In this document: piece after piece, positions 1 to 64,000 of the stretch
Numbering within the stretch: the first letter of the stretch is position 1
How the letters are laid out: each line of letters starts with the position of its first letter
NCBI GenBank assembly: GCA_037481775.1
Contig: JBBFKZ010000002.1
Span: 86,453-150,452, forward strand
DNA length: 64,000 nt
Source of the DNA: Candidatus Bathyarchaeia archaeon
GTDB taxonomy: Archaea; Thermoproteota; Bathyarchaeia; Bathyarchaeales; Bathycorpusculaceae
Direction: 5' to 3'
The notes under the pieces: generated by a model
Databases searched by the model: none
What the model saw: only the letters and a program-made list of their open reading frames with translations
What the model was told of the DNA's origin: nothing
Made by a program: the position numbers and the translations under genes

Positions 1-153
1 GACATATGCTTCAATTATTAAGCTTTATATATGCGAATGATAATGAAAACTTATTTATACACAACATATGTCCAATTAAAACAAGCCTGGCGAGTAAGAT
101 GCTTGAGGCAAAAATCATAACTGAATACGCAACCGTTGAAGGAGACAGATTAC

Positions 154-483
154 ATGCTTGTTGAATCTTTCATCGCGTTCCTCCTCATTTTGGCAGTCAG
201 CTCGCTTATCTATCTTCTCGGTCGCCGCGCCTCACCTAAATCCAAAAAAACCGAGAACGAGCAATCAGAATATGCATGCGGAGAAAAAGCACCTATCCAG
301 AAACTCAGAATAAACGTAACGCTGTACAAGTTTCTCATATACTTCGCAATTTTCGACTCCTCCATTTTACTTCTATCTTTCGCCGCACTTCTACATCAGG
401 AACTGAATGCGCCGCTCTTGATCCTTTATCTATTCATAGCGTTTGCGGCTAGTCTAATTCTTCTAGAAGGAGCCAAAGACTAA
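154..483 (+). CDS. nuoA: Membrane-bound hydrogenase/complex I subunit A-like
   Basis: Three TM segments and YACGE loop; ATG at 154 follows GGAG at 141, preferred over the TTG at 136. Confidence 0.85.
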   Translation: MLVESFIAFLLILAVSSLIYLLGRRASPKSKKTENEQSEYACGEKAPIQKLRINVTLYKFLIYFAIFDSSILLLSFAALLHQELNAPLLILYLFIAFAASLILLEGAKD

Positions 484-926
484 TGAGTAAACTAGCAACG
501 TGGGCACGGCTGAAATCTCCTTGGGTTCTACACTTCAACTCAGGCGCATGCAACGGCTGCGACATCGAAGTTGTTGCCCTTTTAACGCCACGGTATGATG
601 TTGAGCGTTTCGGCATCAAACTCGAGCCATCACCACGGCACGCTGATGTTTTATTGACTACTGGCGCCGTTACCACCCAGTGCGCAGAAAGGCTAAAGCG
701 AATTTACGAGCAGATGCCTGAACCGAAATTCGTGGTGGCCATCGGCGCTTGTGCATGCTCAGGCGGCGTTTTTAAGGGAAATTATTCTGTAATCGGTGGC
801 GTTGACAAGGTTATTCCTGTAAACGCTTATATCCCTGGTTGCCCGCCGAAACCAGAAGCAATAATCGACGGGGTAGTAAAGCTACTCAACTCGTTAAAAG
901 AGGCGAAGCCAAACGACAAAAAATAA
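483..926 (+). CDS. nuoB: Group-4 [NiFe]-hydrogenase small subunit (NuoB/EchC-like)
   Basis: GACNGCDIE, SPRHAD, IGACACSGG and PGCPP motifs. Confidence 0.93.
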   Translation: MSKLATWARLKSPWVLHFNSGACNGCDIEVVALLTPRYDVERFGIKLEPSPRHADVLLTTGAVTTQCAERLKRIYEQMPEPKFVVAIGACACSGGVFKGNYSVIGGVDKVIPVNAYIPGCPPKPEAIIDGVVKLLNSLKEAKPNDKK

Positions 927-2499
927 GCAAGATCCCATCGCAGTTATCAAAGGCAGAATAGGCGACCGCCTTCAAATCCAGCAAGGATACTTAGGCAAAG
1001 CGTTAATCCAAGTTAAAGCCGATTCCATCCGAGAGATTATTGGCGCCCTGCTGGATACTGAGGATGGCATCTGCATTTCTGCTCTTACTGGCGTAGATGC
1101 AGGCGAGAAAATAGGTTTAATGTATCATCTTCGCATTAACGATGGCATTGTTACTATCCGAACTGAAGTTTCCAAGGCGCAGCCGAAACTTTGCACAATA
1201 ACTGATCTTATTCCAGGAGCAAGTTTCCATGAAAGAGAAGTAGCTGATCTCTTCGGCGTAACCTTTGAGGGTCATCCGAACCCTGCTAGGCTTGTTCTTC
1301 CTGAAGACTGGCCTGAGGGGCTTTATCCGCTTAGAAAGGACGTTAAAATTGATGAGTATTTAGCGAAAAAACAGCCTCTTCAGAATCAGCCTGACTTTGC
1401 AAATGCCCAAGATGGCGGCGAACTTGTTAACATAATCGTTGGTCCTCAGCATCCAGCGTTGCTGGAGCCGGAAAAGTTTTCTCTGCGGGTAGACGGGGAA
1501 ATCGTTAAGCAAGTGGAGCCGCGCATTGGCTATGTCCATAGGGGCGTGGAAAAAGCCTCTGAGCAGCGAACTTATCTGCAAGATGTTTACTTGGTGGAAA
1601 GAATTTGCGGTATATGCAACTCTTGTCATGCTGCCTGCTTTGTTGAGGCAGTAGAAAAGATACTTCGTATTGAGGTGCCCCTTAGAGCAAAGTATCTGCG
1701 AACAATAATTTTGGAGCTTAACAGGCTTCACAGTCACCTGCTTGTGCTGGGTCACGCGGGGCTCGAAATTGGGTATGAAACGCTTTTCCAGTATATGTGG
1801 CGAGATCGCGAACCAATTATGGATTTAACGGAGCTGCTCACTGGCAACCGTGTTATCTCTTCAGCGATGACCATAGGTGGTGTACGCCGAGACTTAAAGG
1901 AAACTGACATCCCACGGATCAAAGCAGAGATGGCTGCGTTAAAGAAGAGAATGGATTTTTACAAGCAAATTTTTGAAAATGAGCCGTCGCTGAAGATGCG
2001 CACCCAAAAAGTCGGTGTCCTCTCCAGAGAGGATGCATTGAAACTTTGTGTTGTGGGGCCTGTAGCCAGGGCTTCAGGAGTTGCCACAGATGTGCGGAAA
2101 GATGAGCCTTACGAGGCTTACGGAGAAATACCTTTTAATTTAATCACCCGCACAGAAGGAGATTCATGGGCGCGTCTTATGGTTCGCTTAGACGAAATAA
2201 CCGAGAGCGTTAACATAATCGAGTACGCGCTGGAGCATTTGCCTTCCGGCCCCTTCCGTATTAAAGTGCCGAGAGTTGTGCCTGCAGGCGAAGCAGTCAA
2301 CCGCGTTGAAGCACCCAGAGGTGAACTGTTCTATTATGTCAAAAGTAACGGTTCCGCCTATCCGGAAAGAGTTAAAGTGCGAACTCCAACTTTCGCTAAT
2401 ATCCCATCCTTCATCAAGATTGCGGAAGGTGGCAACATAGCCGATGTACCTGCGAGCTTCGTGAGTTTAGACCCATGCTTCTCATGCACTGACAGGTAG
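913..2499 (+). CDS. Fused NuoC-like + group-4 [NiFe]-hydrogenase large subunit (NuoCD/EchDE-like)
   Basis: L1 ERICGICNSCH and L2 DPCFSCTDR Ni-binding motifs; HEREVADLFG NuoC motif. Frame is open from 898 and the first ATG (1120) lies inside the NuoC domain; start placed at ACG 913 (see findings). Confidence 0.88.
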   Translation, partial: TTKNKQDPIAVIKGRIGDRLQIQQGYLGKALIQVKADSIREIIGALLDTEDGICISALTGVDAGEKIGLMYHLRINDGIVTIRTEVSKAQPKLCTITDLIPGASFHEREVADLFGVTFEGHPNPARLVLPEDWPEGLYPLRKDVKIDEYLAKKQPLQNQPDFANAQDGGELVNIIVGPQHPALLEPEKFSLRVDGEIVKQVEPRIGYVHRGVEKASEQRTYLQDVYLVERICGICNSCHAACFVEAVEKILRIEVPLRAKYLRTIILELNRLHSHLLVLGHAGLEIGYETLFQYMWRDREPIMDLTELLTGNRVISSAMTIGGVRRDLKETDIPRIKAEMAALKKRMDFYKQIFENEPSLKMRTQKVGVLSREDALKLCVVGPVARASGVATDVRKDEPYEAYGEIPFNLITRTEGDSWARLMVRLDEITESVNIIEYALEHLPSGPFRIKVPRVVPAGEAVNRVEAPRGELFYYVKSNGSAYPERVKVRTPTFANIPSFIKIAEGGNIADVPASFVSLDPCFSCTDR

Positions 2500-2507
2500 G
2501 ATGAAGA

Positions 2508-3500
2508 ATGCTTTTGGACTGGTGGTTTGTTTTCCGCGTGCTTGTTTTCCCCGGCTTCACGTTCATAATGCTGTTTACTCTTTTCTGCGATTGGGTGGAA
2601 AGAAAAATCGAGGCCAGAATGCAGAACCGAGTTGGCCCAGCATTTACGGGACCAGCGGGTATCCTCCAGCCCCTAGCTGACGTTATCAAACTGCTCACAA
2701 AAGAGGACATAGTTCCCACTGGCGCGAAAAAAACTGTTTTCCGGCTTGCGCCTATTCTCTCGTTTTCCATCGTAGTTTTTGCGTTGTCTTTTCTACCCGT
2801 TGACGGCGCTGCTGCAATACCCAATTCAAGTTTCGCTGGAGACTTGATCTTTGTGATGGCGTTAATTACAGTCGCCAACTTTTTCCTGTTCCTCTCAGGC
2901 TGGGCGTCCAAAAATCCTTACGGAGACATAGGAGCAACACGCGTTCTAACCCAGTTTATCGGTTATGATATTCCTCTGCTTCTTCTTGCGTTGGCGCCCG
3001 CGTTTCTTGCAGGCAGCCTAAGCATCGCCACAATAGCGGCAAATCAGAGCTTGCCATTCGCGCTTTTGGCGCCCTGGGCTTTCGTGCTATTTATAATAAC
3101 TCTTCAAGCAGAGCTAGAGAAAGACCCGTTCGATATTCCCCATGCGGAGAGTGAAGTGGTAGGTGGATTAGAAACAGAATTCTGCGGTGGCAAACTGGCT
3201 TTTCTACATCTTACTCGTGATGTGCAAATTGTTTTTGGAGCAGCGCTTGTGGTCGAACTGTTTCTAGGCGGATCTTACGGTCCGGTCTTTTTCGGCCCAG
3301 CTGAGTTGTGGTATACTTTATGGTTCATTCTAAAACTATTGGCGGTTGTAGTCATCACGGAATATATTACATGCCTCTTCGCAAGGCTGCGCATTGATCA
3401 AGTGTTAACAGCTAACTGGCGAGTGCTGGTGCCCTTGTCGGTGCTTTCGCTTATCCTAACCATCGCTTTAGCTACTTGGGTTTATCCACTGGTGATGTGA
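2508..3500 (+). CDS. nuoH: Membrane subunit NuoH/HycD-like
   Basis: ERKIEARMQNRVGP, LQPLADVIKLLTKE and PFDIPHAESE motifs. Confidence 0.93.
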   Translation: MLLDWWFVFRVLVFPGFTFIMLFTLFCDWVERKIEARMQNRVGPAFTGPAGILQPLADVIKLLTKEDIVPTGAKKTVFRLAPILSFSIVVFALSFLPVDGAAAIPNSSFAGDLIFVMALITVANFFLFLSGWASKNPYGDIGATRVLTQFIGYDIPLLLLALAPAFLAGSLSIATIAANQSLPFALLAPWAFVLFIITLQAELEKDPFDIPHAESEVVGGLETEFCGGKLAFLHLTRDVQIVFGAALVVELFLGGSYGPVFFGPAELWYTLWFILKLLAVVVITEYITCLFARLRIDQVLTANWRVLVPLSVLSLILTIALATWVYPLVM

Positions 3501-3503
3501 GCT

Positions 3504-3893
3504 ATGGTGAAGAAATCAGCTGTAACACCTATGATGAAGGAACTGTGGGCGCATCTCTTTAAGAACCCTGCCACCAGCAAGTATCCGCTTGTAAAAGCTG
3601 AAGTTCCAGACGGGTTCAGAGGTAGGCAAGTGTACGACATTAATCTCTGCATTAGCTGCGGATTATGCGCCAGAGACTGCCCAGCCAATGCCATTGAAAT
3701 GGTTGAAGTTGACGGAAAAAGGCGGCCTCTATTCCATCTTGACCTTTGCATATTCTGCTATCAGTGCGCTGACAGTTGCCCAAGAAACGCGATAAAAAGC
3801 TCAACATTTTTCGAGTTAGCCACAACCAATAAGTCTGATTTAGTAGTAAAACCTGAAGCGACCAGTCAAAAGAGCGAAGGTGAAAAGCTATGA
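3504..3893 (+). CDS. nuoI: 2x[4Fe-4S] subunit NuoI-like
   Basis: CISCGLCARDCP and CIFCYQCADSCP; GFRG motif. Confidence 0.92.
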   Translation: MVKKSAVTPMMKELWAHLFKNPATSKYPLVKAEVPDGFRGRQVYDINLCISCGLCARDCPANAIEMVEVDGKRRPLFHLDLCIFCYQCADSCPRNAIKSSTFFELATTNKSDLVVKPEATSQKSEGEKL

Positions 3894-4348
3894 TTCTGGA
3901 GTTTCTCGCGGTTGGAATTGTAATATCTGCTTGCTTGGCGATTTTTCTCGATGAAGCAGTTTACTCTGTTGTCGCCTTGACAGGAACGTTTATGTTAACA
4001 GCACTGCTTTATGCCTTAAGCGGCGCGCTCTTCGCGGCAGTTTTTCAATTTGCAATGGGCGTTGGCACATTAGCGATTCTCTTCTTATCCGGCGAGATGC
4101 TGAGCAAAAAGCCTCCGAAAATTCCGAAAGAACGCATACTCTCACTGATCGCGGTGGGTGTGCTCTTATCGTTGCCGATTCTTTTCCTCTCAATATCAAG
4201 TCAGAAAAGCGCCATAGAGATATCCTTTGAAGATGCGCTATGGCATTTGAGAGCTGGAGATGTTATTCTGCAAGGCTTAGTTGTGCTGATTGTGTCTGTA
4301 GGAATAACCATTTTTCTGTATGAAAGGAAAGAAAAAGGTGAGAAATGA
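3890..4348 (+). CDS. nuoJ: Membrane subunit NuoJ-like
   Basis: Hydrophobic, about 5 TM, position in operon. Confidence 0.75.
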   Translation: MILEFLAVGIVISACLAIFLDEAVYSVVALTGTFMLTALLYALSGALFAAVFQFAMGVGTLAILFLSGEMLSKKPPKIPKERILSLIAVGVLLSLPILFLSISSQKSAIEISFEDALWHLRAGDVILQGLVVLIVSVGITIFLYERKEKGEK

Positions 4349-4657
4349 ATGGACTTCGTTGTCTTATCCCTAATAATGCTTGCAATCGGCATTTACGGCT
4401 TACTTACTAAACGTGACCTGCTAAAAGTGTTCGTTTCAGTAGAGCTAATTGCCACGGCGGCAACACTCAATTTTGTGATGCTAACGCCCTCAAGTAACGG
4501 CTTGGGTCAAGCATTTCTGGTTTTAGCTTTCGCCACCGACACAGCCGTTGGCGCCTTAGTTTTAGCATTACTGCTGATTGCACACAAGAAATACGGCACA
4601 AGCGATGTTGCCGAAATAATAAAAAATAGAACAAGAAAGAAAAGAAGGAGAGAGTGA
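4349..4657 (+). CDS. nuoK: Membrane subunit NuoK-like
   Basis: IGIYGLLTKRDLLKVFVSVEL; 3 TM. Confidence 0.85.
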   Translation: MDFVVLSLIMLAIGIYGLLTKRDLLKVFVSVELIATAATLNFVMLTPSSNGLGQAFLVLAFATDTAVGALVLALLLIAHKKYGTSDVAEIIKNRTRKKRRRE

Positions 4658-4664
4658 AGCGTAA

Positions 4665-6617
4665 TTGCTACCAGAGATCTCTTCTTGGCTTGTTTGGTTG
4701 CTTCCTTTGATTTCAAGCATATTTGTGCCGTTAACCGCGCGGCTCAGCGAAAAAGCAAGAAACTACTTCGTGGTTGTAATAACCTTGGTTACTGCTGCCC
4801 TCGCCTTTTCGCTAGTTCCCGCCGTTTATTTTGGCGATGCCGAAACTTTCAGCTTATCCACCGCCTGGATTCCCTCGGGAATAAACGCTGGTGTATTCAT
4901 CGACCCGCTGAGTGTATTGTTCGCGGTTCTCGTCGCCTTCTTCGGCGTAATAATAGCCGTTTACTCACTGGGCTACATGAAAGGCGAAGAAGGCTTAACA
5001 CGATACTACTTCTTCCTACTTCTCTTCATAGGCTCAATGATTGGGCTTGTCGTATCCGACAATTTCCTTCAGTTGTTCATCTTCTGGGAGATGGTGGGCC
5101 TCTGCTCTTACTCACTAATTTCCTTCTGGTATAAACGCCCCGAATCTGTCCGCGCAGGCGCCAAAGTCTTCCTGATGACACGCATAGGCGACGTAAGCCT
5201 GCTAGGCGCCATCGGGCTTCTTTACGCAAGTTTAGGCTCATTTTCCTTCAGATATGCCATCGCCAACATAACAGCCATCCCAGCGTCTACCCTAACCGCA
5301 ATAGCGTTTCTAACGCTTGGCGGAGCCATCGCCAAATCCGCGCAACTGCCGTTGCACACGTGGCTGTACAGCGCCATGGAAGCGCCTACCTCCGTAAGCG
5401 CGTTGCTGCATGCTGCGACCATGGTTAAGGCAGGTGTCTATTTGATTGCGAGGTTAATCCTAATTTTAGGCCCGCTGGCCTTTTCCATCTCTATGTGGCT
5501 GCCTACGGTCGCTTGGGTCGGCGTCTTAACTGCCTTCATCGGCGCAACATTGGCTTTGTACACTCCAGACATCAAAGGCGTGTTAGCATACTCTACCATT
5601 AGTCAATTAGGCTTTATGATGGCCGCGCTGGGCTCGGTTTCTACGCAGTCAGACTTGGGCTTGTTCGCAAGCTTGTTCCACATGATAAGCCACGCTTTCT
5701 TTGAAGGCTTGGGCTTCCTCTTGGCAGGCGGCATCATCCACGCGCTTGGAACACGCGACATGAGGCTTATGGGCGGCCTGCGAAAAGCTATGCCGATAAC
5801 TTTTGCGCTTAGCCTGATAATGGTTTTAACAACCAGCGGGTTGCCGCCATTCGCCGCTTTCTTCAGTAAAGGTCTCGTTATAACAAGCTTAACGGAAGCC
5901 GGAAACATCTGGCAGGTCATTTTAATCTACGCCACGACTGCCCTCACGTTTACTTACAGCCTCAGGTTCTTAACGCTTGTTTTCATGGGTAAAGAATCCG
6001 ACCACTTGAGGAGTCTTCACTTGCATGAGACTCCGAAAATAATGTTGTTCCCCGCCGCGGTGCTCGCTGTTCTGTGCGTTGCATGGGGTTTTGTTGAGCC
6101 GTGGTTGAAAGGCTTTATGCATGTTGAGGCTGAGGCGAGTTTGCTAGGCGCGTTCTTTAGCTTGGAAACTCCTGTTTTCTTCGCTATCCTTGTTCCCGCT
6201 GGCTTAATTATATATCTAACTTACTACAAAAATTCTGAAACTATGAGCAAATTCCGAAGCAGCCCCAATCTCCTTAAGACTATCTTGAGCCATGGCTATT
6301 TCTTCGACGACATCTACGAGAAGGTGGCCGCGAAAGCCATAATAAGCTTCTCCCGCGGCATCCATTACGTTGAAAACTTCGTCTTCAATAAATTACCGCA
6401 GATAGTTGCGTGGTCAGTTATTGTTTTGGCTAACGCGGTTCATAGATACCTTGACATCTTGGCGGATAACCTGCTTAATGTCATAGCGCATCGTACACTG
6501 CGAGGTGCCACGCATATGCGGAAGTTGCCTTCCTCGTCTTTGCAGCACTATATCGCTGCTGCGCTGCTTGGTTTCATATTGATTTTAATATTGATAATAA
6601 TCACCATAGGAGTATAA
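4665..6617 (+). CDS. nuoL: Antiporter-like subunit NuoL
   Basis: AKSAQLPLHTWL, AMEAPTSVSALLHAATMVKAG; C-terminal lateral helix. Confidence 0.92.
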   Translation: MLPEISSWLVWLLPLISSIFVPLTARLSEKARNYFVVVITLVTAALAFSLVPAVYFGDAETFSLSTAWIPSGINAGVFIDPLSVLFAVLVAFFGVIIAVYSLGYMKGEEGLTRYYFFLLLFIGSMIGLVVSDNFLQLFIFWEMVGLCSYSLISFWYKRPESVRAGAKVFLMTRIGDVSLLGAIGLLYASLGSFSFRYAIANITAIPASTLTAIAFLTLGGAIAKSAQLPLHTWLYSAMEAPTSVSALLHAATMVKAGVYLIARLILILGPLAFSISMWLPTVAWVGVLTAFIGATLALYTPDIKGVLAYSTISQLGFMMAALGSVSTQSDLGLFASLFHMISHAFFEGLGFLLAGGIIHALGTRDMRLMGGLRKAMPITFALSLIMVLTTSGLPPFAAFFSKGLVITSLTEAGNIWQVILIYATTALTFTYSLRFLTLVFMGKESDHLRSLHLHETPKIMLFPAAVLAVLCVAWGFVEPWLKGFMHVEAEASLLGAFFSLETPVFFAILVPAGLIIYLTYYKNSETMSKFRSSPNLLKTILSHGYFFDDIYEKVAAKAIISFSRGIHYVENFVFNKLPQIVAWSVIVLANAVHRYLDILADNLLNVIAHRTLRGATHMRKLPSSSLQHYIAAALLGFILILILIIITIGV

Positions 6618-8134
6618 TGCCCATGTCATACACTTTGTTATCCGTTTTCCTGCTGCCAACACTGGCTGTTCCCTTCGTCTATTTGAGCGGAAAAAAATCT
6701 CCACGTTTAGCCGCAGCAATTGTTGCTTTAATTGCGCTTGCAAACATCGCCTTAATTCTGAGCACTGTTCCTACGGTGCTTGACAGCCCAAGGCACGAGT
6801 ACATTGAATCCTACTATTGGATTCCAGTTTTAGGCTCTGAATTCACCCTTTTCGCCGACGGCATCAGTGTATCCCTGGCAATTATCACGTTGGTTCTCAT
6901 AATAGCGGCTGCATTCTTCTCCATAAACTACATGGAAGGCAAAAAGAACCTGCCAGCCTATTACGCGCTTTTGACGCTGCTCTCTGTTGGTCTCGTAGGA
7001 GTCTTCCTAACCTCTAACCTACTGCTTTTCTATTTCTGCTGGGAACTCATGCTAGTCCCCGCGTATTTCATAATTGGCGGCTGGGGCTACAGAGAACCCT
7101 ATCAAGCTGCATTCAAATTCTTCGTGTTCACACACGCAGGCGCCGTCTTCGTTGTGCTGGGCATAGGCGCCATCTACATGGTCACAGGCGCCACAGACAT
7201 GTTCCAAGCACAGGCCGCATTGATGGCGGCTAGCCCGGATCTCGTAAGGTGGATCCTGCTTGCTTTGACTGCGGGTTTCGCCGTTAAAATGGCTGTGGTT
7301 CCAGTTCACATGTGGCTTCCTGATGCACACTCTGAAGCGCCTTCGCCGATGTCCGCGCTCTTAAGCGGCGTCATAATCAGCGCTGGCGCTTATGCTATTC
7401 TACGCCTATCTCTGGCAACAGTGTTTCCAGCGGTTATGGGCACCACCTTTGGAAGCGACTTTCTGCACGGGTTGGCAATTTTCGGCGTGATCTCCGCCTT
7501 TTTCGGCTCGCTTATCGCGTTGGTCGAAACCGACATAAAACGAATAATCGCTTACTCAAGCATTGCACACATGGGCTACGTGCTGTTCGGGCTTTCCCTC
7601 TTCCCTTCATCTTCAACGGCTGGTGCAGTAGTGGTTACCACGGCCATAACGGGAACAGTGCTTCACCTTGTAAATCACGCAGTAAGCAAGGGGCTTCTCT
7701 TCCTCTCAGCAGGCGCCGTCATGCATCAAACAGAAACCCGTGACATTCGAGAAATGGGTGGCCTTGCCGGCAAAATGCCCTTCACCGCCACCGCTTCAAC
7801 CACAGCGGCATTAAGCATCGCTGGGACGCCGCCTTTCGCATGTTTCATAAGCGAATTTCTAATGTTTGTAGGCGCCTTCGAAGTGATAAACATTGACGGC
7901 TTCTATCTTTTGCCCACTGCCTTCATGCTTATAGCCACGGTTGTTTCGCTTGCTTACTCACTAAGGTATCTGTCCCATGTCTTTCTGGGGCAAGCTAAAA
8001 ACGGCGCCAAAAAGATTCTGGACGTGCCCGGCTGCATGAAGCTTGCAATGGCTATCCTGGTGGTTTTAGTAATCGTCTTAGGCGTTTGGCCTACGTTCTT
8101 CATAAACTTGATTAATACTGTGCGATTCGTTTGA
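6617..8134 (+). CDS. nuoM: Antiporter-like subunit NuoM
   Basis: WELMLVP, VKMAVVPVHMWLPDAHSEAP, IIAYSSIAHMG. Confidence 0.92.
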   Translation: MPMSYTLLSVFLLPTLAVPFVYLSGKKSPRLAAAIVALIALANIALILSTVPTVLDSPRHEYIESYYWIPVLGSEFTLFADGISVSLAIITLVLIIAAAFFSINYMEGKKNLPAYYALLTLLSVGLVGVFLTSNLLLFYFCWELMLVPAYFIIGGWGYREPYQAAFKFFVFTHAGAVFVVLGIGAIYMVTGATDMFQAQAALMAASPDLVRWILLALTAGFAVKMAVVPVHMWLPDAHSEAPSPMSALLSGVIISAGAYAILRLSLATVFPAVMGTTFGSDFLHGLAIFGVISAFFGSLIALVETDIKRIIAYSSIAHMGYVLFGLSLFPSSSTAGAVVVTTAITGTVLHLVNHAVSKGLLFLSAGAVMHQTETRDIREMGGLAGKMPFTATASTTAALSIAGTPPFACFISEFLMFVGAFEVINIDGFYLLPTAFMLIATVVSLAYSLRYLSHVFLGQAKNGAKKILDVPGCMKLAMAILVVLVIVLGVWPTFFINLINTVRFV

Positions 8135-8144
8135 GGCAGACTTT

Positions 8145-9638
8145 ATGGTTGAAATATTGGACGCTGTTTTACCAATAATAAGCTTGGTTACTTTCGCGTT
8201 ACTAACGATACCCGTCTTCAGGATTATCCGTAAACGCGCACATAAAAGTGCTTTGATTATTGCTTGGTTCTCAACGGCCTTTGCCTTATCCGGCGCTGCA
8301 GTGGCCAATTTAACCGCAAAATATTACAGTTTGCCTTCGCCGCAGCCGTTTCTTAATATTACTTTAACGGAGACGCCGTTTGCTGCTCTTTCAAGCGCCT
8401 TTATGATAGATGGCATCTCAGTTTATATGTCGATAATGTTCATAGCAGCCAGCGCGGTTATCATGCTCTACAGCGTTTTCTACTTTGAATCAAAAGAAAG
8501 ACCTGCTGAAAGGTACTTCGCCGTTATGCTGATGCTAACTGCCGCTTTGATAGGCGCTGTATTTTCTGGAGATCTACTGACGCTTTTCATCTTTTGGGAA
8601 GCCGCCGCTGCAGGTTCAGGTTTCCTGATGATTTACAGGAAAACTCCCGAATCCTTGAATTCCACACTTAAATATCTGGTGATGATAATTATTGCTTCAG
8701 CATTCATAGTATTTGGGCTGTCACTTGTTTACAGTTTAACCGGCTCTTTGAATTTCTGGGCTGTCCGTGAAGCGTTAGTCACCTTAGCTGATAAGCATCT
8801 GCTGGTTTTGGCTTTCATTTTCATCGTAACAGGTTATGCCATTGAATCCGCGATAGTGCCATTCCACTTTTGGCTGCCTGACGCTTACGCCGCTGCGCCG
8901 TCTTCCTCTGCAGCTTTCCTTTCAGCTTTAATTGATCAAGGAAGCTACTACGTTCTGATACGTGTTCTCGTATTCATCTTAACACCGCCCGAAGTGTTAA
9001 ACTGGACGTTTATGCTCGCAGTGATGGCAGCGTTAACCATGATTGTAGGTAACTTGTTTGCGCTAATTCAAGACGACGTAAAACGCTTGATAGCGAACAT
9101 CTGCGTGGCCGACGTTGGCTACAACTTGATAGGTATAACCAGTGTAACAGCGCTGGGACTGACTGGGAACCTCTACTTCTTCCTAATCGGTGGGATCACC
9201 ACGGCGCTGGCTTTCATGGCAGTAGGCATTGCCACACGGTACGGCTTCAAAACAATAGAAGACTTTTCTGGACTAAGCAAGAAGATGCCCCTTGTTAGTT
9301 TAGCCTTAGTAATAGCTTGCCTCTCTTTCGCCGGCGTTCCGCCTTTCGGAGGTTTCATGGCAAAGTATCTTGTGTTTACTGCCGCGATAAAAGCAAACTT
9401 GAGTTGGCTAGCGATCATCGGCGTTCTAACAAGTGTGCTTCAAACTGCTTACCTGTTAAGGTTAGTGAATTACATGTATGCCAAAAAACCGAAAGATGAC
9501 GCCAAAATAAACGAGCCTAAAAAGCTGCTGGTTCCCGTCTTCATTCTTGTGGCAGCCGTACTCCTTCTAGGATTGTACCCACAGATAGTCTTAAACCTGA
9601 TTGAGCCAGTATTACAGCAGTTCCCATTCATCTTATAG
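8145..9638 (+). CDS. nuoN: Antiporter-like subunit NuoN/MrpD-like
   Basis: VPFHFWLPDAY, AGVPPFGGFMAKY; about 14 TM. Confidence 0.85.
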   Translation: MVEILDAVLPIISLVTFALLTIPVFRIIRKRAHKSALIIAWFSTAFALSGAAVANLTAKYYSLPSPQPFLNITLTETPFAALSSAFMIDGISVYMSIMFIAASAVIMLYSVFYFESKERPAERYFAVMLMLTAALIGAVFSGDLLTLFIFWEAAAAGSGFLMIYRKTPESLNSTLKYLVMIIIASAFIVFGLSLVYSLTGSLNFWAVREALVTLADKHLLVLAFIFIVTGYAIESAIVPFHFWLPDAYAAAPSSSAAFLSALIDQGSYYVLIRVLVFILTPPEVLNWTFMLAVMAALTMIVGNLFALIQDDVKRLIANICVADVGYNLIGITSVTALGLTGNLYFFLIGGITTALAFMAVGIATRYGFKTIEDFSGLSKKMPLVSLALVIACLSFAGVPPFGGFMAKYLVFTAAIKANLSWLAIIGVLTSVLQTAYLLRLVNYMYAKKPKDDAKINEPKKLLVPVFILVAAVLLLGLYPQIVLNLIEPVLQQFPFIL

Positions 9639-9724
9639 ACCATTCGAGTTTAGCGCAGAACTTTCTGCCTCATTATCACGCTTTAGCCTCTCAATTCAAC
9701 CTGCCTCAGAGAGCATGGGTGTGC

Positions 9725-10414
9725 TTAAATTTTTGGTTTTAGAACAGCGTGCTTGACGTCGACGTAGCGGTTTTTTCCCTTTTTCTTCAAATCAAATTTA
9801 ACCACTTCGATTTTCTGTTTGAAAAGCGGCGCGTCAATAACCATTGTGTGATACCATGCTGTCGGCGTCTCCCCGCATGGATCCAGCTTATTCTTGGCAC
9901 AAACTGCTAATAGCTCCTTTTGACATTCGTTGTCGCATAAGTGACCCAGCCACTTCTTGGCAAAATTCTCGAGGTCCCGTGCATAAGTTGTGTCGATGCA
10001 ACCAAAGATGAATTTTATACCTGCCGACAGCTCTTCGTTGAGAAGATTTGCGTGGTTGCCTGTTGGATCCCAAAGGGGCGTGAATAATTCCAGTCCTATT
10101 TGTTTGCAGGCGCTCTCGTAGAATGGCTTGTGATTAACATTGGCTATGTCACCAGTAACTATTCCTTCAATTCCTTCTTGTTTCAGCGTTGCCAGCGCGT
10201 TGTACACGTCTCTCATTGGGTCTTTAATTTTGACTTTTTGCTGTGGAATGCCGAGCGCTTGTGACTGGAGCTCCATGAGCTTGAAACTGTGGAAAATGTA
10301 TGGCTCCTGATAAGCATAAGTTAAAAGGTGGTTAACTTCAAAACCGCGTTCAACAGCTTTGTGCAGCGCAAAGCAGCTATCTTTGCCTCCGCCCCAGTGC
10401 ACAGCCACCTTCAT
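9725..10414 (-). CDS. PP-loop ATP pyrophosphatase (Dph6/diphthine-ammonia ligase family)
   Basis: MKVAVHWGGGKDS start, TGDI, PLW, DPCGE...HTMV. The longer ORF-track start overlaps the tRNA. Confidence 0.8.
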   Translation of the reverse strand: MKVAVHWGGGKDSCFALHKAVERGFEVNHLLTYAYQEPYIFHSFKLMELQSQALGIPQQKVKIKDPMRDVYNALATLKQEGIEGIVTGDIANVNHKPFYESACKQIGLELFTPLWDPTGNHANLLNEELSAGIKFIFGCIDTTYARDLENFAKKWLGHLCDNECQKELLAVCAKNKLDPCGETPTAWYHTMVIDAPLFKQKIEVVKFDLKKKGKNRYVDVKHAVLKPKI

Positions 10415-10532
10415 ACGGGCCGCCTCTTTAGCCGAGAAAAAACAAGCCGGCAAGTAATAAAATTTTGCATCCCCCAAAAGAGCAGAGGCTGCCGAATCAA
10501 GAGCGGATCGCGGGGATTTGCACACTAAAAAG

Positions 10533-10621
10533 TGGCGCCGGGAATGGGATTCGAACCCATGCGGACCCGAAGGGTCCACGGGCTCTCAAGGCCCGCGCGT
10601 TATCCACTCTGCCATCCCGGC
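10533..10621 (-). tRNA. tRNA-Ser(TGA)
   Basis: GCCGGGA/TCCCGGC acceptor stem; anticodon arm CGGGC-CT TGA GA-GCCCG; long variable arm; TTCGAAT T-loop; encoded G-CCA. Confidence 0.93.
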
Positions 10622-10722
10622 TCTGCTTGTTTAATCTAGGGTTCTTGTTTATTTCTGTTTTCCGTCAATAACGGGCATAGGCAAGAAAAAGTAATTAGGC
10701 GCTAGGCAGTAAGAGGCGGTTT

Positions 10723-11115
10723 ATGGTGGAAACTGTAGCTGTAGCGATGCGCTTGGAGTTGTTGGAGGCGATTTTTGAAGGCGCCCGGCGGCTTTATCCG
10801 CGGGAAACGATTTTACTCCTTCGCGGCAAAAAACGCAAAGACGTGATCTTCATCGAGGAGCTTGTTGTTCCGCCTCTAGCGACTTATGGCGACGGCTTCG
10901 CTAACATTCCATTGCACATGTTGCCAATAGACTTCTCCATCGTGGGCACAGTTCATTCGCATCCCTCCGGTAATTTAGAGCCTTCAGATGTAGATTTCAA
11001 CCATTTTTTCGGCCGGATACTAATGATTGTTGGTTTTCCTTTTTCAAATCAAAAAGACGTTGCAGTGTATAATTCTCGTGGCGAAAAGTTGCTTTTGCAA
11101 ATAACCAACTGTTAA
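10723..11115 (+). CDS. JAB1/MPN+ (JAMM) metalloprotease
   Basis: YPRE and VHSHPSG...S..D motif. Confidence 0.88.
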   Translation: MVETVAVAMRLELLEAIFEGARRLYPRETILLLRGKKRKDVIFIEELVVPPLATYGDGFANIPLHMLPIDFSIVGTVHSHPSGNLEPSDVDFNHFFGRILMIVGFPFSNQKDVAVYNSRGEKLLLQITNC

Positions 11116-11290
11116 GAGCTGCTTCATGAATGCTTTGCGTTGCTGTTTTATGCCCGTTGGCCGCATGTGTCAAAGGCTTGTTTAATGGGCCATGTGCTAA
11201 ATCGGTATTTGAGTACATGAAGAGAAGGGTTGCTTTGGCAGAATACATAACTTAAATAGGCTTAGGCATTAAAGGTTTTTGCGGCAAGTT

Positions 11291-11650
11291 TTAGTTAACT
11301 TTGCGTTTTGTGTCTTCGTATTCCCGTAGAAACTCTAAGGCGAATTTGTTGGCGTTTTTCTCTGTTCCTCTATGTTGTTTATCTACTGCGTGAGTGCGAA
11401 GGTGGTGGTAGAACTCGTGCAAAACAACGAAGGGGTTCTTTATAACATCGCTGTTGAGTAGTGAGATGGTTTCGTTTTTAGGCGTGTAACAACCGGAAAC
11501 ATTTCTTTTGCGCCCTTTTGGCAAGCCTATTTTCAGCTTTGGTGTGGCTACTCCGTAGTTCTCTGCAAGCCGCTCAAGGGCTTCTTCTGTTTTTCCATCC
11601 AAAATTAGCTGGACAACGAGTGATTTGAAGTTATTTTGCAATGTGTGCAC
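11291..11650 (-). CDS. Small HEXXH zinc metallopeptidase-like protein
   Basis: VVLHEFYHH...EKNANKFA. Confidence 0.65.
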   Translation of the reverse strand: MHTLQNNFKSLVVQLILDGKTEEALERLAENYGVATPKLKIGLPKGRKRNVSGCYTPKNETISLLNSDVIKNPFVVLHEFYHHLRTHAVDKQHRGTEKNANKFALEFLREYEDTKRKVN

Positions 11651-11705
11651 TCCAGAAGCAGATAGTGCTTGGTTTAATTAAAAGTGCTTGTGGTTTCAAG
11701 GCATT

Positions 11706-12056
11706 TTAGATTGCGTTGACGACCACTATTAGATTGTTTAGGACCGCCGTTAGTAGAAGCAGTGTGGTTGCCGTGTATGCGCCTTTGAGTATGATGCGTA
11801 TGTATCGAAAGTGGCTGTTGCTTTCTGCTGGCGCGCTTAGCAGTGTTTTCTCTGCTTTATAGAATAGTAAGGCTGATAGTATGGTCGCTGAGAGTTTTAT
11901 GGCTGTAAATGCTGGTAAACTTGTTCTAGTTGTTTCAGCGAGGAAGGGATTGCTTTCTACGGCGCCGAAGTAGGCTATGCCTATGAATGTTGTTAGCCAA
12001 TCCATCGAACCCATTAGAATAAGTGATAAGCAAGGAATGGCCTTCACTTTGAGCAT
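11706..12056 (-). CDS. DUF5658-like membrane protein
   Basis: DWLTT...GAVESNP motif, 3-4 TM; ATG preceded by GGAG. Confidence 0.65.
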   Translation of the reverse strand: MLKVKAIPCLSLILMGSMDWLTTFIGIAYFGAVESNPFLAETTRTSLPAFTAIKLSATILSALLFYKAEKTLLSAPAESNSHFRYIRIILKGAYTATTLLLLTAVLNNLIVVVNAI

Positions 12057-12324
12057 GTTTGCCTTCTCCTTTCTCAACTACCCTATATGGCGCTGCACTG
12101 ATTTAAGTATTGAATTACAATTTACGATATATGTCTCAAATCAAACTAGTTACGACGTCGCCCCATCAGTCGCCACGTAACAACCACCCTGCCGGATAAC
12201 CTTCTACAACTTGATTTAATTTAACTGGCTTTAAAATGGCAATTTGGAATAGCTTTTATATAGTTCCACTGCTATTTAATGAGGCTCGTGCATTAATTGC
12301 ATATAAAAGGAGAGAATCGGGAGA

Positions 12325-14862
12325 ATGAAGTTGATCAAATGCAAGACCTATACTGCAATTGCTATTCTAACATTCGCCATGGCAATATCGCTTGTCGCTT
12401 TACCCGCAACTGCACAGCCAGGCGTAACCCGCGCATCTTTCCCCATACTCGACGTCGTTCCTAACCCCGTCGGCGTGGGTGAAAACGCGCTCATCCGCTT
12501 CGGTGTAATGCAGCAACTGCCCAGCGTATACGATGGCTACGAGGGTTTAACTCTCACAATCACCAAGCCAGACGGCACAACCGAAAACTTCGGTCCATTC
12601 AAGACTGACTCAACAGGCGCAACGTTCATGAACTATGTTCCCGCGACTACAGGCACATATAAGGTGAAGATGGTCTTCCCTGAGCAAATCTGGAAATGGG
12701 GCAACTTCTACAGTGCTGAAAGTGGCAGCTTCATATACAACGGAACCACCATAAAAGGTAGCACAATCGAAATGGAGTTCGAAGTTGTAGCGGAAAAGCG
12801 AGAGACTTACCCTGGACACCCATTACCATCAGAATACTGGACGCGCCCAATTGATCCGCAGCTACGTGAGTGGGCCACGGTCTCTGGCAACTGGATGGCA
12901 CGACCTGACAACTCGCTGGCGCTTTATAACGCTGATGCACCTGAAACAGCTCACGTATTGTGGGTTAGGCAGCTGACTACTGGCGGCTTAAACGGCGGAT
13001 ACTGGGGAGATGCACAGCTACCTGTAGGCGCTGAAACAGGCGACCCCTACGAAGGCAAATGGGCTAACTCAGTTGTAATGAATGGAATTCTCTATTACAA
13101 TAGAGACTCCGCAACAGTAGCGAACAACACAGGAATTGTCGCGGTGGATCTACATACTGGAGAATTGCTCTGGGAGAAACTCGGCGTTTCTCTGTCCTTC
13201 GGGCAAATTCTTTACTTCAACGGTTGGAACATGGACGGCTCATACAATTACCTATGGTCAGTAAGTGGAACCACGTATAACGCATATGACCCATTCAATG
13301 GCGCATGGATCTACACAATGACAAATGTGCCTTCAGGTACACGAGTTTTCGGTCCTAGCGGCGAAATTCTCATCTACCAATTTAACTTCGCAAACGGTTG
13401 GATGGCCATGTGGAACTCAACTGCAGCCGGCCAAGCCAACGGAAACTTTAGAGACCCAGGAAACTTCGGCAGCTGGGCTTCTTACATGCGGCCGCTTGTC
13501 CACGGCGTAACATTCGCTGCTAACACCACTGGCGCTTACTCATGGAACGTATCAATACCCGCTGGCTTACAAGCATCAGCATCCTTCGGCGCAACCACAG
13601 TGAAAATATACCCTGACCGCGTAGTAGGCGTATACTACAACCAATCACTTGTCCGCGTCTGGGCTCTAAGCACTAAAGGCTTAACAAAGACATCCACATC
13701 CACCTCGCTGCTATTCGACAAAACATGGACTGCACCATCCATCTGGAGCGAAGGCTCTGTCACAATACACTATACTGGCGCCTCAAACAACCTTGAAGGC
13801 GGCGTCATCGCTGTCTGGTGCAAAGAACTCCGCAAGCACTACGGCTTCAGCGTAGAAACCGGAAACTATCTATGGGAAACAGAATCTGAGCACTTCCTAG
13901 ACGCTTATGGCTGGGGCAACGCTGAGCACACATGGTACTTCGCTTATGGCAAACTATACTCAGTCGGCGTCGGCGGCATCTTGTACGCCTATGACTTGAA
14001 GACCGGCAAAACAGCGTGGACCTACGAGCTCAACGACCCCTACAGCGAATCTGTCACAGGACAAAACTGGTGGGGCTGGATAGCCTTAATTGCAGACGGC
14101 AAAGTCTACCTCGCTCACTGCGAGCACAGTGCTGAGCAGCCTCTGCCTCGCGGCGCGCCATTCGTGTGCTTGAATGCTGAAACAGGCGAAGTGATTTGGC
14201 GTGTTAACGGCATGTTCCGCGGCACCCGGTGGGGTGGCAACGCCGTTATCGGCGACAGCATCATCGCCACCATGGACACGTATGACCAGCGCATCTACGC
14301 CATCGGGAAAGGCCCAAGCGCTACCACTGTTACAGCATCTCCAAAAGTTTCAGTACATGGCAGCAAAGTACTTGTGGAAGGAAGAGTCACCGACATTTCA
14401 CCTGGCCTAGATGACACTGTCATTCGCAAGAGATTCCCGAACGGTGTGCCCGCAGTAGCTGACGAGTGCATGAGCGAATGGATGCTCTATGTCTACAAGC
14501 AATTCGAATGCCCCGCAAACATTAAAGGCGTTGAAGTAGTCGTTGAGGTACTTGATCCCAACGGCAACTATTACGAAGTTGCCAGGACCACAAGTGATGG
14601 CAGCGGCTTCTACAGCGCCACTTTTGATCCACCAGTGCCTGGCAAGTATACAATCGTTGCCCGCTTTGGCGGCTCTAAGGCTTACTACGGCTCTTATGCT
14701 GAAACATCTATATTCGTAGAAGAAGCACCACCAGCTGCACCCACAGCAACACCAGCAACTGAATCAATCGCAGATATCTACTTCGTGCCCGCAGTCATTG
14801 GCATCATCGTAGCAATAGTGGTTGTAGGTCTTGTAATAGTACTGATGCTTAGAAAACGATAA
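12325..14862 (+). CDS. Secreted, C-terminally anchored PQQ-like beta-propeller protein (paralogue 1)
   Basis: Signal peptide, PNPVGVG, repeated AxDxxTGxxxW blades, C-terminal TM plus RKR. Confidence 0.88.
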   Translation: MKLIKCKTYTAIAILTFAMAISLVALPATAQPGVTRASFPILDVVPNPVGVGENALIRFGVMQQLPSVYDGYEGLTLTITKPDGTTENFGPFKTDSTGATFMNYVPATTGTYKVKMVFPEQIWKWGNFYSAESGSFIYNGTTIKGSTIEMEFEVVAEKRETYPGHPLPSEYWTRPIDPQLREWATVSGNWMARPDNSLALYNADAPETAHVLWVRQLTTGGLNGGYWGDAQLPVGAETGDPYEGKWANSVVMNGILYYNRDSATVANNTGIVAVDLHTGELLWEKLGVSLSFGQILYFNGWNMDGSYNYLWSVSGTTYNAYDPFNGAWIYTMTNVPSGTRVFGPSGEILIYQFNFANGWMAMWNSTAAGQANGNFRDPGNFGSWASYMRPLVHGVTFAANTTGAYSWNVSIPAGLQASASFGATTVKIYPDRVVGVYYNQSLVRVWALSTKGLTKTSTSTSLLFDKTWTAPSIWSEGSVTIHYTGASNNLEGGVIAVWCKELRKHYGFSVETGNYLWETESEHFLDAYGWGNAEHTWYFAYGKLYSVGVGGILYAYDLKTGKTAWTYELNDPYSESVTGQNWWGWIALIADGKVYLAHCEHSAEQPLPRGAPFVCLNAETGEVIWRVNGMFRGTRWGGNAVIGDSIIATMDTYDQRIYAIGKGPSATTVTASPKVSVHGSKVLVEGRVTDISPGLDDTVIRKRFPNGVPAVADECMSEWMLYVYKQFECPANIKGVEVVVEVLDPNGNYYEVARTTSDGSGFYSATFDPPVPGKYTIVARFGGSKAYYGSYAETSIFVEEAPPAAPTATPATESIADIYFVPAVIGIIVAIVVVGLVIVLMLRKR

Positions 14863-14882
14863 GCATCAAACAAAACACAAAA

Positions 14883-14900
14883 CTTCCCTCTTTTCTTTTT
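14883..14900 (+). terminator. Archaeal oligo-T terminator
   Basis: CTTCCCTCTTTTCTTTTT just after the stop; similar tract after paralogue 2. Confidence 0.5.
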
Positions 14901-15074
14901 GACCACCCTTCTAAGTCTAAATCCAATAGACAACATTTAGCTTGCATTCACAAGCCAAACCTGACAAGACAGAACCGTGCACGACAAAAAGCGGCCAAAT
15001 CCAAAATTTTAACATGGAAAGAGTAAAACAAATTAACCGAAACAGACTTTGTGTATAACCCGCAAATAAAAAGG

Positions 15075-15090
15075 CGAAGTAGCTATATAC
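15075..15090 (+). promoter_or_regulatory. Putative native tRNA-Val promoter (BRE-TATA), now upstream of attL/int(C)
   Basis: CGAAGTAGCTATATAC about 30 bp upstream of the tRNA 5'-half copy. Confidence 0.5.
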
Positions 15091-15105
15091 AAGAAAGAAA
15101 GTAGA

Positions 15106-15981
15106 ATGACTCAGCGGGCCGGTAGTCTAGCTCGGTTAGGACATCTGCTTGACGTTGACGTTCCTTTGATTAATTGGAGCGATTTTAGGGATTGGATTTT
15201 GAAAAAGTATGCCAAATCTAATGCTTCTACAATTTACTGTTATGCTAGGAGGTATGCGTTTATGCTTAATGGAGACTTCAAGGAGCTAGAAACTTTCAGC
15301 GGTAGCAAAAAGAACGCAGTTTTGAAGGCCCTTATTGCCTTATCCAAGTTTCTGGGAATTTATGAACAGTTTAGGGCCACTCTTTCGAGGCATGGCGTTA
15401 AGTTTGCGAGAACAGACTCTCTTAATGCATTTCTAAGAATAATGAGCAATAATAGCGAGGATTTGCTTGAGTGGTATTCTAAAGCTGTTAGTGTGCTTAG
15501 AGAAAACGGAAAGCTGTTTTTACGGTTTGCTTTAATTTCTGGGTTAAGAAAAGCTGAGGCCATTAAAAGCTTCAATTTAATTATTTCCTTAGCTAAAGAA
15601 AACAATTTGAAAAACTACTTTAATGAAGATTTGTCATGTCTAGAACACTTCAAATTTAAACAGCTATTCTTAAGAGGCAAAAAGAACGTTTACATAACCT
15701 TTATTCCTAAAAGCATGGTTAATGAAATAGCGAATAGTGAACCAATAACCTATGAGGCAATTAGGAAAAGACTTCTCAGAAATGGTTTGAATCTTAGAAT
15801 TAACGAGTTGAGGGATTATTTCGCTACTTTCATGGTTCAGCATGGTTTAATCCGCGAAGAAGTGGATTTGCTTCAAGGCCGAATTCCGCCAAGCTTGTTT
15901 GTGCGTAGCTATTGGACTCCCAGCTTAAAAGAGCTAAGAGATAGAACATTAAAAAACATAACAAGGCTTTCAAATTTATGA
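15106..15981 (+). CDS. Int(C): catalytic part of split tyrosine integrase
   Basis: SGLRKAEA, RGKK, ELRDYFAT, LLQGR, RSYW motifs; N-terminus RAGSLARLGHLLDV is encoded by the att site. Confidence 0.88.
   Translation: MTQRAGSLARLGHLLDVDVPLINWSDFRDWILKKYAKSNASTIYCYARRYAFMLNGDFKELETFSGSKKNAVLKALIALSKFLGIYEQFRATLSRHGVKFARTDSLNAFLRIMSNNSEDLLEWYSKAVSVLRENGKLFLRFALISGLRKAEAIKSFNLIISLAKENNLKNYFNEDLSCLEHFKFKQLFLRGKKNVYITFIPKSMVNEIANSEPITYEAIRKRLLRNGLNLRINELRDYFATFMVQHGLIREEVDLLQGRIPPSLFVRSYWTPSLKELRDRTLKNITRLSNL
15115..15155 (+). repeat. attL: 5' half of tRNA-Val(GAC)
   Basis: CGGGCCGGTAGTCTAGCTCGGTTAGGACATCTGCTTGACGT, identical to 19613-19653. Confidence 0.95.
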
Positions 15982-16005
15982 TGTAGCGAATTTGAGGGTG
16001 TTAAA

Positions 16006-16536
16006 ATGGTAGCGGGTGCTAAGTGTAGCGATGTTTCGCCCAAGATTGAAAGCAGAATTTTGGAGCAAGTTGAAAAGCTTTGCTTGTTTGAGTTGCTATT
16101 TATAGAGGAGTTTAGGGAAAATGTTGAAGGCTTAAGTGCAAAACAACTTTTAGAGTTGATAAACGATTTTCTAAGTGGTGAGCATGGAGAAGTAGAAGCT
16201 TATCTTTTCCTAAAACTTTTAGCTTATTATCCTAAATCCATGGCGAATTATCAACTTACTCCTTTAATGCAAACTTTAATCACAAGCGCATATTACATTG
16301 GACAAAGCGGCTTCTACACTTCAAAGTTGAGCATGGAAGATTTAGCTAAAATTTTCCATAGAAGCAAAAAAACAATCTACGACTGCATTAAAAAGCATCA
16401 AAAAGCTATTGAAGAAAACTTCAAACCCGTTATGGAAGAGGAAAAACTAAGAATGAAAGCTCGAGAAATAGCTCTGAGGGAGCTTGTGGAAGAGGAAAAG
16501 CTGCGGCTTAAGCAAGAGGAAAAGGGAAACAAGTAA
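16006..16536 (+). CDS. Hypothetical protein with HTH and C-terminal coiled coil
   Basis: LSMEDLAKIFHRSKKTIYDCIK HTH-like segment; GAGG RBS. Confidence 0.6.
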   Translation: MVAGAKCSDVSPKIESRILEQVEKLCLFELLFIEEFRENVEGLSAKQLLELINDFLSGEHGEVEAYLFLKLLAYYPKSMANYQLTPLMQTLITSAYYIGQSGFYTSKLSMEDLAKIFHRSKKTIYDCIKKHQKAIEENFKPVMEEEKLRMKAREIALRELVEEEKLRLKQEEKGNK

Positions 16537-16669
16537 ACAAGCGCTTTGCGAGGACTGAGAGGTAATATTATAAAGAAAAATTTTCTTGAAAAGTTTACTT
16601 TTCCCATAGTTTCCTGTTTCAATCAACATTAGAGGTATAAAGTTGCATAGGGCAAGTTGAACGAGCTTG

Positions 16670-17299
16670 CTAAGTATTTCTTAATAATGCTTTTCTGAAC
16701 ATTCTCCAATCCGTTTTAACGTAGTCGCTTAAAACTTCAATGCTTGTTAAACCCACAAACTCTTTCAATATGAATGGGTTAGAGAATGTTTTTCCATACC
16801 AAGATTCTCCTTGACTTCTAAACCAATGAGGCCATTGGCCCGTAACGTAACGCACAATCTTAAAGGCCCTGTTCCTTCCAAACTTAAACAGTCTATCCTC
16901 AGGTTTCTCTATACGCTTAAGGTAGTCTAAAACCAATTTTGTGAAGGGTGCTAATGGGCCTTCTTTCGGCAATGGCACTTCATCACGTATAGCCCTTGAC
17001 TTCTTTTTCGCCTTCTTTTTCCGTTTAACGACAATCATGTTGTGGATTATAACAAAGTCTGGTTCGCTTTCTAAATCGAATTGTTTATGCTTTAAGCTGA
17101 GAACCTCGCTAACCCTTCCACAAGTCAAATAGAGAAGGGCCATAAGTGCCTTGTCTCTTAACTCATAGAATTCCTTGTTTATTTTGTAAGGCCACGCTTT
17201 ACTAGTTATAAGCCCATAGATTTCTGAAGGCCTCAGAAAGTAAATGTCGTTTAGGGTTCTGCGTTTAACTCCTATTAACCATGGCCTTGGCATTAACAT
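16670..17299 (-). CDS. Second tyrosine recombinase (Xer-like, catalytic domain only)
   Basis: RDKAL...LYLTCGRVSEVL, K-rich loop, PHWFR, C-terminal DY. Confidence 0.82.
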   Translation of the reverse strand: MLMPRPWLIGVKRRTLNDIYFLRPSEIYGLITSKAWPYKINKEFYELRDKALMALLYLTCGRVSEVLSLKHKQFDLESEPDFVIIHNMIVVKRKKKAKKKSRAIRDEVPLPKEGPLAPFTKLVLDYLKRIEKPEDRLFKFGRNRAFKIVRYVTGQWPHWFRSQGESWYGKTFSNPFILKEFVGLTSIEVLSDYVKTDWRMFRKALLRNT

Positions 17300-17592
17300 T
17301 TAACCTCGCTCAGTTTTTCAACAACAAGCGTTTTTCTTCCTTTACGGTTCAACTTGTAAGATTCCAGAACCTTCTCAATGGGACGGTCTGAGAAAACATC
17401 TATGATGGCCTTTAACAGCATCGCTTTACCCTGAAACCCCTCACTTATCGGATAAACAGAATCCTCGCTCTCAAAAATAACCTTTAACAAGCGTAAAATA
17501 TCCTCGAAGGTGAACACTTCACCATAAGCCCAAACCCTAACAACCTTATCATTTGGCCCTTTCCGGCCATTAACAATTTCAAACTTAACCAT
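17293..17592 (-). CDS. Hypothetical protein of the element
   Basis: ORF coupled to both neighbours; ATG at 17592 preceded by GGAAGGTG. Confidence 0.6.
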   Translation of the reverse strand: MVKFEIVNGRKGPNDKVVRVWAYGEVFTFEDILRLLKVIFESEDSVYPISEGFQGKAMLLKAIIDVFSDRPIEKVLESYKLNRKGRKTLVVEKLSEVKC

Positions 17593-18503
17593 TAATGGCC
17601 ACCTTCCAAAACGCAAAAATCAGAACGCGAACGCATTCCCAACCCTTTAGGACACAAAACTGAATAGGGATTCGCTGCGTTTACCCTTCCGCAATCCAAA
17701 CATCGCTTAGGAATAGGTTTAGCTGACAAGATTCTTTCAGCTTCCTCTATTACGTTCACTTTAACTGAACTCTGATTTGTGTGTGTGCTGTCTATAACTT
17801 CTTCTTTTATTCTCTCTTTAGCCTCTATGCTTGGTGGCGAGACAACCTCCGAAACGGTTTTCTCGCGCTCTTTCCCTTGGAGAAACTGTTGTATTTTTTT
17901 ATTCTCTTCCTCATATAAGCTACACACACGCAAAACTTCTTTGGAAACCTCACAGCTTTCATTAAATTCTTGTTGAAGATTAACGCCTTCCTGAGTTTCA
18001 TAAGGTTCTTGTTGAGGGTTAGCGGTTTCTTGAAGTTCATAAGTTTCTTGTAAAACAGTTTGTTCTGTGTAGTAGGGCATAAGTTCATGGTGGATAATGT
18101 AGTGGGTTTCTTTGCCTTCTTTATCTTTTGAAATATAGCCTAAAATTTCTAAAAGGCCTTTCTTTGCTGAAAGCCTACGTTCATTCATATATTCAAATTG
18201 GGCCACTTTTCCGCTCACTCGGTTCATTCTTACAATTTTGCTTAGGCCCATGTGTCTTTCAGTTTTCTCTGGCCTTCCTATGTAGCGTTCTATTGTGCGT
18301 TTGTCGTTTGAACCGAAAAATTGGATAAATTCCCACTCGAGGGTTTCATAGCTACATTTTTTGAGGCCTACTTCCCATAAGTGCGTCATAAATTCTGAGG
18401 CTCTATTTAAGCTTATGAAGGCGCCACGTTTCAGAAAACGGAGGAATTTTGGTTTTGTCGTAAAATTTTTAAGTGTAAACTTGCCTATTTCTGAATTGTC
18501 CAT
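17592..18503 (-). CDS. Hypothetical 303-aa protein with C-terminal Cys4 zinc-finger-like motif
   Basis: GGAGG RBS; CLDC...C...C at C-terminus; Q/E-rich internal repeat. Confidence 0.7.
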   Translation of the reverse strand: MDNSEIGKFTLKNFTTKPKFLRFLKRGAFISLNRASEFMTHLWEVGLKKCSYETLEWEFIQFFGSNDKRTIERYIGRPEKTERHMGLSKIVRMNRVSGKVAQFEYMNERRLSAKKGLLEILGYISKDKEGKETHYIIHHELMPYYTEQTVLQETYELQETANPQQEPYETQEGVNLQQEFNESCEVSKEVLRVCSLYEEENKKIQQFLQGKEREKTVSEVVSPPSIEAKERIKEEVIDSTHTNQSSVKVNVIEEAERILSAKPIPKRCLDCGRVNAANPYSVLCPKGLGMRSRSDFCVLEGGH

Positions 18504-18536
18504 AGTTTTCCTCCTTTTTTGTTTAAACTCTAAAAT

Positions 18537-18668
18537 TCACGCTCCTTTTTGCTTAGTGCGAATTTTTGAGCCTCTGGTGTGTTCGCATTTTGGACATTTT
18601 AGCGGGTTTTCTACTCGTGGAATCCAATTGTGGCCGCATTTTTCGCATTTCAATTTTGGCAGTTGCAT
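18537..18668 (-). CDS. Small zinc-ribbon protein (43 aa; not in ORF track)
   Basis: MQLPKLKCEKCGHNWIPRVENPLKCPKCEHTRGSKIRTKQKGA; two CxxC. Confidence 0.75.
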   Translation of the reverse strand: MQLPKLKCEKCGHNWIPRVENPLKCPKCEHTRGSKIRTKQKGA

Positions 18669-18747
18669 GAGTTTCTACCCCATATTCTATATGATGCGAA
18701 AGTATTATATAAGTCAAGATATAACATAATTAATCGAGAGTGGATAC

Positions 18748-19353
18748 ATGTCAAAAGCAAAAAGCGATTATCATATGCCAAGGAAAACTGAGAGTTTGCC
18801 ACTATTACAGAAAAAGATAATCATTCATTTAGCTGAAAATGGCCCTCAAACCGTAAATGAAACCGTAAACAAAATAGAGCATCATTATAAACCTACATGG
18901 ATAGCTTTTCAAAGTTTAGAGAGAAAAGGGTTAATTAAAAAAGTGAATGTCAAACTATATAGAGGAAGAGAGTATCCTCAATTTTGGTTGAGCGAGGATT
19001 GTATAATTTTGGCTTTCATCGAAGGAGCTTCTAAAAACGCTTTATTCAAAAAAACTAAAGAGGTTTATCCAGCTAACAAGAACCTTCATGCTTTCCTAGA
19101 TTTCGCTTCAATATTCAATCCAGAGGTTTGGGAAATAGCGTATTACGCAATTAGAAGGAAGGGCACACTTGAACCCATAGATTTAGCCACTATAATGTTT
19201 ACTCAAATGGATTCAGATGTAAGCATTGAAAAAATCAAGGAAGGGTTAATTCATCTCAAGAAATACCCTGAAATGCTTGAATTCTTTAAGAAGTATATGG
19301 AAAGTTTAGTTAAAGTGATAGAGTGTGTTTTAGAGGTGTTAGAACATGAGTAA
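18748..19353 (+). CDS. Winged-helix transcriptional regulator
   Basis: QKKIIIHLAENGPQTVNE...FQSLERKGLIKK wHTH pattern. Confidence 0.75.
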   Translation: MSKAKSDYHMPRKTESLPLLQKKIIIHLAENGPQTVNETVNKIEHHYKPTWIAFQSLERKGLIKKVNVKLYRGREYPQFWLSEDCIILAFIEGASKNALFKKTKEVYPANKNLHAFLDFASIFNPEVWEIAYYAIRRKGTLEPIDLATIMFTQMDSDVSIEKIKEGLIHLKKYPEMLEFFKKYMESLVKVIECVLEVLEHE

Positions 19354-19693
19354 AAAAACAGGTTTGAACCTAACTTCCTCGAGGAGTTTAGACAATTTTC
19401 CTCGAGGAAAATCTCACAGAGAAACCGACACTAAAACAACTGTGGGCCTATACCTTCCCAAAATCTTAGTGGAAAAAGCTCGAAAACAAGGTTTAAATCT
19501 TTCAAAAATTCTCGAAGAAGCTTTATCTTCAATATTAAACTATATGGAAGCTCAAAACACCGAAAACGAAAGCTCTATATTTCTTAATCGACTTTCTTTT
19601 CAGAAAGAAAGTCGGGCCGGTAGTCTAGCTCGGTTAGGACATCTGCTTGACGTGCAGAAGGTCGCCGGTTCGAGTCCGGTCCGGCCCACCTAA
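19346..19693 (+). CDS. Int(N): N-terminal part of split integrase with RHH (CcdA-like) domain, reading through the tRNA
   Basis: TTVGLYLPKILVEKARKQGLNLSKILEEAL; then RAGSLARLGHLLDV in the same frame as int(C). Confidence 0.8.
   Translation: MSKKTGLNLTSSRSLDNFPRGKSHRETDTKTTVGLYLPKILVEKARKQGLNLSKILEEALSSILNYMEAQNTENESSIFLNRLSFQKESRAGSLARLGHLLDVQKVAGSSPVRPT
19614..19688 (+). tRNA. tRNA-Val(GAC) (contains attR)
   Basis: GGGCCGG/CCGGCCC acceptor stem; TCTGC-TT GAC GT-GCAGA anticodon arm; GTTCGAGT T-loop; discriminator A. Confidence 0.95.
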
Positions 19694-19980
19694 TTTTTTA
19701 ATTACTATGAAAACCAAAAGCAAATAAGAAAAGCTACAATAAAAAGTAAAGTTTCTGTTAGTAATGTCTAAGAAAAAACTTCATTTTTGTATCAAATTGA
19801 TTTTTAGAAATGGGTCAGCTTTTGTCTGTATTGAGCGGGGCATATTAGTAATTATGATTTAGCCGCGACCCGCTAGTTTAACGGATCATTTGCTTACTGA
19901 CTAAAACAAAATTTTAAAAGGATTCTGGTGGTGAACAATATTCAGCGCGGTAGTGCGCAAAATTAAGGAGAAAATGACAA

Positions 19981-22434
19981 ATGAGCTCTGAAAAGAAAGA
20001 AGCCTTGGTTGCTTTGACTCTGATGTTTGCTATGGCTTTTTCGCTTGTCACTTTGCCAATCGCTAATGCCGCCGATATCCCCACTTACGCCTTTCTTAGC
20101 GTAGCACCAAACCCCGTAGGCGTTGGACAAGGTGTCTCTGTCGTTTACTGGCTAGATAAAGTACCTCCAACAGCAAGCGGGCCGCTAGGCGACAGATGGC
20201 AAGGCTGGAAACTTGAAATCACAAAACCTGATGGAAAAATTGAAACGGTGAATCTCGGGCCCTCCGATGCCGCCGCATCAGGATACCTAAAATATACACC
20301 CGATCAAATCGGAACGTACTACTTTAAACTCACTTTTCCAGGTCAAAACATAACTGTAGGCAACACGGTGAACTACTACAAGCCGTCTGAAAGCTCAAAA
20401 GTTGCGTTAACAGTACAGGAAGAACAAGTAACACCAATACCCTACAATCCTCTACCGACGGAGTATTGGAGTAGGCCCATATATGCTGAAAATCATGGCT
20501 GGAACCAGTTAGTAAGCAACTGGTTAGCAGGCGGCTCCGCTGGCCCTCACGGACCACGAAGCTACGATTTGAACGGAAACTTTAACCCGTACGGCACAGC
20601 ACCAAATGCACCACACATTATGTGGACCAGAGAAATAGCTTTTGGAGGAATAGTCGGCGAAAAAACAGAAGACATCAACTATTTCCCAGGCGAAACCTAC
20701 GATCGCAAATTCCAACCACCAATAATAATGCACGGAAGGCTTTATTTCAACCAACGTTTAGGAGTCGCAAGTTGGCAGGGGCTCTACTGTATTGACTTAC
20801 AGACAGGCGAAGAAATATGGTTCAAGAATGGCACAACAGTAACTTTCGGACAGCTGCTTAACTGGCAAACACCCAACGTGCACGGCATCATCCCATTTCT
20901 CTGGAGTGTTTCTGGAACAACCTACAAAATGTATGATGCCTTTACTGGCGACTGGTTGCTTGACATCGCAAATGTCAGCTCGGGAACGATGCTTTATGGG
21001 CCGAGCGGTGAATTTCTTATATACAGGCTCGACGGCGCCACCAATACCTTAACGCTGTGGAACTCGTCCAAAGTTCTAGAGTCTTCTATGAGCGCTGTTT
21101 GGTACTTCAGACCTGTGGGTCCTGTTATTGATGGCAATAAGGGCTACGAGTGGAACATAACAGTTCCAGATATGCCAGGCGCCCAAAGTATACTAAGAAT
21201 CAAGGATGGCGTACTCTATGCAAGAGCAACGTACACTGACGGTCCACCAGGAGGAACAAAAGTGGGCGATGTGGCGTATGACATCAGCTTTGACAGTATC
21301 AAGAAGGGCTCCACAGGGAAATATCCTACTTCAATCAATAACCTGTGGGGACCTGTAAACCGCACATTCGAGGGTAGCTTGCTTAACGGCTTCATAGATC
21401 GCGACATACTGCCAGTGTTTGTGAAAGAAACTATGGTCTGGTATGGCTTCAACGTTAGAACAGGCATGCAAGTTTGGGGACCTACAAAACCATACGAGAA
21501 CGCTTGGGGTGTTTATCAGCCATACGCCGACTGGCAATCCGCGTATGGCATCCTTTATGCAGCTGGTTACGATGGTACAATACATGCATATAACATCACA
21601 ACTGGCGAAAATATTTGGAATTTGTATACTGGCTCAAGTAGGCTAGAAACCGTCTATGGCCATTATGTGTTCAAAGATAGCGCCATGTCGATTTGTGATG
21701 GCAAACTCTATGCTGTAAATAACGAGCACTCGCCTTCTTCGCCTCTATACCGTGGTTCAAAGATGTACTGTATCGATGCTATTACGGGTCAGACGTTGTG
21801 GAACATTTCTTTCTGGGGCTTATTCCCGGTGATTGCTGATGGATATGCTGTTGCGTTTAACTACTATGATGGGCGCATCTATTGTTTCGGTAAAGGTGCG
21901 AGTAAGATGACAGTTGAGGCGCCATTAGTGGCCGTTACTCAGGGCCAAAATGTAGTTATCAGAGGAACAGTTACGGATGTTGCTTCAGGTGCAACTCAAA
22001 AAGAGCAGGCAGCACGGTTCCCCAATGGTTTACCCTGTGTCTCTGACGAAAGCATGAGTGACTGGATGGAATACGTTTACATGCAGCAACCTAAGCCGGC
22101 GGACGTGAAAGGCGTTGAAGTCGTTGTCGAGGTGCTGGATCCAAACGGCAACTGTTACGAGGTTTCGAGAACGACGAGTGATGCAAGCGGCTTTTTCAAG
22201 GCGACGTTTGAGCCGCCTGTGCCCGGAGAGTACACTGTGATTGCCCGGTTTGCTGGTTCAGGGTCTTATTGGCCTTCGCATGCTGAAACCGCCATAGTAG
22301 TCGAGGATGCTCCGCCTGCTTCGCCTCAGCCTACGCCTGTGCCTCAGGCGCCGGTTGAAACCTACTTTGCTGTTTCCACGGTTGCTATCATCGTTGCGGT
22401 TGCTGTTGCTGTCGTGTTGCTTAGGAAGCGATAG
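19981..22434 (+). CDS. Secreted, C-terminally anchored PQQ-like beta-propeller protein (paralogue 2)
   Basis: Same architecture as 12325-14862; shared RFPNG..VxDE.MS.WM.YVY and VEVLDPNGN. Confidence 0.88.
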   Translation: MSSEKKEALVALTLMFAMAFSLVTLPIANAADIPTYAFLSVAPNPVGVGQGVSVVYWLDKVPPTASGPLGDRWQGWKLEITKPDGKIETVNLGPSDAAASGYLKYTPDQIGTYYFKLTFPGQNITVGNTVNYYKPSESSKVALTVQEEQVTPIPYNPLPTEYWSRPIYAENHGWNQLVSNWLAGGSAGPHGPRSYDLNGNFNPYGTAPNAPHIMWTREIAFGGIVGEKTEDINYFPGETYDRKFQPPIIMHGRLYFNQRLGVASWQGLYCIDLQTGEEIWFKNGTTVTFGQLLNWQTPNVHGIIPFLWSVSGTTYKMYDAFTGDWLLDIANVSSGTMLYGPSGEFLIYRLDGATNTLTLWNSSKVLESSMSAVWYFRPVGPVIDGNKGYEWNITVPDMPGAQSILRIKDGVLYARATYTDGPPGGTKVGDVAYDISFDSIKKGSTGKYPTSINNLWGPVNRTFEGSLLNGFIDRDILPVFVKETMVWYGFNVRTGMQVWGPTKPYENAWGVYQPYADWQSAYGILYAAGYDGTIHAYNITTGENIWNLYTGSSRLETVYGHYVFKDSAMSICDGKLYAVNNEHSPSSPLYRGSKMYCIDAITGQTLWNISFWGLFPVIADGYAVAFNYYDGRIYCFGKGASKMTVEAPLVAVTQGQNVVIRGTVTDVASGATQKEQAARFPNGLPCVSDESMSDWMEYVYMQQPKPADVKGVEVVVEVLDPNGNCYEVSRTTSDASGFFKATFEPPVPGEYTVIARFAGSGSYWPSHAETAIVVEDAPPASPQPTPVPQAPVETYFAVSTVAIIVAVAVAVVLLRKR

Positions 22435-23236
22435 TGGGCTTGGAGAGAGCGTGTCAGGCTTCATTTCCTCTTTTCTTTTTTTGTTGTTGTCAATAAATGG
22501 TGGGCTGGTGGGTTTTGGGTTTAAGGAGGCAGTTGCAGTTTGTCATCTTCTCTTCTCCTTTAAGCGAACGCCCAAAATCCCAGCAAACCAATGTTTATCA
22601 AATACCTAAGCGTATTTCTGATGGTTAAACTTCCAACTTTTGTTAACTGTGGAAGGCTTGTGCGCTTTGATCTGATTTTGATGTTAAGGTTTAGGCAAAA
22701 ACCGAGAGAAGCTACCGCCCTTAAGCCTACACTACTGTTTCGCTATGGCGAGTTGCTAAAATGTGCTTTACTTGAGTATCGTCAGTCAACCAAAGTTCGG
22801 TTGCCCTGAATAACAGAATCCCCTGAACCATTTTCATCCCGCTTGAGCGTTGCCAGCGATACTGGGGTTTTGGGCTGTGGCTTATTGTTTTCGGATTTTT
22901 TCTGCGGGCATTGGGATCATGTTTTGATTTTATTTATATCCTTCTACAGCTCTTCAATTAGGCGGTCGTGCTCAACTCTTCGCTTTATTGCCATCGTGCT
23001 TTCTGTCCGTCTTGGTATCTCTTGTTGCTATTTCAGCTTTTTTTAGAGGCTCTGCCCTGATTTGGTATTGGGCTGGCGTGTCAGGATTTTTGCTTAGGTA
23101 GTCCTTCTGACTCAACAGCCTTTTGAATTTGAACGCAGAAACAGCAAGCCATAGATTCCCCACTTATTTGCACTAACCCGTTCATGGGCTGTTATGTTTA
23201 CCGTAGACAAGTTTGGCTGCCCCCTTTTTCGGAACG

Positions 23237-24328
23237 CTATTTGGTGGACCGAGTGGCGGTTGTAGCCCAGACTCTGCATGTGCCTTCGCTACTGACCATG
23301 CAGGCGCCTACAGGCTTAGCGGGCGTGCACGCTTTCATGAACATGGGGCACTCGTCAGGCTTAATCTTGCCGATAATCACTAAGTGGCACTCGCAGCCAA
23401 GCAGAATATCTTTACCCTCTGCCACGTGAACATCAAACTTTTCTCGGGCATCATACGCCCTAAACTCGTCACGTAACATCAGCGCAGAGTTGGGCAGTCG
23501 CCCTATGCCGCGCCAGTTACCACCCGTAACTGTAAACGCCTGCGTCATCATCTGCAGCGCCCGCGGGTTACCTTCCCACTTTACCACGCGCGTGTACTCG
23601 TTCTCCAGCCGCGCTGCGCCTTCTACCCGTTGCTTCAGAAGCATGTAGATGCCCATCAAAACGTCAATAGGCTCAAAACCCGCTACTACCGTGGGCATGC
23701 GGTACACACGTGTAAAAAGCTCGTACGGCTTTAATCCGATTATGGCGCTGACATGGCCCGGCGCGATGAAACCGCTGATGTTTAGGTCGCCGACGCCCAG
23801 CAGCAGCTCCATGGCAGGCGGAATCAAACGGTGCGACACCAAAAAACTAACGTTTTCAGGCGGCTTACTGAGCACTTCGACTGCCGTGGCCGGCGCCGTG
23901 GTTTCAAAGCCCACCGCAAAAAACGTGAATTCCTTACTCTTCTCTCGCTTAGCCATCTCCACGGCGTCAGAGACGCTGTATACCACGCGGACGTCAGCGC
24001 CCGCTGCTTTTGCTTCCAGCAGGCTCATGTGACTGCCAGGTACACGCAAAACATCTCCGAAGCACGTTATGACCACGCCTTTCTGAGCCAGCTGCACTGC
24101 CTCATCTATCTCGGCTGCGGGTACTATGCAGACTGGACAGCCTGGTCCAGCGATGACCTCAACGTTCCATGGCAGAAGACTGCGCAGACCATAATGCGTT
24201 ATGGTCCACTCGTGGGTGCCGCAGACATGGCAGAACTTCACTTGCTCATCTTTCGGCGCTATCTCGCGAATTTTCTGTGCAATTTCTTTTGCCAATGCTG
24301 GATCGCGGAAACGGAGTTGTTCGCCCAT
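23237..24328 (-). CDS. hypD: Hydrogenase maturation protein HypD
   Basis: CGTHE, GPGCPVC, GFETT, PGHVS, GACMVSSEGTC. Confidence 0.96.
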   Translation of the reverse strand: MGEQLRFRDPALAKEIAQKIREIAPKDEQVKFCHVCGTHEWTITHYGLRSLLPWNVEVIAGPGCPVCIVPAAEIDEAVQLAQKGVVITCFGDVLRVPGSHMSLLEAKAAGADVRVVYSVSDAVEMAKREKSKEFTFFAVGFETTAPATAVEVLSKPPENVSFLVSHRLIPPAMELLLGVGDLNISGFIAPGHVSAIIGLKPYELFTRVYRMPTVVAGFEPIDVLMGIYMLLKQRVEGAARLENEYTRVVKWEGNPRALQMMTQAFTVTGGNWRGIGRLPNSALMLRDEFRAYDAREKFDVHVAEGKDILLGCECHLVIIGKIKPDECPMFMKACTPAKPVGACMVSSEGTCRVWATTATRSTK

Positions 24329-24346
24329 TTTTCTGTCAGCTGTCCC

Positions 24347-24571
24347 TTATTCTTTTTCAGCCGCGAGAATCTCTTTCCATAGCGCCAGGGTTTCCAGCGC
24401 GTCCTTTTCCTCTAATGTTTGGATGGCGTAGCCCGCGTGCACCAGGACATAGTCGCCTACTTTGGCGTCAACAAGAGTCACATTAACCTCTCGCAAAACG
24501 CCTTCGCCGAAGTCCACCTGTGCCTTGTCTCCGTCTACACGTATGACGCGTGCTGGAATCGCCAAACACAT
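24347..24571 (-). CDS. hypC: Hydrogenase chaperone HypC
   Basis: MCLAIPA; GDYVLVHAGYA. Confidence 0.96.
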   Translation of the reverse strand: MCLAIPARVIRVDGDKAQVDFGEGVLREVNVTLVDAKVGDYVLVHAGYAIQTLEEKDALETLALWKEILAAEKE

Positions 24572-24619
24572 GGCTTATCAGTATAACCCAAACGTAAAGG
24601 GCGATAAAAACTGTGTGGT

Positions 24620-26905
24620 CTAAAACCTGAAAAAGCCGCCTACAACTGCCTGGCCAAAAGAGACGCCGCCGTCGCCCGTGGGAATCGCCTCGTGAACAAG
24701 AAACTGCAGCCCTGCGGCTTCTACTGTCTGCCGCATGATCTCCGCAAGAATCTGGTTGTTTGCGGCGCCGCCTGAAAAACCAATCGCCTTAATCCCAGCT
24801 TCCTGCGCGTGTTCCACCGACATGGAAGCCAATCCACGCGCTAAATAGGCATGCGCCGAGTATGCTAGATCAGCCGTTGCCGCTTTTCCCACGTTTTCAA
24901 AAATGGCGTAAAGCATCTGCGTCGTGTCTAACACGTTACCCCTTATTATCGGCTTCAGCTGTAATGTGTCCCTTCCTTTGATGGCGGAGGATTCCAGCTT
25001 CATGGCTGGTTCTCCCTCATAAGTCCGCTCATAGCATATGCCTAAAACCGCAGCCACAGCATCTAGCACCCTACCGCAGCTGGTTGTCTCAGTCACGCCT
25101 ACGCCATGCCGTAGCTGCTGCAAAATAATTTTTGCCTCAGTTTCACCATGAGGCAAGCTTCCGCTATGCTCAAGCAGCCAGCGCTCTACATCCAACTTTT
25201 TACTTAGCATTGCCGCTGCCATGCGCATTGGATAATGTGTTGCCATGTCGCCGCCGACCAGCGGCTGGGGCTCCAGATGTGCAAGCCGCTTAAAATCTGC
25301 GGAGTCTCTAGTGCATAGTAGAATTTCTCCGCCCCATGCTCCGCCGTCAGCGCCATAGCCGTAGCCGTCGCAGACTACGCCGACAAGCGCGTCAACGGCG
25401 TGCTCCATCATTAGGGCTGCGACATGCGCGTGGTGATGCTGCACTTGGATTAAGCTCCAGCCCCTCTCTTCTGCAAGCTCCTGCGCTAAACGTGTGGTTA
25501 TGAATTTCGGATGCAAATCGCATGCTACCGCTTCCACTCGGCTGTTCGTGAGGCGGATAAGGTGGCCAGCGGCTTCTTGAAGAAAAGCTCGCGTTTCAAC
25601 GTTTTCCACGTCGCCGATGTGCTGGCTGATGAACGCCTTGTTTTCAAGCAGAATGCATGCTGTGTTGTTTAATTCTCCGCCCAAGCCTAAGACGCAGCGA
25701 CGCGCTTTTTCCTTCAGCAATATCGGCGCCGGCGCGTATCCTCTGCTTCTCCTAATAAACGATGGGCGTGTGCCGTGTACTCGTAGAACCGAGTCGTCGC
25801 AGCGATAGGCAATTTCACGGTTATGAAGCAGGAAATAGTCCACTGTGCCACCCAAGATGCGCAAGGCTTCTTCGTTGTCTTTCACGATGGGCTGGTTAGG
25901 CGGGTTAGCGCTTGTCATCACAAATGCCACGTCGTCCACGCGGTCAAACAGCATATAATGTAGCGCGGTGTATGGCAGCATGACGCCGATGTTGTGCAGG
26001 CCCGGTGCAACCAAAGGTGAGAGCGCATAGCTGTTTTTCTTGTTTAGCAGCACTATCGGCCGCGTATGGGAAGTAAGCAGTTCCTCCTCTTTCGAAGTTA
26101 CTTCGGCAAAAGACTTCACCGCCTCCAAGCTCCGCGCCATAATCGCAAAGGGCTTAGCTCTTCGATGCTTCGCTTTTCGAAGCCGCTGCAGCGGTTCATC
26201 CATGATTACGGATGCGGCAACGTGGAAGCCGCCGTAACCTTTTATTGCGAGTATTGATCCCTCGCTGAGCAGTCGTCCTGCTTCACGCACAGGGTCCTTG
26301 TGCTTAATGTGCTCGCCGCTGCTTGTTGTCAAGTACGCTTGTGGGCCACACTTGGGGCATGCAATGGTTTGCGCGTGAAAGCGCCTATTCAGCGGATCCA
26401 TGTACTCTCCTTGGCAGTAGCTGCACATATGGAACTCGTGCATGGTGGTGTTTTCCCTGTCATACGGCAACTGCTCAATGATTGTGAATCTTGGCCCGCA
26501 ATTAGTGCACGTAATGAAGAAGTAGTCATGACGTGGATTCTTCGGGTCTCTGAGTTCAGCGAGGCATTCGCTGCATATGGCGATGTCTGGCGGAATAACT
26601 GAGCCTGCCTGCTCTTTTTCATCTGAGCTGCTGTAAATTGTGAATTTCGTATATTCATTATTGCCATGTAGCTCTGTTGTCGTGATGTTGTGGATTTGGG
26701 CTAGTGGAGGCTTTTTCTCTTTTAAGTCGCGTAGAAAATTCTGGATGCTTTGCGTGTTGCCTTCAAGAAGGATTTCTACTCCTGCGTCGCCGCGGTTGCG
26801 CACGTAACCTGCCAAGCCGTTTTGCACCGCTATTCGATAGATGAAGGGGCGGAAACCGACGCCCTGAACAATGCCCGTAATGCTGATTTTAACGCGCAAT
26901 TGCAA
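24620..26905 (-). CDS. hypF: Carbamoyltransferase HypF
   Basis: GIVQGVGFRP, two Zn fingers, QHHHAH, GDGGVSFGQ. Confidence 0.96.
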   Translation of the reverse strand: MQLRVKISITGIVQGVGFRPFIYRIAVQNGLAGYVRNRGDAGVEILLEGNTQSIQNFLRDLKEKKPPLAQIHNITTTELHGNNEYTKFTIYSSSDEKEQAGSVIPPDIAICSECLAELRDPKNPRHDYFFITCTNCGPRFTIIEQLPYDRENTTMHEFHMCSYCQGEYMDPLNRRFHAQTIACPKCGPQAYLTTSSGEHIKHKDPVREAGRLLSEGSILAIKGYGGFHVAASVIMDEPLQRLRKAKHRRAKPFAIMARSLEAVKSFAEVTSKEEELLTSHTRPIVLLNKKNSYALSPLVAPGLHNIGVMLPYTALHYMLFDRVDDVAFVMTSANPPNQPIVKDNEEALRILGGTVDYFLLHNREIAYRCDDSVLRVHGTRPSFIRRSRGYAPAPILLKEKARRCVLGLGGELNNTACILLENKAFISQHIGDVENVETRAFLQEAAGHLIRLTNSRVEAVACDLHPKFITTRLAQELAEERGWSLIQVQHHHAHVAALMMEHAVDALVGVVCDGYGYGADGGAWGGEILLCTRDSADFKRLAHLEPQPLVGGDMATHYPMRMAAAMLSKKLDVERWLLEHSGSLPHGETEAKIILQQLRHGVGVTETTSCGRVLDAVAAVLGICYERTYEGEPAMKLESSAIKGRDTLQLKPIIRGNVLDTTQMLYAIFENVGKAATADLAYSAHAYLARGLASMSVEHAQEAGIKAIGFSGGAANNQILAEIMRQTVEAAGLQFLVHEAIPTGDGGVSFGQAVVGGFFRF

Positions 26906-27041
26906 GCCTTCTCTGATTCAGAAGGAATAAATTCTCTTATACATTTCTGCGTTCTAAACGATTTAATTTCATGCTCTAAACCATGTGGCCGCTACCTTTA
27001 CCCGCTGTATGCCCATTAAAGTAACAAGGTGATTGCTGCCT

Positions 27042-28709
27042 TCAGCTGCTTTTTGCCTTCTGCCTCTCTTCTTCCTGAAGCACTCTTCTAAGAACTTTTC
27101 CTGCTGGGCTGATTGGTAACTCTTTTCTGAATTCCACTTCGCGAATAATTTTGTAGGTCGCAACTTTCGCTTTGACAAACTCCATGATTTCTGCCTCGGA
27201 AGCTGTGGCGCCGTCTTTCAGCACTATGAACGCTTTCGGAATCTCACCTACCGTTGGGCTTGGCTTGCCGATGACGGCGCAGAGCTTCACGGCTGGATGC
27301 TCGTAAAGCACATCTTCCAGTTCGCGTGGGTACACGCTGTAATCCTTGTATTTGATGAGGTCTTTTTTGCGGTCAGTGATGTAGAAGTAGCCGTCTTCGT
27401 CCATCCGTGCAATGTCGCCTGTTAGGAGCCAGCCGCCGCGGAGAACAAGCGTCGTTTCTTCTGGCCTTTTCCAGTAGCCCTTCATTACCTGTGGTCCTTT
27501 TACGGCGAGTTCTCCTGTTTCGCCGGGTGCAAGCGTTTTTTCTCCTGTTTCTACATCAACTATTCGGGCATCTGTATCTGGCAATGGCAAGCCGATTGAG
27601 CCTACACGCACCGTACGCATAGTCATATCCACGGGGTTGCAGTGCGTGACGGGCGAAGCTTCGGTTAAGCCGTAGCCTTCCGCGAGGAAACCGCTTGTTA
27701 CTTCCATAAACCGTTTTTGAATTTGCGGCGGCAGCGGCGAGGCACCTGAAATGCAAACGCGAATGCTGGTTAAATTGTAGCTGCCAAGCATGGGATTAGT
27801 GAGCAGTAGCGAGTACATGGTGGGGACACCGCAGAAAACCGTGACCCTGTGTTGCTTAATGGCTTCCAAAGCTGCGGCGGGCTCAAATCGGGGCAGCAAC
27901 ACCGTTTTAGCGGCTAAGCTTATTGGCACGTTCATGCTTGTGGTCATGCCGTAAATGTGGAACAGCGGTAGCGCTGCAAGAAACGTGTCTTCTGCTGTGC
28001 CTTTTATCCATGTTGCAAAAGCAATAGCGTTTGAAACTAGGTTTAGATGGGTTAACATGGCGCCTTTAGCGGTGCCTGTGGTGCCGCCTGTGTACTGCAG
28101 CGCAGCCAAATCTTCCTCAGGGTTAATGTGCACTCTCGGTGGCTCAGCTGAGGTTTCTTCAAGCAAAATCTGGAAAGAGTGAACGTTTAGTGTCTCACAA
28201 TTTGTGCGGTGTGTATTTGCGGTTTTGTATGCGTATTCTTCCATGCTTGTGAGTATAACGTGTTTGAGCATGGTTTCTTTTCGGATATTGGTTAAGATTG
28301 GATAAAGCGTGTCAAAAGCAACTATAGTCTCTGCTTCTGCATCGTTCAGCTGATAAGCCACTTCGCGTTCTTTATGCAGAGGGCTGATGGCTGTTAAGAC
28401 TGCACCAGCTTTAAGAATACCGTAATAGGCTATTACAAACTGGGGAATGTTAGGAAGAAAAAGTGCAACTCGCTCGCCTTTTTCAATACCCAACTTTGAT
28501 AATGCCGCAGCGAACCGGCTTGAAAGCGAGTTTAACTCTGCATAGGTAATTTCTCTTTCGCAGTATGCAATGGCTGTTTTTGCAGGATAAGCCTTCGCTG
28601 CCCTTTCAAGAAGTTCATGCAGCGGCGTTTTCGGATACTCAATTTTTCTAGGAACATCCGACGGCCATGAGCCAAACCACAGTTTATTCTCACTCTGCAT
28701 GGCAAACAC
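27042..28709 (-). CDS. Long-chain fatty acid--CoA ligase
   Basis: YTGGTTGTAKG, EGYGLTE, TGD, DRKKD. Confidence 0.9.
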   Translation of the reverse strand: MFAMQSENKLWFGSWPSDVPRKIEYPKTPLHELLERAAKAYPAKTAIAYCEREITYAELNSLSSRFAAALSKLGIEKGERVALFLPNIPQFVIAYYGILKAGAVLTAISPLHKEREVAYQLNDAEAETIVAFDTLYPILTNIRKETMLKHVILTSMEEYAYKTANTHRTNCETLNVHSFQILLEETSAEPPRVHINPEEDLAALQYTGGTTGTAKGAMLTHLNLVSNAIAFATWIKGTAEDTFLAALPLFHIYGMTTSMNVPISLAAKTVLLPRFEPAAALEAIKQHRVTVFCGVPTMYSLLLTNPMLGSYNLTSIRVCISGASPLPPQIQKRFMEVTSGFLAEGYGLTEASPVTHCNPVDMTMRTVRVGSIGLPLPDTDARIVDVETGEKTLAPGETGELAVKGPQVMKGYWKRPEETTLVLRGGWLLTGDIARMDEDGYFYITDRKKDLIKYKDYSVYPRELEDVLYEHPAVKLCAVIGKPSPTVGEIPKAFIVLKDGATASEAEIMEFVKAKVATYKIIREVEFRKELPISPAGKVLRRVLQEEERQKAKSS

Positions 28710-28768
28710 AAACTTTCATAATTAAACTACAAAATTACGTAATAACGTTTATCCTAAGTCCCTACGCG

Positions 28769-29452
28769 CTAGAAGAAAAATAGTTTTATCAAAAACAAAA
28801 CTGCCAGATGTGCTGGATAAAACGCGTAGAACACGTATTTTCTAATCAGGTATGTGCGCGAGCTTTCAGGAATAATTGTTTCCTTCTTCAACACGCCTTT
28901 TGCATGAAGAATGATTATGGGCACCGCAAAAAGCGAGAACACTTGCGGGTCTGAGGTAAGTAGAAACGGGCTGTTCAAGGCGAGAAGCGCGAGAAAGCCA
29001 AGCGGCGGATTACCATTCAAGAGTTTCATGCATGCCACAGTGAGCACGGCGTAAATATTTCCTTCAGTGTTAAGTAATATAGATAACAAGGCGGGAACAA
29101 TGGTTAACAGGCTTCGTTTGTTAAAGAAGTAGATGGTTAACGCGCCTAGCAGTAGCGAGAAGAGAATGTTGAAGCGTTCAAATGGCTGAATTCCAAAAGC
29201 AAGAAAATAAGGAACCTGAGAGATCAACGCAAAAATAAAAAGAGTTGCCAAGTATTTTTTCGGGCTTCTTGTGCTTTCCACCCCTAACGCTACAAGATAC
29301 GCAAATAATGGAAAAGCAAGCCTTCCGATTAGGCGAAGCGCCAGCCAGTCTGGATATAGGATGTCCCCCGCATGATCCATCGCCATCGTTGTGATTGCTA
29401 TCAACTTAAGCACATCTCTTCCGTAGTCAAACTTTCTGGTAGGCAAAGACAC
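28769..29452 (-). CDS. TraX-family membrane protein
   Basis: LKLIAITTMAMDH, IGRLAFPLFA, FYAFYPAHL; GTG start estimated. Confidence 0.8.
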   Translation of the reverse strand: MSLPTRKFDYGRDVLKLIAITTMAMDHAGDILYPDWLALRLIGRLAFPLFAYLVALGVESTRSPKKYLATLFIFALISQVPYFLAFGIQPFERFNILFSLLLGALTIYFFNKRSLLTIVPALLSILLNTEGNIYAVLTVACMKLLNGNPPLGFLALLALNSPFLLTSDPQVFSLFAVPIIILHAKGVLKKETIIPESSRTYLIRKYVFYAFYPAHLAVLFLIKLFFF

Positions 29453-29632
29453 GATTGAACCACACTGAGCTACTTTACTGTGGGCTGTAGCATAATTCTG
29501 TTGTGTCACATAAAGTTACATGCTTTAAAAGCATGCCACTTACGCTTGAATAAAAAAAAGCAGTGTTAAAACAAAGCTAAAAATATAATAAAAAGGGGCT
29601 TGGATAGCCTTAGCAGCTACTCTGTTACACGC

Positions 29633-31877
<2,245 letters not shown>

Positions 31878-31878
31878 T

Positions 31879-33090
31879 TCAATGCGCCTCCATTTTTGCT
31901 ACTGCTTGTTCAGGCAAGGCTGAGATTTTCTGGTAGAAACTTTCGAACTTTGTTTTGAATTCTCCTTCACATCTAGGTGATAACTCGAATAGCTCGAAGC
32001 GATTAAGCAATCCCTTCTTTTTCAGTGCGTCCTTCAGCACGATCATGTTGCGTTCAGCTGTGTCTCTGCCCTCGCTGAGCTTGCAGTCTTCCGCAGCACA
32101 CACGACACCCATCACGCCGTCAAAACCGCATTGCAACGCGTTCACAACATGCACAGGATCCATTCCTTTAAAGCATGGAACCTCTAAAATCAGCGCGTTT
32201 TTGCCTTCAAGCACATTGTTTGGGTTATCTAAAGCAGAGAACTCGGACCATTGGCAGCTGAATACAAGCACTGCTGGTTGGCCGTTTCGTGTCTTCATCG
32301 CTTTTGCGGCTTGACAATAGCGCTGCAGAACATTGTCAAACTCGAAGCCTTTAACTTCGATGGCTTTGTGCGGGCAGACAAGCGCGCATGCACCGCAGCC
32401 TACGCAGTCCTCGTAAACTATTCTTGGTGTGGAGAACGGTTCTGCCTTTATGGCGTTGTAGGGGCATATGAAGACACATTTGTCGCAGCCTACGCACTCT
32501 TCAGTTTTGTAAACTGCCTTCCTCGAGTACTTCACAACTTTCAAAACGTTTTCGTCGAATCCTAATTGTTTCAGAACGTTTTTGCTTAATTGAAGGCGGC
32601 GTGTATTAATTTTTGTTCCTTCTTTGTAGCGGCAGAATTTATCTTCACATTGAATTGAAACAATGTTCTTTACGCCTGAACTCAAGGTTTTAAAAATGAA
32701 GTCTGTGGGAACTCTGCCTGCACAAGGCAACCTCAGCGGAACATAGTTTTTAATGTTTAAGCCCTGATCTGCAAGGATGTCTTCAACTTCACAAGTGGAA
32801 GGCGAATTTCCGCGGCACATCAAAATTAGTGTGTCGCTGCCCGCTTTCTTTCTTGCGCAGTCAACGTAACTAACAAGTTGCTCGTAATCATAATAGGCGA
32901 TCTTTATCGCGGCGACGGGGCAAGCACTGGCACAGATTCCGCATACTTGGCACTTTTGTATGTCAATTTCCACTTTGTCTTTTTCACGATCATAGTTTAT
33001 AGCTTCAAAGGGGCAAATTGAATGGCAGACACAACATCTACTACATAAATCTTGGTTGATTTCTACGGTAGCGAAACATTTTTCGCTCAT
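31879..33090 (-). CDS. Tandem (ferredoxin-MvhD/FlpD)x2 iron-sulfur protein
   Basis: Four CxxCxxCxxxCP motifs; two MvhD-like segments (LPCAGRV...QCEDKFC; FSCQW...VPC...VCAAEDC). Confidence 0.8.
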   Translation of the reverse strand: MSEKCFATVEINQDLCSRCCVCHSICPFEAINYDREKDKVEIDIQKCQVCGICASACPVAAIKIAYYDYEQLVSYVDCARKKAGSDTLILMCRGNSPSTCEVEDILADQGLNIKNYVPLRLPCAGRVPTDFIFKTLSSGVKNIVSIQCEDKFCRYKEGTKINTRRLQLSKNVLKQLGFDENVLKVVKYSRKAVYKTEECVGCDKCVFICPYNAIKAEPFSTPRIVYEDCVGCGACALVCPHKAIEVKGFEFDNVLQRYCQAAKAMKTRNGQPAVLVFSCQWSEFSALDNPNNVLEGKNALILEVPCFKGMDPVHVVNALQCGFDGVMGVVCAAEDCKLSEGRDTAERNMIVLKDALKKKGLLNRFELFELSPRCEGEFKTKFESFYQKISALPEQAVAKMEAH

Positions 33091-33192
33091 TCTGGAAACC
33101 TCTCATGCCAAAGCGCACTTAAGCCGTAAAGCTTCTGCGCTTAGGCTTATGGAAGCATGAAAAGCGTTTTTGGATGATATAATGTTTTCCCT

Positions 33193-34125
33193 TCATTTTC
33201 TATAATATGGTCGTCTAATATATCCATACGCCGCAAGCGCTGCAGTGATGCCTTGACCGACTGCTGTGCCCACTTGCTTGACAGGATGGTTCGTCACGTC
33301 GCCGGCTGCGTAAACTCCCATGAGGTTCGTTCGCTGAGAAATGTTAATTTTAATATAGCCCTCGTCGTCAACTTCGACTCCGGCATCTTTTGCGATTTGA
33401 CTGTTTGGCTCCTCTCCGACTTGAACAAAAACCGCGTCAACCATCAACTCCTTTGTTTCGCCCTTTTTTTTATCAAAAAGCACTACGCTATTAACGACTT
33501 TTTCACCTTTGATTTCTTTGAGCTCGGTATTCAAGTGAAGCTGGGCGTTCTTTTTTGAGATTAGATCCTTTACAAGTATTTCTTCGGCGCGGAAAGTGTC
33601 TCTCCTATGAACCAAAAAGATCTCCGCAGCTATCCCTGAAAGGTAAAGCGCCGTGGCGACTGCAGAATTTCCGCCTCCAACAACAAGTACTTTTTTGCCT
33701 TTAAACAATGGCCCATCGCAGACGCCGCAGTAGCTTACGCCTCTTCCGCGGAATTCTTTTTCGCCCTTGACGCCGAGTTCACGGTAATGCGCGCCTGTAG
33801 CAACTATGACGGCGCTGGCTTCATAGCTGGTTCGGGTTGTTTTCACTTTTTTACGTTCACCTTTAAGCTCTAGCGCCGTTACAGGCTCCAGTTCACGGAT
33901 GGTTACGCCTGCTTTTCTGCATTGAAGTGCCATCTTCTCTGCGAGTTCACTACCGCTTATTTGCAGGAAACCCGGATAATTCTCCAAAATAGGCGCGTCT
34001 GAGGCTGTGCCACCTGCCATTTTCTCCTCTATAATCAGCGTTTTCAGTCCGCTTCTGGCGCCGTAGATCCCGGCTGATAAGCCCGCGGGACCAGCACCAA
34101 TTATTATTAGCTCCCAGTTTTCCAT
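33193..34125 (-). CDS. trxB: Thioredoxin reductase
   Basis: GAGPAG, GVSYCGVCDG, GGGNSA, AAGD. Confidence 0.93.
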   Translation of the reverse strand: MENWELIIIGAGPAGLSAGIYGARSGLKTLIIEEKMAGGTASDAPILENYPGFLQISGSELAEKMALQCRKAGVTIRELEPVTALELKGERKKVKTTRTSYEASAVIVATGAHYRELGVKGEKEFRGRGVSYCGVCDGPLFKGKKVLVVGGGNSAVATALYLSGIAAEIFLVHRRDTFRAEEILVKDLISKKNAQLHLNTELKEIKGEKVVNSVVLFDKKKGETKELMVDAVFVQVGEEPNSQIAKDAGVEVDDEGYIKINISQRTNLMGVYAAGDVTNHPVKQVGTAVGQGITAALAAYGYIRRPYYRK

Positions 34126-34279
34126 GCTTCCCCCTCAACATGGTTAAGTTAACATGTGGCAATTTATGAACGATTCGGAAAATTCTGCATCGACTTATCT
34201 ATTCTTCAGGCAGATTGCTGTGCGTTTATAATTGAGCAGTTACGCTTCATAAAAAAAGGGAGTGGGAGATTCGCTTTTC

Positions 34280-34549
34280 TCATTTGCGATAATTCTTTAT
34301 TGGAACGATAGGTATGGTGAAAGTTTCGAGTACCCCATCTATTAAGCGGATTTTGTCAGATACGAAACGCAAGGCTTTCTCGTTTGTGTCTGCTTGAAAT
34401 AGGATTGCAAAATCCCATTGACCGAATACTTGATAAGCTTCCTCAAGTTTAACGCCTTCAACTGGGTTTTCCTCGAACTCCATCAGCGGCTCATAAAGTT
34501 TCGCAGCCATGTTGGGGCTCAGTTTAATCATAACCAAATACTTCTGCAC
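34280..34549 (-). CDS. GYD / Lrp-AsnC ligand-binding-like small protein
   Basis: YQVFGQWDF; GTG start after GAGGTG. Confidence 0.65.
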   Translation of the reverse strand: MQKYLVMIKLSPNMAAKLYEPLMEFEENPVEGVKLEEAYQVFGQWDFAILFQADTNEKALRFVSDKIRLIDGVLETFTIPIVPIKNYRK

Positions 34550-34687
34550 TGTTCTTCCACCTCTAAGTACCCAACAAATTGTTAGCGCTTTCAATTAAAA
34601 AGATTTGCCAGTTGATCTTTCTCCTAGAAAAGCAGATAAGAACGAGCGAAGATTATGTTGAATAAAGACCTTTTGAGGTTTTCACCC

Positions 34688-36442
34688 ATGGCAAAATTCC
34701 GGTGTACCGTGTGCAATTATGTTTATGATGAAGCTAAGGAGAAGGTGGCGTTCAGGGACTTGCCAAAGGAGTGGGTATGCCCTGTCTGTGGTGCCCCTAA
34801 AAGTGTTTTTGTTCTTTTGTCGGAGGAAGCGGCGGCGGAAAAGAGAGAGCGCACTGTCTCGGATGTTCTGATAGAGCAAATTGCTGAGTGGGGTGTTCAA
34901 TATGTTTTTGGGATTCCTGGAACTTCTACTTTAGGCCTTGTTGACGCTATAAGAAAGAGTGGTAGGATCCAGTATATTCAAGTTCGGCATGAGCAGACTG
35001 CTGCTTTTATGGCTTCAGCTTATGGGAAACTTACCGGGCATGTCGCCGCTTGCTTAGGCGTTTCCGGGCCAGGCGCAACTAATCTCGCTACAGGCTTGTA
35101 TGACGCGAGCTTGGATCATTCGCCTGTTTTAGCGCTTACTGGACTGGTTGCGCGGCAACTTATTGGGCCTGGCTCGGTACAGGAGATTGATCAGTACTCG
35201 TTTTTTGAGCCTATATGCGTTTTCAACAAGATTTTGATGTCTGAGGATCAAACCACTATGCTGGCTACGTTGGCCATTAGGCATGCGCTGCTTGATCGTG
35301 GAGTTGCCCATATTGGCGTCCCAAGTGATGTGCAGAAACTTCCGTGTGATGCGCCGATTTTGCCGTTGGAGGGACGTATGCCAAACTTGGCTTTTGGACA
35401 AGAGGAGACGCTTATTGAAAAAGCTGCACATATAATTGATAAAGCAGAGCGACCTGTGATAATCGCGGGATTCGGCGCTCGAGGACAGGGAACTAAACTT
35501 CTGAGGTTAGCGTCAAAGATTTCTGCGCCTATAGTGACTACTTTTAGGGCTAAGGGCGTAATCGATGAAGATAATGAGTTATGTGCGGGCTGTCACGGTG
35601 GCATTGCGTCAACGGCTGCGGCGGCGCTTGTTCGCAAGGCAGACTTGCTGATCGTTATTGGCTGTTCCTTCTCGGATTTAACGCGGATTCCCGAGAAGAA
35701 GATGGTTCAGATAGACATTAACATGAAGATGATTGCGAAGAATTATCCCGTTGAGGTTGGCTTAATCGGCAACAGTGCCGTGCTAATTCCGAAATTGGCT
35801 GAGAAGGTGCGGGAGAAGCAGAATGCGGCGTATTTAGCTGAAATTGCGCAGCTAAAGCGGGAATGGCTGGAGCAGTTGCAGCGCGAGGCAGATTCATCCC
35901 TCAAGCACATCCGTCCACCATACATCATGAAGGTTTTAAACGAGAAAATTGCTGATAACGCGGTGATCTCGCTTGATGTGGGCGAAAACTGCTGGTGGTT
36001 CGGCAGAAACTTTCAGATGAAGCGAACTCAGAAGATGGTGATGAGCGGCTATCTGGCTTCGATGGGCTTCGGATTGCCCGGCGCCATGGCAGCGGCTCTT
36101 GCCTATCCAGATAGACAGATTGTCTGCATAACAGGTGATGGCGGCTTCTCGATGGTTATGGAAGACTTTCTAACCGTGCTAAAGTATCGCATGCCCGTGA
36201 AAGTCTTTGTTTTGAACAACCAGAGCTTGGGCATGATACAACAGGAACAAAAGGTTGAGGGTTATGAAAAATGGCAAACTGAGCTTTACGGTTTTAACTT
36301 CGCAGAGTTCGCTGAAAACGCAGGCGGAGCTGGAATAAAGGTAACTGACCCCGCTGAACTTGAGGATGCAGTGGAGCGTGCGCTTGTCCTAAGCAAGGCG
36401 GTGATAGTGGATATTGATACTGACCCGCGTAGGTTCCTTTAG
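34688..36442 (+). CDS. Rubredoxin-fused pyruvate oxidase-like TPP enzyme
   Basis: CTVC...WVCPVC rubredoxin; RHEQ, SGPGATN, GDGGF...NN TPP motif. Confidence 0.88.
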
Positions 36443-37194
36443 GCGGGTTTCTTCAAGTTTTTCTGATATTCTCGAAGTTTCTGCATATCAAGATCCATGG
36501 TCATCACCGAGTCTTTGACTTCGTCTGTGGCTTCCTGTGCTATGCCCCAGGGAGTAATGAAGGCGCTTCTTCCGCCTCTAGCGTTGGAGCTGACATTGCC
36601 TACTTTGACGACGTAAATGCCGTTTTCTGTGGCAAGCTTCTCCGTGAGCGGGTGTCCCTTCACGTGTGGGTGTGTGCCCATTGCTGCGACTGGCAGGAAC
36701 ACAAGTTCTGCGCCCAAATCAACAACAGCTCTCACCGTGGCGGAATCAAACATGTCGGCGCAGATGAGCATACCTACCTTGCAGTGCATGGTTTCGTAGA
36801 CAGCTGGCTTGTCACCTCGGCTTACACCTGCGTCTAATTCGATTTTAATTGGGTTTATTTTGCGGTACTTGCCGATGAGTTTGCCATTTAGCCAAAGCGT
36901 GCTTGTATTATAGAATTTGCCTTCTGCCTCTTCAAGCACGGTGCCGCCAAGCAAGTAAATTTCCTCGAGTTCCCTGCTGGTTTTTTCGAGGAAGCAGAGC
37001 GTTTCAGCGTAAGTTTCTCTGCTGATTTTTTCTGCGGAAGTGAATTGTTCCATGTTGTTTGGGACAGAGAAGTATTCTGGAAGCGCGATAAATGCGGGTT
37101 TCTGTTTGGCTGCTTTGTGAATTGCTGTGGCGGCTGCTGCGAGATTGTTGTTTAGTGTGTTGCGTACTTTCATGTGGATTAAGCTTACTTTCAA
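36439..37194 (-). CDS. Carbon-nitrogen hydrolase (nitrilase family)
   Basis: LPEY, YRK, ICAD catalytic E-K-C. Confidence 0.88.
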
Positions 37195-37435
37195 GTCTTG
37201 TGCCTCTTGTTAGCGGGAGCAATAGCACGTGGTGAACTTTGATAAGAACGAAGCTTGAAAACTTTTAAACTTAACTGCTTGACACAGAAATCGGTGCCAA
37301 TTTTATGTTTAACACAAATGTGTATTATTATGTGGGTTATCAGCACATGTGTTCATGTTTTTATAGCTTTTATATGCATGCGGATAAGTTTAAATATGGC
37401 TGTATGACAAACAATTGTAGTCGCGAGTTGAAAAT

Positions 37436-38416
37436 ATGACTTTAAACCCGCAAGAATACGAGGCTATTCTCCCGAAAGCCCGCGCTTTAGTGAATAAGGT
37501 TGTCCAGAGAAACATGGCTGATGCCATGCTATTTTCCGCAGGAACCGACACGCAGATCATAGCTTACGAAGCCGTGAAGTATAAGCCTGCTATTCCATGT
37601 TTAACTATGCATTTTAAGCATGGAAACCCCGCTGACACTGAATATGTAAAGAAGATGGTGGCTTTCCTAAAGCTTAATCATGAAACGCACATTTTCGGCC
37701 GCGAAGAAGTTCTCGGCAATGCACCAAAAGTTGTGGAAGCCTTGAAGAAGTTTGATCCGATGGAGATACGAAACAGCATGCCTGTTTACATTGGCTTGAC
37801 GATTCTCAAGGAAAAAGGTTTGAAGAGCGTTTTCACAGGCGACGCCCTGGATGAGCTTTTCGGTTATCCATGGCAATTCCACCTGTCTGAAGCAGAGTTC
37901 GCCAAGAGGCAACAGGACATGTGGGCTGAAATGAGCTTCTCCTCGATACCCATGGCTGCGTCGCTTGGAATGACCATTAAAGCGCCTTACTTGGATCCTG
38001 AATTCATGGATTGGGCGAAGAACCTTCCAATCAAGCTAAAGATTAACATGTATAATGGCGTGAAGTATAGCAAGTGGATACTCCGTAAGGCTTACGAGGA
38101 CGTAATTCCCAAAGAGCTTATCTGGCGACCTAAAGCGCCCCTAGAGCAGGGAACAGGCACCGAAGTCCTGCGAACGTTCTTCGACGAGGAAATTTCAGAC
38201 GAGGAGTTCAAAGAGAAGAAGCGGCGCATTTTGGAGGAGGATGAAGTTCGAATTCAGGATAAGGAGCAGCTGCTCTATTACGAGTTCTTCCGAAAACGCT
38301 TCGGCAAGCCTAAGGATGTATACCCAGACAACGGCGGAAAACAGTGCCCCAACTGCAAAAGCTACGTAAAAACCAAAATTCAATTCTGCAAAGTATGCGG
38401 AGCCTACCCAATTTAA
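37436..38416 (+). CDS. Asparagine synthase C-terminal-domain protein with terminal Zn ribbon
   Basis: FSAGTD, TGDALDELFGY, PYLD, KWILRKA, RPKAP; CPNC/CKVC; no glutaminase domain. Confidence 0.8.
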   Translation: MTLNPQEYEAILPKARALVNKVVQRNMADAMLFSAGTDTQIIAYEAVKYKPAIPCLTMHFKHGNPADTEYVKKMVAFLKLNHETHIFGREEVLGNAPKVVEALKKFDPMEIRNSMPVYIGLTILKEKGLKSVFTGDALDELFGYPWQFHLSEAEFAKRQQDMWAEMSFSSIPMAASLGMTIKAPYLDPEFMDWAKNLPIKLKINMYNGVKYSKWILRKAYEDVIPKELIWRPKAPLEQGTGTEVLRTFFDEEISDEEFKEKKRRILEEDEVRIQDKEQLLYYEFFRKRFGKPKDVYPDNGGKQCPNCKSYVKTKIQFCKVCGAYPI

Positions 38417-38514
38417 CCCTTCTTCACTGCCGTTTTTTCTGGTATGCATGCTGGATTCTGGGAAAGCCTTAATTCTTACTCTGTTTTTCACATGAAGATT
38501 GAAGTGAGTGTGTT

Positions 38515-39579
38515 ATGGCTTCGCTGACACAGCTAAAGTTTGCGATGGCAACAAGCATCTTCATAGCTTCCTTCATATTCGGCCTATTCATGGTCGGCGT
38601 AGTTTTTCTTCTGCAATACTATGTTTTCGGCTTTGACCTATTGACCGGCCTTCTGCTTACCTTAGGCGGCATAGGCCTATTCATACTATTCCAGTATTTC
38701 ATCGGGCCAGCGGTTGTGGCTGCAACTGCTCGGTTACGTTATCTCAAGCCCGGCGAGAACCCATGGCTCGAATCAACCGTGAAGGAGCTGGCTGAAAAAA
38801 GCGGTGTGCCAATGCCGCGGCTGGCGCTGGCACCTGACAACACGCCGAACGCTTTCGTTTTCGGCACTTCAGCCAAGAACGCTACGCTTGCGGTGCATGA
38901 AGGCCTGCTGCGAACCTTAAACAAGGACGAGATACGCGCCGTGATTGCGCATGAGCTTGGGCACATAAGGCACAAGGATTTTGTGGTTATGACTGTGCTT
39001 TCCGCTTTGCCGCTGATCGCCTACTTAATCGCGCAGTTTGCGATGCGGGCGGGAATGTATAGCTCATACTCGCGGCGGAGAGACCGCGAAGGAAACGCAG
39101 GTGCAGTTCTACTGATTATCGGCGTTGTCTCATTTATTGTGTATTTGATAACTTTTCTTAGCGTAAGATGGCTTAGCCGGTTACGTGAGCATTACGCTGA
39201 TGCTTACTCGGCTTATCTCACCGGCTCGCCTCGGAGTTTGGCAAGCGGTCTTGCTAAGATTACTTATGGCTTGTAGATTTCTCCTAAAGCTCCTGAAGGT
39301 GCACGTGCTTTCTACATAGGTGATCCGGTGCAAGCGAAGCAGGAGATACATGAAGTTATGAAAAGCAAATCTGAATATGACTTGGACCGTGACGGAGTTC
39401 TCGATGAGCGCGAACTGGAGTTGGCGATGGAGCGGGAAGCCAAGTCAGTGTGGGTGACGATGAACAGCTGGTTTGCAACGCATCCGCCGACTTTTAAGCG
39501 CATCCTACTTCTGCGCGAGATAGAGCAGGAGATGGCGACGGGAAAATATACTGTTGACCGCGTGTATGCCCGCGTTTAG
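38515..39579 (+). pseudogene. htpX: HtpX (M48) protease interrupted by an in-frame TAG at 39274-39276
   Basis: PNAF, AHELGH, SRLREHYAD before the stop; THPP motif in the same frame after it. Confidence 0.8.
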
Positions 39580-39661
39580 CCATGCTTCTTTTTAGAAGTT
39601 ATTACACGAGCATTGCCGTAGCGTAAGCTTCTCTGATTGCGTGCCTTTTTTTGGGTTGGTT

Positions 39662-40774
39662 TTATTGTTCTGTTACTTCTTGTTGTGTGTGTTTAGCCAT
39701 TAACGCTGCTACTGTGCCGATAGCCGCTGCTGCTATGGCGACGCCTATTAAGGCGGTTAAGAAGAGCGGTATTACAATTACCGTTTCTTCGGCGCTTATG
39801 GCGCCTGCGTATGCGTCGTTGCCTTGCCATGAAGCGCGGATGAAGTGTAATCCTGCGTCTTTAGCTGTCCAGGCGTATTGGAAATGGCCGTTTGGCTGTG
39901 TTACTGTTGTTCCTATTATCTTCCATGGTGAACCGTTAAGGCTTGCGTAAAGTGTTATGTTCTCGCTTGGCACAGTCGGCGTAAGTTGCCCGTTAATGGT
40001 GATTACGCCGTTTTGGATGGCGATAGCTGCGGTTTCTAGCGTCAAGTAGCTGGGTGTTACAGTGGTGAAGGTGGCGGAAACCTGGCCCGGCGCCACTTGC
40101 TCAGCATCTTCAAGTGTAATTACTTTTGCGGCGACCTTCTTCAAATCCTCTGGGCATTCGCCGATGCGCCAGCCATTTTCCCAGTTTCCCCCTGTACATT
40201 CTGCAATGTAATATTTGCGACCGCTGTGTGTTATGTAGTACGCGTTTTCTCTGGCATCTTCTGGCGGCATAGCGAGATGTGCTGCGATGTTCATGTGTGT
40301 TTGCTCCTCATAATATAGTAGCACGACGTCTAAGCCGCCGGCTATCATTATCGAAGCGGCGATGTAGGAGAAGAGGTCGCAGTCGCCTTGGCCGTCCACC
40401 ATGGTTTCAACGGGGTATTTCGCGGGTTTGGTTTCTACGTAGGTTATCTGGTGGACTATCATGAGGACGCCGTTGGCGAAGTCTTCTTCGTTATGGTAGA
40501 TTTCCCAGAGTCTATCTGCTATGGGCTTTAGCGCGTAGGGAGTTACGAACTTTGGGAAGTCGCTGGGTGTGGCTGAGCGGTGATTTTTCTCTGCGTAATA
40601 TTCTCGGAGGGTTTCAGGGATTGCTATGTTAAGTTTGTAAGTTATTTTGCCGTCTGGCTTGTTTAGAAGTTGATATGTTATGGTGTAGTCTTGCGCGTGT
40701 ACGATGGCGATATTGGCGAATATGATTATTGCAATTGTTAGCGTTATCGCCGTTTTTGCGGGTGTCCTACTCAT
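39662..40774 (-). CDS. Secreted/anchored transglutaminase-like protein with Ig-like domain
   Basis: Signal peptide, YPVET...GDCD, H, E; C-terminal TM. Confidence 0.75.
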   Translation of the reverse strand: MSRTPAKTAITLTIAIIIFANIAIVHAQDYTITYQLLNKPDGKITYKLNIAIPETLREYYAEKNHRSATPSDFPKFVTPYALKPIADRLWEIYHNEEDFANGVLMIVHQITYVETKPAKYPVETMVDGQGDCDLFSYIAASIMIAGGLDVVLLYYEEQTHMNIAAHLAMPPEDARENAYYITHSGRKYYIAECTGGNWENGWRIGECPEDLKKVAAKVITLEDAEQVAPGQVSATFTTVTPSYLTLETAAIAIQNGVITINGQLTPTVPSENITLYASLNGSPWKIIGTTVTQPNGHFQYAWTAKDAGLHFIRASWQGNDAYAGAISAEETVIVIPLFLTALIGVAIAAAAIGTVAALMAKHTQQEVTEQ

Positions 40775-40846
40775 CTCTTTATCGAGTAGCAATATTTGAG
40801 ACTGCCTTATTAGCTCTTATGCCCACCCAATAACTACTAATAATCA

Positions 40847-41665
40847 TTAATTAACTTCCCAGACAACTCTGCCGCCTATTTTCGCTATCTCGCTGGAAAG
40901 CTGGCTTATCGCCCGCTGCAGCCTCTCATCCAAGTTTCCCGCGTCGTCTGCTGAAATAGAGAAGTGCAGTTCAATATGCGGCATGCTTTCCCGACCTTTC
41001 GGATGCGACTTCACATAAATGCCCGCGTTATCCCGCATGACCTTATCTATAAGCGGCGCCAAATTCGACTCCATCACGCCTTCAACGTAGATGCTTTTTT
41101 CGCGGAAAACACTCTTGCCCGCTGCCTCCTTGAGCAGTGGTTCTACAGTCTGGTGGAAGATGGCCTCCATCTCCGAGGGGACACCGGGCAGCGCCAGCAA
41201 AGTTGTCTCTTTCAGGCTTATTAGGGCTGCAGGCGCGGTTCCCACAGGGTTAGGAATAGGCTTCGCTTTTCTGGGCAACGTTGCCATTTTGATCCGCGGC
41301 GGCGTAAGCTCAACTTTTTCTACACCTTGCTCCTTCGCATACGCTTCATATCTTTCCCTAACCATCTGTAGCGCTTCTTTGTTCACTTTCAGACTGCGCC
41401 TCAACGCTTTTGCTATGCCCTCCAGCGTTTTGTCGTCGAAAGTTGGCCCAAGACCGCCGGTGGTTATAATGAAGTGCGGTTTACGCTTGAACGCTTCGCG
41501 GACAGCGCTTGCTATTTCGTTTACGTCGTCGGCGACCACTGTTATACGTTTGACCGCTGCGCCATGCGACGTGGCTTGTTTGGCTATCCACTGCGCGTTT
41601 GTGTTCAAGGTTTTGCCTATTAGCAACTCGTTGCCTACGCAGATTATCTCCAGCCAAATCGTCAT
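40847..41665 (-). CDS. CinA/molybdopterin-binding domain protein
   Basis: GNELLIG, NTNA, TTGGLGPTFDD, LPGVP. Confidence 0.88.
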   Translation of the reverse strand: MTIWLEIICVGNELLIGKTLNTNAQWIAKQATSHGAAVKRITVVADDVNEIASAVREAFKRKPHFIITTGGLGPTFDDKTLEGIAKALRRSLKVNKEALQMVRERYEAYAKEQGVEKVELTPPRIKMATLPRKAKPIPNPVGTAPAALISLKETTLLALPGVPSEMEAIFHQTVEPLLKEAAGKSVFREKSIYVEGVMESNLAPLIDKVMRDNAGIYVKSHPKGRESMPHIELHFSISADDAGNLDERLQRAISQLSSEIAKIGGRVVWEVN

Positions 41666-41755
41666 TTTCCACACTTTCCTATAGAGAAAGAAGCATCATA
41701 CAATTTTTTATAGTGTTCGCTAACTTAACGCTTAAAATTTTTGAAAGCTAAGCGG

Positions 41756-41968
41756 CTACTTTTTCTTACTTAACCACCATTTCAAGTATTCTTTCCGCTC
41801 TCTCTGCTTTTCTTCTTCCATGGACTCCTCTTTGGGCCTCATTTTCTCTCTCATTTCCCAAAGCTCTTGCTGAGTCACCGACAAACCACAGCTTCTACAG
41901 ATATAATGCTTGGTGGCTACCGTATACTGCATTTCTCCACCGCATTCTGGACAATACGGCATTCCCAT
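41756..41968 (-). CDS. Small zinc-finger protein
   Basis: CPECGG...CRSCG; charged C-terminal helix. Confidence 0.75.
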   Translation of the reverse strand: MGMPYCPECGGEMQYTVATKHYICRSCGLSVTQQELWEMREKMRPKEESMEEEKQRERKEYLKWWLSKKK

Positions 41969-42096
41969 TTCAACTCAACAAAAGTAACGGGACCCGAGAG
42001 ATATTAGTCTTCGCTTAACATCAACCCTTTCCCATTGAAGCACCGGCACGATCAGATGTACTGCACATCTATCCATGCGCCGTGCGTCTGCCGCTG

Positions 42097-42148
42097 ATAG
42101 CCCCTCTATAGGTTTCTGCAATGAATCGCTAATAGCCGCCAAATATGA
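42097..42148 (+). repeat. 52-bp intergenic repeat, copy A
   Basis: Exact reverse complement of 56409-56460. Confidence 0.92.
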
Positions 42149-42264
42149 AGGGCGCTTCGTTGGCTGGTTTCGGCAGGCATCTTTAACAATTGAAGATTAT
42201 CAAGATAAGCTTAAATAAGCAAAATTTGCATTATCCATTTCGCGCCTTATGCGCTTGTCAGCGA

Positions 42265-42339
42265 GCCCAGGTAGTATAGTCCGGTCTAGTATAAGCGGCT
42301 GTCGCCCGCTAGACCCGGGTTCAAATCCCGGCCTGGGCG
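42265..42339 (+). tRNA. tRNA-Asp(GTC)
   Basis: GCCCAGG/CCTGGGC acceptor stem; AGCGG-CT GTC GC-CCGCT; TTCAAAT T-loop; upstream TTAAATA. Confidence 0.95.
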
Positions 42340-42465
42340 CCTAACTTTCGGCGTGGCACCTTTTTTGATCTACAGTTTTTCTCTGTTTTAATTATACTAT
42401 AGGAAAGCTTTTGTTAAAGCGCTATAAAATAATGTGGAGTCATCTATGTGTTGTATAAGTAGGGT

Positions 42466-43677
42466 ATGTGTGCTGTGAAAATGACCTCTGATAGCCGCAG
42501 TGAAAGTGGCGATGGCTCTCGCCGTAATATCTTTGCTTTAGGTTTTGCTAGCTTCTTCACTGACGTATCTAGCGAGATGGTTTTCAGTCTACTACCCACG
42601 TTCTTCCTTAGCTTGCCAGGCGCCAGCGTAGCCATATTAGGTTTTGTCGAGGGCATCGCCGAAGCTTTGAGCTACGCCTTACGCTCGGTTTCCGGCATCT
42701 TTTCAGACAAGGTAAGAAAAAGGAAACTGCTTGTGTTGGTTGGCTATGGCTTATCAAACATTCTTAAGCCCTTTTTCGCCGTGGCACGCGCGCCAATAGA
42801 TGTTTTGGTAATACGGGTTTCTGATAGAGTTGGCAAGGCGGTTCGCACATCGCCTCGTGACGCGCTTCTCAGCGAGTCAGTTTCCGAGAAGCACCGCGGC
42901 GCAGCTTTCGGTCTCCATAGAACTATGGATCAAGCCGGCGCCATCTTGGGACCAGTGCTTGCTTCTGCTGTCCTTCTTGTTTTTGGGCTTACTGTGCGAG
43001 ATATTTTCTGGCTTTCGTTAATACCTGGCTTGATTGCGCTTTTGATTCTTCTCTTCTTCGTCAAGGAACGCGCCGGCAAATCCACTGGGGACTTCAAAGT
43101 GCTCGCCGGCGTCAAGTCTGTTTTGAAACGCGATTTTTCTCTGCTGCTCGTGGTTGTAGGCGTTTTCTCTTTAGGCGCCTTCAACTTTTCCTTTGTTCTC
43201 CTCAACGCGCAGGAAGCAGGAATCGCCGAGTCGCTTATACCGCTGGTTTATGCAGTGGTTAACGTGGCGCATGTGGCCATAGCCATCCCCGCCGGCGTCT
43301 TATCCGACAGAATAGGACGAGAAAATGTCCTGCTCATGGGTTACGGAATTTTCCTCACAAGTGTTCTGCTTATGATGCTGCTTCCTGTTAACGGATTCGA
43401 CGCCTTCATCATCGCCTTATTCTTCGGCGCCTACGTTGGAGTGGTTGAAACCGTCCAGCGCGCCATGGTTCCCGCATACGTGGACAAGTGCCTATTAGGC
43501 ACGGCGTATGGCCTCTACTACCTCATTGTCGGCTCCGCCTTCTTCGTGTCAAATGCGGTGGTTGGAAGCCTATGGGAACACTTCGGTTCATCAATAGCTG
43601 TTACTTATAGCGCAGCAACATCCGTGCTGTCTATAATCTTTATGCTGCTGTTTCTTGCTCGAAGAAAAAATCAATAA
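42466..43677 (+). CDS. MFS transporter
   Basis: 12 TM; DVSSEM, SDRVGKAVRTSPRD, AFGLHRTMD. Confidence 0.9.
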   Translation: MCAVKMTSDSRSESGDGSRRNIFALGFASFFTDVSSEMVFSLLPTFFLSLPGASVAILGFVEGIAEALSYALRSVSGIFSDKVRKRKLLVLVGYGLSNILKPFFAVARAPIDVLVIRVSDRVGKAVRTSPRDALLSESVSEKHRGAAFGLHRTMDQAGAILGPVLASAVLLVFGLTVRDIFWLSLIPGLIALLILLFFVKERAGKSTGDFKVLAGVKSVLKRDFSLLLVVVGVFSLGAFNFSFVLLNAQEAGIAESLIPLVYAVVNVAHVAIAIPAGVLSDRIGRENVLLMGYGIFLTSVLLMMLLPVNGFDAFIIALFFGAYVGVVETVQRAMVPAYVDKCLLGTAYGLYYLIVGSAFFVSNAVVGSLWEHFGSSIAVTYSAATSVLSIIFMLLFLARRKNQ

Positions 43678-43714
43678 TTATTTTTCCTCTTAAACTGGCA
43701 CGCGCGGTTAAGCT

Positions 43715-44131
43715 TCACGGTTCCATTTCTCGACAAAACGTTTGCTCCACCCAGCGAAGAATTTCATCCCTTACCGCTCTGACCTTCTGCATAATCTCTT
43801 CCTCGCTGCCTGCAAACGCCGATGGATCAGGAAAGCTTTTGTGAATTACTTTTCTCCCGGGAAAATATGGGCACTCTTCACGCGCTGAATCACAGACGGT
43901 AACCACGTAATCAAAGGTTCTCCCTTGAAACTCTTGCAAGCTTTTAGACCGATGCGATGTGAGGTCGACGCCGACTTCCGCCATAGCTTTAACAACATAA
44001 GGATTAAGTCCTCTTGGCGCTACACCCGCACTTTTCGCCTCGTAACGGTCTCCGCAAAGCTTATTCAAAAATGCCTCCGCCATCTGTGAACGAGCCGAAT
44101 TATGCGTGCACATAAACAAAACCGACTTCAT
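43715..44131 (-). CDS. arsC: Arsenate reductase (LMW-PTP fold)
   Basis: CTHNSARSQMAE, VTVC...CP, DP. Confidence 0.88.
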   Translation of the reverse strand: MKSVLFMCTHNSARSQMAEAFLNKLCGDRYEAKSAGVAPRGLNPYVVKAMAEVGVDLTSHRSKSLQEFQGRTFDYVVTVCDSAREECPYFPGRKVIHKSFPDPSAFAGSEEEIMQKVRAVRDEILRWVEQTFCREMEP

Positions 44132-44300
44132 CGCACACCAACACTTCATGCGCCAAGCAAACCTTTAGCTTTTTCCTATAAAAGCTATTTATTTTATCAT
44201 TTTAGTGTATAGTTTCCCAATATTTCCAGTTTTCAAAACCTTCGATTTTTGCCGTCTTCAGCTACAGAAAACATATGAATCTGCTACATCCATCTTAAAG

Positions 44301-45638
44301 ATGAGTATGCCATCGTCATCTACACTTCATAATGCAGCCGGTAACTGGCTAATGGACATAATCAAGCGAAGCGGCAATTCCGCCGTTGAAGAAAACATAG
44401 TCGCCCGCGCCTCAAAAAGCAGCCTATGTGTACTCTGCAAGGGCTCACGCTTTCTCTGCGGAAAAACACGCTGCCCAATAATGGTCAAAGTCAACTATTA
44501 CCTGAAAAGCGTGCCGCTAATGGCAAGCGAAGACATAAATGGCGCTTCACCGCCAAGCGTTTTTATCGGACGAATTGGCTATCCATACGTTTACGTGGGA
44601 CCTCTTGTGCCGCCTATCCACGAGGACACAAGCCTCTACGATTTGCCCGAGCAATGGTTTGGCCGGTCAATTGATGAAATTGTGGGCTTCCGCTCAATGC
44701 TTATACGTGGCAAACACCGTGTTCACGTACAAAAATTTGAGCAGGCAGGCAAAATAGCTGAGCAGACACGTGAGCTAGCGCTTGCAGAAAACAGCGTTGA
44801 CGTCGAATTGAACCTTACAAAAAAGCCCAGGGGCTTCATTTTCATGGATGACGACGTCCAGCCTTTCGGGCCGTCCGCGCCCATAAGGAACTTGCATGTG
44901 GGCAACGCCCGTTTTGACAGCAGAATCGAGAAAGCCTACTATGACACTGACCTGCGCGCCACCGACGCCGTGTTGGAGCTTTACCGCCGCGGCGTTATGG
45001 TCACTAAAATCCAGCGTGCTTTTAGCTTCGGCGCCTTCGGGGTAGAGAAAAACAGGCGTTTGGTGCCGACACGCTGGAGCATAACCGCCGTGGACGACAT
45101 CATCTCTAAGGCATTAGTTGAGCAAGTAAAGACTTTCCCGGAAATCAGCGAATACCGCGTTTATGAATCGGTTTACTTGGACAATGTTTTTGAGATTTTG
45201 ATGATTCCCGACGCTTGGAGTTACGAGTCCATGGAAGCCTGGTACCCTGGCACAGTGTGGAATCCCCACGGCAGCAGCACGCTGATATTTTCAGACTGGG
45301 AAGGCGGCAATGGACGAACGACGTATGCACAGATTGGCGGCTGCTACTATGCTGCGCGGTTAGCAGTCTGCGAGCAGTTGGTCAAAGAGCGACGACAAGC
45401 CACCGTTATCGTGCTACGTGAAGCCCGCCCAGGTTACATAATGCCTGTTGGCGTCTGGCAAGTGCGTGAGAACGTGCGGAATGCTATGCGTCAAGCACCG
45501 CGTCTTTTCAAGAGCCTTAATGAGGCGTTGCAGTTTATCAGCGGTAGATTCGAGATTCCACTGCGACGGTGGATAATGCAAAGCGAGCTGTTGAAGAAGG
45601 CGCTTTTCCAAAAGAAACTTTCGGATTTTTTCTCTTAG
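44301..45638 (+). CDS. nreA: Nre DNA repair protein
   Basis: CVLCKG..LCG..CP, SPPSVFIG, LVPTRWSITAVD, C-terminal PIP box QKKLSDFF; start approximate. Confidence 0.9.
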   Translation: MSMPSSSTLHNAAGNWLMDIIKRSGNSAVEENIVARASKSSLCVLCKGSRFLCGKTRCPIMVKVNYYLKSVPLMASEDINGASPPSVFIGRIGYPYVYVGPLVPPIHEDTSLYDLPEQWFGRSIDEIVGFRSMLIRGKHRVHVQKFEQAGKIAEQTRELALAENSVDVELNLTKKPRGFIFMDDDVQPFGPSAPIRNLHVGNARFDSRIEKAYYDTDLRATDAVLELYRRGVMVTKIQRAFSFGAFGVEKNRRLVPTRWSITAVDDIISKALVEQVKTFPEISEYRVYESVYLDNVFEILMIPDAWSYESMEAWYPGTVWNPHGSSTLIFSDWEGGNGRTTYAQIGGCYYAARLAVCEQLVKERRQATVIVLREARPGYIMPVGVWQVRENVRNAMRQAPRLFKSLNEALQFISGRFEIPLRRWIMQSELLKKALFQKKLSDFFS

Positions 45639-45703
45639 TAGAACATGCGCTTTCTGACAAATTTTTAAATGGCGCGCACTCAATTACTATTAAGGGAACG
45701 TTT

Positions 45704-47344
45704 ATGTCAGTAACGGGTTCGGCACTCAAGGAGTTCATTTTGCCTTTTGCTGTTCTTTCGGAAAACCGTAAGGAACCCTTCACCGCTGACGCAGAGGCGG
45801 CTGCCATTTTCGCGCTTGCAGAAGAGGAACGAGCAAAAGGCGGCGGCATCATCGCGTCGCGTCCTGAAGAGAAAACTGTTTTTGTCGCGAAAATTGGCTA
45901 TCCTCTCTGGCTTTTTCCATGGCAGGAAACCACGCTGATTTTTGATGGCTTGAATAGGGCTAAATGCACTTTGCCGTATGCCGTGATTCCCGCTGTTGAC
46001 GTTTTTATGGAGAACCTTAAAAGAGGCGCAAAAGCGCGTGAAACTTATCTGGCTTTCATTTCCGATCACATAAACTATTTTCAGGCGTCAGCGACGGAAA
46101 AGAGCCTGCAAATAAACGGTTTAATCAGTGATCCCGCGTTTCTGAAGGAGTTTGATGTTTACCGCCGTGAAGCGGTCGAAATAACCGAGCGGCACAGTAA
46201 CGTGGCGTTGCTTTCTCCGCTTCTGGATGAATCTTCAATTGCGGCTGCGTTGGATGAACTTAAAGCCTTATACTCTTCTTTCAAGGCAAGTCGTGACAAG
46301 CTTTATTGGTGCATGAAGTTTCTGGACAAGGCAACTCGCCATTACGTTAAGCTGCTGCATGATAAAGCCAAAGCCATCCGAGACGAATTTGGCGTGAAAA
46401 TTAGGGCGCAGGAGGAGCTTATTGAGCCGAAGATTGCTCGTCTTAAAGAAGATTATGATCATAAAATTATCGAGTCGACTAAGAATTTTGAGAAGCAGGA
46501 GCATTCTCTGCAGAAGGAGAAAGTGAAGCTTGAAAAGTCTAGGGAGAATGCGCTTGCAAAGATTGAGCATTACAGGTTGGAAGCTAAGACTCGCGCGGAA
46601 AAGGACGATTATGTAGGCGAGCAAAAGTGGAAGGAAAAAGCTAACGAAATGAAGCAGGAGCTTTCTGAAATTGAAGAGCAGCTGAAGCAAGCGGAAAAAG
46701 CGCTTAAGGATTTAGAAGAACGCAAGTCTCTTGACATCTTTAGTTTACGCCATGAATCAGATGCCAAAATTAAAGAGGCACGGCAACCGCTGCTGGAACT
46801 TGAGTCTTCACGCGAAGCGCAGCTTCTCCTTTTGAAGCAGGAGATGGAGACGCTGGAGCAGCAGACCAAGCTGATAACTGATCAAGTCGGCAGAACCGCT
46901 AAGCTAATTGAAACATTTATGGATAATTTTTCAAAGCTTGGATTGAAACAGGAGTTGCCGTTGAAAGATGCTGCCTTATTCTATGTTCCTTTCTACGTGG
47001 CTTGCTACCAAGTTGAATCCGCGAAACGTTACTCGTTCTTTCCTCCTTCAGAGGTAAACGCCTTTGGTTTCTCCACTAAAATTAAAGGCGCCTTGGGTAA
47101 AATGAAAATTAAACAGTTGCTTGTTCCACGCTTTGAAGTAGTAACTTCGCTGATGGATACGCTTCAAGTGCTTGCTTATCAAAACGCGGTTTTTGAAACA
47201 GAAATGCGGGAACTATGCGAAACCGTGAACATGCTAAAACTGGATGATGCACGCGAGGGCTTAAAAAGGGGCTTGGAGTGCTTGCAAAGGGAGGGTTGGT
47301 TATCCGAGAAAGAACAGCAAGCCCTAACCCAAAAAATCACCTGA
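45704..47344 (+). CDS. Hypothetical long coiled-coil protein
   Basis: Long K/E-rich heptad region between two globular ends. Confidence 0.75.
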   Translation: MSVTGSALKEFILPFAVLSENRKEPFTADAEAAAIFALAEEERAKGGGIIASRPEEKTVFVAKIGYPLWLFPWQETTLIFDGLNRAKCTLPYAVIPAVDVFMENLKRGAKARETYLAFISDHINYFQASATEKSLQINGLISDPAFLKEFDVYRREAVEITERHSNVALLSPLLDESSIAAALDELKALYSSFKASRDKLYWCMKFLDKATRHYVKLLHDKAKAIRDEFGVKIRAQEELIEPKIARLKEDYDHKIIESTKNFEKQEHSLQKEKVKLEKSRENALAKIEHYRLEAKTRAEKDDYVGEQKWKEKANEMKQELSEIEEQLKQAEKALKDLEERKSLDIFSLRHESDAKIKEARQPLLELESSREAQLLLLKQEMETLEQQTKLITDQVGRTAKLIETFMDNFSKLGLKQELPLKDAALFYVPFYVACYQVESAKRYSFFPPSEVNAFGFSTKIKGALGKMKIKQLLVPRFEVVTSLMDTLQVLAYQNAVFETEMRELCETVNMLKLDDAREGLKRGLECLQREGWLSEKEQQALTQKIT

Positions 47345-47371
47345 ACGCTTAAGACGCCCTGCTGCAGCGTG

Positions 47372-47905
47372 CTATTTCTTCTGTAGTTTTTTGTAATTCT
47401 GCATGGCTTGTTCAACAATTTTCATGGCTTCCGCGGCTTTTTTCCATTCTTTCGCCTTTGCCCACTTGTGCGGCTCTAGGCGCTTGTAAGTTTCAAAGAA
47501 CTCCTGTATCTCCACAAGCTCATGCCTATGTATGTCCGATATGTCCCTGTAGCCTTCAAAGCGCCTATCGTTTTCCAGCACCGAAAGAATTTTGGGGTCT
47601 ACGCCATTCTCATCTTCAATTATTAATGCGCCTATCACGCGGACTTTAGCTATGGCGCCGACTTCCAGCGGCTCAAAGCTTAATGCCATAATATCCAAGG
47701 GATCTTCATCGTCCATCCATGTTTGCGGAACAAAACCATACTCCACTGGGAAAATTACTGCGGAGGGAATTATCCTGTCCAAAACAAAGGCTTCCCACTC
47801 TGGCCTGTACTCGTACTTGTCGCGGGAAGAACTTGTCACTTCTATAACCATGTTCAAATGTTCTGGCGGCTTGTCTCCTGCTGGAATTTTCTTCCAAAGA
47901 TTCAT
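47372..47905 (-). CDS. ppa: Inorganic pyrophosphatase
   Basis: KYEY, YGFVPQT, DEDPLD, FFETYK. Confidence 0.94.
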   Translation of the reverse strand: MNLWKKIPAGDKPPEHLNMVIEVTSSSRDKYEYRPEWEAFVLDRIIPSAVIFPVEYGFVPQTWMDDEDPLDIMALSFEPLEVGAIAKVRVIGALIIEDENGVDPKILSVLENDRRFEGYRDISDIHRHELVEIQEFFETYKRLEPHKWAKAKEWKKAAEAMKIVEQAMQNYKKLQKK

Positions 47906-47954
47906 TTTCGCCTTTCCACCTCAAAAGGCAAGAAGCCGCTTGAATGATTTAACG

Positions 47955-48734
47955 TTATTGCCTAAAGAAGTCTTCCAGTTTTGTGCCCTCGGTTTTCTTC
48001 AAAACTTCCGCGCATTTTTTCGGATCCAACGCTTTAAACTCCAACCCAAGCGTCGCCAGTAGCCTCCGCGCATCCTTGCCTACGGCTGGCGCTGCAAGCA
48101 CACCTCGGAGTTCCCTGTTCGCCTTGCTTCTTATAGCGTCTATGTATTTGGCAAGCTGCAGAACTGCTTCTTTCCCAGCAGTTTTCCTCTTGACTTCCAC
48201 CACCACGAGCCTGCCGTTCTTGTCCACACCGTAAACGTCCACGAATCCAGGCTCAACCTTCTTTTCGTAGCTTATAGGCGTGAAGCCTTCTTCCAAAAGC
48301 GAAGGCTGCAGCAGAATCGCGCGGTGCATGTCCTCTTCGCTGGCGTAAAGCGCAAACTCGCCTGAATCCGCAAGACTAAGCGCGGAAACCATGAAAACCT
48401 CGTTAAAGGTTACGATGACGCTTTCGCGTGGCTTCTGCCTGACTGCGTGCACCTCTACCGCGTCGGCTTTGGCGTGTACGTGGAAAATGCTGCCCGAGGG
48501 TTGCCAGTTTACGGGTTCATAGCCGACGGGGCGGTGAACAAGAAGCGAGCCGTCCTCTTTGACGATTAGTATTCGCTCGCCCGGTTTCAGCGTCGAGCTT
48601 GCTCTGCCCGTGTAGCGAACGCGACAGTTGCCTGCGACAATAAGCGTTTTTCTCTGCGCGAAAGCCTTCTCAATAGCAGATGCCGCCTCTGCCGGCTTCG
48701 GGTTTGCAAGCACCATTAGTTTCTCTTTATGCAC
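47955..48734 (-). CDS. nucS: Endonuclease NucS/EndoMS
   Basis: YTGRASS, KEDGSLLVH, PVNWQP, EVKR, QLAKY, PIP-like tail. Confidence 0.94.
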   Translation of the reverse strand: MHKEKLMVLANPKPAEAASAIEKAFAQRKTLIVAGNCRVRYTGRASSTLKPGERILIVKEDGSLLVHRPVGYEPVNWQPSGSIFHVHAKADAVEVHAVRQKPRESVIVTFNEVFMVSALSLADSGEFALYASEEDMHRAILLQPSLLEEGFTPISYEKKVEPGFVDVYGVDKNGRLVVVEVKRKTAGKEAVLQLAKYIDAIRSKANRELRGVLAAPAVGKDARRLLATLGLEFKALDPKKCAEVLKKTEGTKLEDFFRQ

Positions 48735-48795
48735 TTTGCGTCAGCCAAGTATTTTAGTGAGCTACTACGTACATAAAATTTCTGAAGGACCAGCC

Positions 48796-49350
48796 ATGAA
48801 CATGTGGAGCCAAAAACGCGGTATGATGCGCCGTTACGATTTGACAGCACAGCTCTATGATATGCGCTACGCCGAGGAGCAAGCGCTAAAGTACCGCGCC
48901 GCGCTGGAGCAGCTGAGCATAAACGGCGACAGCCGCGTTCTTGATGTAGGCTGCGGCACTGGTCTATTGCTTAGCCATCTGGCTGAAGCTGAAACCGTCG
49001 TGGGCGTGGATATTTCCAGTAAGCTGCTGCTTCAAGCCAAAGAACGCGCGCGAAAACTCCGTGATGTGCATCTGGTGCAGGCGGACGCTGACCATCTGCC
49101 GTTCAGAGACGACTGCTTCAGTGTAGTTTTTGCCTTCAGTGTGCTTCAGAACATGCCCGCGCCGCTGGAGACACTGAAGGAAATCAGACGTGTTGCTAAG
49201 CAATGCGCGCCAATTGTGGTTTCTGGCTTGAAAAAAGTTTTCTCCCTGCGCGCTTTCAGCGTGCTACTGCAAAATGCTGGTTTGAAGACTGTTTCTTTGA
49301 AAGATGATGAAGCGCTGAAGTGCTATGTCGCTGTTAGCGTTCAAATATAG
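48796..49350 (+). CDS. Class I SAM-dependent methyltransferase
   Basis: VLDVGCGTG, GVDIS, ADADHLPF. Confidence 0.88.
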   Translation: MNMWSQKRGMMRRYDLTAQLYDMRYAEEQALKYRAALEQLSINGDSRVLDVGCGTGLLLSHLAEAETVVGVDISSKLLLQAKERARKLRDVHLVQADADHLPFRDDCFSVVFAFSVLQNMPAPLETLKEIRRVAKQCAPIVVSGLKKVFSLRAFSVLLQNAGLKTVSLKDDEALKCYVAVSVQI

Positions 49351-49353
49351 TTC

Positions 49354-50652
49354 CTATTTTTTAAGACGGTTTCTTACGCCATAGTAAATTGCGCCAGCGA
49401 TTAAGCATATGACGCCGATTATCCATGCTTGCGTTGCAGCTAAGAGAATAAACACTAAAAGCGCCAAGCAAGTGCCTATGCCCAGCGCTGGCACCAGCCT
49501 GCTGTAGCGTCGCTGCTCCGTTTTCAACTTGAAAGCAGCTATGTTTGCTAGGGCATAGTAGAAGAGGGTTGCGAAGGTGCTTAGGGCAACGACTCTTGTG
49601 AGATCCACGAGCAAGACAAGCGCCGTCATCAACGCGCCTACGATGGCTATTGCGTAGTAGGGCGTGCAGAATTTGCCGTGGAGTCTGGCTAAGGTTTGCG
49701 GCATGTCGCCGCGTCGAGCCATGGAATAAGCCATGCGTGAAACACCTAAAATCGATGTGAGCAGCACGCTTGCCGTGGCTACTAGGCCTCCCAAAGAAAC
49801 TACCTGCACGCCGATTGCGCTGCCTGTGGCGCTTATGGCCTCTGCCAACGGCGAGTTCGAAGCGGCAAGCTTCGCTGCGCCTACCAGCCCAACAGCCACT
49901 AACCCCACTAAAACATAGATTACAGTGGATATGCCCAGAGACAGTAGCATTGCGTGTGGCACATTACGTTTTGCGTCCTTAATCTCCTCAGCTACCACTG
50001 CTGCTCTTGCGAAACCAGCATAAGCGAAGAAAATGAAGCATGCGCCGTAAAGCACGCCCGCATTGGCAGGTTCAAAAGGCGAGAAATTTGCCGGCGTCGT
50101 GTAGCATGCGCCGAGGATTATGAAGAATAACAGTATCAGCACTTTAGCTACCACGAGGATATTATTCAGAAGTGATGATTGCCGAGCGCCTATGAAATTT
50201 AATGCTGTAAATGAAATGCATACTACCGCTGCAACCATGTTGCTTGGCAAAACTGGGAGCACCGCTGTGAAGTAGTATGCAAAGCCAAGCGCGACGGCGG
50301 CGCCCGTGAAAGTGTTGGAGAGCAACCACATCCAACCTGCCAGAAAACCAGAGAAGGGCGAGATAAGCTGTCGTGCATACTCGTAAATGCTTCCTTCAAC
50401 CGGCTGCCATGATGCCAGCTCTGCAAAGCTTAACGCAGTAAATGCTGCGATCACAGCGGCGATAATCATTGAAACCACCATGGCTGAGCCGGCTAAGCCT
50501 GCTGTTATGCCCGTTACGACGAATATGCCGCCGCCGATTATGGCGCCTACGTTTATAGATGTGGCGTCAAACAATCCTAAGGAACGCTTTAACTCTGCTT
50601 TTGCCTCTTTCTGCGTCATCTCTTCCACATTCAACCCATGCTTTCGGGTCAA
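49354..50652 (-). CDS. APC-family amino acid permease
   Basis: LKRSLG, GAIIGGGIF, FFAYAGF, AEEIK; start may be ~50618. Confidence 0.9.
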   Translation of the reverse strand: MTRKHGLNVEEMTQKEAKAELKRSLGLFDATSINVGAIIGGGIFVVTGITAGLAGSAMVVSMIIAAVIAAFTALSFAELASWQPVEGSIYEYARQLISPFSGFLAGWMWLLSNTFTGAAVALGFAYYFTAVLPVLPSNMVAAVVCISFTALNFIGARQSSLLNNILVVAKVLILLFFIILGACYTTPANFSPFEPANAGVLYGACFIFFAYAGFARAAVVAEEIKDAKRNVPHAMLLSLGISTVIYVLVGLVAVGLVGAAKLAASNSPLAEAISATGSAIGVQVVSLGGLVATASVLLTSILGVSRMAYSMARRGDMPQTLARLHGKFCTPYYAIAIVGALMTALVLLVDLTRVVALSTFATLFYYALANIAAFKLKTEQRRYSRLVPALGIGTCLALLVFILLAATQAWIIGVICLIAGAIYYGVRNRLKK

Positions 50653-51866
50653 GGCTTTGAGGCTGCTGCAAGGAGAAGCGGCACGATGCCTCCCTGCATT
50701 ACCACGCCGAAGCCGCCCTTTTTCGCCGAGTCTTCATCAAATCTCTGCACTCCATCAGGCTCTAAGCCGGGCGCTTTAATTGCAAAGGGCACCGGCTCTC
50801 TCGTATGCGTTCTAATTTTAATTGGTGTTGGATGGTCAGGCAGCACCGCAATTGCGTAAGGCTCCTTCAAGCCGCTGATTATCCTCCCAAGTAATCTTCT
50901 GTCCAAGTCCTCGATTGTTTTCACCTTTAGCCTGTAGTCGCCAACGTGTCCCGCTTCGTCTGGCGCTTCCACATGAACAAAAACCAAGTCGTGCTCCTCA
51001 AGCGCTTTTAATGCTGCGTCTGCTTTTCCCTCATAATTTGTGTCTTCCCTACCTGTGGCTCCTGGCACATCGATGACTTTCATGCCTGCGTAGATTCCTA
51101 TGCCCTTAACCAAGTCCACAGCTGAGATTACCGCGGCTTTTAAGCCGTATTTCTCCCTGAAAGAGGGCAAGCTTGGCTTTTTCCCGCCGCCCCAAGGCCA
51201 AATCATGTTTCCCGGATTTTTCCCTTTCTTCTGCCGAGCTACGTTAACTGGATGCGCTTCCAGTATATCCTTCGATTTGAGTATTGCCTCTCGCAGTAGG
51301 GCCGCAGTCTTCTCCGCTGCTGGTAGTTTTGCTTTAGGTAAAACCTTCGTGACTTCGGTGCCTACAAAATCGTGTGGCGGTGCGCACTCCACTTGCAGAG
51401 CGTAAGGCGCGTTCCGCAGAATCAGAAAGTGCCTGTAATCTAATCCTGAATAAAACTCGATCACGCCTGGTTTTTCACACGCCCTTTTCACGGCTTCCAA
51501 AAGCGGCGCTGAGTCGTTGCTTGTTATGTGACCCGCCGAGTAGTCCGCCAGCACGCCGTCCTTTTCAGTTATTAAGTTGCACCTGAATGCTATGTCCTCG
51601 TCTTCCAGCTTGATGCCGCGTGTAGCAGCCTCAAGGGCGCCTCTGCCAGTGTAAAACTGTTCAGGGTTGAAACCCAGCACTGAAAGAATCGCCACATCTG
51701 ATCCTGAACTTAAGCCATCGGGCACTGTTTTAAGCAAGCCGCTTCTGCCTTTCGCCGCTATCGAGTCCATGTTAGGCTTACTTGCCACCTGAAGAGGCGT
51801 CCTGTTTCCCAATTCAGGGACAGGGCAATCTGCCATTCCATCCCCAACAACGACTATGTACTTCAT
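50649..51866 (-). CDS. apgM: Cofactor-independent phosphoglycerate mutase
   Basis: GDGMAD, GSDVA, EAPDEAGH, PDHPTP...H. Confidence 0.92.
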   Translation of the reverse strand: MKYIVVVGDGMADCPVPELGNRTPLQVASKPNMDSIAAKGRSGLLKTVPDGLSSGSDVAILSVLGFNPEQFYTGRGALEAATRGIKLEDEDIAFRCNLITEKDGVLADYSAGHITSNDSAPLLEAVKRACEKPGVIEFYSGLDYRHFLILRNAPYALQVECAPPHDFVGTEVTKVLPKAKLPAAEKTAALLREAILKSKDILEAHPVNVARQKKGKNPGNMIWPWGGGKKPSLPSFREKYGLKAAVISAVDLVKGIGIYAGMKVIDVPGATGREDTNYEGKADAALKALEEHDLVFVHVEAPDEAGHVGDYRLKVKTIEDLDRRLLGRIISGLKEPYAIAVLPDHPTPIKIRTHTREPVPFAIKAPGLEPDGVQRFDEDSAKKGGFGVVMQGGIVPLLLAAASKP

Positions 51867-52043
51867 GCTTTCTTCACCATTCTTTTCGTTTTTACATGAG
51901 TGAATACTCTACGCCACTTTTGGCGTTAATTAATCAAGCTTTAATCTCAGATGGTATTCCATGTGCACATTTATCTACCTTTTCTAAGGCTTCTGTCTGC
52001 CTCTTAAAAAGGCAAATAAGCTTGAATGAAGAACTTGAACCTT

Positions 52044-52109
52044 GGACGATGAGGAAATCGAGGTACGAAGACGCATTTGCGGATGAACGCTTTTTCCGCT
52101 TCTGAGTCC
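52044..52109 (+). ncRNA. Candidate C/D-box guide sRNA
   Basis: GGAC/GTCC terminal stem, C-like GATGA, C'-like GGATGA, D box CTGA; guide ATCGAGGTA is complementary to conserved 23S ACCUCGAU. Confidence 0.5.
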
Positions 52110-52242
52110 CTGGGAAAAGCTGATGCAGAACACACTGTTTAATGCCTTAAGTTTTTGTCAAATTGACAAATGGGAAATTAGCTACTAAGCGCGTTGGAGC
52201 GCCTCTGCTTCTTGGACAAAAGAAAGAGGCTGGAAATATTTT

Positions 52243-52458
52243 TTATCTTTCTTTTCTTGTCATGTACGCCCATGCTGTTATTAGCACGAGTGTTAGACAA
52301 GCGCCGGCGAATCCTGAGACCACCCATTTGATGTTGATGAGCGCTGGTAGTACGGTCAGAAGCCATGGGATTACGTAGTCTGCTGTCAACTGTGCTATTA
52401 CTCCCGCCATGAATCCTAAGAGCGCTATTACTGCGAATACCTTTAACCTTTCACCCAT
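52243..52458 (-). CDS. Small 2-TM membrane protein
   Basis: GGGTGA RBS, two hydrophobic helices, divergent from cdv cluster. Confidence 0.7.
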   Translation of the reverse strand: MGERLKVFAVIALLGFMAGVIAQLTADYVIPWLLTVLPALINIKWVVSGFAGACLTLVLITAWAYMTRKER

Positions 52459-52686
52459 TCATTTCACCCTTTTTGTTTTAGCATTGGATTAAGCCTCTTT
52501 TTAGTCTAACTTACATTTTTTTGTCTATTATCTCAACAGTGGCTACATTGCCTTTTAATTTTCCAATTAAAGCCAAAAGCGAGTTTTAACGTCATGTATA
52601 TCTCTACATATATACATGCATATTTTCATCATATTAACAATGTATAAGATTTTCATCACATCCTTTTGGTGCTTGGAGGTATCAAT

Positions 52687-53352
52687 TTGTCAGAGAGATT
52701 CGCAAAAAAATGGGAGACTAAACGCGATGCCCAGCCATTCACGGAACGCATTAAAGACGCTGTTTCGCCGCCAGGACCCTTGAAGCCGAGGCTTGACTTT
52801 GCCGTCAGACGCATTGAACTTCAAGTGCAGAAACTTGATCAGGCTGCAGACCGGTTCTCACAGAGAGACAAGGCAATCTTTGCAAGAATAGTTGACGCTT
52901 ACACAAAGCATGATACTGCACGCGCTAATGTTTTCGCCAACGAGTTAGCCGAAGTCCGTAAAATGGAGAAACTAATCATAAACGCCAGACTTGCCCTTGA
53001 ACAAATAGTATTAAGGTTACGAACAGTATCCGAACTTGGTGATGTAGTATCCACGTTAGGACCAGCTGTGGGCGTTCTACGTAGCGTCCGCGCAGGGCTA
53101 GTAAGCGTTTTCCCTGAAGCAGAAACCGAACTAGGCGAAATCGGCAACTTGCTAAGCGGAATCATGATCGAGGCAGGCCAAAGCTCAGGCATGACATTAA
53201 ACTTTGACACCGTAAACGAGGACGCGCAAAAGATTCTTGCAGAAGCAGCAACAGTTGCTGAACAGAAAGTTAAAGACAAGTTTCCAGAGCTGCCGCCAGG
53301 AATGCCCTCAATCGCCACGTCGCAGACAGAGAAAACTTCGGAAAGTTTCTAA
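52687..53352 (+). CDS. ESCRT-III (Snf7-like) CdvB1/B2 paralogue
   Basis: ANELAEVRK...ALEQIVLRLRTV ESCRT-III core; FPELP MIM-like tail; TTG after GGAGGT. Confidence 0.88.
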   Translation: MSERFAKKWETKRDAQPFTERIKDAVSPPGPLKPRLDFAVRRIELQVQKLDQAADRFSQRDKAIFARIVDAYTKHDTARANVFANELAEVRKMEKLIINARLALEQIVLRLRTVSELGDVVSTLGPAVGVLRSVRAGLVSVFPEAETELGEIGNLLSGIMIEAGQSSGMTLNFDTVNEDAQKILAEAATVAEQKVKDKFPELPPGMPSIATSQTEKTSESF

Positions 53353-53369
53353 ACTAAAGGGGGAAAATT

Positions 53370-54116
53370 ATGATCGACAACTCCAATCTTTTTCTTTCTA
53401 TCGGTAAACCAATAAAAGACGAATATGGTCGTTCAGTAGGCAGAGTTGCCTCGTTCGCGCTGACGCCAAACGGCAAATTCGACAGCGTATTCATAGAGTA
53501 CAATGATGGGAAGTTCTCAAAAGTACCAATGGAGTACCTGCAATTTAATGGTGCCGAAGTCACATTCCTCTCAACAATAAAGTCGCAAGCAAGCATCCTT
53601 TGCGATCAGATTCCGTTAATATGGCGCAAAGATCAGGCTCTTAACGACTTAGCTGAGAAAAGAAAGATTTCTCCTGACCTTTACCAGGAGCTTCACAACA
53701 ATTTTGACGGCGTCCTCAGCCAACTGAAGAAAGATGCACAGGCGCTTATAGACAACATTGTGAAGGAAATTGCACGTTGCGATCAGGAGATCAAAACGCT
53801 GGGCTATGCGGTTGTCAACTTGGAACTGGAACATGAAATAGGCCAAATCGATGATGAGGCTTACAAATCGGCTTTCAACATGCTTCAAGAAAACTTGAAG
53901 CGCGTCCATAAGGAAAAGAGCGATCTTGAACTTACCAAAAGCAAGCTGTCAAACATACTCTTAGGCGATTCTAAGCAGCTGGAGCCAAAGCCCACGGTAA
54001 TTCCCACTGAACCGCCTGCTAAAAAACCAGCAGTCAGCGAAGCTATCGTGTCGACTGAGCTCCCAGAGCCGCCAGTTGTTGTCTACGTGAAAGAAGTCGG
54101 AAAGGCAGGTATATAG
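53370..54116 (+). CDS. cdvA: Cell division protein CdvA
   Basis: N-terminal PRC barrel (IGKPIKDEYGR), coiled coil, C-terminal EPPVVVYV peptide. Confidence 0.88.
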   Translation: MIDNSNLFLSIGKPIKDEYGRSVGRVASFALTPNGKFDSVFIEYNDGKFSKVPMEYLQFNGAEVTFLSTIKSQASILCDQIPLIWRKDQALNDLAEKRKISPDLYQELHNNFDGVLSQLKKDAQALIDNIVKEIARCDQEIKTLGYAVVNLELEHEIGQIDDEAYKSAFNMLQENLKRVHKEKSDLELTKSKLSNILLGDSKQLEPKPTVIPTEPPAKKPAVSEAIVSTELPEPPVVVYVKEVGKAGI

Positions 54117-54164
54117 CCTAAAGGATGAAGAAGCGGGCGGAGGGAAAGAGTCATTAAAGGTCTA

Positions 54165-55052
54165 ATGAATTCAACCCCTCCACCTATACGGGAAGTTGCC
54201 ACTAAATCAATACTTACTCTACGCGTTCAGCAAAACAAGCTGGAGCAAGCAAGCTACCGCTTAAAGGAAAGAGACCGCATACTTTTTGAAACTTGCATGA
54301 ATGCTTTAAAGAGGAATAATAACGAAAAAGCAGCTATTTGTGCTAATGAAATTGCTGAAATAAGGAAACTAATAAAATTTCTTTATAATGTACAGCTGGC
54401 AATCGAACGCGTAATTCTTCGGCTTGAAACGATAAAAGAACTAAGCGACATTGTTGTTGATTTAAAGCCAGCTTTGAAGCTTCTTCAGAACGTTTCATCC
54501 GAATTATTCCAGGTTCTGCCTGATGTTTCAAAAGAGCTAAATAATGTTAATGAAGCGATACATGAAACACTTTATGCGACCAAGATCACGGCAGACGAGT
54601 CATTGATACCCGTAGGTAAAAAGACTGAGGCTGGCGAAGAAATACTAAATGAGGTATCCAGTTTCCTCGAGCGAAAATTGTCTGAGACTCTTCCAGAGCC
54701 GCCCGCTACTTTGCTTCAGTCCGAAGAAAAAGCAGCACCGATAAAAGAGATGGTTGCGCTTTCTGCTACATCATCGCAGATAATTGGACGTAAGAGTGCT
54801 GACGAAATCGGCTTGGATTCTTCGCAAACCCTAATTTCTTACAAGAAATCTGAGATTAAAGAAATCTCATTGAAAGTTGAGAAGCCTTCTCTTGAAGATG
54901 TGCTTCTTGAATATGTGCGAAAGAGCAATGGCGAGATAGATTTAGCCCGTTGTTCAGTTGATTTGAAAACTTCCTATGAAGAAATTGAAAAAGCTCTTGA
55001 AAACTTGGGAAACCAAGGTAAAATAAAAATCGAGTTAAAATCTCCTGAGTGA
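54165..55052 (+). CDS. cdvB: ESCRT-III CdvB with C-terminal winged helix
   Basis: ANEIAEIRK...AIERVILRLETI; LPEPP; wH domain LLEYVRKSNGEID. Confidence 0.87.
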   Translation: MNSTPPPIREVATKSILTLRVQQNKLEQASYRLKERDRILFETCMNALKRNNNEKAAICANEIAEIRKLIKFLYNVQLAIERVILRLETIKELSDIVVDLKPALKLLQNVSSELFQVLPDVSKELNNVNEAIHETLYATKITADESLIPVGKKTEAGEEILNEVSSFLERKLSETLPEPPATLLQSEEKAAPIKEMVALSATSSQIIGRKSADEIGLDSSQTLISYKKSEIKEISLKVEKPSLEDVLLEYVRKSNGEIDLARCSVDLKTSYEEIEKALENLGNQGKIKIELKSPE

Positions 55053-55067
55053 GAAGGTGAAAATGTC

Positions 55068-56246
55068 GTGAGCGCTTCCAATGAACTGGAAAAGGCCGCA
55101 ACCGCTTACGCGTTAGACGCGGTCCGCTTGGACAAGCAGGGCGCAAAAGGCAGAGCCATAACCATGTACCAGAAAGCCATCGAAAGCCTCCTGCAGCTCG
55201 TGCAGCTTTACCCTGATTACAGCCTAAACAAAGTTTACGTTCAGAGAGCCATCGCGTATCAGGAGAGAATCAAAATCCTGCAAGGCTCGGTATCGCCCAG
55301 CGAACTGCGGGCGGAATCCAACAATGGCGGAGAAGGCGGCGAAACAGCCACCGAGGGCGGCGGAGGCGGAGGAAAGCAAGACGAAGAGCTTGTTGTCACC
55401 GAAAAGCCCAAAGTAAACTGGAGTGAAGTTGTAGGTTTGGACATGGCGAAAAAAGCCGTCAAAGAAGCCATTGTCTACCCCGTGCAGAGACCCGATCTGT
55501 TCCCGCTCGGCTGGCCCAGAGGAATCTTGCTTTTCGGTCCGCCTGGCTGCGGTAAGACACTGCTTGCCGCTGCAGTTGCCACGGAGATAGATGCCAACTT
55601 CTATTCCATAGATGCCGCCTCAATTATGTCAAAGTGGCTTGGCGAAGCTGAGCAAAACGTTGCCAAACTTTTCAATTCAGCACGCAAGTCTTCAAATGAA
55701 GGTAAACCTGCAATAGTCTTCGTCGATGAACTGGACTCGTTGATGGGACAGCACCAAAACGAGGTCGGCGGAGAAATCCGCGTGCGAAACCAATTCCTGA
55801 AGGAGATGGACGGCATAGTTGACAAAGGCAAGAACCTGCATGTCTACGTTATCGGCGCCACCAACAAGCCATGGGATCTGGACTGGGCGTTCATACGGCG
55901 ATTCCAAAAAAGAATTCTTGTGCCGCTGCCCGATCACCACACACGATTGATGATGCTTAAGCTCTACACCGCCAATCTTCAAATAGCCCCCGACGTTGAC
56001 TTGCACGAGCTGGCGCGGCTTTCCGAGGGCTTTTCAGGCAGCGACATACGCGACGTGTGCCAATCAGCTCAGCTGAAAATTATAGGCGAATTCTTCGAGT
56101 CAGGAAAAGCCATGGATAAGGCAGCCAAACCAAGATCTCTGACAATGAACGATTTCAAGCAGATACTGGAGGAGCGGAAACCAAGCGTCTCATTGGATAT
56201 GCTGGCGATGTATAACCGCTGGTTTGAGGCCTTCAAAGCCTTATAA
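55068..56246 (+). CDS. cdvC: Vps4-like AAA+ ATPase CdvC
   Basis: MIT domain, GPPGCGKT, SKWLGE, FVDE, ATNKPW..D, RRF. Confidence 0.93.
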   Translation: MSASNELEKAATAYALDAVRLDKQGAKGRAITMYQKAIESLLQLVQLYPDYSLNKVYVQRAIAYQERIKILQGSVSPSELRAESNNGGEGGETATEGGGGGGKQDEELVVTEKPKVNWSEVVGLDMAKKAVKEAIVYPVQRPDLFPLGWPRGILLFGPPGCGKTLLAAAVATEIDANFYSIDAASIMSKWLGEAEQNVAKLFNSARKSSNEGKPAIVFVDELDSLMGQHQNEVGGEIRVRNQFLKEMDGIVDKGKNLHVYVIGATNKPWDLDWAFIRRFQKRILVPLPDHHTRLMMLKLYTANLQIAPDVDLHELARLSEGFSGSDIRDVCQSAQLKIIGEFFESGKAMDKAAKPRSLTMNDFKQILEERKPSVSLDMLAMYNRWFEAFKAL

Positions 56247-56408
56247 AAAAGGAGGGGAAAACACAAAACTGAAAAACGGGTTGGGTGGAAAGGTTTGGAG
56301 ACAACCTAATTTTTGCACGCTCTCCCTTCTCCCCCTCAAACTATTCTCCAAACCCCACAACCCAACAAACCACACCAATTTTTAACCAAAAACAACCACG
56401 CTACACCA

Positions 56409-56460
56409 TCATATTTGGCGGCTATTAGCGATTCATTGCAGAAACCTATAGAGGGGCTAT
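56409..56460 (-). repeat. 52-bp intergenic repeat, copy B (inverted)
   Basis: Exact reverse complement of 42097-42148. Confidence 0.92.
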
Positions 56461-56482
56461 TCGGGCTCTGCCGCGTGGGAGC

Positions 56483-59284
56483 TCAATGTTTTAGCTGCCT
56501 CTTGATGATTTCTTTTGCGGCTTCCACTGCTTCCTTCAGCTTTTCAGGTTTGGTTCCGCCGCCTTGGGCAAAATTGGGTTTTCCCCCGCCGCCGCCACCA
56601 ATAATAGCTGCCGCTGCCTTAGCTGCCTCGCCGGCGTTGACGCCTTTTTCCACAGCAGCCTTCCCAGCCATCACGAGGACTCGAGCGTTTTTCTCGTCTG
56701 CCGCGTAAAACAGCGCAACCGCTGCTTCGTTCCGCTTCACTATCTCATTCGCAGTCTCCACCATACGGTTAACATCCACTTCCTGGAAGCAGCGTTCAAC
56801 AATTGTCACTCCCTCGACTTCCTCGGCTTGTTCCGCCGCTTTTGGCTGCTCCAGCGCTGCGCTGTCTCTGGCCGCTAACTCCCTAATTAGCCTCCGATTC
56901 TCCGCGTTGGCTTCCTTCAGCTCTCTCACCAGTTTCTCAGCGGTTTTATCCAGTTTCTCCAACGGCGCGCCCAAAATCTCGGAAACCCTCCACAGCAGCT
57001 GCTCCTGCTGCTGCACTGCCTTTAACGCGTGAAGCCCAACTGCGTACACAAGCCGTTCCACGCCGTCTTGGATACGTTCCGTGTAGAGAATCTTGATGAA
57101 GCCTATCTCGCCTGTTCGCTTCAGATGCGTTCCCGCGCAGGCTTCTACATCCCAGTCTCCTGTTTTCACCACGCGAATGTCCTTGCCGGGCACCGCGCCG
57201 CCCTGATAAAGCCTAAAACCATACTGCGCCTCCGCTTGGCTCCGCGGCATCCACGCAGTAGTCACCGGCATGTCCGCCAAAACCGCTTGGTTCGCTAGAG
57301 TTTCAATCTTGTGTATCTCCTCCGGGGTCAGGCGGCGATAATGCGAAATGTCCAGCCGCGTGCTCTCTAGGCCCTTTTGGGTGCCGTGCTGCCAAACATG
57401 CTCGCCTAACACGCGCCTTGCAGCGCCATTAACAAGATGGGTAGCCGTATGCGCCTTCATAAGCGCATAACGCTTGTCCCAGTCAATCATGCCCTTGACA
57501 ACAGCGCCCTCTTTAAGCGCAGAGGCGTCCTTAACCCTGTGCAAGATGACTCTGCCAACTTTCTGCACATCCAAAACCTCTACTTTTGCGTCGCCAAGCA
57601 ACAGGAAGCCCTGATCTGCAGGTTGCCCTCCGCCTTCGGGATAAAAATATGTGCGATCCAAAACAACATGCTGATTGTCAATTATCTTTAGAATTTTAGC
57701 GTCGAACTCTTTCACATAGGCATCTGCATAATACATCTGCTCAGTCGGCGGCAAATCTGTCGTGGCTGCCTCTAATCGGGCTTCTACTTTCCCCTCTTCC
57801 TCTTCAGCCGGCTTCTCCGCTTGCATGTGCCTATTCGCGATTAAAGTATAGAAGTCTTCAGGGACCTCCACCGCTATGCCTTCTGCTTCGGCTACTTCTT
57901 TAACGATTTCAGGTGGAAGCCCATGCGAATCATATAATTCCGAGAGCGTCGCTTCAGGCAGGCGGTTGACGCTTTTAGCCTTGAGCTCTGCGGCGATACG
58001 CTTCACCATGCCCTCGCCCCTCTTCAGCGTGTCAGTGAACTTTTCCTCCTCCGCCTTCAGCAGCTCCATAATCTCGTTACGCATGGCTCTGATATGCGGG
58101 TAATCCCTGGACCAGTAATCAACCTGCAAATCCACTATGTCATAAAGCCTATCTTGGATGCTCAGCATCTTCAGCAAGCGGTAAACTCGGCGGAACAGCA
58201 GCCTCGCCAAATATCCCTCATGAATGTTTGAGGGCACAATGCCTTCAGAAAGCATAAAGCTTAAGCACTTAGTGTGGTCTGCCACGGCAAAGGCGTTTTC
58301 AATGGGCACCAGCACCCTATCCAGCTCAGCAACATCTAAGCCCACGAGCTTGGCCACTTGCCTTCGCGCGTTCATCCTGTTCGCGTTTTTGTCAATGCTC
58401 ACCAAACCAGAATACTTCGCTACAGAAAATAGCAATTCATTATCTGGCTTTAGCCCGGCCATGGCGAAAATCTTGTCAAGCAGCTTTCCATAAACAGCGT
58501 GGAAGCAACTTGGTGCACCCTGCGAGAGCCACGCGAAACGATCAAGACCATAGCCGGTGTCCACGGTGCGTATGGGCAGCTTGATGAACTCGCCATCCAC
58601 GACTTTATACTGCATGAAAACAAGCGTTGCAACCTCTAAACCGCCGATGATGCACTCCACATCAGGGCCGGCGTTTCCACCGCCAACCCAAACATCCTCC
58701 TTGTAAGTGACATCCTCAGATTTCACGCCCAAAACATCCGTGACAAACTCGTGATGATAGCGCACAGTGGCGTCTTTCCAGTAAACCTCCAAATCAGGAT
58801 AATTAAACGCATGCGCGCCGCCCATCTCAAAAATAGTCAAGTGCCTGCCAAACGTTGGCCCAGTGTTCGCTATATCCACCAGCCTAATGCATGGCTGCGC
58901 TATAACCAGCGGGTTAGCAGGAGGCGGAGCAATGCCCTCAGTAACGTATGGCTGGAAGTCAATTATGCTGGCGTGTGTCAAGTAAATGTCGTTTCGCCAT
59001 CTCGCCACAACAGGGTAAGGCTTAATGCGCGCGTGATTGTGCTTCTCGAAGAAGGAGAGAAATGCCTCCCGCATCTCGGGAAGACCGTAGCTTTTCCGTG
59101 TCGGCGGATTCTTCAGAAACGTGTAACAAGCGCATCCATCGGAAGATGATTCTCCACAAGTCTCCTGCTCGGCGTTCTGTGTCCAAAAATATTCGCCACA
59201 CCCGGGACAAAGCTTCCTGGCGAATCCTTCTTCCTTGAAGAACTTGAGCGCGTATTCTTCTGCTGGAAACCTCTTCAAACTCAT
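56483..59284 (-). CDS. alaS: Alanine--tRNA ligase (archaeal type)
   Basis: YPVVARWR, FEMGG, VDTGYG, HTATH/CAGTH editing motifs, GGGGK..AQGGG. Confidence 0.97.
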   Translation of the reverse strand: MSLKRFPAEEYALKFFKEEGFARKLCPGCGEYFWTQNAEQETCGESSSDGCACYTFLKNPPTRKSYGLPEMREAFLSFFEKHNHARIKPYPVVARWRNDIYLTHASIIDFQPYVTEGIAPPPANPLVIAQPCIRLVDIANTGPTFGRHLTIFEMGGAHAFNYPDLEVYWKDATVRYHHEFVTDVLGVKSEDVTYKEDVWVGGGNAGPDVECIIGGLEVATLVFMQYKVVDGEFIKLPIRTVDTGYGLDRFAWLSQGAPSCFHAVYGKLLDKIFAMAGLKPDNELLFSVAKYSGLVSIDKNANRMNARRQVAKLVGLDVAELDRVLVPIENAFAVADHTKCLSFMLSEGIVPSNIHEGYLARLLFRRVYRLLKMLSIQDRLYDIVDLQVDYWSRDYPHIRAMRNEIMELLKAEEEKFTDTLKRGEGMVKRIAAELKAKSVNRLPEATLSELYDSHGLPPEIVKEVAEAEGIAVEVPEDFYTLIANRHMQAEKPAEEEEGKVEARLEAATTDLPPTEQMYYADAYVKEFDAKILKIIDNQHVVLDRTYFYPEGGGQPADQGFLLLGDAKVEVLDVQKVGRVILHRVKDASALKEGAVVKGMIDWDKRYALMKAHTATHLVNGAARRVLGEHVWQHGTQKGLESTRLDISHYRRLTPEEIHKIETLANQAVLADMPVTTAWMPRSQAEAQYGFRLYQGGAVPGKDIRVVKTGDWDVEACAGTHLKRTGEIGFIKILYTERIQDGVERLVYAVGLHALKAVQQQEQLLWRVSEILGAPLEKLDKTAEKLVRELKEANAENRRLIRELAARDSAALEQPKAAEQAEEVEGVTIVERCFQEVDVNRMVETANEIVKRNEAAVALFYAADEKNARVLVMAGKAAVEKGVNAGEAAKAAAAIIGGGGGGKPNFAQGGGTKPEKLKEAVEAAKEIIKRQLKH

Positions 59285-59429
59285 GAGACACTCCGCTTAC
59301 AGTTGAGGTAACCCCTATTTTAAAGGGGTTACGAAGTTCACCGATTTAAACCATTTCGCTTTAAACCTAAACTGAACTTAAAAAGAGATGGTGCACGCCC
59401 ATAACCAAGGCAATGCCGTGTGGCTTTTT

Positions 59430-61313
59430 TTAAGCATTGCTTCTTAGGTATTTTTCTATTTCTTTTTCTGCATTGTCTGCTTTGATGAAGATTGGCACGT
59501 TCTCGATGCCTGTGGCGATGTAGCTGCTGAGAAGCCACTCTCCAGGAGCAAACTCCAAGGTTTTCTCCAAGATGCTCTTGTCAATCATGAAGGTGTCGCT
59601 TACCAGTGTCCTATCGTATGGGCGTGGCAGCGTGCCTACAAAGTAGGTGTGCAACTGCTGCAGCGCGTTTGTGTTTAGGTATGCGATGCGTTGGGTAGCT
59701 ATGCAGACGCCTAAGCCGTATTTGCGGCCTTGCCGAAGCAGCGTTTCCACATGCTGAGAGCACTTGCCTTCTATGCCGCTTTCCTTACTGCTGACAAACT
59801 CCTGCGCCTCGTCAAACACGACAAGTATGTAGGGTTTAACAGTGAACCGCCTTTTACGCCGCACCAGCAGATCCTGCGTTAAGCTTATCGCGAGCTCCTT
59901 AATGGTGAATGGGTCGCTTATCGAAATCACAACAAGCCGCGTTGACTTATCCTCTAACAGTTCACGTATGCCCTCCACCGTTAAGCCTGCTGCAGCTTTG
60001 TCTTCCTTCTCGCTGCGCTTCTTGAACAAATCCAAGATGGTGTTTCGTGTAGTAGCCCACGCGTACAAGCCACTCTTATCGTGAACGCGGAATCTTTCTA
60101 CAACCTCACGTGCAACCTCGTCAATGTAGCCCACAAACTCCTCGCTGACTTCTTGGTTCTCGCTTAACCCCTGTTTCTCCACGTACTCTCGCACTGCATC
60201 GCTGATGGCGTCTATGGCGTTGATGTAATGTGGCTTGCCTATGGCTTCCTTCCGTTGATCGTCAAGCTCCTCAAAAATCTGAGTGTACGTGGGAATCTTC
60301 TGCTTCGGCTTAGTGTAATACGAAAGCTTGCCCTGATCCATTATCGCCTGCAGTCCCCTCTTTGTCCGCTGATCCATCTCGTACTCACGAGGCTTAACCA
60401 CTGAGTTGAAAAACTGCTCCAGCGAGTCAATGCGATGCTCAAGGATAACCTTCGATTGTATATTCGAATCCGCCAGCACATCTAACAGCAGAAACGTGTA
60501 TTCACAGCTTATGTCAAAAATAACCATCTTTGTGTTCTCTTTGGTTGTGTGAAGTAATATCCGTCTGAGAATGTTGGACATTAAATTGCTTTTCCCGCCA
60601 CCGGTGAAAGCGAAAACGCCGAAATGATACCGTATAAGCTTCTCGAAGTCCACGTAGATTGGTATTGGCACGTTACTAGCTTCGAACATCTTAATCACGC
60701 CAAGCCTTGGATCAAGCCGCGCGTTCTCCACGGTTTTTGTTGGATCAACACCAAGGGCGGCGGCGATTTTCTGGTTGTACATGCGGTTGATCATTTCGCC
60801 GTTCAAGACGTAAACAGGGCTACCTACTATAGGATACGAAAAGCCCTTAACAAACTCGAACTCGCATTCCCGGTTAACAATCAAATCATAGTTTATGGGG
60901 ATGGCGTCTATCTGAATCATCATGGTTGAAGTATCATCAGTCTGCCAGTCCTCTTCGCTCTGTTCGATGATTTCAAACTGCATCGGGTAATAGCCATGAT
61001 CGCCTAAACCGCGCAAGCCGAAATGCTCTGGCCAAACGCGGCTAATCTCCATCAAAGTGTACCGCACTGACCCCTCGCTTGCCCGCTTAAAGTTCCGCAC
61101 TGCCAACAGCATACCCTCCTCAAGCAAGCCCATCAAGTCCTTCTGATACTCAATCTTAACACGGCACTGGTAGCGGGCGGCCGTGCCCGTAACCTTTGCC
61201 TCTTCTCCACCGCCGAAATATCTAGGGATAACCGCAGCTAAGCGGCCGCGGAATTTGCCGTCAAAATCCGTGAAGCAAAGGCTGTTAATGGCTTTCTCTT
61301 CTTGCCTGTTCAA
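59430..61313 (-). CDS. HerA-family ATPase/helicase
   Basis: HFGVFAFTGGGKSN, VFDEAQ, RQGRKYG, ATQR. Confidence 0.87.
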   Translation of the reverse strand: MNRQEEKAINSLCFTDFDGKFRGRLAAVIPRYFGGGEEAKVTGTAARYQCRVKIEYQKDLMGLLEEGMLLAVRNFKRASEGSVRYTLMEISRVWPEHFGLRGLGDHGYYPMQFEIIEQSEEDWQTDDTSTMMIQIDAIPINYDLIVNRECEFEFVKGFSYPIVGSPVYVLNGEMINRMYNQKIAAALGVDPTKTVENARLDPRLGVIKMFEASNVPIPIYVDFEKLIRYHFGVFAFTGGGKSNLMSNILRRILLHTTKENTKMVIFDISCEYTFLLLDVLADSNIQSKVILEHRIDSLEQFFNSVVKPREYEMDQRTKRGLQAIMDQGKLSYYTKPKQKIPTYTQIFEELDDQRKEAIGKPHYINAIDAISDAVREYVEKQGLSENQEVSEEFVGYIDEVAREVVERFRVHDKSGLYAWATTRNTILDLFKKRSEKEDKAAAGLTVEGIRELLEDKSTRLVVISISDPFTIKELAISLTQDLLVRRKRRFTVKPYILVVFDEAQEFVSSKESGIEGKCSQHVETLLRQGRKYGLGVCIATQRIAYLNTNALQQLHTYFVGTLPRPYDRTLVSDTFMIDKSILEKTLEFAPGEWLLSSYIATGIENVPIFIKADNAEKEIEKYLRSNA

Positions 61314-63195
61314 TGCTTGCTCGCCTCTCTCTGAAAGTGCTCATGTAAAATATGAACTTGCGCAATTTATGATTATTCAAAATCCAAGCCGCCGTCGTAT
61401 CCACAATGCACTTAAATTGGCTGTAATTCCACTTGGCCACCTTATCCGCGATAAACAGCGCCTTATTATGCCCAAACGCTTCCGGAATATTAGCAGGCGC
61501 CATAGCCACCAGAATGCTCATGGCCAAGTTCTGAAGCCTGTTAGGCACATCCTTATCCCTGAACAGTAACGCCTCCACCACATCCACTGTGCCATCGCTC
61601 AGCTCATTGCAGAACCGCACGAGGCTTTCAGGTTTGTAATCATACTCTGGATACGCTAAGCGATCCACCAGCAGCACATTGCTCCGCAGCATCGGGTCCG
61701 TCTTTGCCTGGCTTAGTTGCACATAGGTTTTCAAGAAAGCCTTTTCAAGGCCGATTTTGTTTTTGATGGCGCCTGAAACGTAACCCTTACGCTTTTGCCT
61801 ATCAAGCAGCATTGTCCGAAACGCGGAATCATACTCGATGAGGCTCCACGGCGGCTGAATCTGCTCCGCGTTAAAGATGCTGGCTGACTGAAGTATCATG
61901 CGATCCGTGTTGGGCAAATCCTGCAGTGCTTCCAGCCTAAGCTGTGTTTTCAATAAGCCTTCCTGATGCATTATGGGAACTAGTTGCCGTTTGAAGTCGC
62001 GTGCCGCCGTATCCTTCGTCACGCCTATAAGCAGTATGCGCCTCTTCCAGCATTCCTCCATAAGCATGTGCAACGTAAAAAGCGTGAGAAAAGCAATGTC
62101 AAGCGTAGTCAGCCACTGCTCCTTCCCGTCTTTCATAATTCTCAAGGTGCTTGCTGATTCTTCCTCAAGATGCTTGGAAAATACGCTGTCTCCTATGATG
62201 GTGGTGAGCTTTTTTATTCGCTCCCAGCTTGAAGCATATTTTCCATTTAGCTTGTAAACGCCTTCTTCCTCGATTAAGATTCCTTTTTTAGCGAGGTTTT
62301 TGAGTGCCCGCTCGATTCTGCGGACTCTTTTCTCGTCTACTGCGGCAAACTCTGCTTTAATCTGCTCTAAAGTTACTGCGCCTCGTTTTTTAGCGAGGTT
62401 CACTATTGCGTAGCGGAGGTAATCTGCCCTGGGCGGCGGCAAACCTAACTCGTCATTGCAGACAAGATGCCTCGCCAAGGCTAAATCGTTAATGTCCACG
62501 GCAACATCGTCCACTTTGCAGCCGAGAATGCTGCTTTTTGCAGCCCAGAACTCCATTTTAGACGTGTCATAAAGCAGGCTTGCCCGCTCCACCGACAAAC
62601 TTCGGTCAAGCAATATTATGCGCGTTTCTTTGTTTGGGTCTGCTGCAAGCTTGAAGGCGAGATAATACTCAGAAAAAGTCATTATCGCATTAGCGATTGT
62701 AGCATTGCTTATTATGCCCTCATCCGTTAACACCTTGCTTGGACTTACCTCGCCAGGCTGCTCCTGAGCAAAAAAGGCCTGATCCACTTCGGGAATTTCG
62801 TTGATGTAAATGGGCACAACGCTGGATATGCCCATGCTCTGCTGCAGCGTCTTCGCATCATACCTAACCTGCGGCGTAGCACCTTCACAAAAAGTTATAG
62901 TTCCCGTTGCCGCGTATGCACCGCCGAAGAAAATCACCATGTCAAACATGGGCCGCGAGTACATCGTGCCATCTACACCCGCAAAGCGGACGCTTGTTCG
63001 ACCGAAAAATTCCTTCGCGGTGCGCCAAGCCTCTCTTGGACTGAAGCCTGTTCGAATCAAGTTTGCAAGCAACTTGCCATACAGATTTTTCAGCGAGGCG
63101 AAACGCTGTTCATAATCAGCGATCTGCTTGGTTGCGCTTTGCCTCAGCGCGTTGCAAGTTCGCTTTACGGCATCACTCAACGGCGGCCCCGACAT
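61285..63195 (-). CDS. NurA-like nuclease with inserted winged helix
   Basis: FAGVDGT, ILLDRSL, IGVTKD, C-terminal GHNKALFIADK; overlaps the herA start. Confidence 0.75.
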   Translation of the reverse strand: MSGPPLSDAVKRTCNALRQSATKQIADYEQRFASLKNLYGKLLANLIRTGFSPREAWRTAKEFFGRTSVRFAGVDGTMYSRPMFDMVIFFGGAYAATGTITFCEGATPQVRYDAKTLQQSMGISSVVPIYINEIPEVDQAFFAQEQPGEVSPSKVLTDEGIISNATIANAIMTFSEYYLAFKLAADPNKETRIILLDRSLSVERASLLYDTSKMEFWAAKSSILGCKVDDVAVDINDLALARHLVCNDELGLPPPRADYLRYAIVNLAKKRGAVTLEQIKAEFAAVDEKRVRRIERALKNLAKKGILIEEEGVYKLNGKYASSWERIKKLTTIIGDSVFSKHLEEESASTLRIMKDGKEQWLTTLDIAFLTLFTLHMLMEECWKRRILLIGVTKDTAARDFKRQLVPIMHQEGLLKTQLRLEALQDLPNTDRMILQSASIFNAEQIQPPWSLIEYDSAFRTMLLDRQKRKGYVSGAIKNKIGLEKAFLKTYVQLSQAKTDPMLRSNVLLVDRLAYPEYDYKPESLVRFCNELSDGTVDVVEALLFRDKDVPNRLQNLAMSILVAMAPANIPEAFGHNKALFIADKVAKWNYSQFKCIVDTTAAWILNNHKLRKFIFYMSTFRERRASIEQARRESH

Positions 63196-63594
63196 CCCTA
63201 ATCTTCACCTGCCAATTCACTTCTTTCATTTAAACATAAAAAAGATTGTTAACACATAAAACGCTAAAATCAACTCCGGCACATCACTAATACGTTTGTG
63301 CATGTTAAGACTTTGAACAAGCACAATTTTTTATACAGACAATTTTGCCAATTAAATGTTACATTTTTGTTACTGGGCAAGTTCAGCAAAGGCTTTTCAT
63401 CTAACACGCTCAACCTTATTCGCGCGCAAATAGCGGATTGCGGATATAATTAAATCTATGAATGTTCTACATTTTAGTACAAGTGTACTAAAGCGTAGAA
63501 ATAAGTGTTCGTATCTATTAAGATAGAGCCGCAAGACAAATAGTCTTGATGGAGACGAGAAGCATTGCTATGGTATTAAAGGCGCGAATAACAA

Positions 63595-64000
63595 ATGAGA
63601 AAACTTGTAACAAAAGTTCGCGGGCTTTTGATTCTTGCCGCAATTCTGGCGCTACTACTTTCACAGACGTCTACGGTGCAATCAGCTTCTTCTATTGCCC
63701 AAGACAGAGCGTTAACTTTCATAACAGACGTATTTGAACTTGACATGACAAAGTACAATGCTAAGATGGCGACCTATTCTGTGGACTATCCTTCGGAGCT
63801 AGGCGGCATTCAACAAGAGCACGTAAAGTACGACCTTCAAGCCAGCGAAAGCACCGCGACAGCATTCTTCTCATTCAACAATGGCACATTGACTGCATGC
63901 ACTATAAGCGTAATTACAGGTTCACTTCTTTATGCTCAACCATCTGCTAACACACTTGACAGGGCAAGGGGTATCCTCGATAAATATCAAACTTACACGG
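63595..64000 (+). CDS. Secreted hypothetical protein (runs off window end; not in ORF track)
   Basis: MRKLVTKVRGLLILAAILALLLSQ signal peptide; frame open to the end of the window. Confidence 0.7.
   Translation, partial: MRKLVTKVRGLLILAAILALLLSQTSTVQSASSIAQDRALTFITDVFELDMTKYNAKMATYSVDYPSELGGIQQEHVKYDLQASESTATAFFSFNNGTLTACTISVITGSLLYAQPSANTLDRARGILDKYQTYT

Follow-up and report, generated by a model that had tools for sequence, protein, structure and literature searches.

In the available portions of three accounts, so-called suicidal integrases are known chiefly from hyperthermophilic Sulfolobales, Thermococcales and their relatives, and Thaumarchaeota supply one case (PMC8371274, PMC7253208, PMC6563490). 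For the pTN3-like integrases, the excerpted review gives as defining traits the use of the tRNA 5′ half as attB, an in-frame start codon for int(C) and a tRNA promoter ahead of it (PMC8371274). The pT26-2-type integrases differ in the tRNAs that they target, and their N and C moieties have separate evolutionary histories, according to the portions of that study at hand (Badel et al., 2020, PMC7253208). Small tRNA-integrated elements of Thaumarchaeota encode an integrase, winged-helix and hypothetical proteins and have no identifiable replicase or virion genes; examples in the extracts of that report are NitEve-E3, with a split SSV1-like integrase, and NitUzo-E2, of 2.6 kb (PMC6563490).

We analysed a 64-kb stretch of a Bathyarchaeia contig (the window), which very probably holds a 4498-bp cryptic integrated element, inserted site-specifically in the only tRNA-Val(GAC) gene, within its 5′ half, and bearing an SSV-type integrase that was split by the integration. 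It is a further member, in Bathyarchaeia, of a known kind of system, and the kind itself is not new. The features are as follows.

15082..15090, + strand: probable TATA-like box of the native tRNA-Val promoter, its sequence conserved in four congeners whose site is empty
15106..15981, + strand: int(C), C-terminal integrase fragment with core-binding and catalytic domains, 291 aa from an incidental ATG
15115..15155, + strand: attL, left copy of the repeat (41 nt): one base, then positions 1-40 of tRNA-Val
16006..16536, + strand: helix-turn-helix protein, 176 aa (PF04297, E 6.6e-6, 26.7 bits, cut-off 22.7)
16670..17299, - strand: second tyrosine-recombinase-like protein, 209 aa, catalytic region only (PF00589, phrog_1)
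17293..17616, - strand: conserved protein, 107 aa, 49% identical to a 114-aa ORF of the related element L005
17592..18503, - strand: predicted winged-helix protein, 303 aa; winged helix at about residues 30-140, then a middle part that is acidic and variable, and a Cys-rich motif at the C-terminus
18537..18668, - strand: zinc-ribbon ORF, 43 aa, uncertain as a real gene (weak zinc-ribbon Pfam matches alone)
18748..19353, + strand: putative winged-helix protein, 201 aa (weak TrmB match, E 0.064)
19346..19612, + strand: int(N), RHH N-terminal domain and linker, 89 codons, 70% identical to int(N) of L005
19571..19583, + strand: promoter-like box AGCTCTATATTTC in int(N) coding sequence, 43 nt ahead of the intact tRNA
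19613..19653, + strand: attR, right copy of the repeat (41 nt): one base, then nt 1-40 of tRNA-Val(GAC)
19614..19690, + strand: intact tRNA-Val(GAC) (ARAGORN; Rfam tRNA, 65.4 bits)

The borders are set by the 41-nt direct repeat, whose copies are exact and spaced by 4498; a script found no other exact direct repeat of at least 25 nt on the + strand of the window. The preliminary description had taken this repeat, at 15115 and 19613, for the 5′ half of tRNA-Val, and it does cover tRNA positions 1-40. ARAGORN makes no tRNA call at the left copy, and the tRNA-Val(GAC) at 19614-19690 is the single copy found in the genome assembly; the locus thus has both an att repeat in a tRNA gene and a re-formed intact tRNA. 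GC content is 0.35-0.41 within the element vs 0.46-0.55 in the flanks. The empty tRNA-Val site next to a PQQ-type gene, suggested earlier as something to look for in relatives, is found in four of five same-genus genomes (G001, G002, G004 and G005; the contig of G003 stops short of the site). In these four the orthologous PQQ-type flank (78-86% identity) leads directly into an intact tRNA-Val(GAC) matching at 77/77 or 76/77 positions, and the similarity of the window to them stops exactly at 15155. Since congeners have empty sites, the insertion is younger than the genus.

The ORFs 15106-15981 and 19346-19693 each translate the repeat in phase 0, giving RAGSLARLGHLLDV, in agreement with the earlier claim that the two copies share a frame. 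In the integrated state the int(N) ORF reads through the tRNA to 19693, for 115 aa. By coordinates, 19346-19612 and 15115-15981 join into 1134 nt, a frame of 377 codons uninterrupted by stops, and the corresponding circle measures 4498 bp; the fused 377-aa integrase that had been proposed is thus an open frame. int(C) scores 38.6 bits against PF16795 (cut-off 27, E 1.3e-9), and the integrase belongs to this SSV-type suicidal family. The same fragment covers positions 125-331 of the 355 in the phrog_5127 profile. Its AF2 model (pLDDT 82) was matched by Foldseek to the archaeal Xer 4a8e (E 6e-4), a full-length two-domain Xer aligning over 307 columns, and to the catalytic domain of SSV1 integrase, 3vcf_A (TM 0.68, probability 1.00, rmsd 4.1, 181 columns); a sequence-profile search of the PDB gave no match. 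Residues 30-71 of int(N) match the CcdA/RHH family PF07362 at 24.1 bits (cut-off 22.4).

It is very improbable, in our judgement, that the integrase is unsplit, with ORF 15106-15981 a complete recombinase and ORF 19346 a separate RHH regulator, directionality factor or antitoxin-like protein that ends in the tRNA by chance. The int(C) model does fold into a core-binding and a catalytic domain, the pair that makes up a simple tyrosine recombinase, and its fold matches that of a complete archaeal Xer, so that a stand-alone enzyme is possible; int(C) also has its own ATG with a promoter-like box upstream, and the N piece matches an antitoxin family. Against this, int(C) lacks some 124 N-terminal positions of the PHROG integrase profile, and the element has no CcdB-like toxin gene.

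The homologues bear on the same question, as in the database the counterparts of both pieces almost always occur as separate ORFs. Among the candidates scored, 492 int(C) homologues were found at E<=0.001; 118 of the 120 listed are shorter than 340 aa and two reach that length. Complete homologues without the N-terminal segment, which the preliminary description had held would count against a split, were thus apparent at first, but the short ones that were inspected are themselves split copies that start with tRNA-derived peptides. For int(N) there are 154 cluster representatives at E<=0.001, of which the 150 listed span 57-186 aa and include no unsplit form, nor did a search limited to longer proteins reveal one. 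Integrase matches occur in 12 of 41 related genomes, and none of the 18 matches there lies in an open frame of more than 321 aa. The tails of 108 int(N) homologues, those with a tail long enough, were compared with six-frame translations of the 36 tRNAs of this genome: 84 share at least two exact 5-mers with translated tRNAs, the mean number of matches being 6.83 for tails, 0.149 for shuffled tails and 0.074 for N-terminal parts. Reading 36 of the int(N) homologues by eye, we found 32 running clearly into tRNA-type peptides, three partly and one not; by such motif recognition they enter differing tRNAs, in both orientations, and one of them, P0122, with an int(N) 76% identical to this one, reads into another tRNA in the opposite orientation. 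RHH ORFs that lack a stop of their own before att and enter many tRNAs in both orientations would be needless for a stand-alone gene.

Two further lines favor the split. L005, a 5905-bp element in the tRNA-Val(GAC) of another Bathyarchaeia metagenome-assembled genome, has 44-nt repeats, an int(C) 76% identical to that of this element and a joined frame of 383 aa without a stop, so that the att copies are in phase in two independent elements. The unsplit protein P0072 (363 aa) holds a CcdA/RHH domain at residues 13-47 and PF16795 in one polypeptide, in the order RHH domain, att, catalytic region, as in this integrase; int(N) residues 29-72 align with its residues 10-53, and it is colinear with these and with int(C) residues 8-288. 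Another unsplit form, P0055 (366 aa), has a zinc-ribbon N-domain, and similar C parts carry either an RHH or a zinc-ribbon N-domain. The reading that attP lies inside the integrase frame and that integration yields int(N) and int(C) is supported by these data, and the SSV1/pTN3-type partition proposed at the outset is upheld by the borders, the in-frame att, L005 and P0072.

Compared by described traits rather than by sequence, the integrase resembles IntpTN3 and its element the TKV-type integrated elements of Thermococcales as presented in the accessible text of the review: attP lies within int, attB is the tRNA 5′ half, int(C) has an in-frame start codon and follows the native tRNA promoter, and an intact tRNA, needing expression from element DNA, is re-formed beside int(N) (PMC8371274). 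Here too, as in the pTN3-like subgroup, the repeat takes in positions 1-40 of the tRNA, whose intact copy adjoins int(N). The use of the 5′ half, which had been set against SSV1, stands; it is to be understood as a defining trait of pTN3-like integrases in the review as excerpted (PMC8371274). Unlike them, this integrase is hosted by Bathyarchaeia and not Thermococcales, it has an RHH/CcdA-like N-domain, and its element is only 4.5 kb with no recognised replication gene. A tblastn search of 72,556 PLSDB plasmids, a collection that may not include pTN3, gave no match at E<=0.001, and another of a phage and virus collection gave none. The SSV1 integrase of Fuselloviridae, the founding member of PF16795, shares the above-cut-off match to that family, the catalytic-domain fold and the division of its gene by integration into an int(N) and an int(C); unlike SSV1, this element has no recognisable viral structural gene. 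SSV1 also differs in using the 3′ part of its tRNA, according to the preliminary description and in keeping with the general 3′ preference stated in the part of the review available (PMC8371274). The differing target tRNA of P0122 and the exchange of RHH and zinc-ribbon N-domains on similar C parts recall the pT26-2-type integrases, which in that same part of the review prefer the tRNA 3′ end (PMC8371274); their hosts are Thermococcales, Archaeoglobales and Methanosarcinales, here Bathyarchaeia.

The recognisable genes besides the integrase encode DNA-binding proteins and a short second tyrosine recombinase. The 176-aa helix-turn-helix protein has weak NCBIfam matches of the YlxM type. The 209-aa recombinase matches PF00589 below its cut-off (E 4e-5, 23.9 bits, cut-off 27.1) and phrog_1 at E 2.4e-11; it is without a SAM-like N-domain, R62 and R161 are invariant in the alignment, and H158 lies three residues ahead of R161. 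At the equivalent position L005 has a 290-aa Xer-like gene. The 107-aa protein has no family match in Pfam or NCBIfam, and it and the 303-aa protein have homologues solely among Bathyarchaeia and metagenome proteins. None of the 39 homologues of the 303-aa protein has a Pfam domain; its C-terminus is 62% identical to an 81-aa ORF of L005. Its AF2 model exceeds pLDDT 90 across about residues 30-140. A Foldseek search of the PDB yielded nothing at E<=0.001, and the strongest of the weak matches are winged-helix proteins such as AspA, ArsR and Sso10a; the predicted fold is a winged helix. The end of the 201-aa ORF overlaps the start of int(N) by 8 nt, which suggests that the two may form one operon. 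L005 has in its place a 204-aa ArsR/MarR-type winged-helix gene, with no BLAST similarity between the two proteins. A distant carrier of the integrase family, L004, encodes an 827-aa PriCT_1 protein.

Pfam, PHROGs, NCBIfam and one fold search recognised no replicase, capsid or conjugation gene, as the preliminary description had held. The ORFs scanned with the three family collections (all but the 43-aa zinc-ribbon ORF for NCBIfam) matched integrase, recombinase, HTH, RHH and zinc-ribbon families alone. No structural PHROG or Pfam match occurs in the eight ORFs, remote homologues of virion genes beyond the reach of HMMs being possible, and a primase/helicase Rep of the pRN1 kind is absent by Pfam and NCBIfam. 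A CcdA/CcdB toxin-antitoxin system was considered and rejected: the RHH region alone matches CcdA, and no toxin family is matched in the element (Pfam, NCBIfam). With an integrase and att sites but no viral, conjugative or transposon hallmark gene, this is a cryptic integrated element in the sense of Krupovic et al. (2019). It resembles the thaumarchaeal cryptic elements, as far as the extracts of that report describe them, in being small and tRNA-integrated, with an integrase and winged-helix proteins and no identifiable replicase or virion genes (PMC6563490), and differs from them in host class, in gene set and in its second tyrosine recombinase. The suggestion of an undescribed mini-plasmid or satellite family reaches no further than that no earlier report was found in the literature searched, and is to be tempered in that similar small elements are known in Thaumarchaeota, in the portions of that source seen (PMC6563490).

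Very probably attP lies within the integrase's own frame, with the RHH domain on its N-terminal side and the core-binding and catalytic domains beyond it. Integration would thereby have split the gene: int(N) now stands at attR and reads on into the intact tRNA, and int(C) stands at attL and starts with the partial tRNA copy. The free form would be a 4.5-kb circle with a 377-aa integrase; if such a form exists, its replication would depend on host functions that the winged-helix proteins recruit or on a helper element. The native TATA-like box now precedes the partial tRNA copy and int(C), and this native promoter, facing an in-frame ATG, may serve int(C). The intact tRNA, severed from it, would be transcribed from a host-type box among the final codons of int(N), or else as part of the int operon. 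A 13-mer identical to AGCTCTATATTTC occurs at equal distance upstream of the native tRNA-Lys(CTT) (G000:C25), and L005 has 12 of the 13 positions; the box is a candidate tRNA promoter, and would be a concrete and testable example of one embedded in coding sequence.

Whether the element still moves is a separate matter. It may have the anatomy of a split integrase and now be an immobile relic, fixed in its lineage and vertically inherited, which we think possible but rather unlikely. A near-identical element (98-99% identity) occupies the same site in L002, a 98% identical genome, which fits vertical inheritance rather than recent movement, and contigs from four runs, belonging to four studies, also carry the element at that site; one of these runs is possibly the source of this DNA. 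Its depth equals that of the flanks (8.5 vs 9.2-9.8 in X1; 33.9 vs 29-32 in X4) and so gives no sign of a multicopy free form. The assembly, 96.7% complete, holds two copies of the family, on C2 and C7, both split, and no unsplit copy; in the C7 element the repeat is degenerate (28 of 31) and the integrase halves are out of phase, as in TpiCDGS_IP1 in the available part of that study (PMC7253208). Against a relic, the repeats here are still identical over 41 nt, all ORFs are open, the joined frame is intact, and the empty sites place the insertion later than the genus. The JGI contig L001, which stops 86 nt before attL and 16 nt past the tRNA, ends as a branching assembly graph there would make it end, which is only a hint of movement. 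Because the contigs of the four public runs break at the 41-nt repeat, the excised circle and its attP junction are not resolvable in them.

Rather than being suicidal, the split might act as a directionality switch, an idea that we regard as improbable. The fused 377-aa form alone would integrate; after integration two products would arise, a stand-alone core-binding plus catalytic recombinase made from the captured tRNA promoter and the ATG at 15106, and a free RHH protein, and excision would be carried out by both together or with the conserved second tyrosine recombinase. The tRNA would meanwhile be kept alive by the host-type promoter written in integrase codons; if true, an essential host gene would be tied to the element.

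A large family of suicidal integrases is now shown in Bathyarchaeia, a little-studied group, and it shares with those already described the switching of targets and the mixing of N and C halves. The element itself is about as small as such elements can be, and so lends itself to testing how DNA that has disrupted its own integrase gene can ever leave the chromosome.

The sole exact direct repeat of at least 25 nt on the + strand of the 64-kb window (script search) is 41 nt long, with copies at 15115-15155 (attL) and 19613-19653 (attR), spaced 4498 nt apart. The right copy consists of a single base followed by nucleotides 1-40 of the tRNA-Val(GAC) gene at 19614-19690 (ARAGORN; Rfam tRNA, 65.4 bits), and no tRNA is called at the left copy. 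GC content is 0.35-0.41 between the repeats and 0.46-0.55 outside. Two ORFs read the repeat in phase 0: one (15106-15981, 291 aa) begins nine bases before the left copy, and the other (19346-19693, 115 aa) reads through the right copy. When 19346-19612 and 15115-15981 are joined by coordinates, the resulting 1134 nt form 377 codons with no internal stop. On this point the preliminary description stands as written. The gene order of the element suggests two putative divergent operons, with the following features.

+ strand: 201-aa winged-helix-like gene
19346-19612, + strand: int(N), N-terminal integrase segment at attR, 89 codons
19613-19653 and 15115-15155, + strand: att, the two repeat copies
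15106-15981, + strand: int(C), C-terminal integrase segment at attL
+ strand: 176-aa HTH gene
− strand: 43-aa zinc ribbon
− strand: 303-aa protein
− strand: 107-aa protein
− strand: 209-aa recombinase

We searched for empty sites with the left flank as query against 41 genomes, namely that of the window (G000) and 40 relatives. The orthologous PQQ-type gene is present in all five other same-genus genomes. In four of them the flank is 78-86% identical and leads, in about 200 nt or less, to an intact tRNA-Val(GAC) without the element; the identity of this tRNA to that of the window is 77/77 (G001), 76/77 (G002), 77/77 (G004) and 77/77 (G005). Because the tRNA-Val sites of these relatives are empty, the element is an insertion. 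The empty tRNA-Val site envisaged in the preliminary description thus exists in four of the five same-genus genomes, the fifth (G003) being uninformative, as its contig stops short of the site. Similarity between the left junction of the window and the empty sites ends exactly at 15155, the end of the repeat. Downstream of tRNA-Val the DNA is not conserved among same-genus genomes (1.2 kb compared).

The genes flanking the element (12325-14862 and 19981-22434) are paralogues; they belong to a large family of PQQ/beta-propeller proteins, secreted or anchored in the membrane, whose C-terminal domains are Ig-like and whose members lie on many other G000 contigs; the left-flank DNA alone matches 9 places in G000 and many in congeners. 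The 11-mer AGAAAGAAAGT occurs at 15092-15102, 12 nt before attL, and at 19602-19612, directly abutting attR. Such a pair may arise by chance where DNA is purine-rich, or may mark an arm-type site for the integrase.

The int(C) product matches Pfam PF16795 at 38.6 bits (cut-off 27). Its match to a PHROG integrase profile of 355 positions starts only at position 125; the profile therefore has an N-terminal part that is absent from int(C). Its AlphaFold model (24 homologues, pLDDT 82) shows two domains, a helical core-binding one and a catalytic one, and Foldseek matched the model to full-length archaeal Xer (4a8e, E 6e-4, 307 columns) and to the SSV1 integrase catalytic domain (3vcf_A, TM 0.68, rmsd 4.1, probability 1.00). 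Sequence searches of the PDB with int(C), its profile and the 209-aa recombinase gave nothing usable, and tblastn of int(C) against plasmids and phages gave no match. At E<=0.001, int(C) has 492 homologues among the candidates scored; of the 120 listed, most are 270-330 aa long and only two have at least 340 aa. Among 20 homologues inspected, a non-random sample chosen for closeness or length, five open with the same tRNA-Val peptide as in the window, others open with peptides characteristic of different tRNAs, read in one direction or the other, and P0055 (366 aa) and P0072 (363 aa) have a full N-terminal domain.

The same element is found elsewhere. A JGI contig of 4678 nt (L001) is 100% identical to window 15029-19706, and a 1.86-Mb contig (L002) is 98-99% identical, with the element at the same site and its repeats 4595 nt apart. 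A Bathyarchaeia MAG (L005) holds an independent, related element, bounded by 44-nt repeats of the tRNA-Val(GAC) 5' half, 5905 nt apart. The L005 repeat copies are in phase, and the joined frame of 383 aa has no stop. Its int(C) and int(N) are 76% and 70% identical to those of the window, and it also has a homologue of the 107-aa protein (49% identical) and, for the 303-aa protein, a homologue of the Cys-rich motif at the C-terminus (62% identity in 40 residues), with a tyrosine recombinase and a winged-helix gene at positions equivalent to those of the window element. L005:403-1611 encodes an integrase of 402 aa (PF00589) whose N-terminus has a zinc ribbon. The gene ends 12 nt before the L005 attL; it may represent a second element, tandem or remnant, at the same tRNA.

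The RHH region of int(N) belongs to the CcdA family (24.1 bits, cut-off 22.4, residues 30-71). P0072 carries CcdA/RHH (residues 13-47) and PF16795 in one chain and is colinear with both fragments: its residues 10-53 match int(N) 29-72 (41% identity, pairwise E 7e-7), and its residues 77-352 match int(C) 8-288. A HMMER scan that took the 89-residue int(N) segment as query yielded 154 cluster representatives, and the 150 listed are all 57-186 aa. Read by eye, 32 of 36 int(N) homologues clearly run from RHH through a conserved linker into tRNA-type peptides; three do so partly and one does not. We then compared the tails of the 108 of 150 homologues in which the tail was long enough with six-frame translations of the 36 tRNAs of the genome. 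At least two exact 5-mers are common to tail and tRNA translations in 84 of the 108, and only one of the 108 N-terminal parts, used as a control, reaches two. Mean 5-mer matches are 6.83 for tails, 0.149 for shuffled tails and 0.074 for N-terminal parts. A regular-expression count of tRNA-type peptides (83/150) was dropped in favor of the k-mer test, being too crude and missing obvious cases, and a 4-mer version was dropped for 5-mers and 6-mers on account of its high shuffled background (45/108 with at least 3 matches).

Several observations count against a split gene. By its model, int(C) alone already resembles a complete simple recombinase; the distant P0072 is the sole unsplit form found with this type of N-domain; and among 18 matches in 41 related genomes none has an open frame >321 aa. 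A search for longer proteins containing int(N) found none. A stand-alone RHH gene would have no reason to end, stopless, in whichever tRNA adjoins, and for this reason we accept the split reading. The mechanism proposed in the preliminary description, an integrase gene apparently split by integration, is supported by the in-phase repeats, L005, P0072 and the int(N) tails in tRNA peptides.

The 96.7%-complete assembly has one copy of tRNA-Val(GAC). Because the 5' half of this gene is duplicated, the intact tRNA at attR is severed from its native upstream region, which stays at attL with a TATA-like box (15082-15090) that is kept in the empty sites. This upstream region now faces int(C), whose in-frame ATG is at 15106. 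Ahead of the intact tRNA, the int(N) codons contain AGCTCTATATTTC (19571-19583). This 13-mer recurs unchanged, at an equal distance, in front of the native tRNA-Lys(CTT) of G000, where there is no element remnant, and L005 retains 12 of the 13 bases. The region upstream of this tRNA-Lys, on contig C25, was considered as the int(N) end of a third element and rejected, having no RHH ORF and no repeat; it was read as a native promoter. From these sequences we infer that the integrase gene of the element would contain a tRNA promoter of host type. The logic is known already, and the embedded promoter-like box is the sole new detail.

Public reads were available as Logan contigs from 16 runs, of which four (X1, X2 and X4 among them) were examined. 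All contigs of the four runs end in or at the 41-nt repeat, so circle and empty-site junctions cannot be called from them. The single backward joint, in X2 (20200 -> 14604), was rejected as an att junction, since it joins the ends of the compared stretch. Depth of element versus flanks is 8.5 versus 9.2-9.8 in X1 and 33.9 versus 29-32 in X4; with element depth equal to flank depth, these two runs give no sign of a multicopy free form. That the element is an immobile relic, inherited vertically, is in our view possible but less likely than not.

The preliminary description recognized no capsid, conjugation or replicase genes, and this holds: Pfam, PHROGs and NCBIfam reveal no replicase, capsid, packaging or conjugation genes in the element. 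Pfam domains are absent from all 39 homologues of the 303-aa protein, and those with a named source are all from Bathyarchaeia. Some of these homologues lie on short contigs, of 5478, 5751, 4180 and 4230 nt. The confident part of the model of the 303-aa protein is a predicted winged helix with a long beta-hairpin; the model has no PDB match at E<=0.001, and its best ESM Atlas score (0.76) is below lead level. Strains differ in its gene by about 84 nt inserted (window 17755-17766 versus L002 and X4) in a variable, acidic, Q-rich middle, and a 39-nt imperfect tandem repeat occupies 17957-18034. The 209-aa protein, aligned with three other integrases, retains Arg-I (R62), the H-x-x-R box (R161) and the C-terminal Tyr, has Leu at the expected His-II position, and is without the SAM-like N-domain; dimer resolution, excision or decay are possible interpretations.

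G000 has a second small element of about 3.6 kb (3600 nt) at C7:39917-43613 (= L007:11918-15614), at the 5' end of a 97-nt tRNA whose prediction looks odd. Its int(C) is 51% identical to that of the window, and its int(N) has a zinc ribbon, not RHH. Since its distal repeat is degenerate (28/31 identical) and its integrase halves are out of phase, it has probably decayed. A 7.3-kb metagenome contig (L004) encodes a distant integrase of the same family (51% identity) beside an 827-aa PriCT_1 primase-type protein (L004:3559-6042), likely a plasmid-like relative carrying its own replication gene; different backbones therefore share this integrase. IMG/VR viral contigs gave no relative. In L002:14731-20640, directly downstream of tRNA-Val, where the window has its PQQ-type gene, there is a 438-aa tyrosine-integrase-like ORF (no Pfam match at E<=0.01), and beyond it lies a CRISPR array with 42 or more repeats. 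As this DNA differs from that of the window, the 3' side of the tRNA is a second variable hot spot. Contig C3 of G000 has 34 copies of the identical CRISPR repeat, and the 41 spacers of the L002 array give only chance matches of 10-15 nt to the elements.

Suicidal integrases (PF16795) comprise the SSV, pTN3-like and pT26-2-like groups (PMC8371274, PMC7253208), and PMC6563490 reports cryptic integrated elements of Thaumarchaeota of 2.6-98 kb, one with a split SSV1-like integrase. The defining features examined are all present here: the PF16795 domain, an att site within the frame, a target tRNA gene and, like pTN3-like enzymes, use of its 5' half. It differs from described suicidal-integrase elements in host, RHH N-domain, small size and second recombinase. 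We class it as a minimal cryptic integrated element whose suicidal integrase is of the pTN3 style. A full-text literature search found no paper on split integrases in Bathyarchaeia, although supplementary tables and integrase family lists, which lie outside such a search, might include some; a Bathyarchaeia virus paper (PMC10848311) mentions integrases and, in the part used here, not gene partition. The novelty that the preliminary description suggested for the element is reduced; the integrase is from a large, so far undescribed Bathyarchaeia branch of the suicidal family.
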